From the NCBI RefSeq assembly GCF_036365525.1, contig NC_090417.1, forward strand, positions 2,342,832 through 2,406,831: a stretch of DNA of 64,000 bases, read 5' to 3'. Below the pieces are notes generated by a model. It was not told the origin of the DNA and did not search any database. It worked only from the letters and a program-made list of their open reading frames with translations. The translations under genes were made by a program, and so were the position numbers. Positions 1-64,000 of this stretch are shown here, in pieces. The stretch comes from Heterodontus francisci. Lineage: Eukaryota. The first letter of the stretch is position 1; each line of letters starts with the position of its first letter.

Positions 1-109
1 TCTGAATAGCAACATTTACTAAACTCTCACCTGTTTGGAAATATTGTGTTTTTCCATTCTTCTGAGCAAAGTGGATAATTTCACATTTCCTCACATTCTA
101 TTCCATCTG

Positions 110-770
110 TTACCTTCTTGCAGTGTTCAGCACCATTTGCAACTCCTCAGATAACAAAGCGGTCCATGTCCACAAGCATGAAGACCTGGACAACATCCAG
201 CTGATAAGTTTGAAGTAACATTTGTGCCACACAAGTGGCAGGTAATAACCACCTCCAACAAGAGAGAATCTATACACTTGCCCAGTAAATTCAAACACAT
301 TGCCATCGCTGAATCCCCCAGCATCAACATCCTGAGGGATGACTGTTGACCAGAAACTTAACTAGATCAGCCACATAAATACTGTGGCTACAAGAGCAGG
401 TCAGAGGCTGGGAATTCTGCAGCGAGTGGCTCACCACCTGATTCCCCAAAGCCTGTACATCTACAAGGCACAAGTCAGGAGTGTGATGGAATATTCTCCA
501 TTCATCTGGATGGGTGCTGGCTGCATCAATACTCAAGAAGCTCAACACCATCCAGGACAGTACAATCCAACTTAAACATTTGCTCCCTCCACCAATGTCG
601 CCACCATGTGCACTCGCATAGCAGCTCTTAAGGCTTCTCTGGCAGCGTCTCTCAAACCAGCTACCTCTGCTACCTAAAAGGACGAAGGCATCAGACGTAT
701 AAGAACACCATTACCTCCAAGTTCTTCTCCAAGCCACACACCATCCCGACATGGACAGACATGTGTTGTG
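110..770 (+). mobile_element. Degenerate 3' part of a CR1-group LINE (same family as 35518-36482)
   Basis: ORF 384-575 (ATRAGQRLGILQRV...KAQVRSVMEYSP) matches the RT C-terminal region of ORF 35503-36165; frameshifted. Confidence 0.8.
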
Positions 771-1362
771 CTCTGGGAGAAGTGCTGGTTCAATGAAAAT
801 TTAACTGGACATTCAAATAGCTCTGCCCATGGCAAACATTGCATAGCAATACAACATTTTTCCACAGGAAGAAATGTTAACAGGTGGGAATTGACATAAC
901 ACTTTTATAAGTGTCATTTCAGTGACACTGACAGGGCTATTGCTCAGAACATTCACTGCCAACACACAGCCTATGTTTTGCTCTTTGTGGGAGACATTTT
1001 ATATTGAGGGAAGCCTGAATCACAGGTCAAAAGTCTGATGGGGGGGGCTTTGGGCACAGGAAACACTGAACCCACTCCTAATGTACATAAATTACAAGCA
1101 CTTGGGGCAGTTTGTGACGTCTGCAAGTTGATTGCGCAAAAATGGAAATATACTTAAAAAGAATTTGGCTCCCACCCAGCAACTATGTAATGTCCTGACA
1201 CAATAGAACTTTACAGGAATGCTGAAAGTGAGACCCCAGCCACATCAGAGCTGGTTCACACTTTTGGGTCAGTCAAAGCCGTACTCACGAGGAACAGTCC
1301 TCACCTAGGTTTAAAAATGAGATGCCAAGTTTGCAAACTCAGTGGGCAAAAAGTAAGGATAC

Positions 1363-1700
1363 CTCTCCTTTCCTATCGAACCACTTGCTTTCTAAATTCA
1401 ATTAAACAGAAATGAACACGAAGAGTGATTTTTGGTGTTCTCTTCCTATGTGTGTACACAAAAAAATTATTTTATCGCATCTATTATGACACATAACCGA
1501 GATATTTACCCAAAATAGATTCAATAGAGGATAAATGAACGTTGTGTAAAGGTTTAACAAAACTTCCTGGCTTTTGTATTCTTGTAAACAGATCAACCCA
1601 TTATTTCCAGGTTAGAGAATTACCTGCCAGCTTGAGTTTATTATACTTAGATATCCTATTAAGGTCCATTGGTCACACAGAAATTCCTTCATTTTGCACT
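1363..1700 (-). other. Candidate exons 2-3 of an unidentified divergent gene
   Basis: Minus strand: ATG at 1669, MDLNRISKYNKLKLA, donor CAG|GTAATT at 1624; acceptor gaatttag| at 1391, in-frame ESKWFDRKGE, donor GAG|GTATCCTT at 1363. Peptide not recognised. Confidence 0.25.
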
Positions 1701-1769
1701 CTGTGCCTCAAATAATAAAGCCAAGGCGACTCTCTGCTTCCCTTCCAAGCTTATTAATAAGTCCTATCA

Positions 1770-2080
1770 CCTTTAAAAATTTGTGCTCCGTGTTCCTCCA
1801 ACTCTGGCCCTTGCATTTCTCTGATTTTAACTGCTCCACCATTGGCAGCCTGACCTTCGGCCATCTGTGTCTTAAATTCTGGAACTCCCTCCTTAAGCCC
1901 CTCCGCGCCCCTCTCTTCCTTTAAGATGCTCCTTGAAACCTACTCCTTGACTGAGCTTTTTGCCATCTGTCCTAATATCACCTTATGTGGCTTCATGTTT
2001 CATTTTCGTTTGTTAACGTGCTCGTGAAGCTCCTGCGGACGTTTTCTACATTAAAGGTGCTATATAAATGAAAGTGTGTT
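1770..2080 (+). mobile_element. L2-type LINE 3' end fragment
   Basis: Same 3' sequence (ctccaccattggc...ccttaaaacctac...aaggtgctatataaat) recurs at 39870-40290, 44700-45210 and 51200-51590. Confidence 0.7.
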
Positions 2081-2416
2081 GCTGGACCCCCGTTCCTTTT
2101 AAAACTCTCCCATTTTAGGTGTCATTTTATAACTTTTTACAAGTATTCCCCCTTCCCCCACCAGCTTATTGCTGCTGTGTACAGGCCCCACAGGGCTGGG
2201 TACTTCCTGGTCACACACGTCAGCAGGCAGAGGCCCTTTAAATCTGGGGGATACTGTAGGCAGACAAGCGGCCAAGGCCCCGGTGCTATCATTCCTTCTC
2301 CCCCGCCCCGCTTTCTTTCTTTCTGGTTGGGGCCTACCCCCTGCAGCCGAAGCCTCGGACTTTCCTGGAGCGGAGGTCCGCTTGCGCTCGCTCCCCACCA
2401 CCCCCAAAAGCCGTAC

Positions 2417-2725
2417 CTCGGCGTGAAGTTCCATTCGCGACGGTCCGACGGGGAAGGCTGGGGAGATGAAGAAGAGAAACCCGATGATCATCTTATCCAT
2501 GTATCGGTCGCGGCGACGCTCATTTAGTTCAAATTTCCGCTCGAGCCTCCAACGGCCATGGAGACCCCCCCTGCACCCGCCCACCGCGGCCCCGGATAGA
2601 CCGGGGCTCTCCCGGTCCCGCCACCCCATTGGCTAGCTCCGCTGTCAATCTGCGCCACTTTCGCCATCCCAGTTTCCCATTGGTTCACGTCGGGTCGCCC
2701 GGCCACGACTGGAGGTCGTGATTGG
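2417..2725 (-). promoter_or_regulatory. CpG-island promoter and putative first exon of a minus-strand gene (NF-Y CCAAT x3, GC boxes, CDE/CHR)
   Basis: ATTGG at 2628-2632, 2679-2683 and 2721-2725; CCCGCC boxes; minus-strand GAGCG-GAAA-TTTGAA at 2542-2528; donor GAG|GTACGG after 2417; high CpG density. Confidence 0.55.
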
Positions 2726-3439
2726 CTGGACACCATGTCCATCATCGCGGACAAAACTTTTCCGTCAGGCATGTGGAAAGTTTTCCGCAACTTTTTTTGT
2801 CCCCAGTTGAGGTGTCTCAAAGCATTCACCTTTTGTCAGGGCAGAGTCTGCAGAAGCTGGAACTCTATATACCGAGTTCTGAAAAAAAAAAAGCTTAGAG
2901 ACCTTGAAACTTTAACTGTAAAAGATCCCCCAGGCTAATTTTTATCCCTGAACCAACTTCTGGTCATTCATTTTATTATGGGTTGAGAAGCTGTACCCGG
3001 CAATGAGGAATGATATTCCCCACCCATTTTGTAGATGCTGTTTGACTTGCTGTGTATTTGCTGAGTTTGCCTCACCATGAACCCATGTTTGCGTTGTGCG
3101 ACACAATCTTATAATCCCAAATTGTTTTGGAGTCATTCATGTCTTTTAACATTTAGTTAGTGAATAGGAAATACTGACACTTCATTTTCGAGCTTTATAA
3201 CTGTTCTTAAAGTAGCTACAGGTTGCTACCCAGCTTACAAATTATGTTACATATTGGAATTGTATCTATGCTCTTGATAAGACTTTACAAATCCTCTTCA
3301 GTCATGAGCATTTAATGATTGGGGGAAAACAGTGCAACTTGCAAATGAATGTCGTAAAAATACACCGGTACAATTCTTCCAAGTTGCTTTATACTTTATA
3401 TTTCAACACAAGAATAACATTTATGCCAGGGAGGACAAT

Positions 3440-3588
3440 TAGAGCGCAACCGGAACCTTCGTGGCGAAGTTGTTTCCCGGTCGGACGTCGTTGCAAGTTG
3501 CAACAAAAATGGCGGCGGGTCGGTGATGGAAGTGGTTTGCAGCCGAATGTCTTGAGTGTTTTGTCTTAAACCGAGCGACTGGCGACAG
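3440..3588 (+). promoter_or_regulatory. atad1: ATAD1 core promoter and non-coding exon 1 (start approximate)
   Basis: CpG-rich; ETS-like CCGGAA near 3450; palindrome GTTGCAA-G-TTGCAAC 3490-3504; YY1 motif AAAATGGCGGC 3506-3516; strong donor CAG|GTAAGG at 3588/3589; the first coding exon has an acceptor just upstream of its ATG. Confidence 0.65.
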
Positions 3589-3736
3589 GTAAGGGCTGCA
3601 GGCGTTAAAAGAGACTTTTTTGTTGTTGTTGCTGCTGCTCTTCGTCCCCGGTCTGCTTCGCAGTGATATCTTCTTGTCTGTTCTAGTGAACGTCGAGGCA
3701 AGCGCGAGGAACACGACCTTATTTACCAATTAGCTT

Positions 3737-4212
3737 GCCGGACTGAACATTGAGTTCAATCATTTCAGAGCATAACGGGGCCCACTTTTTATTTTTAGTT
3801 TTTTATTTATTTTATTTTAGTATGTTTCTGCTGCGCCTACCCACTTTTTCATGTTTGTGCTTCGGGCCAGGGCTGTTCATTTTTCTGTCAGTTAACACAC
3901 TCTCTGCACTGACGCTTTGTCTTTCACCACACCGTTAACATACCGTTTGCCTTTGCTCCATGACCTTTTGGTCAGTTATTCTCTGTGACCTTGTCCTATC
4001 AACACCTCTTTTGTTGTGTCTTGCCCCACGCCCACTTTATTTGCTTAAAGCCTATTACAGTTCTAACATTTGCCAGTTCTGATGAAGGGTCACTGACCTG
4101 AAACGTTAACTCTGCTTCTCTCTCCACAGATGCTGCCAGACCTGCTGAGTATTTCCAGCGTTTCTTGTTTTTATTTCAGATTTCCAGCATCTGCACTATT
4201 TTGCTTTTATTA
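3737..4212 (+). mobile_element. 5'-truncated Penelope-like element (last codons of ORF plus 3' pLTR), related subfamily
   Basis: Starts gccggactgaacattgagttcaat, identical to the PLE ORF end at 20421-20444; ends with the same ...ttttgctttta tail as the left arm at 16943. Confidence 0.85.
4075..4111 (+). ncRNA. Minimal type I hammerhead ribozyme motif in PLE pLTR
   Basis: AGTT-CTGATGA-A-GGGTC-ACT-GACCT-GAAAC-GTT-AACT: intact CUGAUGA and GAAA core, stem II, palindromic ACGT stem III, 4-bp stem I. Confidence 0.7.
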
Positions 4213-4629
4213 TCTTGTTGCCTCCTGTTGGCTTCAACCAAGGAGCATGCACGGAGGGATCTGACGGCCGTTGGCCCTCTACGGGGACCATTCCCCCCCA
4301 CAAAGTTCTGCACATTGTGCAGTACAGGGACAACGGGGTGAGAAAGTGTTTACAAGTATATCAGAGTGAAAGAGAGGGGTTGAGCATTGTCGGTCCATTA
4401 AAGACCGACACAGAACTCTAGCCTGACAATTAAAGTTAGGTGACAATTTCTGATTTAAAAAGTAGTACCCTCTCCATGATGCTCCTATCCAAGTTATACT
4501 AATGTAATTAATTGTGACAGTTGTGTACTATCAATGGGAATTTTCATGAAAACCGAAATTTGAAAGCAGTGTGAAGTGAGAAAGAAGGGAGGGACTGGGT
4601 GAAGTGCTTTCACGTTAGGATAGAAAGTA

Positions 4630-7600
4630 AGTGTTCACTGAGGCATAGAATAAAGAGTGCATCGGATCATGGATGAACAGAGCTGGGCAAATTCATGGGA
4701 AGGAGAGTGCCAGTGAAATGGAGGGGTTGGATGCGAAGCCCCTCTCTGAACGAGTGGGTAATTGGATCGGTTATAGTGTCTCTGACCTGACAGGTGGTGG
4801 ACAATCCATACCACTATCAAAATAAAACTTTTCTTTTGCAACACCAGTATAAAATCGAGTATAATTTCTATGAAGTAATCATGAAGGAGTCTCTGCTCCA
4901 TTTCCTCCATATTGGAGGCAGCCAGCATCGACTGAGGTGCAGTTGTTTCATTGTTCGCGAGGAGCAGCACTCACGCAGGAACATGTGGGGATTCACTCGA
5001 AGTGGGAAATATAAAAGGTGGAATCACCAGGAGCATCCACATTCGCAGCTCTGTCCTTAAGTAACCGAGCTGGTCGCGTCCAGCAGAAGCTGCAGTGTGT
5101 GTCACTTTTCCTCCCCAGGCCTTTGATCACTTCAGGCATCCTTATTGTTTGGCACTGACCAGCCAGAGCTTTTAGGGGTGCTGTGCAGCTGTTTCCCCAG
5201 GTGTTAGAATTTGTGAGGAAGCTGGTTGTTACATGTGAGTTTGTTCTCCCAGTGTGACAAGCCATTGTTCTGCTTTATGCTCACTGCATCACGCCTAATT
5301 GGTGAATTCTACGTGTAGATCTGCATGTGACTTTACAACCTGCTTGAACGAGGTCTTCTGCAGGACTGTGGCACAAGAGCGCTTGTCATCCAAGATCTCG
5401 TTGTAGAAGATCAGTGCTTCAGTGTATTTCTTCATGGATAAGGAAGAGTGGAGCAGATGTTTTTCTCTGTGTTCTCCGACTCGATCTGATTATTGGTGTT
5501 ATTCACAAAACTCAGAACGGTACTTCGGGGATATGCTGCCCACATCTCCATGCGGCACCTTGTAATTTAACCCCCTGCAGGGTTAGGTGAAGCTGCCCAA
5601 TCCTATTACACACCTTGTCTGTTTACCATCAGAGCATGCATGTACCATCTCTCTCGACAGGTGACAAATAGTTACCGCTTTCTACGATGGTTCAATGTGC
5701 ACATAAGAACATAAGAAATAAGAGCTGAAGTAGGACATTCAGCCCCTCAAGCCTGCCCCGCCATTCAATAAGATCCTGGCTGATCTGTCCCAGACCTCAA
5801 CTTCTCTTTCGGGCCTGTTCCGCCTAACACTCGACTCCCTAAGATTTGAAAAATCTATCTACCTCCTCTTTAAATACATTCAGTGACCTAGCCTCCACAG
5901 CTCTCTGAGGTAGAGAATTCCAGAAATTCGCCACCCTCTGAGAGAAGAAATTCCTTCACATCTCAGTTTTCAATGTGTGCCCCTTTATTCTGTAATTATG
6001 TACCGAGTTCAAGATTCCCCCACTAGTCGAAACATCTTCTCAACATCTACCCTGTCAAGCCTCCTTAAAATCTTATATGTTTCTATAAGATCACCTCTCA
6101 TTCTTCTAAACTCCAATGAATAAAGGCCTAACCTGTTTAGCCGTTCTTGATAAGACAGCCCCATCATCCCAGGAATCAGCCTAGTGAACCTTTTCTGAAC
6201 TGCCTCCAATGCTAGTATATCCTTCTTTACATACGGGGACCAGAACTATGCAGTACTCCTGGTGTGGCCTCACCAACACCCTGTGCAGTTGTAACAGGAG
6301 TTCCCTATTTCTAAACTCTAACCCCCTAGCAATAAAGGCCAAAATTCCATTTGCCTTCCTAGTTACTGCCTGCACCTGCATGCTAACCTTTTGTGTTCCA
6401 TGTACACGAACACCCAGATCCCTCTGTACTGCAGTATTTTGTAGTCTTTCTCCAGCTAAATAATAATCTGCCTTTTATTCTTCCTACCAAAGTGGATGAC
6501 CTCACACTTTCCCACATTGAACACCATCTGCCAAGTTTTTGCCCACTCACTCAACCTATCTATGTCCCTTTGCAGATTCTTTGTGTCCTCATCACAACAT
6601 GCCTTCCCAACTATTTTTGTATCATCAGCAAATTTGGATACACTATACTCTGTCCCTTCCTCTAAGTCATTAATATAGATAGTAAATAGCTGAGGCTCTA
6701 GGACCGATCCTTGTGGCACCCCACTAGTTACGGCTTTCCAACCTGAAAAAGACCCATTTATCCTGACTTTCTGCCTTCTGTGTGTTAACCAATCCTCAAT
6801 CCATGCCAACACATTACCCCCAATACCCTGAGCTCCTATTTTGTGCAATAACCTTTGATGTGGCATCTTATCAAATGCCTTCTGAAAATCCAAATACACA
6901 ACATCTACTGGTTCACCTTTATCCACTCTGCTTGTTATATCCTCAAAGAACTCTAACAAATTTGTTAAACATAATTTCCCTTTCATAAAACCATGTTGAC
7001 TCTGTTTGATTGCATTATGTTTTTCTAAATGTTCTTCTATTTCTTCCTTAATAATCGACTCAAGCATTTTCCCAATGACTGACGTTAAGCAGTTTCCTGC
7101 TTTCTGCCTCCCTCCTTTCTTGAATAGGCGTGTCACATTAGTGGTTTTCCAATCCGCTGGTACCCTACCGAATCCAGTGAGTTTTGGTATATTATGTGTA
7201 GCTGCAGATGTTCCTCCTCATGTTCAATAGGACATGGAACTGGCACAGTAACAGTGACAGCTGGGAGGTGCTTGAATGCACTGATCTCATTTATGTCCTG
7301 ATCCATAATTGCCATCGTCACCCAAACAACAGGGGGTCCCATCATTTCAACAAACACTCCCAAGATTTCATCGCCCATTCTTGGCTACTTCATTCCTCAC
7401 CGTGGTGTAGAACACAGTCCTGCCAAGATTGTCCTGTACCATCACCTGATACTGAGGATAGCTCTACTTGGTGATCTTGTACATCCCATCAATAAACAGC
7501 TGCTTGGGAAAGGCCTTGAGGTGGGCTTTATGAATTGGATGTCCTTTGTTTGCAGGCCCACACACACTGCTGCCCAATTCTGTTCAATCTTTTCCAAAAT

Positions 7601-8300
7601 ATCTCAGAATGCATTGATCCTGCCACCTTTATATTTCTAATGCCATGCAGGGTTGCTACCTTATTGAATTGCCACTAAGTATTCTTCAGCTTGTTTGTTG
7701 GTTGAAGCTTGACCAGCTTCTCCACCTCACAAGACTTGTAGGAGTGGGTAAGCTGGAACGGCTGATCTGTTCACTGTTGGACACCTGGAGGGGGACTGAT
7801 TTATTGATGCTGGCTGATATGGATGATATAATGCCCATTGCTAGTAGACTGTCTGGTGATCTCAGAAGCTGCTCCCATTCTCACTGCTGAACTGCAGCGC
7901 TGCCGTAGGTGACCTTTAGTACTTGGCTCTGCATGAGCTGGGTGTGAAGGTTGTACTTTGGACTCAAGTGTAAGACCAGGCTGAGTGGCACAGCAGGGGA
8001 GTAACCAATTTGTATGTTGAAATCATCGTAACGTCGAACTCCAGGGATGTAAAAATAGCAAGGAATTGCTCCATTGTATTGACTGGAGTAGCCATCATAG
8101 ACTCCAGCACCTCTGGACAACTGCAAATTGATAAAAAGACATGCATCAAATGAAGGGAAACGGAATGCTCGTCAGAAACAGTGAGAGAGAGCCACCTAAA
8201 GGGAGGCACAACTTGCACCTGGTCATTCATTATTGGCTCTATGTTCATCTCTGTCAAGGCAATAAACTGGTTAGCGGCATTGAAGGCCATGGGCTTAAAG
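4630..8300 (-). pseudogene. Fossil Mutator-like (MULE/ZSWIM3-type) DDE transposase, interrupted by CR1
   Basis: Minus-strand translation gives KVATLHGIRNIK (~7630-7670), FPKQLFIDGMYKITK*SYPQYQVMVQDNLGRTVFY (FIDG 7496-7485), IMDQDINEISAF (7303-7295), LLCQFHV (7245-7234) and, beyond the CR1, MWAAYPRSTVLSFVNNTNNQIESEN (5497-5477); stops and frameshifts; outer ends uncertain. Confidence 0.75.
5702..7190 (-). mobile_element. CR1 LINE, 5'-truncated, RT region plus 3' tail
   Basis: ORF 6456-7136 ([23 protein letters not shown]); short-repeat tail cataagaacataagaa at 5702. Confidence 0.95.
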
Positions 8301-8487
8301 GGGCAGTGGCAGACAGTACTGCAGTGTGGTTAAGTATTGTACCCAGACTCTCCCTGACTTTCTGGCTGGAGTGAAGGGGAACAAACAATAGGGAATGAGG
8401 AATGGGATGGGGGAAAGCAACACAGACATCAATGTGTTCAAGAAGCACAGGATATGCATTGCCCAATGCTTCAAAATCCATCCAGCT

Positions 8488-11292
8488 TCATAGAACAGTA
8501 CAGGCCCTTCGGCCCACGATGTTGTGCCGACCCTTTAACCTACTCTAAGATCAAACTACCTACATACCCTTCATTCTACTATCATCCATGTACCTATCCA
8601 AGAGTCGCTTAAAAGTCCCTAATGTATCTGCTTCGACTACCACTGCTGGCAGTGCATTCCACGCACCCACCACTCTCTGTGTAAAGAACCTACCTCTGAC
8701 ATCTCCCCGAAACCTTCCTCCAATCACCTTAAAATTATGCCCCCTGATGATAGCCCTTTCCTCCCTGGGAGAAAGTCTCTGACTATCCACTCTATCTATG
8801 CCTCTCATCATCTTGTACACCTCTATCAAGTTACCTCGCATCCTGCTTCGTTCCAATGAGAAAAGCCCTCGCTCCCTCAACCTTTATTCATAAGACATGC
8901 CCTCCAGTCCAGGCAGCATCCTGGTAAATCTCCTCTGCACCCTCTCTAAAGCTTCCACATCCTTCCTATAATGAGGCGACCAGAACTGAACACAATATTC
9001 CAAGTGTGGTCTAACCAGGGCTTTATAGAGCTGCAGCGGCTCTTAAACTCAATCCCCCTGTTAATGAAAGCCAACACCCCATACGCCTTCTTAACAACCC
9101 TATCAACTTGGGTGGCAACTTTGAGGGATCTATGGACGTGGACCCCAAGATCCCTCTGTTCCTCCACACTGCCAAGAATCCTGTCTTTAAGCCTGTAATC
9201 TGCATTCAAATTCGACCTTCCAAAATGAATCACTTCACACTTTTCCAGGTTGAACTCCATCTGCCACTTCTCAGCCCAGCTCTGCATCCCGTCAATGTCC
9301 CGTTGCAACCTACAACAGCCCTCCACACTACCAACAACTCCAGCAGCCTTTGTGTCATCGGCAAACTTATTAACCTAGCCTTCCACTTCCTCATCCAAGT
9401 CATTTATAAAAATCACAAAGAGCAGAGGTCCCAGAACAGATCCCTGCGGAACACCACTGGTCACCGAGCTCCATGCTGAATACTTTCCATCTACTACCAC
9501 CCTCTGTCTCCTATGGGCCAGCCAATTCTGTATCCAGACAGCCAAATTTCCCTGTATCCCATGCCTCCTTACTTTCTGAATGAGCCTACCATGGGGAACC
9601 TTATCAAACGCCTTGCTAAAAGCCATATACACCACATCCACTGCTCTTCCTTCATCAATGTGTTTTGTCACATCCTCAAAGAATTCAATAAGGCTTGTGA
9701 GGCATGACCTGCCCCTCACAAAGCTATGCTGACTATCTAATCAAACTATGCTTTTCCAAATAATCATAAATCCTGTCTCTCAGAATCATCTCCAATAATT
9801 TTCCCACCACCGACGCAAGATTGACTGGTCTGTAATTCCCAGGGTTATCCCTATTCCCTTTCTTGAACAAGGGAATAACATTTGCCACCCTCCAATCATC
9901 TGGTACTACTCCAGTGGACAGCGAGGACGCAAAGATCATCGCCAAAGGCGCGGCAATCTCTTCTCTCGCTTCCCGTAATAACCTTGGGTATATCCCGTCT
10001 GGCCCCGGGGACTTATCTATCCTCATGTCTTTCAAAATTTCCAGCACATCCTCCTTCTTAACATCAACCTGTTCGAGCATATCAGCCTGTTTCACACTGT
10101 CTTCACAAACGACCAGGTCCCTCTCACTAGTGAATACTGAAGCAAAGTATTCATTAAGGACCTCCCCTACCTCCTCCGACTCCAGGCACAAGTTCCCTCC
10201 ACTATCCCTGATAGGCCCGACCCTCACTCTGGCCATCCTCTTGTTCCTCACAAAGTGTAGAATGCCTTGGGATTTTCCTTAATCCTACCCGCCAAGACTT
10301 TTTCATGTCCCCTTCTAGCTCTCCTAAGTCCATTCTTCAGTTCCTTCCTGGCTACCTTGTAACCCTCCAGAGCCCTGTCTGATCCTTGCTTCCTCAACAT
10401 TAAGTAAGCTTCCTTCTTCCTCTTGACTAGCTGTTCCACATCTCTTGTCATCCAAGGTTCCTTCACCCTACCATCCCTTCCTTGCCTCATTGGGACAAAC
10501 CTATCCAGCAGTCGCAGCAAGTGCTCCCTAAACAACCTCCACATTTCTGTCATGCATTTCCCTGAGACCATCTGTTCCCAATTTAAGCTGCCCAGTTCCT
10601 GCCTGATAGCATTGTAATTCTCCCTCCCCCAATTAAATATTTTCCCATCCCGTCTGCTCCTGTCCCTCTCCATGACTATAGTAAAGGTCAGGGAGTTGTG
10701 ATCACTATCACCGAAATGCTCTCCCACCGAGAGATCTGCCACCTGGCCTGGTTCGTTGCCAAGCACCAAGTCCAATATAGCCTCCCCTTTAGTCGGCCTA
10801 TCTACATATTCAGTCAGGAAACCTTCCCGGACACACCTGACAAAATCTGCTCCATCCAAACTATTTGCACTAAGGAGGTTCCAATCAATATTAGGGAAGT
10901 TGAAGTCACCCATGACAACAACCCTGTTACTTCTGCACCTTTCCAAAATCTGCCTCCCAATCTGTTCCTCCGTGTCTCTGTTGCTATTGGGGGGTCTATA
11001 GAAAACTCCCAATAAAGTGACTGCTCCTTTCCTGTTTCTGACTTCCACCCATACTGACTCAGTAGACAAACCCTCCTCGAAGACCTCCCTTTCTGCAGCT
11101 GTGATACTATCCCTGATTAGCAATGCCACTCCCCCACCTCTTTTACCTCCCTCCCTATTCCTTTTGAAACATCTAAACCCCGGAACATCCAACATCCCTT
11201 CCTGCCCCTGTGATATCCACATCTCCGTAATGGCCACAACATCGTAGCTCCAAGTACTGATCCATGCTCTACGTTCATCACCCTTATTTATG
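8488..11292 (-). mobile_element. CR1 LINE ORF2 (APE endonuclease plus RT), frameshifted
   Basis: ORFs 10248-11300 (YDVVAITE, VVMGDFNFP, SDHN), 9733-10251, 9375-9719 (PQGSVLGP), 8560-8880; 3' tail at 8488. Confidence 0.95.
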
Positions 11293-11779
11293 TTCCCCAA
11301 GACTCTCAGCTTGCTGGGCTAGTCATTCCACTGTCTCCCCACCCATCAAGTGCTGTGTAGTTTGGCAAGAGAATAGGAAAGGGCAGCTGGGGTGGTTGTT
11401 CGTTAGGAGAAAATGACGAGTGCCTCCTTGGGCTACTCAGAGGATGCCAAGAGAGACAGCGGTAAATGACCAATTTGCCTGTTTAAACTCCTGCATGTTT
11501 GTGTTGAAATCATCATAGCACTGAACTTGGGGATGTAAAAATGGCAAGGAATTCCTCCGTTGTGTTGACTGGAGTAGCCATTGTATCGTTCAGCACCTCG
11601 AAGAGAAAGTCAAGCCTCAGTACTTCCTGCTGTAAAATTGAGAGCTTTGTTAGATGACAGTATGAAAGGGTGTGGAACCAATGCAGGAAAGTCCAGGTGC
11701 AGACTCAGCAAGGATCTCATGTAGAGTAGCCAACTTGGGCGATACAGATCTGCCATGACCTTCTGTAAGGTTGAGCTGT

Positions 11780-12023
11780 GGGGTTGCCAACTCGCCAGGT
11801 TTGTTCTGGAGATTCCAGGAGTTAAAGGTTAATTTCCTAGACGCTGCTGCAAGCAAACTAGGAGAAAAATTATAAGGGCATTTCACAAATTGTGTGTTTC
11901 TTCACTTGCTTTGAACATTTTCCTGTATGAGTTGTAAAAATATTGGCAACTGTTAGCAGTTGAAGGTGGGAGGTCATGTGATAAAACCTCCAGGAATATG
12001 CCCTGCCAAAGTTGGCGACTCTA
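11780..12023. mobile_element. Non-autonomous hAT-like MITE with (TA)GGGTTGCCA-type terminal inverted repeats
   Basis: ggggttgccaact at 11780 and agttggcgactcta ending 12023. Confidence 0.5.
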
Positions 12024-12519
12024 CATGAGATCCCTGCTGAGTCTGCACCTGGACTTGGCAAAAGTCACAGTGCATTCGAGTCTATGAAGCCAGGGATTGC
12101 TCAGAATGGTCTAGTGCTCACCAGTGTTCAGAATTTGGCCACTGTTCGGGTGACTGTGAAACATGGTATCCAGTGGTTTGCTCCAAGTCTTCCCTGACTT
12201 GTGGACGTTGCTAGATATCTAAGCATAGTCGATCCAAGCTGGCAGGTCCTGCTCTGAGCAAATAATAGTTGAACTGTATACCACACAAAGCCAGAACAGT
12301 CTGGTTTCAGACTAACTGCCATGTCTGTGTGCCAGTTGCCTATCGAGTATGAAGTTGAACTGCAGAGTTGTCAGTGTTGGGGAAACTATGTTAAGAGTGA
12401 TATTACCACGAATGAGAAACAGACTTGTGGCTAGGAGATTTGTTTGATCTGAATTCAGTTCCAAGGGGGTAGGAGCACCAGCTGTCTATTATTTGGATAA
12501 ATGTCAGAGCTGTGAAAAT

Positions 12520-12715
12520 GACAGCTTGGCTCAGTTGGTCACAGTCTTGCCTCTGCGTCAGGCAGCCTTTCAAATTCCGTTGAAGACTGGAGCACAGGCT
12601 CTCGGCTGACCCTTCAATGCAGCATTGAGAGTCTCGTCTGGGTTCTCTGAAGGTCCCAAGGTATTAATTGAAGAAGAGAAGTGAATTGTTCTGCCAGCAT
12701 TTATCTGGTAATTCC
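12520..12715 (+). mobile_element. Degenerate Deu-SINE (SacSINE1-like) 5' fragment
   Basis: tggctcagttggtc A-box-like head and similarity to the copy at 28745-29170. Confidence 0.5.
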
Positions 12716-13062
12716 TGCAAGCTTGGACTTTGCTTTTCCATCTGGAAAGTGCAGATATTCACATTGTTGTGGTTAGGAGAGCTGGGCTGTGATGCTGCAC
12801 TGTAGATGGGGTTAAAAATCTCTGTTGGCACAGAGTATTGTGCAGCTGCTTTTTGTTTGTGCAGTCGACTATGTTATAGATACAGTGGCGCTGCTTCTTT
12901 ACCCTGTATTAACGGCCCTCATCTTAATGGTTCCATCAACACTTCAATAGTTTGAGGCAATGTGAAACCGAGTGAAAGTTACTGTTTTGTTATTGATCAG
13001 CTGAGAGGCACTGGCTGGCTTCAACTCTGTACTTGTATTTTTCTGTCACAGTTGAACAAGTA

Positions 13063-13242
13063 ATGAATAAGCTGCTGAAGGAAATGTTAGCGGACACACC
13101 AGCACGGCCGCTGAGCCGGAGCGAGCTTCTGGGAATGCTCTTCCGCCTCACGATATTTGGCGCTGCCACATACTTTGGTATCAAATGGATGGTGGATACC
13201 ATAGATCCGACACGGAGACAGAAGATCAAGGCCAAGAAAAGG
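13063..13242 (+). CDS. atad1: ATAD1 coding exon 1 (exon 2): MNKLLKEM...[33 protein letters not shown]
   Basis: Acceptor gtcacag| at 13051; donor AGG|GTATGG; TM anchor. The in-frame ATG at 13084 is an alternative start. Confidence 0.93.
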
Positions 13243-16200
13243 GTATGGTCGGCAATAAATACGGTCACTCTTAAATGGGGATCTGTCTGTTGAAATTAGA
13301 TTGTTTGGGAATGGGATGAGGCCATTAGACCCTAAAAGCCCATCTTTTTTGCTAGATCACCCTCATTGACCCATCATATCCCTCAGTTCCTCTGTCATCA
13401 AAAATGTGCTTAATTGCCTCGACCCCAACTGTGCCCTTCAATATTGTGCAACTATATTACTGGTTGGATGAACAGTCTCCTTTTGACTTCCCTTCTCACC
13501 TATAACTTCCGAATTGTGAACTTAACAGCATGAACTTAGCCATTGTAACCCTGCACCTCTCTTCTACTCCCCCCCCCCACCCCCTCCCCCATATCAGTTC
13601 AGTACTTTCTTTCACCTATTCTTAGTATAAATGTCAAGTCTTGACCAGAGTCATGTTTGACTGCAGCCAAAGTGTGTTGTTAAACTGTTCCAACAGGCAG
13701 AGAAGCTGATGAAACAGATTGGTGTGGAAGGAATCAAACTCTCAGAATATGAATTGACAATAGCAGCTCATCTGGTGGATCCCAGAGCACTGAAGGTGAG
13801 CCATTACCTATTTGATTGACTTATTAAATCAAGGATGTATTTTTGGTCAGATGCTATCTAAGTCTGGACTGTGTTATTGAATGCCGATTAGTGTGGCACT
13901 GTGGGCATTTTGAATTGTGAATTGGAGCCTTTTGGAAACGGCCTGCATTTCAAATTGTCGCAGCTGCTGGCAAGAGAAGCTTCAAGTATAGGCATAAAGA
14001 AGAACTCTGCACAGACTTTCTGGGGCGTTTCAATCCTAAACATGTGTTGATATACATACAGTGCACAAAATAAGCAAAAACATGTGGTAGGGGTGGCAGT
14101 CAGGGAGGAATTGGGGGAAGGAAATGATCCGCTGGGCAAGAGCAATGTTCACAACGGAGTGTTGACTTCCTGTAATGAAGCCACCACAACACACTGAAGA
14201 TGGGTTCCTAATCCTGAAGCCAGCTGCTAAGTAAAGGTGCTAACATCTTTTTAAGTTACGGTGTGCAGGGCATAATTTCAAAATTTGTGGATGACATAAA
14301 ACTTGGAAGTGCTGTGAACTGTGAGGAGGATAATGATAAACTTCAAGGAGACATAGGCTGTTGGAATGATGGACAAGTGGCAGATAAAATTTAATGCAGA
14401 GAAGTGTGAAGTGATGCACTTTGGAAGGAAGAATAAGGAGAGGCAATATAAAATAAAGCATACAGTTCTAAAGATGGTGCCGGAACAGAGGGATCTGAGA
14501 GTAAATAACCACAAATCGTTGAAGGTGACAGGGCAATTTGAGAAAGAATGTGAGATCCTGGGCTTTATGAATAGTGGCATAGAATACAAAAGCAAGGAAG
14601 TTATGGCAAACCTTTATAAAACACTGGTCTGGCCTCATCTGGAGTACTGTGTCCAATTCTAGGCACCACACTTTAGGAAGGATGTGAAGGCATTAGGGTG
14701 CAGGAAAGATTTACAAGAATGGTTCCAGGGATGAGGGACTTCAGTTTCATGGAGAGTTGGGAGAAACTGGGGTTGCTGTCCTGAGAGAAAAGAAGGTTGA
14801 GAGCAGATTTTGTAGCAGTGTTCAAAATCATGAGGGGTCTGGACAGAGTAGATAGGGAGAAACTGTTCTCATGGCAGAAGTGTCGAGAACCAGAAGAAAC
14901 CAATTTAAGGTGATTGGCAAAAGAACCAAAGGCAAAATGAGAAAAAACGTTTTTCCGCAGTGAGTGGTTAGGATCTGAATGCACTGCCTAAGAGTGTGTT
15001 GGAGGCAGATTCAGTCGTGGCTTTCAAAAGGGTATTGGATAATTATCTGAAGAGAAAAGAATTTGCTGGTCTTTGGGGTAAAAACAAGGGAATGGGACTA
15101 GGTGCGTTGCTTTTGCAGAGAGCCGGCACAGACATGATGGGCCAAATGGTCTCCTGTGCTGTAACCATTCGATTAATATCTATGATGACCAGATTCATTT
15201 TGCAGTTGTGTCCTTCAGGATAAGTCCATTGTATTATAGGAATCCCTCTTCTGGAGTTTGTGGGAGAGTTTCTGTTGTATATTTGCTATTGTGTAAAATA
15301 AGGTATCTGTTTTAAAATGTTTAGGGTTGCAGGGCTAAATGGGTGTGAAACTGATTCGAGCTGTGTTTAATTGCAGTTCTTTGTCAGATTCACTCAATTG
15401 GTAACGCTGTCACCTCTCAGTCAGTATATTTCTGGTTTTGAGTCCAAAATCTAAACTGGCACTCAAGGGCAGCACTGAAACAATGCATTGTCAGAAGGTG
15501 AGATGTCAAAACATCTGCCTGGTTGGCTGGGTTAAGTAGTGATTGAATCTTAACTCCCAAAAGTGGGTGGGTTGATGTTGTGTCAGAGGTTAAAATGCAA
15601 AAAAAATTGGGACAGGAACATGCTCACTTCTGATTTTAATGAGACGGGTTGAGGAGCAGGCGATCAGCCTGCTTGCAGCAAGCATATTTAAATGTAATGA
15701 GGCAGTGTGGGTTTATTTTAACAGTCATTCCATTTTTAACCACAGACGACCAGGTTTCCCAGGCCTCGGGAAACGCAGCAGCTTAAAGAGAGCGAGAGGG
15801 GCTGAATCCATGAGGTAATCGCCTTTAAAGCACAGCTTGTGAGACAGGAGGAGGAGGAGTGCTTCCTCCAGGCCCAACAAGCTACTCAGTAAATCCTCCC
15901 CAGCGATCTGTCTGCTTCTCCACTGATCATGGTCAGGGCAACCCCCCGCCACCAGTGTATCTCTCACTCCCCTACCTACTGTCGTCAGCTTTGGCCCTTT
16001 GAAGCAGGCTTCCTGCCTGTCAATCAGGCTGCTGTGAGCAGGAACCCACTTAAAGGAGCCCTGCAGTTAAATTCTGCTGGACGTTCAGGAAACTCATTCT
16101 TCCGAGTTTCCTAACTTTACAACAGCCCCCACCACACAAAACCCGCTTCCAGGCTAAAGTCCTGCCTAAAAATCGAACGCCATATTTGGAAAAAAAAAAC

Positions 16201-19200
16201 CAAAAGGTTTTAGTGTCCTGGCAACATCTCTCTCTTAACCAGCAGCAAAACTAGTCATTCATCTCATTGCTGTTTAATCGGATGCTACAGGCACAGAATG
16301 GCTGCCGTGTTTGGCAACATAATAACAGTCACTGCACTCGCTGTGTTTTCGAATATTTCCGTGTATCTAAGTATAATGCTGTACACATTCCTGCAGGTGA
16401 CGTGGCGAGACATTGCTGGGCTGGATGAGGTTATCACTGAGCTGCAAGAGACAGTCATTCTCCCATTCCAGAAGAAACATTTATTCCACGGATCCAAACT
16501 CTTCCAGCCACCAAAAGGTGAAAGTTGATTTGTACTTGGGGGTGGAGACAGGGTGGTAGCTGTGGTGCAGAGTACTATTTAGTGCATTTAATAACGCCAT
16601 TGTCTCGTGACTTGCCATCAAGCGTTATATTTAACACTGCACAACACGCAAATTGGAAAATCTTCATCCACCAGTTACAGTATGGGTTAGATACAGGGGA
16701 GAACTCCCTCTGCACTGTCCCATCAAACACTCCCAGGGCAGCTAAAGCATGGGTTCAATACAGAGTAAAGCTTCCTGTACCATGTCCATCGAACGCTCCC
16801 AAGGCAGGTCCAGCACGGGGTAGATATAGAGAAAAGCTTCCTCTACACTGTCCATCAAAGTTCCCTCGACAGGAGCTCAGTTGAGCCCAAAATAATGTTT
16901 GCATTTTAATGTATTGTATTTACCTGTCCTTGAGCTGTCAGTAAAAGCAAAATACTGCGGATGCTGGAAATCTGAAACAAAAACAAGAAATGATGGAATC
17001 ACTCAGCAGGTCTGGCAGCATCTGTGGAAAGAGAAGCAGAGTTAACGTTTCGGGTCAGTGACCCTTCTTCGGAACTGACAAATATTAGAAAAGTCACAGA
17101 TTATAAACAAGTGAGGTGGGGGTGGGGCAAGAGATAACAAAGGAGAAGGTGCAGATTGGACCAGGCCACATAGCTGACCAAAAGGTCACGGAGAACAGGC
17201 AAACAATATGTTAATGGTGTGTTGAAAGACAAAGCATTAGTACAGATTAGGTGTGAATACACTGAATATTGAACAGCAGCAAGTGCAAACCTGAAGAAAA
17301 ACAACCTGAAAAAAACAGTGGGTAAGCAAACTGAACAAACTAAGATGAAATGAAATAAATGCAAAAAAAGATTGTAAAAAATGTAAAAGGGAAGAAAAAA
17401 CAACTAAAAATGAAAGTAAAATGGGGGGCTGTCATGCTCTGAAATTATTGAACTCAATGTTCAGTCCGGCAGGCTGTTGTGTGCCTTATCGGTAGATGAG
17501 ATGCTGTTCCTCGAGCTTGCGTTGATGTTCACTGGAACACTGCAGCAATCCCAGGACAGAGATGTGAGCATGAGAGCAGGGGGGAGTGTTGAAATGGCAA
17601 GCAACCGGAAGCTCAGGGTCCTGCTTGCAGACTGAGCGGAGATGTTCCGCAAAGCGGTCACCCAGTCTGCGCTTAGTCTCCCCAATGTAGAGGAGACCAC
17701 ACTGTGAGCAGCGAATACAGTATACTACATTGAAAGAAGTACAAGTAAATCGCTGCTTCACCTGAAAGGAGTGTTTGGGGCCTGGGATAGTGAGGAGAGA
17801 GGAGGTAAATGGGCAGGTATTACACCTCCTGCGATTGCAGGGGAAGGTGCCCTGGGACGGGGACGAGGTGGTGGGGGTAATGGAGGAGTGGACCAGGGTG
17901 TCGCGGAGGGAACGATCCCTTCGGAATGCTGACAGGGGAAGGGAGGGGAAGATGCGACTGGTAGTGGCATCACGCTGGAGGTGGTGGAAATGGCGGAGGA
18001 TGATCCTTTGGATATGGAGGCTGGTGGGATGAAAAGTGAGGACAAGGGGAACCCTGTCACGGTTCTGGGAGGGAGGGGAAGGGGTGAGGGTAGAGGTGCG
18101 GGGAATGGGTCGGACACGGTTGAGGGCCCTGTCAACCACAGTGGGGGGAAATCCTCGGTTGAGGAAAAAGGAGGTCATATCAGAAGCACCGGCATGGAAG
18201 GTAGCGTCATCAGAGCAGATGCGTCGGAGACGGAGAAACTGGGAGAATGGAATGGAGTCCTTACAGGAGGTAGGGTGTGAAGAAGTGTAGTCGAGGTAGC
18301 TGTGGGAGTCAGTGGGCTTATCATGGATATTGGTAGACAACCTATCCCCAGAGATGGAGACAGAGAAGTCGAGGAAGGGAAGGGAAGTGTCAGAGATGGA
18401 CCATGCAAAGGTGAGAGAAGGGTGGAAATTGGAAGCAAAGTTGATAAAGTTTTCTAGTTCGGGGCGGGAGCAGGAAACGGCACCGATACAGTCATCAATG
18501 TACTGGAAAAAGAGTTGGGGGAGGGGGCCTGAGTAGGACTGGAACAAAGAATGCTCGACATATCCCACAAAAAGACAGGCATAACTAGGACCCATGCGGG
18601 TACCCATAGCGACACCTTTTACTTGAAGGAAGTGCGTGGAGTTGAAGGAGAAGTTGTTCAATGTGAGAACAAGTTCAGCCAGGCAGAGGAGGGTGGTGGT
18701 GGATGGGGACTGGTTGGGCCTCTGTTCCAGGAAGAAGCGGAGAGCCCTCAAACCATCCTGGTGGGGGATGGAGGTGTAGAGCGATTGGACGTCCAATGTG
18801 AAGAGGAGGCGGTTGGGACCAGGAAACTGGAAATTGTCAAAATGACGTAGGGCGTCAGAAGAGTCACGGATGTAGGTGTGAAGAGACTGCACCAGCGGAG
18901 AAAAGATAGAGTCTAGATAGGAAGAAATAAGTTCAGTGGGGCAGGAGCAGGCTAGATAGGACACAAAGTCCTATCTAGACTCTATCGTTTCTCCGCTGGT
19001 CCAGTCTCTTCCCACCTACATCCGTGACTCTTCTGACGCCCTACGTCATTTTGACAATTTCCAGTTTCCTGGTCCCAACCGCCTCCTCTTCACATTGGAC
19101 GTCCAATCGCTCTACACCTCCATCCCCCACCAGGATGGTTTGAGGGCTCTCCGCTTCTTCCTGGAACAGAGGCCCAACCAGTCCCCATCCACCACCACCC

Positions 19201-21616
19201 TCCTCTGCCTGGCTGAACTTGTTCTCACATTGAACAACTTCTCCTTCAACTCCACGCACTTCCTTCAAGTAAAAGGTGTCGCTATGGGTACCCGCATGGG
19301 TCCTAGTTATGCCTGTCTTTTTGTGGGATATGTCGAGCATTCTTTGTTCCAGTCCTACTCAGGCCCCCTCCCCCAACTCTTTTTCCAGTACATTGATGAC
19401 TGTATCGGTGCCGTTTCCTGCTCCCGCCCCGAACTAGAAAACTTTATCAACTTTGCTTCCAATTTCCACCCTTCTCTCACCTTTACATGGTCCATCTCTG
19501 ACACTTCCCTTCCCTTCCTCGACTTCTCTGTCTCCATCTCTGGGGATAGGTTGTCTACCAATATCCATTATAAGCCCACTGACTCCCACAGCTACCTCGA
19601 CTACACTTCTTCACACCCTACCTCCTGTAAGGACTCCATTCCATTCTCCCAGTTTCTCCGTCTCCGACACATCTGCTCTGATGATGCTACCTTCCATGCC
19701 GGTGCTTCTGATATGACCTCCTTTTTCCTCAACCGAGGATTTCCCCCCACTGTGGTTGACAGGGCCCTCAACCGTGTCCGACCCATTCCCCGCACCTCTA
19801 CCCTCACCCCTTCCCCTCCCTCCCAGAACCGTGACAGGGTTCCCCTTGTCCTCACTTTTCATCCCACCAGCCTCCATATCCAAAGGATCATCCTCCGCCA
19901 TTTCCGCCACCTCCAGCGTGATGCCACTACCAGTCGCATCTTCCCCTCCCTTCCCCTGTCAGCATTCCGAAGGGATCGTTCCCTCCGCGACACCCTGGTC
20001 CACTCCTCCATTACCCCCACCACCTCGTCCCCGTCCCAGGGCACCTTCCCCTGCAATCGCAGGAGGTGTAATACCTGCCCATTTACCTCCTCTCTCCTCA
20101 CTATCCCAGGCCCCAAACACTCCTTTCAGGTGAAGCAGCGATTTACTTGTACTTCTTTCAATGTAGTATACTGTATTCGCTGCTCACAGTGTGGTCTCCT
20201 CTACATTGGGGAGACTAAGCGCAGACTGGGTGACCGCTTTGCGGAACATCTCCGCTCAGTCCGCAAGCAGGACCCTGAGCTTCCGGTTGCTTGCCATTTC
20301 AACACACCCCCCTGCTCTCATGCTCACATCTCTGTCCTGGGATTGCTGCAGTGTTCCAGTGAACATCAACGCAAGCTCGAGGAACAGCATCTCATCTACC
20401 GATTAGGCACACTACAGCCTGCCGGACTGAACATTGAGTTCAATAATTTCAGAGCATGACAGCCCCCCATTTTACTTTCATTTTTAGTTGTTTTTTCTTC
20501 CCTTTTACATTTTTTACAATCTTTTTTTGCATTTATTTCATTTCATCTTAGTTTGTTCAGTTTGCTTACCCACTGTTTTTTTCAGGTTGTTTTTCTTCAG
20601 GTTTGCACTTGCTGCTGTTCAATATTCAGTGTATTCACACCTAATCTGTACTAATGCTTTGTCTTTCAACACACCGTTAACCTATTGTTTGCCTGTTCTC
20701 CGTGACCTTTTGGTCAGCTATGTGGCCTGGTCCAATCTGCACCTTCTCCTTTGTTACCTCTTGCCCCACCCCCACCTCACTTGTTTATAATCTGTGACTT
20801 TTCTAATATTTGTCAGTTCCGAAGAAGGGTCACTGACCCGAAACGTTAACTCTGCTTCTCTTTCCACAGATGCTGCCAGACCTGCTGAGTGATTCCAGCA
20901 TTTCTTGCTTGAGCTGTCAGTGTCTTTTTCATCCAGACCCTATGCTTGGGTAGGTTTGCCCATAAGGTTTGAATATTTGGTATCTCAGAAAAACATGAAT
21001 TGTAATATCTGTCAACATTTCAAAAGAGAAATTAAAGATAGATATTCAGGGTATCAAGGGATATGGGGTTCGTTAGGGAAATGGCATGGAGGTAGAAGAT
21101 CAGACATGATCTAGTTGAATGGTGGAGCAGGCTCGAGGGGCCGAATGGCCGCCTCCTGCTCCTATTTCCTATGAAAAACCAAGTCAGTGTTTCTGGTGCA
21201 AACAAGGTCATCAACCTGAAACGTTGGCCTTTTTTTCTTTCAGGCCCTGACTGTGCAGTTTCGCTATTTGTAGCACTTTATGATTGATTTCAAATGAGAG
21301 CCTTCTTTCTGTGCCTGTGAACAGGGGTGTTGCTGTATGGCCCTCCAGGCTGTGGGAAGACCCTCATCGCCAAAGCCACAGCGAGTGTCGCTGGCTGTCA
21401 TTTCATCAACATGCAGGCCTCAACATTAACTGATAAGTGGTATGGAGAGTCGCAGAAACTGACAGCTGCTGTCTTCTCTTTGGCTGCGAAAATTGAGCCA
21501 TGCATCATATTCATTGATGAAATAGGTAGGTGCTGTCTTTGTGGAGAATGATCATTTGGAGTTCTAGAATCTTTGTTTGTCTGAACCTGATAGAGAAAAG
21601 AGGGATCCATATGTAT

Positions 21617-21670
<54 letters not shown>

Positions 21671-24600
21671 ACCCCCAAATTCTCAATTAGATTGCAGCCT
21701 GTGACTCACACGTGGATATGTTACTCCGTGTATAAATCACTGAACCCATCAATTAGATCAGCAGCTAAAGGGTGGGTATTGTAGATAGTAAATGTGGTGT
21801 AAGTTTAACAATCCATTCTGATTTATTCTGTGTACCCTGCCCTCTGCCTGATGTCAGTCTGTATCTTTGTTGATCTTCACTGTGGTGTCTTTTTCCAATC
21901 CGCTAGATTCATTTCTTCGAAACCGTTCCTGTGCAGATCATGAAGCGACAGCCATGATGAAAGCACAGTTCATGAGCTTGTGGGACGGACTGAGCACAGA
22001 CATAGATTGCCAGGTAAATGGGGAGTTGTCTGAAACAAGAGACAGAACTTTGTACGTAGATATTCCACACTGCTTTATGTATGTGTTGTTTGTGATGGAC
22101 AATTGCAAAACGAGATACATTTTTAAAAAAAACTTGAATTTTACTAATGATGTGACTGGAACTGGAGGTCCATGTTGTTGAATGCAGTGATTTGATTGAA
22201 AGCTCGAACTTTTAAATCCTACTCGCTCGGATTTAATTTGACTGACACCTGTGTATCCCGTATCGGAGCAGGAGCAGTTCCTTCAGCAGCAGAAGGGAGA
22301 AAGACATAAACTTTAGAAGCCCCCATGTTCCAGGCAGTAAAATCAGGCATTTTCACCATAATCCAAAGGAAATACTGGGAGGTGAGAATGTAGCAAGTTT
22401 TGGGGTCTTATTTTCTTCTTTCTGTGCACTCTCTGTAGGTGATTGTGATGGGTGCAACAAACAGACCACAGGATGTGGATCCTGCCATCTTGAGGAGGAT
22501 GCCCAGTACCTTCCATGTGGGCCTGCCCGTGAGTGTTTGACTGTTAGACCGCCTTTATGTTTTTCTGTGCAGTTCTGATGTCGATATTGGTATCTAAGTG
22601 GATCTGAACAGTGTCTGGGGTGGGGAGAATAGAGATATTGGTCCACAAATTCACTGATTTAGCATGTCACCTTCAAGTTAATTTGTCCAATTTTAAAACG
22701 GGAGCTAACTATTTCTGTGTAATCCTACAGAGGCAGAGACAGCGGCAAGAGATTCTGAAGTTGATCCTTTCTGGTGAAAGTGTACGTTTCTCACTCCGTC
22801 TGTCATTTTGTTTTTTGTCTCTTACCCAGTGTTGTTAGTGCTGTAGGTTGCGTGCATTTATTGATTCTTGATATTTTTTTTTCTTTTTAAATGCACTTCC
22901 AGTTGAACAGTGATGTGAGGCTGAAAGAAATAGCAGAGAAGACAGAAGGCTACTCGGGCAGTGACCTGCGGGAGCTGTGCAGAGAGGCAGCCTTGCACCG
23001 GCTCCGTGACTTGGTTCGTAAGGAGCAAATGCAGCGCATTGGGAGACAGCTGCAGCTTGATGACTACGAGGAAAGGTGCCTCTCGTCGCGGCGCTTTCTA
23101 TCGTTTGAGAGGCATTCCCACTCACTAGGAGATGCCTGAGGGCAAAGTTTGTTCCACAATGTGGGAGAGTTAATAAGAGTAGGCGGAAGGTAAAGCGGGG
23201 GCACACAGAAGGGAACAGTGAAGTGTGAACAAGTCCCTTTGACAGAAAACATGGGCAACTCGCCTGCGTGTGCCCTGAAGTTCCACCCACTTGTTGTTCC
23301 CAGTCACAGTGTGAAGCAGCATCTGTTCCCAACACTGCCATGGGAAGGAACTATTTTATTTAGATTTTAGATTTAGATTTAGAGATACAGCACTGAAACA
23401 GGCCCTTCGGCCCACCGGGTCTGTGCCGACCATTAACCACCCATTTATACTAATCCTACACTAATCCCATAATCCTACCACATCCTCACCAGTCCCTATA
23501 TTCCCCTACCACCTACCTATACTAGGGGAAATTTATAATGGCCAATTTACCTACCAACCTGCAAGTCTTTTGGCTGTGGGAGGAAACCGGAGCACCCGGA
23601 GGAAACCCACGCAGACACAGGGAGAACTTGCAAACTCCGCAATGGCAGTACCCAGAATTGAACCTGGGTCGCTGGAGCTGTGAGTCTGCGGTGCTAACCA
23701 CTGCGCCACTGTGCCGCCCCTTCATCTCTCACCCTTCCCTATGGATGATTAAAGAGGTTGTGGAGTTAGATCCTGTTTAGTGCTGCCAGTTTTGTCCCCT
23801 GACTGTTGTTAGCATACAGTTTAATGTACTGGAATTAAACTGGGGAACCAATCAGTGACCAATCTAAATGTGCAAGTCCCAACTTGCAGGCTATTGTCTG
23901 CTCTGAAAAGGATACACAACTCGCATGGCTGGCTTCTAGAAAAGGAGTTCAGCGTACTTATTGGCGTGTGGGCTGAGAGCTCGAAAACTTCAGTCGTATA
24001 TCAGATACAGGCTGCACTCAGCCCAGGATTAGTGCAAACGATTTGTCATCCATCTGGGGATTCCTGTAGTTGTCTCTCTAAATGAGGGTGACCTCACTTC
24101 AGTGAAAATCTGTTTAATGGTTAAAACTGACAGTGGCTTTGGATTCTTCTATGTTTTCCCCTCCTGAAAGTGCGAGTGTCACTGAACAGCTACAGGGCAT
24201 CCTGAAGGGGGAGGGTGATAAGGCAGAGGTCATGGTACATGTTGGTACCAATGACATAGGTGGAAAGAGGGATGAGGTCTTGCATCAAGAATTCAGGGAG
24301 TTAGGCAGTTGACTAAAAAGCAGGACCTCTCGGGTTCTAATCTCTGGATTACTCCCAGTGCCACGTGCTAGCGAGTATAGAAATAGCAGAATAGCACAGA
24401 TGAATGCGTGGCTTAAGAGTTGGTGCAGGAGGGAGGGTTTTAGATTCCTGGACCACTGACACCGTTTCTGGGGAAGGTGGGACCTGTACAAGCGGGACAG
24501 TCTATATCTGATCCAGAGGGGGACCAACATCCTTGCTGGTGGGTTTGCTAGTGCTGTTGGGAGGAGTTTAAACTAATTTGGCAGGGGGAGGGGATGCAGA

Positions 24601-27600
24601 CTCCTAGCAGAATAGGGACACAGCTAAACACAGGAAAGCGAACAAGTCAGAGGGAATACAGCAGAAGTAAATTTCAAGGGAGCAAGACCAGGATAGAAGG
24701 CCTCTACTTTAATTCCAGGAGTATTGCAGGTAAAACGATGAGTTAAGGGCAATGATTGACACGTGGAATTGTGATATAGTAGCCATCACGGAGACATGGT
24801 TGAGGGAGGGGCAGGATTGGGAGCTCAATATCCCGGGATATAGAATCTTCAGGCGAGACAGAGGAGGGGGCATTGCAATATTAGTTAGAGTCAGTTACTG
24901 CAGTAAGGAGAGATGATCTCTTGGAGGGGGCATCAAATGAAGCTTTATGGGTAGAGTTTAGGAATAAAAAAGGGACAGCCACATTGCTAGGTGTTTATTA
25001 TAGACCCCCAGATAGTCAGCGGGAAATTGAGGAGCAATTATGTGCACAATTTGCAGAGGTGTGTAAAAATAATAGGGTAATTATATTAGGTGATTTCAAC
25101 TTTCCCAACATTAATTGGGATAGTCATTGTGTTAAGGGCTTAGATGGAGTGGAGTTCTTAAAATGTATACAGGAGAACTTTTTAGCTCAATATGTAGAGG
25201 ATCCAACAAGGGAGGGTGCAGTGCTGGACCTAATTCTGGGGAATGAAGCCGGACAGGTGGTTGACGTGTTGGTGGGGCAGCATTTTGGTGATAGCGACCA
25301 CAACATGGTACAATTTAAGCTTGTTATGGAGAAAGAAATAGACAAGTTGCAAAAAAAGGTTTTTGGATTGGGGGAGAGCGAATTTTAGTAAAATAAGGCA
25401 GGATCTGGCCAAAGTAGACTGGAAAGAGTTACTTGTCGGGAAATGTACAGAAGAGCAGTGGGGGGCATTCAAAAAGGAAATAGGGAGGGTACAGGCCCAA
25501 CATGTTCCCTCTGGGGTAATAGGTAGGAGCAACAAGCCCAGAGAACCATGGATGACCAGAAACATTCAGGGTACGATGAGAAGGAAAAGAGAGGCTTTTA
25601 GCAAATACAAGGAGAGCAAATCAATGGAAGCATTAGTGGAATACAGAAAGTGTAGGATGGAGCTTAAGAAAGCAATTCGGAGAGCAAAGAGGGGATATGA
25701 GACAGCTCTGGCTGGTAAATGTGGGGAAAATCCCAAGATATTCTATAAGTCTATCAATGGGAAGAGGATAACCAGGGAAAGAGTAGGACCCATTAGGGAC
25801 CAAGGGGGAAATCTGTGGGTGGAGCCAGAGGACATTCTTAGGGTGTTGAACGAATACTTCACATTTGTCTTCAACCAAGAGAAAGAGGATGTAGATATGG
25901 AACTTAGAGAGACTGTGAGGTTCTTGATCAAATTGACATAGGGAGTGACAAGGTATTGGAGGTTTTGGAAGGCTTAAATGTGGACAAATCTCCAGATCCG
26001 GACGATTTGTGTCCCAGGATGCTGTGGGAGGTGAGGGTGGAGATTGCAGGGGCTCTGACCCTAATTTTTAATTCCTCTCTGGCCACGGGGGAGGTGCCAG
26101 AGGACTGGAGAACAGCTAATGTGGTCCCACTATTTAAGAAAGGTTGTAGAGATAAGCCAGGGAACTACAGACCAGTGAGTCTCACGTCAGTGGTAGGGAA
26201 ACTATTGGAGAAAATTCTGAAGGAGGGAATCTATCTCCACTTGGAGAGGCAAAATTTGATTAGGAATAGTCAGCATGGCTTTGTCAGAGGGAGGTCATGC
26301 CTAACAAATTTGATTGAATTTTTTGAGCATGTGACCAGGTGTGTAGATGAGGGTCGTGCAGTTGATGTAGTTTACATGGATTTCAGCAAAGCCTTTGACA
26401 ATGTCCCACATGGGAGACTTATCAAGAAAGCAAATGCACATGGGATACAAGGTAACTTGATAAGGTGGATTCAAAATTGGCTTAGCTGTAGGAGACAGAG
26501 AGTGATGACAGACAGCTGTTTTAGTGACTGGAAGCCAGTGTCTAGTGGCGTACCACAGGGATCTGTGCTGGGTCCCCTATTGTTTGTCATTTATATAAAC
26601 GACATAGATGACTATGTGGGGGGTAGGATCAGTAAGTTCGCGGATGACACAAAGATTGGCCGAGTGGTTAACAGTGAGGTGGAGTGTCTTAGGTTACAGG
26701 AAGATATAGACGGGATGGTCAAATGGGCAGAAAAGTGGCAGATGGAATTTAACCCTGAAAAGTGTGAGGTGATACACTTTGGAAGGAGTAATGTGGGCCT
26801 GACACTGGGAAGTTCTGAGGAACAAAGGGACCTTGGCGTGTTTGTCCATAGATCTCTGAAGGCAGAAGGGCAGGTTAATAGGATGGTGAAAAAGGCATAT
26901 GGGACACTTACCTTTATCAATCGAGGCATAGATTACAAAAGCAGGGAGGTCATGTTGGAGTTATATAGAACTTTGGTAAGGCCACAGCTGGAGTACTGTG
27001 TGCAATTCTGGTCGCCACATTATAGGAAGGATGTGATTGCATTGGAGGGGGTGCAGAGGCGATTCACCAGGATGTTGCCTGGGATGGAACATTTAAGCCT
27101 TGAAGAGAGGTTGGATAGGCTTGGGTTGTTTTCGCTGGAGCAGAGAAGACTGAGGGGTGACCTGATTGAGGTTTACAAGATTATGAGGGTCATGGACAGG
27201 GTGGATAGGGAGCAGCTGTTCCCCTTAGTTGAAGGGTCAGTTACGAGGGGTCACAAGTTGAAGGTGAGGGGCGGGAGGTTTAAGGGGGATTTGAGGAAGA
27301 ACTATTTTACCCAGAGGGTGGTGACAGGCTGGAATGCCCTGCCTGGGAGAGTGGTAGAGGCGGGTTGCCTCACATCCTTTAAAAAGTACCTGGATGAGCA
27401 CTTGGCACGTCATAACATTCAAGGCTAAGGGCCAAGTGCTGGCAAATGGGATTAGGTAGACAGGTTTTAATGCATCAGTGCAGACTCGAAGGGCCTCTTC
27501 TGCACTGTATTATTCTGTGATTCTGAGTTGGATGACAACAGTATCGAGCTTTCTCTATTTATTTATTGATGGCCTCCCCAGGCATCCTTCCTCTGCTCTG

Positions 27601-27993
27601 TCCAGTCACACCTCTGAGGACTGGCCATTGGGGTAAGACAGGAAACTGACCAGTGCTTGGGGAACCATAACCCAGTGATTTAGTGGGTGCAAGAGGTGGG
27701 GGAGAAAATTTGGGAGTGGGGGTGGGTGGTGGTGATGGAGTAGAATTAAAGCAGGTCAGGTGGACAGAAAGATGAATTGCTTTAGGGTGACTGGGCTGCA
27801 ATGTGGAGCAGCCATCAATTTTCAGTCTGATCAGAGGGGAGGATGATCTAATGTATGCTCTTGATTTTTAAGCTCTGCCTTTGAGGGTCTGCGAGCGATA
27901 ACTCAGATGGACTTGGAACTGGCCTTGGAGAAGATGAAGGAATCAAAGGCAGGAGCTGGCACTCAGATGCTGCAAGATACTCCTGTGGACTGA
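13063..27993 (+). CDS. atad1: ATAD1/Msp1 (Thorase) outer-membrane AAA+ dislocase, atad1a-type paralogue, 380 aa, 9 coding exons
   Basis: join(13063-13242,13697-13795,16397-16517,21325-21525,21907-22013,22439-22528,22731-22781,22903-23075,27873-27993) = 1143 nt, open throughout, all GT-AG; N-terminal TM segment, Walker A GPPGCGKT, pore loop KWYGE, Walker [26 protein letters not shown]. Confidence 0.96.
13697..13795 (+). CDS. atad1: ATAD1 exon 3: [33 protein letters not shown]
   Basis: caacag| acceptor, AAG|GTGAG donor, 99 nt; too short for the ORF track. Confidence 0.95.
14240..15180 (+). mobile_element. Degenerate CR1 LINE 3' portion
   Basis: ORF 14366-14662 ([17 protein letters not shown]...PHLEYCVQF); CR1 3' UTR. 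Confidence 0.9.
15540..16170. mobile_element. Probable non-autonomous DNA transposon (MITE-like)
   Basis: Degenerate inverted ends (gaatcttaactcccaaaagtgggtgg / acccgcttccaggctaaagtcc) and internal palindrome gtttccc...gggaaac. Confidence 0.35.
16397..16517 (+). CDS. atad1: ATAD1 exon 4: [40 protein letters not shown]
   Basis: ctgcag| acceptor, AAG|GTGAAA donor, 121 nt. Confidence 0.95.
16684..16862. repeat. Tandem repeat, about 65-bp unit x ~3
   Basis: Unit gggttagatacagagtaaagctccctctacactgtcccatcaaacactcccagggca repeated with divergence. Confidence 0.8.
16943..18952 (-). mobile_element. Neptune-type Penelope-like element, left arm (5'-truncated RT plus GIY-YIG, 3' pLTR)
   Basis: ORF 17486-18964: [33 protein letters not shown] Zn motif, VVYCIRC...YIGET; premature stop near the C-terminus. 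Confidence 0.95.
17040..17076 (-). ncRNA. Hammerhead motif (CCGAAGA core variant), antisense to ATAD1
   Basis: Exact reverse complement of 20815-20851. Confidence 0.55.
18969..20907 (+). mobile_element. Neptune-type Penelope-like element, right arm; ORF open to the natural stop
   Basis: ORF 19095-20459 (454 aa, RT plus GIY-YIG); inverted copy of the left arm; direct repeat CTTGAGCTGTCAGT at 16929-16942 and 20908-20921. Confidence 0.95.
20815..20851 (+). ncRNA. Hammerhead motif (CCGAAGA core variant), sense to ATAD1
   Basis: AGTT-CCGAAGA-A-GGGTC-ACT-GACCC-GAAAC-GTT-AACT; U4 replaced by C. Confidence 0.55.
21020..21175 (+). mobile_element. CR1 3' tail fragment
   Basis: ggagcaggctcgaggggccgaatggcc...tcctatttcctatg tail. 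Confidence 0.75.
21325..21525 (+). CDS. atad1: ATAD1 exon 5 (Walker A, pore loop 1, Walker B)
   Basis: [13 protein letters not shown]...KWYGESQKL...CIIFIDEI; aacag| and TAG|GTAGG; 201 nt. Confidence 0.97.
21621..21666. repeat. (TA)23 microsatellite
   Basis: Perfect dinucleotide run. Confidence 0.98.
21907..22013 (+). CDS. atad1: ATAD1 exon 6: [36 protein letters not shown]
   Basis: cgctag| and CAG|GTAAAT; 107 nt. Confidence 0.97.
22439..22528 (+). CDS. atad1: ATAD1 exon 7: [30 protein letters not shown]
   Basis: ctgtag| and CCC|GTGAGT; 90 nt; sensor 1 and arginine fingers. Confidence 0.97.
22731..22781 (+). CDS. atad1: ATAD1 exon 8: [17 protein letters not shown]
   Basis: ctacag| and AGT|GTACGT; 51 nt. 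Confidence 0.93.
22903..23075 (+). CDS. atad1: ATAD1 exon 9: [30 protein letters not shown]...LQLDDYEE
   Basis: ttccag| and AAG|GTGCCT (weak, phase 2); 173 nt. Confidence 0.92.
23360..23720 (-). mobile_element. HE1-like V-SINE (tRNA-derived), full length
   Basis: A box TGGCGCAGTGG (23708-23698), B box GGTTCAATTC (23664-23655), V-domain core GGGTTTCCTCCGGGTGCTCCGGTTTCCTCCCACA, CR1-like 3' tail with short repeats. Confidence 0.9.
24178..27525 (+). mobile_element. Near-full-length CR1 LINE (ORF1 SGNH-esterase part plus ORF2), disrupted
   Basis: [11 protein letters not shown] at ~24230; ORF2 pieces 24921-25388, 25363-25941 and 25956-27428 (490 aa RT, SKFADD); tail attctgtgattctg. Confidence 0.95.
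27873..27993 (+). CDS. atad1: ATAD1 exon 10 (last coding): [39 protein letters not shown]
   Basis: ttgatttttaag| acceptor in the required phase; matches the ATAD1 C-terminal helix (RPxxQxDL..AxEKMKxSK...xxD*); not in the ORF track. Confidence 0.92.
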
Positions 27994-28744
27994 GCAAAGC
28001 ACACATTGAGCAACACTGACCGATGGGTTTACTTGTGCAAGTCACTTTCATTTGCTTTAAAGGCAGTTCTGTAGACTTCTTGTTTATGGTTAAGTTGCAC
28101 AAATGGGGTACCGTTCCTTCATGAGATTGGACTGCAGGTGTTGCTGAGCAATCGCCAACTCATTGTCTCTCTCTGACAATTGGAAACTCCCATTACTGGC
28201 TTCAAGAAAGGGAATACAAGAAACTGAAAATGTGTGTGTGCTGAGAGTTCAGTGACTCAGCTGTGTATCTGGTTCAAGCCCCGTTTGGTCTGTGGTTAGT
28301 TGTACAACCATGGATTTCTGTAGTTGTTTTCTCACCCAATAAGGGTGACACCTACTTCAATGGAGAGCTGTTAAATAACTAAACGTGACGGTGGCTCTGC
28401 TGTATTTTCCCATTCCTGCAGTGCTGAGTCTCACTGGGGTGCAGTATCACAAGTAACAGACGATTACTGCCTCACCAAAGTTATCTTTTCTCAGTGGTGA
28501 GCTGGGGGCAGTGAATGTCGTCATGCTATTTTGCTGCTGCGTAGGTGGCGCAGCCTGGCTAAGTCTTGTGTCTCAAGGGCTGCTCAATAATAGGAGCAGG
28601 AATTCTTAGCTATTTCTGTGCTCCCCGTCCTTCCATGCACTTCCCACCCTACCCCTCAGTGCTCTTACAAGGTGCTTCATAAATCTCTTGTTTTACCAAC
28701 TGAGCCGCCATGAGAGCTGGTTTCAGGTTTTGCGTCTCCAACAA

Positions 28745-29170
28745 AGCATCAGCTGGGTAGCACTCTACTCTCTTCTGAGTCGGTAGGCCGTGGGTTCAAG
28801 TCCCACTGCGGAGACTTAAGCACATAATCCAGGCTGGCACTTCAGTTCAGCACTGAGGGAGTGCTGCAGTGTCAGAAGTGCCATCTTTCTCATGAGATAT
28901 TAAACCGAGACGCTGTCTGCCGCCTGAAGTGGATGCAGTAGATCCCACGGCAATATTCACAGACTCCCAGCCAACATTTATCCTTCAACCAACACATAAA
29001 AACAGCTAATGTGGTCATTTATCTGTTTGTGGGAGCTTGCTGTGTGCAAATTGGCTGCCCCATATCCTACATTACGACAGTGACTACACTACAAAAGTAC
29101 TTCTTTGGCCGTAAAGTGCATTAGGATGCCCTGAGGACATGAAAGGTGCTAGATAATTACAAGTCCTTTC
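28745..29170 (+). mobile_element. SacSINE1-like Deu-SINE
   Basis: tRNA-like head with B box GGTTCAAGTCC, central domain (ctgagggagtgctgc...taaaccgag...gatccca) and L2-like tail (cagtgactacact...aaaggtgcta). Confidence 0.8.
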
Positions 29171-29614
29171 TAATAACTGACATTAATTCTAAGTTCAAAT
29201 TAATTAAATATTTTCCTCTTGGATAACACCATAAGAAATTGCCAACCACTGCTTCACTTTCATTTGTTATCCGTATGTACAATATGCTCCATGATCATGA
29301 GATGGGGACGATAATGCAGCCCATTTTGTTTCAGTCATCTAGAAAATGCTACTGTCCCCTGCCACAGCATCCCAACTGTTTTTAAGTGCCTCCAGTATCA
29401 CACCCAAAATTACAGATCACTCTTTGCAAGAAGAGTTTGGTGACATCCTTCCTGGATTTCTGTGTCTCTCGTTTCAGTCTGTGACACCCTGTTCGAGTGT
29501 GAACAGCTGATCTCTGTCAGGGAGACAGAGAGTGGCACCACGTGGGCCCCAGTGCCATGAGAATGGCAGGGAGTGAAAAATATGCCAGCATTTCTGCTAC
29601 TGATCTCGATCCTT

Positions 29615-30370
29615 TTACATAGAATTTACAGCACCAGAACAGGCCATTCGTCTATGCCGGTGTTTGGCCTCCTTTCACCCGACTTCATCTCAGCCTGCCA
29701 GCATCGCTCATCTTCCATTCTGCCTCATGCGCTTATCTAGCTTACCCTCAAATGCATCTATGCTAATCATCTCAACTACTCCTTGTGGCAGTGCGTTCCA
29801 CTTTCTAACCATCCTCTGGGTAAAGAAGTTTCTGCTGAATTCGCTATTCGATTCATTAATGACTGTGTCATATTTATGGCCCCTAGTTCTGGTCTGTTTC
29901 ACAAATGGAAGCATTTTCTCTGCATTTACCATATCAAACCCTTTCATTATTTTAAAGATCTCTATCACTTCACCTCTCAGCCTTCTCTCTTCCAGAGAAA
30001 AGAACTCCAGCCAAGTTCCATTGATATTCATAGTTGTATCCTCTCAGTTCTGGTATCATTCTTGTATGTCTTTTTTTACACTCTGCAGTGTATCTTTGTC
30101 CTGTTTGTAATATGGAGACCTGAACTGTGGTCTAACCCAAGTTCTAAATAACTTCAACATAACTTCTCTGTTTGTGAATTCTATTCCTCTAAAATGAATC
30201 GCAGTCTTGTTTACACAATTTTTATGGCCTTGTTGACATGTGTTACTACTTTTGGATTTTTGTGAACCTGTGCACCGAAATCCTTATGTGCCTGTACTTC
30301 AAACTCCTATTTTCCATGGGGTATGTGGCCTCCTGATTCCTCTGACCAAAATGGCCACCTCACACTTGCG
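29615..30370 (-). mobile_element. Degenerate CR1 3' portion
   Basis: ORF 29708-30031 (FSLEERRLRG...FFTQRMVRKWNALP). Confidence 0.85.
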
Positions 30371-32329
30371 TATTCTGCCCAACACTCACTCTGTAAGCTC
30401 ACGCATATAAAAATGATTAGTTTGATGAAGTACTGGAGGATGACCGGTACTGCAGCTAGCGTCAACGTCTTCAGAGAGGGGCAGTGGAAATAGAGAATTG
30501 CAAATCCGTTCACTGAAGGATGTGTTTTTTTTTTAAGTGGTCTTACCTGTGCATCTGATGGATGAAACTTGTTTGTCCTGTCTTCAAACTCTGACAGTAG
30601 GACCAGTCCCATGGCTTCAAACTCTGGAAAGACATATTTAGAATTGATGTCAGGAAGTGCTTTACATAAGCAGTGACCAGGACATAATATTAATACTATG
30701 ATGGTGAGGGGGTTAATTCTGCAACGCTAATGAAAGGATGAGCTAAAATAGGCTGAATGCACTTCCTTATCTGTATCCGTTCTGTGGCTTTTAAAAAAGG
30801 AAAAGGTTAAACGGTAGTTTCCATAGGTCTCTCTTATGCAAAAAGTGCACTGCTGAGTCTCCTTGTGTACAAGCAACGATGTGCAGTTTCAGCATACACA
30901 AGAAAAACATTGATTTTTATATTAAAACAAAAAGCTGGAACAAAGGATTTTTTCATCTTTTAATTTTAACCAGCAAAAGCCATTCTTGAGGGCTTCATCT
31001 TGTACAGGTCTTAAGCCTTCTTTGTAGGTGTTCTGTAGCCTGCAGCGCAAGCAAATCCTGCCACCAGCCAACTCAATAGGAGGAAAGCTATTTGCCAATT
31101 CAGAAAACTCGTGTGAGTATAATAGAACAAGGCCAAACAGGAAAAGAAGATCACATGCAACAAGAATGGAAGGAAAGAAAGATGTGATTTTGTTGCCTGA
31201 ATCGGTTATTGTGCAGTTAACATTTTTACTTTTCCACACGATAAATTGGATTTCCGAATTTCAAACTAAACTTTAACCAACAACAACAGCTGATTCTGAA
31301 GGCACACGCAAGATGTCCAGATCATTTCATGAAGACTTGAGTTCTATCATGAGACCTTAGTGTAAGCTGATTTACCTTCACAATGTTTTTTTTATTAATT
31401 TATTAATTTTAATGTTAATTTCTGATGAGGTGGACTGCAAAAATATCTTTCGATGCAAGGAGTGTTCAAAACTCAATTTGATGGGCATGGTTTTATTTTG
31501 TCCAGTTTCCTCTTTCTCCTCTCCTGAACAAATGTCTTTCTGGTTCTGAAGACTCCAGCAGCTTTTGGTACAACTACCTTCAGGAGAAGAAGGGGGGGAA
31601 AAAGAAATGCTTCTGGCCATGAAATTGAGTCCTCCAATGAGGCACCACTTGGGACTGTATCAAAATAAGAGTACTTCTGCAATAATTGCTATCTGTATAT
31701 ACAGAACTTGAGTAGGAACGCTTTTTATTGCTAGTGATAATTTATTGTTTCAGGTCTATATAATTTGACATCATTGACCATTGCACAGTGGGTAGGAGAG
31801 GGAAACTTAGTTTTGATTGGCTTGTCTGTTACAAGTATTGAAGTTGACTGTTGTTGTCAGCCAGCTTAGGTTTTACTTAGATTTCTGGTAAATTACCACC
31901 ATGAGATATTGTAAAGAGATGTGAAATAAACAGATCTCAATCTTAATGTTGCTTAAGTCATTTTTGTTTTAAACCGACAGATTATCCGTGGTGTTGCTTG
32001 TGGTAAACTGAAGGACAGGAGCATTATACAATGTAATAGGCAATGTATTATTCAGTGCTAACCTGACATGTTTTTTTCAGGCCATAATATTCAATTGCTG
32101 TGAACAGGTATACCCTGTATGACATTTAGAGGGTAAATAGCCTTTAAACACATCATGAGGCCAATTAGAGGACATTAGCTTTGTCTGGAAATTTGTAAAT
32201 CCCCGGCTTCTTCCTAAGGTCCAAAGAAACCAGTAAGTAATGTCTGAATTTCTTGTATGATTTTTATTATATGATAAAAGGGACATAGAAATGCGTAGCA
32301 GGCTGCAATCAGAACACATCAATTTAGTT

Positions 32330-32640
32330 TATAAAGTGCATTTAGCTCAGTAAAATTACCCCAAGACGCTTAACAAAAGCAATATCAATAAAACATTTTT
32401 GGCACTGAGCCACAGAAGAAGAAATCGGAACAGCTGACTAACAGCGTGACCCAAGAGAGAAGTTTGAGGAGCATCCTGGGAGAGTGCAGTAGAGAGGCGG
32501 AGAGGTTTAGGAGAGCTTGGGGCCAAGGCAACTGAAAGCACACCTACTGGTGGTGGAGCCGTTAAAATTGGTGATGCGCAGGAGGCTAGAGTTAGAGGAG
32601 TGCAAATATTTTGGAGGATTGTGGGACTGGAGGAGAAGAT
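32330..32640 (-). mobile_element. L2 3' fragment
   Basis: Reverse complement of the L2 3' end seen at 39870-40290. Confidence 0.7.
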
Positions 32641-33470
32641 AGCACAGCTGTCGACTCCAGAATATCATCAATGGTTTGCTTGAGTGGGTGGAAAAGTGGC
32701 AAATGGAATTCAATCTGGAGAAGTGTGAGGTAATGCATTTGGGGAGGGCAAACAAAGCAAGGGAATACACAATAAACGTGAGGATATCGAGAGGGGTACA
32801 AGAAGTGAGAGACCTTGAAGTGCATGTCCACAGGTCCCTGAAAGTGGCAGAACAGATAGATAGAGTGGTGAAAAGGCATATGGAATGCTTTCCCTTATTG
32901 GCTGAGGTACAGAATACAAAAGCAGGGATGTAACGTGTAATGCTGGAACTGTATAAAATGCTGGTTAGGCCACAGCTCGCGAGAGTACCCAAGAGATTTA
33001 CAAGAATGTTGCCAGGGATTGAAAGTTGCAGCTATGAGGGAAGATTGGATAGGCTAGGGTTGTTTTCCTTAAACAGAGGAGGCTGAGGGGTGACTTAATT
33101 GAGGTGTATAAAATTATGAGGGGCCGAGATAGAGTAGATAGGAAGGACCTGTTTCCCCTAGCAGAGAGGTCAATTACCAGGGGGTGCAGATTTAAGGTGA
33201 TTCGGGGAAGGATTAGAGGGGTCATGAGGAAAAACTTTTTCACTGAGGGTGGTGGGTGTCTGGAATTCACTGCCAGGAACCGTGGTGGAGGCAGAAACCT
33301 CAGCTGTTTGTAAAAGGTACCTGGACATGCATCTGAAGTGCTGTACCCTGCAAGGCTACGGACCAGGTGCTGGAAGGTGGAATTAGATTGGGCGGCTAGT
33401 TTTTTTCAGCCGGTGCAGACACAATGGGTTGAATGGCCTCCTGTGCCGTAATTTGTCAATGGTTCTGTGG
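32640..33470 (+). mobile_element. Degenerate CR1 3' portion
   Basis: ORFs 32676-32933 and 33104-33313. Confidence 0.85.
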
Positions 33471-33787
33471 GTATTGAGGTTGCATTTGATATGTGCTTCT
33501 TGTGTTGCACACTTGCAATGTGATTTCTTTTTCATACTTTGGTTCAAAGAGAAGGCATAGTATAAGTCAAGTGAGGTTGGCGACTAGGAAACTTACAATG
33601 AGAATCTACGGAGGGCTTAAGAAAACCAGCCATTCCTGAAAGGTTCTTCTGGCTGATCAATGAATAATAGGAATGATGATAAACCAATCAACTCACTCAA
33701 TATTTTTGGTAATATTTGACCATCACTTTCGTTGGTTACTGAAGTTTTGAATGCTCAGGATAAGGTTTGTAGCACACAAGTACATTC

Positions 33788-34722
33788 TGTCACGACCGAG
33801 GCAGGAGGAGTGCACCGTTTAATCTAGTTCCACTTCTCCACAGGTCGCAACGTATATTTTTTAATTTTCCCACTTACTGATACTGTCAGTCATATACTCT
33901 CTCTTTCCTAGAATAGAATGCACCAACCAGATTGCTTTAATGAACAAAAATTATCAGTTTATTATAGAACAAGTCTTAACTAGTAATGAAGTAAAGCAAA
34001 AACACACAGATTTTAAAGTCCCCTTTTTACCTTGGCCACTCATACTCACACACACATACACCAGTTAACCGGAAAAATAAAAGGCATTTTAAAAATTCAG
34101 AGCTCTGTTACAGACGAAAAAAAACACTTGGGCTGATAACTTGCTCATTTTTAAAGTAAACAGCAGATGAGATATGTTCCAAAACTGGCATACAGTCTAG
34201 TCTCCGAGTACACATAGGTCACTGGGATCTTTTAGAACAGTTCTTTACAGGCGGCTTTGAGAATTAATTTAGCTGGCTTTCTTCAAAGACAGGAGACGAG
34301 ATGAATTGATACAGTGGGCTTCTCAGGGTCTTTTAGAGATTCTGGAAAGTGAGATGGGTTGTGGGCTTCTCTCCTTCCTTCACTTCTTCAACAGCAGGCG
34401 AACTTTATCAGCCGCTCATTCCAGAAGGTAAAACACACTGACTCTGCAACCAAAAGCTTGTGAGTTTGCTGCCCTCTCAGGGGTACTCTGCTGCTGCCTG
34501 GGCTTGTCCAATCAAGGGGTGCACGACTGACTTCTCTGCCCATTTCTTCCCCTGTTACCAGGGTCTCTGTTCTACTTTTAACTTGAGTCATGTGACAACC
34601 AGTACACTGTTGCCAAACTAGTTCTTTCATTGCCCTTTTGGGGAAAATAATTGGTCCCACATTGATTCAGTTTGACTATGAATTTCACAAAAAATATTTT
34701 TTTTAAAGTTACTTCCATAACA
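33788..34722 (-). mobile_element. Putative solo LTR
   Basis: TGTCAC...ATAACA termini, flanks ATTC/ATTA (imperfect 4-bp TSD), TTTATT near 33958 (polyA signal on minus). Confidence 0.5.
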
Positions 34723-35380
34723 ATTAAAACATACAAGTTTGACAATACATGATTAAATGTTGTTCCCACTTACAACTGTGACTACACTTCAAAAGAATGT
34801 CATTGGCTTTAAAGTGCTTTGGGACAAACTGAGGTTGTGAAAGCTGCTAAATGACAGTCTAAGTGTAAAGCTGTGGTTTTGGGTATTCACTTAAGCCTTT
34901 ATCAGCCAAGGCTTAGATTTGGTATTGTTGTTCAGAGCTGTCACTCTTAATTGTGTGCAATTTGCTCAAATGTCTCAGTAGTATTTTGACAGGCCAATCT
35001 TCCTCTTCAGCCTCTGAACCTGCCTTTGGCTTTTCAAAATTTGAGAAGCTGAAGGAAGAATTTTGGGTAAAACTCATGTTTAATGGGAATTGGATCAGTT
35101 ATCCTTTTGGAATTCTGTACAACAAGGGTGATGGGGAAGAAGTCTGATAGACATAGCCTACTTGGACTTTCAGAAAGCCTCTGCAGAGGTACCTTACAAT
35201 AAATTGCTTCAGAGGATAGAATCTTGTGGTATCAGTAGTGATTTCAAACACTGGACTAGGAATTGGCTCCAACAACCCATCCCCTCCCCCACCCGCCCAA
35301 CCAAAGTTTTGTAGTGAATGACTGTTGTAATTAGTGAATGTTGTTGTTTAGCCTGGAGGCATGTTACTGATGGTGTATCC

Positions 35381-38075
35381 TTCAAGTCCCTGGGAAGGAC
35401 GGCATTACCCCTGAAATAATCAGGAGTGCCAAGCCTGCTATACTTTCAGCACTCTATGAACTGCTTTGCCTGTGCTGGGACGAGGGAGCAGTACCACGAG
35501 ACATGCACGATGCCGATGTCCCAGGCCCAACCATCTTCCGCTGCTTCATCAATGACCTTCCTTCAATCATAAGGTCAGAAGTGGGGATGTTTGCTGATGA
35601 TTGCACAATGTTCAGCACCATTTGTGACTCCTCAGATACTGAAGCAGTCCGTGTAGAAATGCAGCAAGACCTGGACAATATACAGGCTTGGGCTGATAAG
35701 TGGCAAGTAACATTTGCGCCACACAAATGCCAAGCAATGACCATCTCCAACAAGAGAGAATCTAACCATCTCCCCTTGACATTCAACGGCATTACCATCA
35801 CTGAATCCCCCACTATCAACACCCTAGGGGCTACCATTGACCAGAAACTGAACTGGAGTAGTCATCTAAATACCGCGGCTACAAGAGCAGGTCAGAAGCT
35901 AGGAATCCTGAGGCGAGGAACTCACCTCCTGTCTCCCCAAAGCCTGTCCGCCATCTGCAAGGCACAAGTCAGGAGTGTGATGGAATACTCTCCACTTGCC
36001 TGGATGGGTGCAGCTCCAACAACACTCAAGAAGCTCGACACCATCCAGGACAAAGCAGCCCGCTTGATCGGAACCCCATCTATAAACATACACTCCCTCC
36101 ACTACCGATGCACAGTGGCAGCAGTGTGTACCATCTACAAGATGCAATGCACCAAGGCTCCTTAGACAGCACCTTCCAAACCCGCGACCTCTACCAACTA
36201 GAAGGACAAGGGCAGCAAATACATGGGAACACCACCACCTGCAAGTTCCCCTCCAAGTCACACACCATCCTGACTTGGAACTATATCGCCATTCCTTCAC
36301 TGTCACTGGGTCAAAATCCTGGAACTCCCTTCCTAACAGCACTGTGGGTGTACCTACCCCACATGGACTGCAGCGGTTCAAGAAGGCAGCTCACCACCAC
36401 CTTCTCAAGGGCAATTAGGGATGGGCAATAAATGCTGGCCTGGCCAACGACGCCCACATCCCATGAATGAATAAAAAAAAATATATATCATCACCCTCTA
36501 TAAGAACAAGGGTGACCGCGGTGACTGCAACAACTACCGTGGAATCTCCCTGCTCAGCATAGTGAGGAAAGTGTTCGCTCGAGTCGTTTTAAACAGGCTC
36601 CAGAAGCTGGCTGTGCTTGTCTACCCTGAGGCACAGTGCGGCTTTCGAGCAGACAGATCCACCACTGACAGGCTGTTCTCCCTTCGCCAGCTGCAGGAGA
36701 AATGCCGCGAACAACAGATGCCCCTCTATGTTGCTTTCATTGATCTCATCAAAGCCTTTGACCTCGTCAGCAGACGTGGTCTCTTCAGACTACTAGAAAA
36801 GATCGGATGTCCACCAAAGCTACTAAGTATCATCACCTCATTCCATGACAATATGAAGGGCACAATTCAGCATAGTGGCGCCTCATCAGACCCCTTTCCA
36901 ATCCTGCGTGGCGTGAAAGGGCTGTGTTCTCGCACCTACACTGTTTGGGATCTTCTCCCTGCTGCTCTCGCGTGTTCAAGTCTTCAGAAGAAGGAATTTT
37001 CCTCCACACAAGATCAGATTGCAGGTTGTTCAACCTTGCCCGTCTTAGAGTGAAGACCAAAGTACGGAAAGTCCTCATCAAGGAACTCCTCTTTGCTGAC
37101 GATGCTGCATTAACATCCCACACAGAAGAGTGTCTGCAGAGGATTGCGGCTACCTCCAACGAATTTGGCCTAAACATCAGCCTCTCAAAAATGAACATGG
37201 GACAGGACATCAGAAATGCTCCATCTATCAATGTCGGCGACCGCGTTCTGGAAGTGGTTCAAGAGTTCACCTACCCAGGCTCAGCTATCACCAGTAACCT
37301 GTCTCTCGTTGCAGAAATCAACAAGCGCATGGGAAAGGCTTCCACTGTTATGTCCAGACTGGCCAAGAGAGTGTGGGAAAATGGCACACTGACACGGAAC
37401 ACAAAAGTCCGAGTGTATCAAGTCTGTGTCCTCAGTACCTTGCTCTGCGGCAGCGAGGCTTGGACAACGTATGTCAGCCAAGAGTGACGTCTCAATTCAT
37501 TCCATCTTCGCTGCCTCCGGAGAATCCTTGGCATCAGGTGGCAGGACTGTATCTCCAACGCAGAAGTCCTCGAGGCGGCCAACATCCCCAGCATATACAC
37601 CCATACTGAGCCAGCGGCGCTTGAGATGACTTGGCCATGTGAGCCGCATGGAAGATGGCAGGATCCCCAAGGACGCATTGTACAGCGAGCTCGTCACTGG
37701 TATCAGACCTACCAGCCGTCCATGTCTCCGCTTTAAAGACGTCTGCAAACGCGACATGAAGTCCTGTGACATTGATCACGAGTCGTGGGAGTCAGTTGCC
37801 AGTGATCGCCAGAGCTGGCGGGCTGCCATAAAGGCGGGGCTAAAGTGTGGCGAGTCGAAGAGACTTCGCAGTTGGCAGGAAAAAAGACAGAAGCGCAAGG
37901 GGAGAGCCAACTGTGTAACCACCCCGACAACCAATTTTATCTGCAGCACCTGTGGAAGAGTCTGTCGCTCTAGAATTGGCCTTTATAGCCACTCCAGGCA
38001 CTGCTTCACAAACCACTGACCACCTCCAGGCGCTTACCCATTGTCTCTCGAGACAAGGAGGCCAAAGAAGAAGAA
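35381..38075 (+). mobile_element. RTE-clade LINE, 5'-truncated, interrupted at ~35518
   Basis: LYKNKGDRGDCNNYRGISLL, EAQCGFR, LLFADD, C-terminal CSTCGRVCRSRIGLYSH Zn motif, (GAA)n tail. Confidence 0.9.
35518..36482 (+). mobile_element. CR1-group LINE family B inserted inside the RTE
   Basis: ORF 35503-36165 (FINDLP, MFADD, AWADKWQVTF); ends atgaatgaataaaaaaaaa; RTE frame resumes at ~36485. Confidence 0.88.
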
Positions 38076-38113
38076 TCCCAGCGATCGGTTTTGGGCCAGC
38101 TACTGTTCACTGT

Positions 38114-39169
38114 TGTCACTTTCATGAGAAGTGCAGCAATGAAAATACAGAACCAAACTTAAGAGTTAAGTAAAAATTGACTTTTCCTTTAAAAAGTGGA
38201 CAATGTGCTGCAAAATGGCTGCCGAAGGTCGGGTGACTTGGCCTGTATACTCGAACTGTTTCGCTGTCTATTAAGGACATTGCAGGCTAGGTGGTGTCTA
38301 ATACACCCATCCTGAAAACATCGTGACATTCCTGAATTGAATGGGTTCTTCTGAAACCAAGAAAGTGTGACATAGCAGCATCCTGGGCCATTGTGTGGTC
38401 ACAACAGGGAAGGATCCATGCTTCTCCTACCAGAGGCTAATGTGAAAGAGAGAGAGAGTTCACAAGAACATTACAGAAAGGAAGTCCAGCCAGTGACTGT
38501 AGAAAGGCCAACTGTGAATCCTATACTTCAACTCGGTGCAGCAGAGAACTGAAAGTGACCATTGCTGTTAATCGGTTAATCTGTTAATTGTGTATCAATT
38601 GTTTAATTATATGTAGATGGAAGGTGTTAATTGGGGTCTGCCTTGAGCACTTGTAAGCAGACACTTACTGAGACTGGTGGAGGTTTTTGAGTGAGGAGCT
38701 ACATGTTTGTCATGCTTTTACTCTGTACAATAAATGTGAAACCAAGTAAAGATAGGCTCCACCATTATCCTTCCACAAGAAGTTTTCTGGAATTTAACAG
38801 ACGCCTCCAGTCTGAAGTCTTAACCACCAGAAAACTAGAAGCACACAGGCGTGCAACTTTAAAAAGAAACTGCTGAGAATGTTCAGGTTTACCATGAACC
38901 CCGAACACCTACAAATCACTTGCCCTTTTCCTCTCTATCTATCTATTTGCACATGTGTGTGAGAGAGAGAGTGAATGGGTGCACTTGCGACCATTTCGGG
39001 AATGAATATTGTTCAATAAATAGTGAATCTTCTGTTTTAACCCTACATGGAAACTTGTCACTGTCTGTCTATTTGTAGAATAAAACCCGAGTAACAAAAA
39101 CACCTGCTGTGGTCCATTGGGAGGTGAACAGTAGGAACAAGCCATGCCATCACCCACCTGGCCGTAACA
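38114..39169 (+). mobile_element. Solo LTR (Ty3/Gypsy-like) with 4-bp TSD
   Basis: TGTCAC...GTAACA; CTGT at 38110-38113 and 39170-39173; AATAAA near 39015. Confidence 0.75.
38566..38799 (+). mobile_element. Short putative solo LTR nested in the larger LTR
   Basis: TGTTAA...TTAACA termini, internal AATAAA near 38729; no clear TSD. Confidence 0.45.
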
Positions 39170-39869
39170 CTGTCTTTATTAATGACCTGGAGAATAGTGT
39201 ATGAAGCATAGTCAGTAAGTTTGTAGATGGTACTAAAATCAATGCAAGGCTGGAGACAGTAGAGGAGTCAAAGGCAAAAAGATCAAGATGTTCTCGGGGA
39301 GCAGGCCACGCAGTGGCAAATGGCATTTAATCTCAATATATATGGTGTCAGGCATGTTGGTCAGACCAGCACAGAATATCATTTGCAGGCTACAATACTG
39401 AAAATAGGGCAGGAGAGAACAAGGTCATTGTGTTGATGTGCATAGATCATTGAAGGGTCCTGACCAACATGGAGAAATGGTAGGTAAAGCTAACAGGGTA
39501 TTATATTAATAGAGCCATTCAGTAAAAATCAAATCATTTTGTCACGATACAGGTCACTCTTCAGACCGCACTCCAAATACTGCATCCGGTTTTGGTTTCC
39601 CCACATGATGGGGGACATAGTAGCCTTGGAAACTGTCCAAAGGAGAGCTACAAAAATGATTCCTAGTTTAAAGAACCTCAGCTACTCTGGCTCAAGGAGG
39701 TTAGACTATTTACTTTAGAGCAGGTAGACTTGTATAGACCTCTATCAGGTCACTTCTAATAATTAAAAGTCCAGATAGTGTTCCTATTGATTATTCCAGT
39801 GTAACAGATTAGAGAGGAGCAGGTGTCATGAGTTTAAACAAATGAATAGATTGGATGTTGGGCTGACCT

Positions 39870-40290
39870 AAATTGGTACGTCTTGATTTTAAAATTCTCA
39901 TCCTTGTTTTCAAATTCTTCCATGGCCTCGTCCCCTCCCTATCTCTGTAATCTCCTCCAGCCCCATAACCCTCCAAGATATCTGCACTCCTCTAATTCTG
40001 GCCTCTTGTGCACCCCTGATCTTAATTGCTCCACCATTGGTAGTCATGCCTTCAGTTGCCTTGGCCCCAAGTTCTGGAGTATCCTCTCTACACCTCCTTG
40101 CCTCTCCACCTCATTTTCCTCCTTTTAAGACACTCCTTAAAACCTACCTCTTTGACCAAGCTTTTGATCATCTGACCGAATATCTCCTCTTGTGGCTCGG
40201 TGTCATACTTTGTTTTATATTGCTCCTGTGAAGCACCTTGGGACGGTTTATTATGTTAAAGGTGCTATATAAATTTATGTTGTTGTTGGA
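39870..40290 (+). mobile_element. L2 3' end
   Basis: Typical 3' end ...aaaggtgctatataaat...gttgttgttg. Confidence 0.8.
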
Positions 40291-42994
40291 TCTTTCTTTC
40301 CCATAGAGTAGTGAGCCTCTGGAATGTGTTGCTGACTGGTGTGACGGACTGTACGCATTCACAAAGGAGCTGGACGGGATCCTGACTGGGGCAGAGATCA
40401 CATCATATGGAAGGTAAGTGTCTTTATACACAACACTTGGTCCACATGATCTCCTGGACAGGTTTTGATTGCCTGGGGGTGGGTTAAAAGTGGAATTTGA
40501 GTGTTTTTTCTCTTATGGATCTTGGTTTTCTCCCCCCAACTCGTGTTTTTGCCTCTCCCAGGAGATCACAGCTGCCGGCGGAAGTTTTTAAGTGATAATG
40601 CTGCAGCCAATATGAGTGTGGGGCAGGCTTGATAGACCCAACTGGAAGTGACTATGAAGGAGTTCGATCCATTTGGAATTGTGCTCGAGCTAGTGTAAGT
40701 TATCTGGAGCCAATCTATTGCATAATCCCAACCATTAATTAATATCTTGTCTCGGGTTTGTAGAAATGGTTTTGTTCACTGTTTCTAGTTGTTAGACTAT
40801 TGTTGAATGAAAGATCAAATGGGCTTCAGAACAGACACAGGCAAATCAGTCAGTTCCATCAGGCCCTGATTAAAATTCTGATACAGCTGCAAAACTATGT
40901 GGCAAATTTCACACTTGACGGGATTAAATTACATGAATTGCTGACACATGAAGTGTGAGTTGGTATTTGTACAAGTGGGGAATTGTGGAATTAATAGCAA
41001 AGGAGGAGGTTTTTTTTCTCATTACAGATTTTCAAGTTGGCTCAGAAACATCCAGAGATTAATTTATCCTGGTTTTCTAGTTTGAAGTGGCATGTTCTGA
41101 GTAGAAAGCAGTTAACAGTGATACTTATCGACTTGCATTTATGACAATACCTTTAACATAGACAAATGTTGCAGTACACTTCAGAGGCAGGAAAAAGACT
41201 GCAGTGAGGAATGGAATTGGTAGCCAGGGTGCAGAAGTTGTGGTGGGGGTCTTCCTAATGTTTAACAGGCAGAAATTGTTGTTCATGCAAGACCTGGGAA
41301 GGAATCTTTTTTCCAGGGACAAACAGGATGTGAGTGGTGGAGGATACAAGGAAGTGGTTGGAGATGATCTTGACTGCCATCAGGACCTTGGGAGTAGAGA
41401 GGCACCGGAGATGGCAAGGCTGAGGGATTGCCCGTCAATAAGGATGGGAGTGTTTATATGAAGAGAGAGATTTAAAGAGGGCAGTAAATTCAGAGCAGAG
41501 AGGGCAGGGGGAGCTGAGATGGACATTTAATTCACGGAGGATGACAGAAGTGACAGCAGATGGGATGGCATTAAGCAGCAAGGTGTCACTAACCATGCAC
41601 CAAGTTTTAGTCATAGCTAGGATGTTAATGAAACCATCCATAGTGAAGTCAGGGAAGGCAAGGACCTTATTCACAATTTTGCCATTTGGAGGGAAATGCA
41701 GAGAGATTGTTCCATTGGCAGAGCTGAGGAGGTACTGGTTGGTAGAGTGAGTGGAATGCGAAGGATGTTGCTGAGTTTCATTCCCAGGAGGTATATTGGT
41801 TGGGAAGGGTGGCAAGAGAGCAGGATGGGGCAGTGGAGGTTCTGCTCACAAGGAGCCAGCAATTAGTGCCTTGATGTAACTTTGGAGAGCGCGAAAATAG
41901 GCCCAGAGGTTTTCCAAGGGGGATTCAAGCCTGGAACAATGACAGGAGAACAGAAAGGAAGAGTGATGGATTTAGGTGGGGATTGGGCTGGGGCAAAATT
42001 CCAAAAAAGAGAGAAATTACAGTTGGTATGACTGGACAACAGGTAGGGGAGGAGATAGGAGAGAAGGGGGGTAAAGAGGGGGAAAAAGGAGATAGAAATA
42101 ATGGGCTCAGATCCAGAGAAGCAATAAAAAATGTGAGCAAGAATAGGCACAGCAGATTCAGGTTGTGTAGTCATGGCAGAGGTTCAAAGAGAGGTGCCCT
42201 GGTCATAAATAGAAGCCCTTTTTCTGTACTCTCGTGCCTTGTCTTGGATGGATCAAAAATTGTTATTCGATCCCTTAATGATATGGTAAGTAGGGTAATA
42301 TCTGATCAACCAACCATCAGCCAACAAGTGCCAAAAGTCACAAAACATCAATTTTTTTGAGTTGGTGCCCCTTTGGTGCTTTGCTCGGTAACAGACTGAC
42401 CCTGGTCTATGCTGATTCCCTAATTATTTACATTGCCTCTGCCACTTCCCTTCTTTCCCCAGCCCACAAAGTCAAACTTCCTCTAAAATTCCCCCATGCC
42501 CTAGCCCCTAACTCACATCTTTCCCTCGTTTCTCTCTGATCTTTGCTCAGATATCATCTCATCCATGGCACCCACTGCTGCTCCCTTGACCCTATTCCTA
42601 CCAAACTGCTGACTACCCAGCTACCATTCCTGGCCCCCATGTCTCCTAAGGCACTGTCCCCCTTCCTTTCAAATTTGCCGTCACCCTGCCTCTTCTGTAA
42701 AATCCAAATGTTGAACACACTCTCCTTGCAAATTGCTGCCTCGCCACCCTTTCCTCCTAAGTCTTGATGTGTTGGCGCCTCCCAAATCCGTCCCCATCTT
42801 ACCTGCAACTCCATCTTTGAACCCCACCAATCAGGTTTCTGCTCCTGCCACAGCATTAAAGTCGCAAATGACATCCGATGTTACTGGTCATGGTAAAATA
42901 TCCCACTGCTGTCTTAACATGATTGCAGCGTATGATACAGTTGACCACACCCTATAATGGCTCTAATGCCTCTGCACCATCATGCAGCTGGGCG

Positions 42995-43945
42995 AACATA
43001 AGAAATAGGAGTAGGCTATTCAACAAGATCATGGCTGATCTGCCCCAGACCTCAACCCCTCTTTCGTGCTGGTTCCTCATAGCCCTCAACTCCATGATCT
43101 TTCAAAAATCTATCTACCTCCTCTTTAAATACTTTCAGTGATCTAGCCTCCACAACTCTGAGGTAGAGAACTCCAGACATTCACTAGCTTCTGAGAGAAG
43201 AAATTCCTTCACATCTCAGTTTTAAATGTCTGTAACTAGGTCCCCTAGTTAGAGATTCCCCCACTAGTGGAACCATCTTCTCAACATCTACCCTGTCAAG
43301 CCCCCTCAGAATCTTGTACGTTTCAATAAGATCACCCCTCATTCTTCTAAACTCTAATGAATAAAGACCTAACCTGTTTAGCCGTTCTTGATAAGTCAAC
43401 CCCTTCATCCCAGGAATCAGCCTCGTGAATCTCTTTTGAACTGCCTCCAATGCTAGTATATTCTTAAGTACAGGGACCAAAACTGTACACAGTACTCCAG
43501 ATGTAGCCTCACCAACATCCCTCTCACAAGTCTTGTACAGTTGCAACAAGACTTCCCTATTTTTAAACTCCATCTCCCTTGCAATAAAGGCCAAAATCCC
43601 ATTTGCCTTCTTAATTACTTGCTGCATTTGCATGCTAACATTTTGTATTTCATGCACAAGAACACCCAGATCCCTCTCTGCTGCACTTTTTTGGAGTCTC
43701 TCTCTATTTAAATAATAGTCTGCCTTTTGATTCTTCCTACCAAAGTGCATGACCTCACATTTTCCTACATTAAACTCCATCTGCCAAGTTTTTGCCCACT
43801 CACTCAACCTATCTATATCCCCTTGCAGATTCCTTATGTCCTCATCACAACATGCCCTCCCACATATTATTGTATCAGCAAGTATGGCGATATTATACTC
43901 TGCCCTCTCCTCCAAGTCATTAATATATATAGTAAACAATTGAGG
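42995..43945 (-). mobile_element. CR1 3' portion inserted in L2
   Basis: ORF 43184-43939; same subfamily as 5702-7190; tail gaacataagaa. Confidence 0.92.
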
Positions 43946-44549
43946 CCTGAGGGTGGGAATTCCCTCGCCTGCTTTTATTTTTATCTGTCCAACTGTAGCC
44001 AGAGAATCAACTGCAATGGCTTCTCATGCCGCTCCCGTTCTGTTATCTCTGTTCCTCCAAGGATCTATCCCTACCTTGTTTCCATTTCTCATCTACCTGC
44101 TGCCTCTCATTGCCATCATCTGAAAACACAGTTTCCACATATATGCTAAAGACACTCAGCTCTATCTCGCCACCATTTCTTTCGACCTCTCCACTGCCTC
44201 TGATTTGACTTCTGGTACTGGATGAGCAGAAATTTCCCCCAGCCAAATATTGAGAAGACCAAAGCCATTGTCTTCAGTCCCTGCCATGAATTCTGTTCCT
44301 GGCAACTGTCTGAGGTAGAACAAGACTCTTCACAACCTTGGTGTCATATTTGACCCCGAGATGAGTTTCCAACCATAAATCTGCTTTATCACCAAAACCG
44401 CCTATTTCCACCTCTGCAACATCATCCATCTCCCCCAGCCCATCTACTGCTGAAACATTCATCCATGCTGCTGTTAGCTCTAGACTTGACTATGCCAATG
44501 CCCTCACAGCCGGCCTCCCATTTTCCACCCTTCATAAACTTGAATTCAT

Positions 44550-44617
44550 AGAATCACAGAGAGATACAGCACTGAAACAGGCCCTTCGGCCCACCGAGTC
44601 TGTGCCGACCAACAACC
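44550..44617 (-). mobile_element. 68-bp HE1/CR1 3'-tail retro-insertion with 8-bp TSD
   Basis: GAATTCAT at 44542-44549 and 44618-44625; insert matches 23382-23437. Confidence 0.85.
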
Positions 44618-45696
44618 GAATTCATCCAAAACTTTCCACGTACACTGACTCGCACCAAGTCCCATTCATGCATCACTTCTGTACTCTCTGACTTATATTA
44701 GCTCCTGGCCCACAAAGGCCTCGATTTTAAAATTCTTTTCCTTATTTTCAAATCATCCCATGGCCTTGCACCTCCCTATCTCTCTAACCTCCTCCAGCCC
44801 TGCAAACCTCCAAGATATCTCTGCTCCTCCAATTCTAGCCTCTTGTGCATCACCCATTTTGATCGTTTTAAGCATTGCTTTCAAGCTTTGGAATACCGCC
44901 CTAAACCCCCCTGCCACTCTAGCGCTCTCTAGCTATGTAAACAATAGCTTACATTTATGTAGTGCATTTAACAAGCAAAATGAATAAAAACATTTTTGAC
45001 ATTCTGTGATACTGAGCTGCACAAGGTGGAATCAGGAAAGATGACCAAAAGCTTGATCAAAGAGGTAGGTTTTAGGGAACATCTGAAGAGGATTTAAAAT
45101 TTGACACTCCTTAAAACCTATCTCTTTGACTAAGCTTTTGATAACCTGTGCTAATACCTCCTTATGTGAGCTGGTGTTCAATTTTGTTTGATATTGCTGC
45201 TGTGAAGCACCTTTTGCTTTGCTCATTTTCCTCCCTTCTGAGAATCTGGCAGCAGCAGTGTCTGAGACTGGATGCGCACATTTGTTTTCTTAATGCTGAG
45301 AGTTCAAGTGCTTTTGAGTTCTTCATTAATTTAGGCTCTGATGCACAACTCAAGTGTAGGTAGGTTGCAGTGAAAAAATAATAGTCCGTGCTGAGCCTTG
45401 ACGTTGACGCACAGCCGCCTGCACTGATGCTGCCTCACGCACTTAGCAGCAAGCACTACTCTTGGGGGATGAGTCCTTGATGGACGAAATGAGTGCAATC
45501 ATTAGGTGCTTAGACCTGGTTGGGATATAGATGACGCAGGGGCTTGCTGTCCTGAGGTGTGCGTGCAAGGTTTTTTTCTCTTCAAGACCACCATTCCATT
45601 CTTATAAGGGCATCTAGACCCTGTTTCACAAGCTGGGTCTTGGTCATGCAGCAAAGATTTGCAGTCTGTACATTTTTAATCCAGAGCAGGTTCAAA

Positions 45697-45959
45697 ATGA
45701 ACGAGATCACTCATGCTTTCAGGGAGCTGTTGACACTGAAGGAGACCAAGATTCTGGAGCTGGAGCTTCACCTTGTTCAGAAAGAGCAGGAGATCCAGGA
45801 TCTGAAGAGTAAACGCCACAAGTGTCACTCTGTGCTCCCGAAGACCCAACTCGCACCCAGGGCCAGGAGGGCTCAGGGCATCTCTGCCGAGCCGCAGTGT
45901 TGTCTGCCCTCTTCCGATTTGTACATCGCTAGGCTTCAAGAACATGAGAAACCAGATGG
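45697..45959 (+). CDS. prkg1: cGMP-dependent protein kinase I, alpha-type first coding exon (diverged; donor non-canonical)
   Basis: MNEITHAFRELLTLKETKILELELHLVQKEQEIQDLKSKRHKCHSVLP...RAQGISAEP aligns in register with the PKG-Ialpha zipper (L12,I19,L26,I33), Cys43 and the pseudosubstrate; the homologous phase-2 boundary reads GG|GCAGGA. Confidence 0.8.
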
Positions 45960-48539
45960 GCAGGACTGCACTTTCAGTTCCATGATCCTGTTTGTAAAGG
46001 AAGTAATGACTGATGCTAAGTGGGACTCCTCTCCTCGGTCAATATTAAAATGCTGGTATTTTCACTAATTGCTTAGCAGATTAGACTTTCAGAAAATAAT
46101 ATCATGGGATACAGTATTTGATTAATTTGAGACATGACCTGAGTGTAGCATGCTTGAGAGGAACAGGTGAGTTTGAACCGATGGTTTACAAAGCTCTCCT
46201 CCACTGGGGCTTTTCCTCAGCTCATGTCTCGGTTTGTTGTAGACTCATTGATGGAGATTGATCGCTGTGATTAGTTGACAGTTTCATGATCGTTGCATCT
46301 ACCAGGATGGTAGATGGTGAATTTGATGGGCATTGGTCTTTTATCGTTCAACAGTTCCTCTGTTCCTATGCTTTTTCATCAAATTCTCAACGATTGGAGA
46401 CCAAAACCAGAGGTCGCAAATATAAGATTGCCACTGATATATAATAAATCCAGAAGGAATTCAGGAGAAATGTCTTTACTCAGACACTGGTGAGAATGTG
46501 AAACATCCTCTTATATGGAATAGTTAAAGTGAATAGCACAGATGCATTTAAGGGGAAGCTAGATTGTGGCACTAAAAGGTGCTGTATAAATGAACATTAT
46601 TGAAAGATAAGTACAAAGCATCAGTATCACTGCAGTGGAGCTGAACTCAGCTGAAAATGCCTCTTGATGGAGTTTTCGATGTGGCGTTTCATGTGCAGCT
46701 GCCTTTGGGTGGTGGGACAGGGGTGGAATATTGAGACAAGTTTCTGAGAGTTGCCAGGGTTTTGGGGGAGCTAGTGGAAGTTGAACTTGCTTTGGATCAG
46801 TAGTCCAGTAATGTAACCACTACACTCCCACAACCAATACATGCACAAGCTTAAAACCCTTTCTGCAATTAAACAGCCTGAGGCCTGAGTGGGAACACTC
46901 TTTAATGGCCTGTCTTACCCTCAGTCATCCTATAGCCTTGCAGGACGAATTGGCGCACAATTGTTACCGTGGGTAGGGCACTGGAGGCACGAGAAAACCA
47001 TATAGCTTATAGGGAGGCACTTGGCTCTTGCTGTGGGAGTTGTTAATGCCAGCGATAACAATTTGCATTAATACAATGCCTTTCCTACGCAACAACAGTG
47101 ACTACACTTCAAAAAGTACTTCATTGTCTGTAAAGCACCTTGGGGCATCGAAAGGCGCTATAGAAATTTTTTAGTAACACGGGAAAACAGCCCAGTAACA
47201 TTTTGCTGGTCGCAGGTTATCATCTGAGCACCTGAACTGTCACCCTGGCTAAGCTGTGAAGCAGCACAGAGCCACAACTTTCCACCTCCTCCTCTGCCTC
47301 CTGAATCCTGGGGGTGGTGTTGGTGAGCAGATTCTCCTCCAATCTGGACCTTTTGTCTATCCTTTTCTGGTTTGATGGTGTTGAAGCTTGAGGCCCAAGA
47401 TCGCGTGCATCTTGGATTTATCCATCGAGTCGCGAGATTGTTCCCTGTGCTCTATTTTTTGACAGGCTCAACTATTTAGGCCTTGATGTCCTCACAGTTG
47501 AACTTTCCAGCAAGGGTCACAGGTTGGCAATCAGGCAAAGGAGACCTAGACTGGGAGTCAAATTTGGAAACTTTTTGGTCTGTGACTTCATTCACCACAG
47601 GGCAGTGAGCCGAACAATTAAAGCATAGAGAGTTCTTGGTGTCGTCTTCATATGTTCACAGAACATGTGCACACTCTCCAGCAGGAGTCACTGTGTTATG
47701 ATCCTTTCCCCCTCCCAGAGGTGATGGCAATTGTAGCAGCTCCTATTTCTACTCTGGCTGAGTTCAGCCAATCAGCACACACCGAGGATTGAACTTGCAA
47801 CCTTGCATGGCTTTAGTTACTCAATACTATTAGCAGCTGAGCTGCTGGGTGAGGTTCCTAACCTTTCGATGTGGGATTTGTTGTCAGTTTACCATAGATT
47901 TACAAATAAGCCATGAAATCCATTCAGTGCATTAAGCCTTCCTTTCAAAGGTTTCTCTGCTAATTACTCAGGGACATGACAGCAAGTTGCATAAGCCACT
48001 GGAGTGATTACTATGGAGACATTTTTATATTGGAGGATTGCTAAGCTCAGTGCCCAGTTAGGGCGCAAAGTACTTTGAGTGGAGGTTAAAAGGGTGTGCA
48101 CTTTCTTCTTTTTAAAAAAAAAAACTATTTAAATAGTTCATAAGTGTCTGCTTTTGTGGGGCCATTGATAACCATAAACTTGGAGTTTGTTACATGAGGG
48201 GTGATGCATAGCTGGGGCTGCAAAACATCACTAGGATTTGGATTCTGTCCACAATATTACGGCAGGACTGAAAAGTAAATCCATGATGCCTGGGATTACA
48301 CACGTACTCCACTGCTGAACAGATTACTAGAGGAGTAAGACAGTCTGAATTGTCAGCATGTTCATTTGTACATTTCCATCAGTGTTTTTGTCTCCTGTTT
48401 CTTGTTTGAGAGACTTGTTGATGAGTGCTATCACAGCACTGTAGGAGCACTGAATGACTCTGGACCTCTGGCAATATTATCTCCCATTGTACCTCGTGGA
48501 CACATTAAGTCGAGAATATCGGAGCAGCTTGTTTTGGCA

Positions 48540-49550
48540 TAAAATATTACAAATTTACAGGAGGAAGGTATTTAGCCCGTCGTGTCTGTGCCAGCCAAAC
48601 GAAGGGCTATGCAGCCTAATCCCACTTCCCAGCTCTTGGTCCTGTAGGGTATGGCACTTCAAGTGCATATCCAAGTATTTTTAAAATGTTATGAGGGTTT
48701 CTGCCTCAACCACCTTTTCAGGCAGTGAGTTCCAGACCCCTCACCACCCTCTGGCTGAAAATTTCTCCTTAACTCCCCTCTAATGCTTGTGCCAATTACT
48801 GTGCCCCTGGTTATTGCCTATCTGCTAAGGGAAATAGGTCCTCCCTGTCCACTCTGTCTAGGCCCCTCATGATTTTATACACCTCAGTCAAATCTCCTCT
48901 CAGCCTCTGTTCCAAAGAAATCAAACCCCAGACTATCCAATCTCTTAGCTAAAATCTTCCAGTCCTGGCAATATCCTCATAAATCTCCTCTGTACCCTCT
49001 CAAATGTGATCACATCCCTCCTGTAATGTGACCAGAATTGTATGCAGTACTCTAGCTGTAGCCTAGCTAATGTTTTTATATAGTTCTTGTATAATGTCCC
49101 TGCTGTTATATTTTAATAAGGGAAGTATCCCATATGCCTTCTTCACCACCTTATCTAACTGTCCTGCTACCTTCAGGGATCTGTGGACATGCACTCCAAG
49201 GTCCCTCTGCTCCTCGACACTTCTCAGTATCCTACCATTTGAATGTGTATTCCTTTGCCTCTCCAAATGCGTTAACTCACATTTCTCTGGATTGAACTCC
49301 ATGTGCCACTTTTCTGTTCACATGACCAGTCCATTGATAACTTCCTGTAGTCTACTGCTTTCTTCCTTACTACCAACTATACGACCAATTTTTGTTTCAT
49401 CTGAAAACTTCTTAATTATGCCCCCTATGTTTTAAGTCTAAACCATTGATATTAACCATGAAAAGCAAGGGATCTAGTACTGAACTCTATGGAACCCCAC
49501 TGGAAACAGCCTTCCAGTCACAAAAACACCCATCAACTTCCTGGCATTGA
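48540..49550 (-). mobile_element. Degenerate CR1 3' portion
   Basis: ORF 49063-49302 (MEFNPEKCE...RDLGVHVHRSLK). Confidence 0.88.
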
Positions 49551-49739
49551 GCCTGACATCTGTGTAGTTAAGAGAGACAGTAAGGATCTTTCTGTTCACT
49601 CATTGCCATATGTCCCACTGACATGGTGCAGTATCTGTAGGTGAATCTGCTTGTACAGTTTGCCTCTGTAGATCCAAGCCCATTGCACATTGCAGTCTGA
49701 CGTAACGCAGAGACGTTGTACTTGAGACCTTTGCAGCTG

Positions 49740-49925
49740 AGAGAAAGAGCAAATCTTTTGTCTCAGCATTCTGGTTTGGATCTGAGCACAGGCTTGTATT
49801 TTTAGGTACTGTTCGAGCAAACAGAAGCCGCAACAATGAATTTGGAGAATATTGCACGAGATGATGTAATCTGCCTCCACCAGTTTGTGTGGATGCACAG
49901 TCGGTCAGTCCCTTGTCCAAGTGAT
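49740..49925 (+). pseudogene. Possible relic of a hAT transposase C-terminal dimerisation domain
   Basis: Broken frames read SAFWFG...FGEYCTR*...PVCVDAQ/RS...SK, resembling FW...P.xSVDAERSFSK. Confidence 0.25.
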
Positions 49926-50079
49926 AGCCTGCAGTTCTGAATTAGGCCTCTAGTTGGTGCTGTGCATCAAGATTTACTCACCTCAGACAAGGGAATAGCT
50001 TGAGTGTGACTGTCTCCGTCAGGATGGATACATGAGTTAAGTGTGCTATGCTTCAAGGATGTGACAAGCAGTTGTATAT

Positions 50080-50730
50080 GTGTGGATGTTACTAAAAACT
50101 AGTGGGCAGATAGAAAATCGAATTAAAAAGTTGAATGGTATGTTGGCCTTTATCTCACGAGGGGTGGTGATGGGTGGTGTGTTGAGGGCATCATATTACA
50201 CTTGTATAAAGCTGGTTAGACCACATCTAGAGTACTGCATCCAGTTCTGGGCACCACACCTCTGAAAGAATATATTAGCCTTGGAGGGAGTGCAGTGCAC
50301 ATTCACCAGAATTATCCTGGGGCAAAAAGGCTTAATTAATGAGGACGGGTCACACAGGGTCTGCTTGTAATCCTTCAAATGTAGAAGATTAAGGGGGAGT
50401 TTAATTGAAGTGTTGAAGATGATTAAAGTGTGTGACATTTTCTATCTATCTATTTCCTCAAGTTGGAGTTTGACCATGTAGCGGTGATGTCAGGATGCAC
50501 CGTTTCTCAAAAGGTAGTGGAAGCTGGAATTCTCTTGCTCCCAAAAAGCTTTTGAGGCTTTGGGTCAATTGAAAATTGCAAGAATAACATCAGTGGATTT
50601 TTGTGAGGCGAGAGTATTAAAGTCAAGGAATCAGAGTGGGTAATTAGAGTCGAGATACAGATCAGCCATGATCTAACTGAATGGCAGAACAGGTCCAAGG
50701 GGCTGAATGGCCACCTTCTGTTCCTGTGAG
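50080..50730 (+). mobile_element. Degenerate CR1 3' portion
   Basis: [17 protein letters not shown] and CR1 tail. Confidence 0.85.
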
Positions 50731-50929
50731 TGGATTAATGGGAAACAGCAGGGGAGGATGTGAGTGACTGAGAATAAAGAATTGGCAAATACATGTAAAT
50801 CTTGGTGAACTGGTGATGTAACTCAGTGAAACTTCAATCTGAGGCAGTCAGAACTCCCCAATTGTTGTCCTACTTTGTGTCTCATTCCCAGGATCTCTGA
50901 TCCTGTACGTTAAAAATTCTGCCAATGTG

Positions 50930-51590
50930 ATTGTTACATATCCACGCCATCACTCAGACTGTTTTTACCTCCGTGACATTGCCCAACTCCGCCCCTGCCT
51001 CAGCTTATCGGCTGCTGAAACCTTCATCCATGCTTTGGTTGTATCTAGACTTGACTATTCCAAAGCAATCCTGGCTGACCACCCACATTCCACCCTCCAT
51101 AAACACAAAGTCATCCAAAACCTGTGTCCTTACTTGAACCAAGTCCCATTCACCCATTATCCTTGCGCCACATTGGCTCCTGGTTAAGCAATGCCTCAAT
51201 TTTAAAATTCTCATCAATGTTTTCAAATTCCTCCATGACCTCTCCCCTCCCTATCTCTGTAATCTCCTCTGCCCCTACAACCATCTGAGATCTCTGCACT
51301 CCTCAAATTCTGGCCTCTTGAGCATCCATGATTTTAATGGCTCCACCATTGGTGGCTGTGGGTTCAGCTGCCAAAGCCCTAAGCTCTGGAATTCCCTTCC
51401 TCAACCTTCTCCATCTCTTTCCTCCGCTAAGCTGCTCCTTAAAACCTGTTGCTTTGACCAAGCTTTTGGTCAGTCGCCCTAGTATCTCCTATTGGAGCTT
51501 GGTATCAAATTTTGCTTTATAGTGATCCTGAGAAGCACCTTGGGATGTTTTTATTATGTTAAAAACACTATATAAATACAAGTTGCTGTT
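50930..51590 (+). mobile_element. L2 3' portion
   Basis: AAETFIHALVVSRLDYS and L2 3' end. Confidence 0.85.
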
Positions 51591-52556
51591 GTATAATGCT
51601 CACTGTCTATTTGTCTTGAAGGGCATTGATTTGTTGTTGCGGTTCATGTGTGGTTATTTTCCAAACTAATCTATATCAGTTGCTGCTGATACCACTCGAA
51701 AACATGTCATAAGAGCTGTAATGCTGGACTGCTCAACTGCCCAGCAGATTAGTCAGTGTCTTGATAAAATTGGTTCATATTTTGGTTGAGACCTTTTGAA
51801 TCCCACCTGCAAAGTTAGCACCTTGTTCGCTTTCACCTCTGGCTTTCTGAATGTGCATTTCTTAAAATGCATTCTCCGTGTTTCAGATTGGCAGTATTTG
51901 TAGGCTTTCTAAATTTCAGAAATTGAGATCTTCAAAAGCTCAGAGTCATTTTACCCCAACACCCTTGTCCACAGTTCTTCTAAAATATGAATTGGGCAGT
52001 TGGTCTGTTGTCAAAATTAGACATTTCCACCTGTGTGTTTAGAGGTATGGAGCAGAAGTTTCAATATTTGCTGTTTATGATACTTGAGAACCGAATCAAG
52101 TGCTGGTCGCCCCGCCTCATAACGTGCTCTGTTTACAGAGAGACTTGTGTTTATATAGTGGCGTGTCAGCTCCCTAGGGAATTGCCTCAAACTCTTGGCG
52201 TACACTTGAGTGTCTTTGAAAACTGCTGTTCTGTTGGCAACTGATCTTTCTTTCTAACACGTTCCCAGATTCCATCCAGAACATCTTCAAACATTTGTCA
52301 GTTTAGCAGGAGCAGATGATTGAGGCGCTGTTTTATTCAGGTAGCTGTCAACATTCAATGCTAACTTCAGATTGCTTCACTAACCAAATACAGATTGATG
52401 TGTGAAGTAGCGAATAGAGGCAGGTCGCCGCTACTCTCCCCATCACCATCCGCTCCCCCCCCCCCCCCCCCCCCAAACAAACGACTCTGATTCTAAATGC
52501 GGGTCGCCCTACTTCATTGATATGTGTAAAAGATCTGGAGGAACGTCTCTGAAGAC

Positions 52557-52790
52557 GGTGCCTGGAGCTGATTGTGTGGGGTTGGTGGAGGGACTTCCTT
52601 GGTGGAGGCGCTGTCCCTGGTTCTGTGGTGCTGAAAGAACGTGGCTGCAGACGGTGTGTGGGGTTGGTGGAGGGACCTCGTTGTCCCTGGTTTTGTGGTG
52701 CCTGGAGATGACTGTGTGGGGCTGGTGAAGGGACCTCCTTGAGGCACTGTCCCTGGTTCTGTGGTGCTGAATCCGCACTGGTGCCGGTGT
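52557..52790. repeat. Imperfect G/T-rich tandem repeat (~60-85 bp x3) upstream of the PKG-Ibeta exon
   Basis: Blocks tgtgtggggttggtggagggac and tgtccctggttctgtggtgc each occur three times. Confidence 0.8.
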
Positions 52791-53493
52791 CCTGGCTTCA
52801 GAAGTCTTCACTGCGCTGTGCAAACATACACTCGGTAGCAACAACTCCGCACCACGCCCCACCCCTTCCTTCTCTTCAGAGCCAGGGCTGCTTCATTCAT
52901 TCTCAGTTCTATTCAATCACACTCCAATCCTGTTTTTTTAAACAAGCTTCGAAACGCTGTCACGATGTTGTTCATTTAGAAGATCCCCGTTAACCTGTTC
53001 CAAGCTCTTGTAATCGGAGCACGTCCCATCCCAAGACAATCATTGATTTCCTCGCTTTTTATTTAACCTATTACTGAGCCTGTCTTTTCAGTTGGGGAGG
53101 ATCAGTCTGGGAGTGGAGTACATGGTGAAAAGTGTGTGTTCGACCGGAGCCATCTCACTGGTTGGGGTCCACTCCTCATCCCAAGAGGATTTTCATTGAA
53201 GTTTTTGACCGACTCCGGGATTCCTGCTGGAACGAAGGTCACCAGTGGGTTTGAGAAGCTCTATGGAGTTGCAAGGAAGGAGTTGCCTGATTTCCCAAGG
53301 AAGGTGCCAGGGATGGTTCGAGGCGACACTCTGAAGATAATCTAAGATCTGCAGAAGGAATCGGGCTGAGAATGTTGCGAGATGCTCAGTAATTCGGCTC
53401 GAAAACTGGCCAGAGCTCGGCGCATGGTTGGCGGAAAGTAGGAGCCGTTCTTTCTCCGCTCGAGTTTGGTGTGTGTGCGGATTAACGGGCGAG

Positions 53494-53807
53494 ATGGGGA
53501 CACTGCGTGACCTGCAGTACGCCCTCCAGGAAAAGATAGAGGAGCTGAGGCAAAGGGACGCGCTGATCGACGAACTGGAACTGGAGCTGGACCAGAAGGA
53601 CGAGCTGATCCTGAAACTACAAACCGAGCTGGATAAGTACCGTTCGGTGCTGCGACCGGCCGGTCAGCCAACGGGGCAGACCGAGGCGAGCAGCCAACTG
53701 CAGGAGCAACAGCGGACCAAGAGGCAGGCCATCTCGGCAGAGCCCACCGCCTTGGACATCCAAGATATCAGCCACGTCACCCTGTCCAGCTACTCCAAGA
53801 GTGCACA
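53494..53807 (+). CDS. prkg1: cGMP-dependent protein kinase I, beta-type first coding exon; rest of the gene not found in this window
   Basis: [39 protein letters not shown]...[11 protein letters not shown]...; Kozak GAGATGG; donor CA|GTAAGT in phase 2. Confidence 0.96.
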
Positions 53808-54589
53808 GTAAGTTGGAGCCAACTCTCGGCCTCCACTGACGCCGCCTTTAAACTTGGGGTAAAGTCTCTGAGCGAGTTTTGCCATCCCATTTTGCGCCAT
53901 TTCCAACATGTGCTAGTGACAAACCATGTGTGTGTATATGTGAGAGGATGCAGTAGTGGCCACGTGATAAAGGATCCCATTTTCATCCCTTCCAGCTGCT
54001 AATAGGACACAATCTTTTCCCACCGACACTACCTGGATGGCTGAGCATGATTTACGTGGCACCTTTGCAGCACTGATGGCCAGCTGGCCAATCTGGGGAG
54101 GGCAAGGGTGGCTACAAATTTAGCAGGCCATCCACAGAGTCAAGTTGGGTGGAGGACCCAAAAGGGGAGGGGCGAGGTGGTGGGTTAAGGAGGTCAGGCA
54201 ACAGGCAGCGGCATTAATTAAGGTGCAGAAAGTAATCGTGCCCAACATGCCTTCATCCCCCTCCACACCCAATTTCCCCACAACCCTGAATGTTGGCCTT
54301 TTCTAAGGCGCCTCCCAGGGGTCCCTTTTAAGGCCATGAGTTTGGCTGCATTGTGTCAATGAGTGGATCATGCAGCGTCTGAGTGCCACCTGTTTTAACT
54401 GGAAAGTGGCATCATAGTCTGATCTCTGTCATAGGCCCTGCTTTGTAAATAGAAATTGGGCTCTCGTCTGTCTCTGCCAGAAGACCGAGTTGCCTAATTC
54501 AAGGCTGTGCACAAGAAGGCAGCAAGGACATTAAGAAAACTATCTTCATGGGGTCAAGAACCAATTGGTTGTGTTTCTGGAGGGGCGAG

Positions 54590-54930
54590 TGATTGCAAGA
54601 TCAGGATATCAAGGCTTTGGAGAATGCAGAGGAGATTGTTAGCTGGGGTTTGACTTGTGTGGAGCTGGGATTGTTCTCCTTGGGGCAGAGAAGGTTAAAG
54701 GGAAATTTAATGGAGATGTTCAGAATTCAAGGGTTTTGATAGAGTAGGCTTAGGGAAACTGTTTGCATATTTAAGATAATTGGCACAGGAGCAGGGGGAA
54801 GATGAGAATTTTTTTTTTTGCACAAAGAGTTATGATCTGGAATGCATGGCCTGAAAGGGGCAGTGGAAGCAGATTCAATAGTAGCTTTAAAAAGGGATTT
54901 GAATGTATACTTGAAGAGGAAAAAAACTGC
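54590..54930 (+). mobile_element. Degenerate CR1 fragment
   Basis: ctgggattgttctccttggggcagagaaggttaa...tggaatgca...gaagcagattcaatagtagc. Confidence 0.7.
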
Positions 54931-56259
54931 GGGGCACAGCTGGCATTGGCATGGTGAGGCTTTCTTTTATCTTTTTTTTTTAAAGTTGGTCTGTTGAGGA
55001 AATTGGGCTTTTTTTTCCTGTTCTAAAAGTTTTTGTTTTTATGTTCACACAAAGAAACTTCTACATAACAAAAGCACCCACAGCTCCCCCGTCAGTGCCG
55101 GAGCTGAGAGACGCGAACAAGATTGGTTCCATTGAATTCCTCCATCAAGACCACAGTGACACTTTCACCAGGAGCTAATATTTCGTTTTGCATCATCTCT
55201 TTTTTTTAAAAAAAAAATCTGGCACTTAAGAGCTCAATACTGGATATATGGTATAAAGAGTAGATGCAAACCCCAATGACACTCCATAGTCTCCTCACCA
55301 GTGAATTCGGGATTACTTATGTTTATAAACCTGGGCATAAGACTTTGGTGTTCCCTCTAACACTTCACGCTGGCAGCAGATGTGAGCAGGTTATCTGGAG
55401 ACTTCCTGAGTTGGAACCACAAATTCAGCTGATGCCGATCTAAAGCTGAACCAACAGCACACGTAGAGCTGATGGGGAGATTCTGTGGAGTTCAGCAGGA
55501 AAATATACATAGGGATAGGAGGAGGCCATTCAGTTAGATCATGGATGATTTGCATCTCAATTCCGTTGACCTGCCTTGATTCCATAACCCTTAATACTCT
55601 TGTCAAGCAAAAATATATTGATCTCCATTTTTTTTTCCCAGTTGATCTAGCCATGGCTTTTTTGGGCGGGTGAGTTGCTGCAGCTTTCCACTTTGTGTAA
55701 AGATAATTTGTTTAATGAGCCCTTGCTCATCTCAACTCTGAGCCTCATTGGGGTGGAGGGGGTGTGAAATGTTTGAGGTTAAACCTTGGATTTAAGAAAC
55801 GTTTTCATTTTTATCTAAATTTTCATACTTCTTGGGAGAAACATCAGTAGGAATTGTGGAGTGTATTTCCACTGAAAGGATGTCACACATGATTCTGACT
55901 GAATTTTTTCAGTTGGAAGAACGTCAAAAACACTTTTTTCCTTTTCATTTAAAAACCTAGCATAAGTGCGACAAAAATAATGTGCCAGACATGACTATGT
56001 TTGTGAAGAGGCTGAACCTCACTTGTGAGATGACTATCTCGCATGCGACTATATCAGTCAGGAGTTAACAGGTCAGTCTGCTATAGAGATAGTATCCATG
56101 ACTGTGGCTGACTCTGGTGTTGCTTCGTGTCTCCTATTTGCTGCAGAGATGTTCTGACGGTCACTTTCTTCCCCCCCTCTCCCCCGCCCCCCCCCAAATT
56201 TATGTACACAGTACCAAAATGTCTCATATCAAAGTTACGAATTATATCCTATCTGATTG

Positions 56260-56965
56260 TGGCAAAGGTGAACTATCTCTCCTGATCCTTCTTTAACTGT
56301 TTACAACCTTTGACTTAGTTGACCACGCCATCATCCTTCAATGCTTCCACTATCGTCCAGGTGGGTGGGGCTGCATTCACCTGGTTCCATTCGTATCTGT
56401 GCAGTCATAGCCAGAAAATCACCTGCAATGGCTCTGTTCCTGTTCCCGTACCATTGCCTCTGGTGCCGCAAAGGATCTACTCTTGAGCCGCTTCCAATTT
56501 CTCATCTACTTGCCGCCTTTTGGCGACACCATCTGAAAACTCACTTAACTCTACCTCACCACCAGCTCTCTTGACCCCCTCCACTGGTCCTAAATTGTCA
56601 GACTGTTTGTTTGACATCCGATACTGGATGAGCAGAAGTTTCCTCCAACTAAATGTTGGGAAGAGCAAAGCCATTGTCGTGAGTCCCTGCCGCATCTTTT
56701 CCCTGGAAACTCTGATGCTGAACCAAACTGTTCGAAACTTGGTGTAATATTTGACCCCAAGGTGAGATTCTGACCACACATCCACGCTATCACTAGGATA
56801 AACTATTTCCACCTCAGTAATGTCACCCTCTGCTCCCACTTCAACCCATCTGCTGCTGAAACCCGCATCCATGCCTTTGTTACCTCTAGACATGACTATT
56901 ACAGCCCACTTCTAGCCGAACTCCCATTTCTATCCTTCGCAAACTTGAGGTCATCTAAAGCTCTG
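56260..56965 (+). mobile_element. Degenerate L2 RT portion
   Basis: LSDCLFDIRYWMSRSFLQLNVGKSKAI; VRNL. Confidence 0.8.
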
Positions 56966-57650
56966 CGCTCAGAGGAGGAGAAGGAAGGGGAAAGGTTTGA
57001 AGTAAGAGCTGGAGTTCAGTTACTGACTTTTGGGTTTGATCTAAAGTCTTTGATTGCAGTTGTCTTGCAGTTCTCGTTGGGGCCCAGTGCACACTTTCAA
57101 ACTTGTTTAGCTGCAGGAGTCTTCTCTCTTGAGGTTTGAGTGGCTTCTGTTGGTCCCTGGAATTTCGTGAGTGAGAGAGAGGGAGACAGGAAGAGACCTT
57201 CCTTCTCTGTTGTCTTCAAATGGCAGTCTCTTCTCAGACTGTTCTGTGTGCACAATTCAAACAACTCCAAGTTGGCCAGCCGGTTAGTCATGTAACTAAC
57301 TCTTTCTTTGGAACAACCTCTCCTGCAGTTTGAGCATTTCAAAGCTTACTAATGCACTCGGTGGGATGGGGCTGGGGGCTGGGGGCGGGTGGTGGCGGGG
57401 TGTTGAGTGCTGTCTCTTACACAGATAAGATGTGGATCATCACTCTTGCCCAGACCAATCTTTGTTCATTGAATCAGTGAGCAGTTCCATTGTCTCTCTT
57501 CTTCAACTGTCTTTTAGAATGCAAAATGTGCAGCCATGTTTCAGTGGTCTTTTACACCGTTGTTTTTTTTCAGTTCAGTAACAGTTTAAATTAATGTTCT
57601 GTATGACAAAATTAATGTCTCATTTTGGCAGGTGTGGTTTTCAGGACACA
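56965..57650 (-). mobile_element. Possible partial LTR
   Basis: Composition and motifs (agtcatgtaact, GA-rich block, terminal ACA) resemble 33788-34722; interrupts L2. Confidence 0.35.
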
Positions 57651-58199
57651 TTACTGTTTGTGGGAGCTTGTTATGTGTAAATTGGCGTACACATTTCCCG
57701 CATTACAACAGTGACTACACTTCAAAAAGTACATCATTGACTGTAAAGTGCTTTGGAACATCCTGAGGTCGTGAAATATACTATATACATACAAAAATGT
57801 CTTTTTTTTAACTATGTACGGATGCCCTGGAGAGTACACATTGGGAGATGGCCAGGTACAGGGAGACTAAAACCTCAGAGGGTTCATGTAGCTAGCTGAC
57901 TTGTTAGTGTACAGAAGCCCTAGGAATTCACAAAGGGACCCCCATGTGGTACTTCAGGTGTTGGTGCCTTCCAGATACTGCATTTACATTCCGTTCAGGA
58001 AGAGGAGTATAAAGGAACGTTATTGTGGAAATGACAGGGTTAAATGTACTTTTTAATTAATTTATAACTATTTCTTATGTACCAGCCAGCTGTCTCCAAA
58101 AAATGCTGGAGTGTCAACATTGTAAGAGTTGCATGTAGAACAAGCACTTAACCTTGTAGTTGGATTATTTGTCAATTACGAACCACTTACAATCATAAA

Positions 58200-58505
58200 G
58201 AATTTGCATTTTGTTAGCGCTTTTCATGAACTTGGGATGTCCCAAAGTGTTTTAAACCAAAGGAATACTTTTGAAATGTAGGAACTGTTGTAATGTAGGA
58301 AACATGGCAGGCAAGTTGCGCACAGCAAGCTCCCACAAACAGCGATGTGAGAATGACCAGATAATCTGTTTTTGTGATTTTGAGTGAGAGATAAATATTG
58401 GCCAGACACTCAGGAGAATTCCCCTACTCTTCTTTGGAATAATGCCATGGGATCATTTACATCCACTTGAGAGAGTAGATGCGGCTTGCTTAAACATCTC
58501 ATCTG
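58200..58505 (-). mobile_element. SacSINE1-like Deu-SINE, partial
   Basis: Reverse complement similar to 28890-29170. Confidence 0.75.
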
Positions 58506-59934
58506 AAATTACTAGCATGTATTGAGCAACTAAGTTAATTTCAAACATTTTCTTTAAAAGTGTGAAACATGAAGGAAGTGCCTGAAGGTTCCAGTCAGTG
58601 GGTGTGTTGCAGCCTTATCCTTTGCCAATGCCCATCAGTTCTTGGCATGGGGGTGAACTGGGGTGGAGGGTCAGACAGAACTGATGGTTGGGAATCACCA
58701 GTGAGACTTAAATGTCCACCTGATGGATGTTCTCGCATGGCTGTTTGTAAAAGAGTCAAAAATGGAGTTGCATTCATTTGGAACATGTTAGCCATCTCCT
58801 TGGCCTTGTGTATAGAGGCATCCCCCGCTGTATTACTGAGCTGTAACAGACCAGCAGTTTCCCGGTTCCATCCCAGACCTGGTATTAAGCTGAAGTAGGA
58901 ATTGGCCTCAGCAGCTCTCGGTGAGGAGGGGTCGAATCTTCGAGGGAATCCTGCCCTGTGTCTGGGACCCCTACTGGAAAAGCGCATGTGTGTGTGTGCT
59001 GTGCAAACCCAGTTGTTGTGTCTGCCACGATCACACTCACTATCTCTGTTCACACTTGACATGGGCAAGGTCCCTGAGGGGTGTGTGTCCCTGTGGAACT
59101 GCACCTCAGCTTGGACAAAAGGGGAGAAAATTATAGGGGGAGAGCTTGTGGTTTTCACTTGTTCCTTCTGCACACTCTGGCAATCCAATATGTCATTGTA
59201 GTTACTATGGATACACTTGTGCATTAAATAGAGCACATTCACTCCAAAGCTTAAAAGCTTTCTCTATTGAAAACAATTGAGATCATAAATATCCATGCGC
59301 AAGATTAGTTTGAAGTATCTGAGGTTTGGGAGAAGGTTCTCTTTTCATCTAAAATATATTAAACAAGACATGAACTTTCAGCAACAAATAAGCATCATAT
59401 GTTTTGAAGTTCTTCTGCCCCTTTTGCTATTTTCTCCTTCTGTCCTAATGCACTGGAGCTTGCAGCTCCCCCGACACCTTACCCCAAGTGCTCACTGTTG
59501 GCGTATGAACCTGAACAGAAAACATCCCTCCTAACCTCATCCCATATCCACACATGCACACTGGGGGTCAGTAGATAGTGCACAGAGTTACGAATCCTGG
59601 TGATCTTACTCTTTTTAAAACAAGGAGGCTGAGGGCCATTGCAGCAGCCTTACTAATATTCTGATCTAAGGTTGATCTCTCTCCCTCTGGCTTGTAGCAT
59701 TCCTTGACCAAAAACACATCTGCACAACAGGCCTGTATTGATGCATGGTCCTCAAAGGGTGTTCCAACATGATGTAGGAAGACTTGTATTCCTTTGGTTT
59801 CTTTTCTCTCCCTGCCTTCCCAGAGAGGATTCAACTGGCCCTCAATTGGCACCTCTGCTCAGTGCCATGGCTTAACTAGTTTCTGTAATCATCAATTTGC
59901 ATCCAGCCACTCCTTCATAATAAAAAAGAGCATC

Positions 59935-60660
59935 ATTTGGATTCATTGAGTTATACAGCACAGAAACAGGCCCTTCGGCCCATCGTGTCCGTGCCGGCCA
60001 TCAAGCACCTAACTATTCTAATCCCATTTTCCAGCACTTGGCCTGTAGCCTTGTATGCTATGACGTTTCAAGTGCTCATCTAAATACTACTTAAATGTTT
60101 TAAGGTTTCCTACCTCTACCACCCCTTCAGGCAGTGCGTTCCAGATTCCAACCACCCTCTATGTGAAAAAGTTCTTCCTCAAATCCTCTCTAAACCTCCT
60201 TTCCTTCACCTTAAAACTATGCCCCCTGGTTATTGACCCCTCTGCTAAGGGAAAAAGTCTCTTCCAATCTAACCTATCAATGCCCCTCATAATTTTGGAT
60301 ACCTCAATCATATCTCCCCTCAGCCTTCTCTGTTCTATGGAAAACAACCTTTCGCCTATCCATTCTCTCTTCATAGATGAAATGCTCCAGCCCAGGCAAC
60401 ATCCTGGTGAATCTCCTATGCACCCTCTCCAGTGCAATCACATCCTTCCTATAGTGTGGTGCCCAGAACTGTACACAGTACTCCAGCTGTGGCCTAACTA
60501 GCATTTTATACAGCCCCATCATAATCTCCCTGCTCTTATCTTCTATGCCTTGGCTAATAAAGGCAAGTATCCCGTATGCCTTCCTAACCACCTTATCTAC
60601 CTGTGCTGCTGCCTTCAGTGATCTATTGACAAGTACACCAAGGTCCCTCTGACCTTGTGC
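59935..60660 (-). mobile_element. CR1 3' portion
   Basis: ORFs 60304-60675 and 60159-60437; tail at 59940. Confidence 0.9.
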
Positions 60661-62399
60661 TGCTCTCTCTTTCATTGTAAATGAGAAACACCTTACAGTG
60701 GGTTATTTTTATTTCAAGCCAAGTGAAAGACAGATGTCTTTGAGTTTCTCTGTTTCTGCACGTCAGTTGCAGCCCCGTCTCCTGCAGTCAATGTACCGAT
60801 CCTTGAAAATCCAGAAGCTGTCAGCCTTGATCTTCTGTGGAATAATTATCCAGACTGCGAACACATTTGCCTGAGACGCTCCTGTTTCTCTTCTAAATTA
60901 ACTTTGTAAGCCTGCTACCAGTACAAAGATTGTAGTTAATCTGCTGGAACAAATAATTGGCTATTTACAAGGGGCAGGAAATGTAACAGCAATGTTGCAC
61001 CTGTAAGTGAGCAGAAAATATAACTGGTTTAAGAAAATACTGGTGCAATCATGAGAAAGTACTCCAGTCATGATTATATTGAGAACTTAGTTACTTTTGA
61101 GCTATGGAAAAAAATGATGTTCAATCATACAGTAGAGGTGGAAGAAAAAAGTCAGGATCATTTGAGGGGATTGAAAGCATTTGTGCAGCTTATCAGTGCC
61201 AACTTTGTCCAAGAAATGCTCAGAATGGGGAATACGGAGAATGAGGATTTTGTTGGGTGGAGTGCCTGGTACTGTTTGGGAGAAACAATTTTTCAGATGG
61301 AATTTAATTTAGAAGGCTCCAACACAGGCGTGTCACACCAGGAAGCACATTGATGGACTGAAAATGGATCAGAGGCAGTGTTATTAAGGAGACTCCCTTA
61401 GAGAAGGCACGATTGTTCAGGAAACTTGCTCAAGAGCTGAAGTTTGGCTGGAGGCAGTGTTGCTTTGCATGTTCATTCCTGCATTGGAATTGGAGGCTCC
61501 ATTACTGAGGAGGTCCATTCCAAAAAAGTCTCACGTGGGGGCATATTCATAGAAAGGAGACGCCATCATGGGTTGAATGCCTTGGATTGATGTATTTCTT
61601 TAAGGGCAATGTATCATGTCCAGTTAAGGAGAGCAAATTATTTGGACTCTGCAAGCACCATAATAGCTGTTGTGACATTCTTTAAACATATTTCATTTTC
61701 ACGTACCCATTTTCACTGGAGATTCATTGTTTATTATAATTGTTTCAAATACAAATTATCCAAAGTCGCCAGTGCTTCCAGAACAAATTACAGTCTTTCC
61801 CCTGTGTTCAGGATGCTAACAACAGCAACAGATTACATTTATATTGTGTGTTTAAGGTTGTAAAATGTTCCAAGGCACTGTGCTAGCTGGAGTGAAACCT
61901 TAAACCTATTTCTGAAGAATGGGCTTTTAATTTCATGACGTGTAGCCTGCAGAGGAAGTTTTCCCCTTGGTGGGAATATAAACGATTGAAAAGAGATACA
62001 TACAGCTTTGTATGGGGCAGTAGGGGTTGTTGATCATCTCCGGTGCCCAGTAATGGCTCCATCCATCACATTTTCTCTGCGCCTTGCCAGATATGAGCAG
62101 AAAGGCTATCTGCTAAGACTGTCTATTATCCGAATGCTCGCCTTGTGCCAGACGTTCCGCACAATGGGAGCGGATGAAAATTGGTCAGTTGGAATTTCAT
62201 TCAGTGGCATTGTTTGGTCCATTTGGAACTCTGTACAAAAGGAGTGAATTGGAGAGAATTCAGTCAGTCTGAATTCTGCAAAATGACAGTGAATTGGGAG
62301 CCGATGGGCAGGGGTTTGTCCTTTGCAAATCCATCCAGTGGATAGAAATGGGAAGGAGTTTGTTCAAATGGGATTGATGCTGGTAATGATTTTGTTGTA

Positions 62400-62720
62400 C
62401 CCATTTACACCTCCTCCACACCCATCCTTTGTTTCTTTACTTGCCCTATTACCATCCCCTTTTTGTGTTGCGCCATCGTTCGCTTTTGTCATTTAACCTC
62501 TCTTGCTTTCCCCCCTAGCCTTTTTGTTCTTTACTCTTCCTCCTTTCCCTGCCTCTGTACTTGCTTCAAAACCTATTCAACCTCTAACTTTATCCAGTTC
62601 TGATGAGAGGTCGTCGACCTGAAACATTAAATCTGTTCCCCTCTCCACAGGTGCTGCGTGTTTCTCGCGTTTTCTCTTTTTATCTCAGATTTTCAGGATC
62701 CACAGTATTTTGCTTTTGTT
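62400..62720 (+). mobile_element. Older stand-alone PLE pLTR
   Basis: Pyrimidine-rich body, hammerhead, ctctccacag.tgctgc...cagattt...cagtattttgctttt tail as in 3737-4212. Confidence 0.8.
62596..62632 (+). ncRNA. Hammerhead motif in older pLTR (stems I and III decayed)
   Basis: AGTT-CTGATGA-G-AGGTC-GTC-GACCT-GAAAC-ATT-AAAT. Confidence 0.5.
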
Positions 62721-63209
62721 GAGGGAGATGACCTCTGCTCTGACACTTTTAATTCTCCCCATATGGAATGTTTTGAGAATTGTCAGTTCAGGCAGTAACA
62801 CTGGCCAAGAGACTGATTGTGCAGCCTACAAAAGAAAAGGATCTGTAAACAGTATATCTTATGCTGACATTTAGTTGCTGCTTCCCACTGATTCTTGCCT
62901 GGCTGTTAATTTGTTAACTTGAGGTTCTGCACTGGGTAAAATGAAAGGGTTGAATATTGATGCTTGGTCCAATCAATACTTATACGCCTGAGTTTTAGTC
63001 TTGGATGCAAACAGATTGGTGCCTCTTTCATGTTTTATGCACATGGTGAGTCAAAGTTTCCCTGGGGATAGTTTGAGTGTTTTGGTCTGCAACCAATGCT
63101 GTCACAACTCACTAAACTTATAGCACAAGCGCCCGCAATCAGTCAGGCCATCAAATCAGGAGGAAACTGAACTGAGAAGCTCCAGGATATAAAGACTATT
63201 GTACTAAAT

Positions 63210-63655
63210 GAGACACTTCCATTTATTTAGCACCTTTCATGTCCTTGGGATATCCCAAAGTACTTTACAGCCAATGAAGTACTTTTGAAGTGTTGTTTTT
63301 GTTATAATGTAGGAAACGCAGCAGCTAATTTGTGCCCAGCAAGATCCCACAACAGCAATGTGATAGTGATGAGATATTCTGTTTTGCTGATGTTGCTTGA
63401 GAGATAACTATTGGCCAGGACATGGGGAAATAACCCCTCTGTCCTCTTCAATAGAGTGCCAATGGGGTTTTTTACATCTACCTCACAGCACACAGGGCTT
63501 CGGTTTAACATTTCACCCAAAAGACGGCATCTCTGACAGCGGCACTCCCTCAGCACTGGAGTGTCAGCCTTAATTTTTATGCTCAAGTCTGTGGAGTGTG
63601 ATTTGAACCTACAGCCTCCTGACTGAGAGGGCTACCCACTGAGTCACAGCTGACA
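63210..63655 (-). mobile_element. SacSINE1-like Deu-SINE, full length
   Basis: Minus-strand head tggctcagtgggtagc-like, B box GGTTCAAATC, Deu domain, L2-like tail. Confidence 0.82.
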
Positions 63656-64000
63656 ACCGAGGCACCAGTTAACTTGTGAAATGAAAGTGTTGCAACTGAG
63701 TGAAATTGATTTGCTGTATCTTGGAAGGATCAAATATAAGATGGCTTGGTGGGGAATATTTTCCTTATTAAACCCAATATTTTACTTCTGCCAGGCTCCT
63801 CCTGTCTTTCACACACAAAGATTCCTGCAAGGCAAAAACTAAGTTCTCCTGTGGCAACTGCAGCAGAAGCTCAGTGTCCTGAGTGCATTTTCAGAGGATA
63901 TGTTTAGGGGAAGGCAGAGAGCCAGACTTCAAGCAGAGTGAGAAACTAAAGTGACTGAGTCACCTAGGAAATTCTTCCATTCATCCTCATGAACACCTAG

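Follow-up and report, generated by a model that had tools for sequence, protein, structure and literature searches.

Head-to-head copies of a likely Neptune-type Penelope-like element within one target-site duplication in an ATAD1 intron

Inverted arrangements of Penelope-like elements (PLEs) have been described before, as a sequence-only reading of the present locus had stated. In Adineta vaga, Pen2a_Av and Pen2 carry a head-to-head inverted, 5'-truncated copy at the 5' end and a palindrome at the junction (PMC3846280), and the Fig. 2 legend of PMC8557442 includes this layout and states that all the PLE insertion variants were observed. One target-site duplication (TSD) of 8-10 bp surrounds the unit in A. 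vaga PLEs (PMC3846280), and published PLEs have a one-ended tail of 31 bp or 30-40 bp (PMC3846280, PMC8557442). Biochemical work on a purified PLE, PAc of the Poseidon clade from Anolis carolinensis, showed that both target strands are cut and extended, that the protein is predicted to form a dimer, and that its reverse transcriptase (RT) starts in vitro at two sites, downstream of the hammerhead, that delimit the tail (PMC11167929). Neither inverted products nor cDNA joining figures in the available account of PAc, which also describes the later PLE integration steps as not yet validated (PMC11167929). In L1, two-template inverted insertions are ascribed to RT extension of both target ends followed by their joining, an inferred step, with the TSD kept, whereas twin priming starts a second cDNA internally and leaves an inversion with 1-10 bp lost or doubled (PMC11702581).

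The window analyzed here, a stretch of 64,000 nucleotides, contains a palindromic PLE insertion with the following features.

16397-16517, + strand: ATAD1 exon preceding the insertion (matches residues 68-108 of 7upr_C, E 6e-15)
16929-16942, + strand: left TSD copy, exact 14-bp repeat (n=2 in the window)
16943-18966, - strand: left arm, 5'-truncated PLE copy with 2,018 family-templated nt
16943-16983, - strand: PLE tail, 41 nt, left arm only (from arm alignment and family read 3' ends)
17040-17076, - strand: left-arm pseudo-LTR, hammerhead-like motif of the minimal type (recognized by eye from the description in PMC4209133)
18952-18978, no strand: junction palindrome, 11-bp stem and 5-nt loop
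18969-20907, + strand: right arm, a tail-less PLE copy of 1,939 nt, 5'-truncated
18969-20459, + strand: ORF remnant of 496 codons, open, with RT core, thumb, Cx4CxxC linker and GIY-YIG with CCHH
20815-20851, + strand: right-arm pseudo-LTR, hammerhead-like motif of the minimal type (recognized by eye from the description in PMC4209133)
20908-20921, + strand: right TSD copy, exact 14-bp repeat
21325-21420, + strand, end approximate: next ATAD1 exon with Walker A (residues 108-138 of 7upr_C, E 4e-13)

The layout is the published PLE layout, already known and not an oddity: an inverted 5'-truncated copy and a junction palindrome lie within one TSD, and a tail is present on only one of the two ends. 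The TSD is 14 bp, the tail is 41 nt, the partial tandem of the published scheme (PMC8557442) is absent, and the inverted copy makes up nearly the whole insert (1.94 kb), compared with about 0.2 kb, one pseudo-LTR, in Pen2a_Av (PMC3846280). The locus also differs from L1 twin priming, as had been claimed, in that 1,939 nt are duplicated and not merely inverted, and both arms end at or near family 3' termini. PAc belongs to another clade and lacks the Zn-finger linker.

The palindrome is confirmed as genuine, with one 14-bp TSD around two 5'-truncated PLE copies. The direct repeat CTTGAGCTGTCAGT flanks it exactly at 16929-16942 and 20908-20921, extends no further, and occurs only twice in the window when both strands are scanned. 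Such a match is expected by chance at a given place with a probability of 3.8e-9, or 6e-6 when 41x41 boundary choices are allowed. Self-comparison, as the sequence-only reading had suggested, returned a single inverted repeat, 16981-18922 against 18969-20910, with 99% identity. Strict alignment of 16984-18922 with 18969-20907 (1,939 nt) is free of indels and contains 16 substitutions, in line with the approximate count made by eye, and the arms are head-to-head with their 3' ends outward, also as described. The limits of the right arm stood; the inner end of the left arm, placed earlier at 18952, reaches 18966 according to the family reads. Both arms are indeed 5'-truncated, but their 5' ends are 38 nt rather than about 30 nt apart after this extension. 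A spacing this small has a chance of 0.025-0.038 if the truncations were independent, and the right arm is fully nested within the left. A search of the window for further copies found no second inverted pair; it found two older copies of the PLE 3' end with 70-72% identity.

The ORF remnant lacks about 300 N-terminal residues and encodes RT followed by a C-terminal GIY-YIG nuclease in one frame, the arrangement of EN+ PLEs. The Pfam matches to RVT_1 (E 6e-6) and GIY-YIG (E 1e-3) were both under the curated cut-offs. When 8,000 candidates were scored, 733 matched at E<=1e-30, and the longer ones share the order of RT and GIY-YIG; a metagenome scan confirmed one of 100 candidate stretches, by a weak 74-residue match (L001). 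A Cys pair within the GIY-YIG core and two downstream His constitute the CCHH motif, whose residues are kept in most homologues covering that region. Both arms encode Cx4CxxC and FFQYIDD, the latter pointed out earlier as a shared oddity; R precedes YIDD in 11/11 homologues. Cx4CxxC had been taken as a mark of the Neptune clade, and the motif is present, but it does not single out Neptune, since a Cx2-5CxxC linker between RT and nuclease is common to Neptune and Nematis (PMC8557442). The spacer from CxxC to the Cys before GIY is 23 residues here; in the supplement of PMC8557442, judged by eye, it exceeds 20 in 2/2 Neptune rows and is below 12 in 3/3 Nematis rows. Homologue P0006 (53% to the query) closely resembles the Neptune1_Ap row, by eye. 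Neptune1_Nv, Neptune1_Ap and Neptune-1_Ac likewise have RT, Cx2-5CxxC, a C-terminal GIY-YIG with CCHH and a long post-CxxC spacer, whereas only 496 C-terminal residues are left here. Linker spacing and homologues indicate that the element is likely a Neptune-type EN+ PLE.

The PLE family is very abundant in public reads (about 1.3% of the reads in one run), and its reads show two 3' termini. The reads were mapped from four of 24 listed public runs. In public run X21, family 3' ends pile up at 16942/16943 (8,255 and 1,779 reads), and a second 3' terminus lies at 16979 (2,214 reads), which puts 36-37 nt between the two family termini. The first of them is where the left arm ends; the end of the right arm corresponds to 16984 in left-arm coordinates, 5 nt away from the second terminus. 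The last base of the left TSD copy equals the next base of the family, and most family reads align through 16942. RNA folding of the tail region gave structures no better than shuffles (z -0.67), and we claim no start-site stem-loop. In the hammerhead-like motif at 20815-20851, helix II of 5 bp, an unpaired base and a G-C closing pair were recognized by eye. Both arms have C in place of U at core position 4, which is canonical in the two older copies in the window. An Rfam search gave no hammerhead match; its eight weak matches were below gathering scores, and the best three fell on the central hairpin.

That central hairpin (18952-18978) has a z score of -5.8. Family reads depart from the window after 18953, and their next seven letters equal window 18960-18966 (2,477 reads in X21, agreement 0.91); one X5 contig and one X6 contig give the same letters. 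Since the family reads skip from 18953 to 18960-18966, the letters at 18954-18959 are a 6-nt insertion, and it mirrors the 5' end of the right arm. The seven family nucleotides are followed by two non-family nucleotides (18967-18968). The bases preceding the right-arm start showed no pairing with the left arm beyond 18922, and therefore no microhomology for an internal fold-back was seen. Among the best 15 of 557 family joints by support, for which polarity is not given, four others connect opposite strands with offsets of 0, 27, 108 and 171 nt (P 7e-4 under uniform independent truncation). One of the four, at 17046, is present in raw reads only, and a joint at 18908/18988 was excluded from this count, as the window matches itself there. 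The central junction was absent from those best 15 of 557 joints, from 24 of about 116,400 pieces and from 40 of 171 differences; read mapping covered 16250-19035, which could not span the whole palindrome.

The 16 arm differences comprise 10 derived substitutions in the left arm, which also has a stop codon at 17486-17488, and 6 in the right arm (P=0.45), of which one is seen directly in reads and five are deduced. Three of the 16 are CpG decays, and nine are transversions (P=0.06 against two-thirds transitions). Within the ORF, nine differences are non-synonymous and three synonymous (dN/dS 0.97; P=0.011 under omega 0.2), and the arm-arm differences look neutral, with dN/dS about 1. The proposal that they date the insertion like an LTR pair thus holds as to neutrality, but as a clock they give a rough minimum only, because conversion between arms would lower divergence and RT or assembly errors would raise it. 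The arms have ten minority alleles in common, each carried by no more than 1.7-17.6% of family reads; this implies either a common source for the arms or later conversion. Templating by two different master elements was set aside, countered by the shared rare alleles and the neutral differences.

A single integration event is very probable. The single TSD, the ends at or near two family termini and the ten shared alleles point to one event and one source, and this part of the mechanism put forward earlier is supported; its other part, priming from both nicks, fits the biochemistry, but the sequence of the footprint cannot separate it from fold-back self-priming. That one Neptune-type PLE event had both target nicks priming cDNA on RNA from one source strikes us as an evenly balanced proposition. 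The element nuclease would nick the two target strands at positions 14 bases apart, and cDNA would be primed from each of the free ends on RNA from one source copy. The tailed left arm may have begun on the top strand at the distal start site, and the tail-less right arm on the bottom strand close to the internal one. Synthesis of both cDNAs would stop after about 2 kb, at points 38 nt from each other, which one shared broken RNA or a paired complex would lead one to expect. The right cDNA end would then jump onto the left cDNA end with two untemplated bases, snap back to add 6 nt, and re-anneal; fill-in would yield the palindrome and the TSD. The TSD, arm limits, one-sided tail, junction letters and shared alleles are read directly, and the priming roles and the order of steps are our proposal. 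More tentatively, and with greater doubt, a paired PLE protein may have copied one RNA twice from two start sites onto both nicks and linked the cDNA ends through an end-to-end jump and snap-back.

Both-nick priming is favored by in vitro extension of both strands and the two RT start sites (PMC11167929), as well as by the arm ends at or near two family termini, the lack of pairing bases at the turn and the parallel of L1, where joining of two RT-extended ends is likewise proposed (PMC11702581). Against it count the in vitro element being Poseidon rather than Neptune (PMC11167929), the ascription of the PLE tail to nuclease resolution (PMC8557442), and the nested right arm, the 38-nt spacing and the near-mirror joints, for which fold-back needs no shared RNA. 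In addition, neither a spanning read nor an empty site was seen in the mapped runs. In such a fold-back, also one event, the top-strand cDNA (left arm) would turn back at its 3' end and copy itself into the right arm; the copy would end, or be cut by the nuclease, close to the tail boundary, and joining of the second nick to that end would follow. This is possible but doubtful. Nesting at both ends, the junction hairpin and the four joints agree with it, the shared minority alleles follow automatically, and self-priming was proposed for head-to-head junction palindromes, there on an antisense template (PMC3846280), a reading that also weighs against both-nick priming. However, no bases pair at the turn, a second mechanism must stop the copy near the internal terminus, whereas in vitro data show RT starting at such a site, and the joints are subject to the limits of support, polarity and raw reads given above.

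The remaining explanations are less probable. Long palindromes can undergo gene conversion, and two insertions at the same spot at different times, or an older pair, might have been homogenized; CpG decay accounts for two of the ten shared alleles, several alter conserved residues (such as the R before YIDD, 11/11 homologues), and their rarity is similar to that of left-arm private alleles (1.6-13.7% of reads, P=0.09), as would hold for copied post-insertion changes. We consider this improbable, as one TSD frames both arms with none seen at the center, and the published one-unit layout agrees with arm ends at or near two family termini. Two tests, both of low power, gave no sign of conversion: the longest identical tract, 472 nt, is unremarkable (P=0.19), and long tracts show no excess of shared alleles (8/10, P=0.32). 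Templated insertions and hairpins are end-joining footprints, and the junction resembles them, but inverted duplication of a single-arm insertion by host DNA repair is very improbable, since the duplicated segment runs precisely up to the TSD without any flanking sequence, and its end is 5 nt away from a terminus common to the family. A fold-back sequencing or assembly artefact is scarcely credible: no contig or read spanning the center or the whole palindrome was among those listed and transversions are 9/16 (P=0.06), but the 16 differences with derived alleles on both sides (10/6) and three CpG decays speak against it, and an artefact would not produce a TSD or a tail that is confined to one side and ends at a family terminus, nor would it run on into the next ATAD1 exon. 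Public runs X5 and X6 were not taken as orthologues and are probably trace DNA: both have zero depth on the flank or exon (X21 hardly covers the flank), and their element depth tracks the X1 profile at 1.5-6.7e-5 and 0.9-19e-5 (rho 0.87 and 0.59).

The PLE pair lies in the intron between the two exons of ATAD1, the outer mitochondrial transmembrane helix translocase; for the short downstream exon other AAA ATPases outscore ATAD1, but it is contiguous with the preceding exon. ATAD1 pre-mRNA would carry a 1.9-kb near-perfect hairpin, on which RNA editing or small-RNA processing would be likely to act. The value of the locus for PLE biology is modest, as the layout is published and one locus leaves the mechanism undecided. 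It is nevertheless a clean footprint, in which tail, TSD and junction are readable base by base, and the reads show, in a probable cartilaginous fish, two termini known in vitro from a lizard element. Copying by a paired PLE, if true, would account at once for the tail on one side only, the palindromic junction and 5' ends that nearly coincide. The size of the family would allow a genome-wide test, and with its recurrent near-mirror joints this genome could settle the completion step of PLE integration by counting.

The insertion consists of two arms of a Penelope-like element (PLE) placed head to head, with their 3' ends outward, inside one target-site duplication (TSD).

Layout of the insertion
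16929-16942: left copy of the TSD, a 14-base direct repeat
16943-18966, minus strand: left arm
16943-16983: tail, a 41-nt 3' extension of the left arm
18969-20907, plus strand: right arm
20908-20921: right copy of the TSD

The 14-base repeat has only these two copies in the whole window and could not be extended further; its chance is 3.8e-9 per place, or 6e-6 with generous freedom of the boundaries. The arm pair is the longest inverted repeat of the window, and 16984-18922 aligned with 18969-20907 over 1,939 nt with 16 substitutions and no indels, bearing out the palindrome and TSD proposed by a sequence-only reading. Two other close inverted repeats (11689-12056, 52 nt, 94%; 57647-58349, 130 nt, 74%) did not match the element. 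The insertion is 3,965 nt long. ATAD1 exons on either side match consecutive residues of 7upr_C (68-108, then 108-138), and the site is, judged from sequence, an ATAD1 intron. This intron (16518-21324) spans 4,807 nt, of which the insertion accounts for 3,979.

The right arm has 496 open codons and the left arm a stop near the ORF end. Reverse transcriptase (RT) and GIY-YIG domains follow in order (Pfam; both matches under its cut-offs). Among 8,000 scored candidates, 733 homologues passed E 1e-30, the closest named ones being from sharks and rays (60-69%), so that a cartilaginous fish is the probable host. Aligned with homologues, the element shows the CCHH nuclease motif and a Cx4CxxC linker and lacks ~300 N-terminal residues. 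The linker had been read as the mark of Neptune; Neptune does carry it, but PMC8557442 assigns it to Nematis as well. The spacer after the linker is long, like two of two Neptune rows and unlike three of three Nematis rows compared from the supplement of that paper, where the Neptune1_Ap row resembles homologue P0006 by eye. For vertebrates, a 2026 preprint (10.64898/2026.07.22.740005) gives Neptune and Poseidon, with Hydra and Naiad in a coral only. A minimal hammerhead-like motif lies close to each 3' end (by eye against PMC4209133); an Rfam search gave no hammerhead matches. The window also has two older copies of the family 3' end (3679-4208 and 62595-62717; 70-72%), each of which includes the tail and a hammerhead motif with the canonical core; the core of the motif in the arms departs from theirs at one position.

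Reads of 4 of the 24 listed public runs (X1, X5, X6, X21) were aligned on 16250-19035. In X1 the left flank is unchanged across 482 nt at depth 6.5. The family is very abundant, with 154,485 of 11,989,820 X21 reads aligned (1.3%; a rough guide only, X21 being a capture library). Family 3' ends pile up at 16942/16943 (8,255 + 1,779 reads) and 16979 (2,214 reads). The left arm stops at the first terminus and the right arm at left-arm coordinate 16984, so that the tail is confined to the left arm. Precisely where the hammerhead-like motif starts, at 17075-17076, 980 + 864 X21 reads depart from the element, and depth is highest over 16994-17086, which suggests many short copies of ~135 nt comprising ribozyme motif and tail. 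The left flank also contains short, diverged repeats (16680-16860) with many family reads and joints going back 134-135 nt; they belong to an abundant repeat that is built of tandem units. X5 and X6, labelled as other organisms, gave near-identical element contigs over 16969-18953 at low depth, which tracks X1, and no flank; horizontal transfer is a less probable source than trace DNA.

Past 18953, the next seven letters of the family reads are those of 18960-18966; the left arm, previously ended at 18952 from a correct start at 16943, thus extends to 18966 and contains a 6-nt insertion mirroring the start of the right arm. The 2 nt after 18966 are absent from the family sequence. The junction stem is 11 bp, and the arm 5' ends are close together as proposed, 38 nt apart rather than ~30 nt. 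Four other opposite-strand joints, 0-171 nt apart and of polarity not given, lie inside the arm among the 15 best-supported joints of 557. One of them, 17209/17236, was seen in both X1 and X21. Its X1 depth was 56.5, ~9x the single-copy flank, with 47 reads and 39 starts in X21; it may be an inverted junction that has itself multiplied. Neither the centre junction nor an empty site is among the read rows listed (16250-19035, four runs).

Reads show that at ten of the sites where the arms differ, the left arm has the derived state. One is seen to be derived in the right arm, and five more were assigned there because X5/X6 contigs or outgroups side with the left arm, 17134 being the least firm assignment. 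There is no skew in the 10:6 ratio (P=0.45). The 16 differences comprise 7 transitions (3 CpG decays) and 9 transversions; those in the ORF are 9 non-synonymous and 3 synonymous (dN/dS 0.97). Both arms carry ten alleles that are each present in at most 1.7-17.6% of family reads (five further shared sites, with family polymorphism of ~35-55%, were excluded). One of the ten, Q in QYIDD, is a CpG decay at 17%, at a residue that is R in 11/11 homologues. The arms would so be copies of one already mutated source, or converted later; two tests for conversion between them were negative, both weak. Divergence is 0.41% per arm (0.24-0.67%). With a rate of 7e-10 per generation, taken from another species, the epaulette shark (PMC10587355), the age would be about 6 million generations, or 3-30 million over the interval of the rate. 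Dating the arms like an LTR pair yields a rough figure, which RT and assembly errors inflate and conversion deflates.

We consider the chances evenly balanced that both arms were made by priming on the two nicked target strands, as the sequence-only reading proposed. In PMC11167929, a purified PLE cuts and extends both target strands and starts at two RNA sites bounding the tail, a direct route to paired arms. Each nick would prime one arm, one per RNA start site; for their 5' ends to be nearly equal, both would have to be copied from one RNA or be stopped in a coupled way, and the junction would form by an end-to-end jump, short snap-back and re-annealing. Fold-back self-priming is a serious, somewhat less probable rival. 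It expects nesting and near-mirror joints without extra assumptions, and PMC3846280 took head-to-head junction palindromes as self-priming; yet the copy must end near the internal terminus, which PMC8557442 would credit to nuclease resolution. No genome-wide test between the two was found in the literature searched, most subscription papers being outside its scope, including 2005-2006 PLE reviews in which the same model may already appear.

Two insertions, or heavy conversion, are unlikely. Later DNA duplication seems very improbable, and an artefact scarcely credible.

PLEs have already been described with each of these features: a 5'-truncated copy in inverted orientation, a tail on one side, a palindrome at the junction and a TSD enclosing the unit. 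Only the extent of the inverted copy, which mirrors almost all of the 2-kb insert, is unusual here. The earlier distinction from L1 twin priming was upheld, although L1, too, has been inferred to have two RT-extended ends joined in opposite orientation (PMC11702581). We conclude that the insertion is real and its layout of a known PLE type. As a consequence of it, the ATAD1 pre-mRNA would carry a 1.9-kb hairpin.
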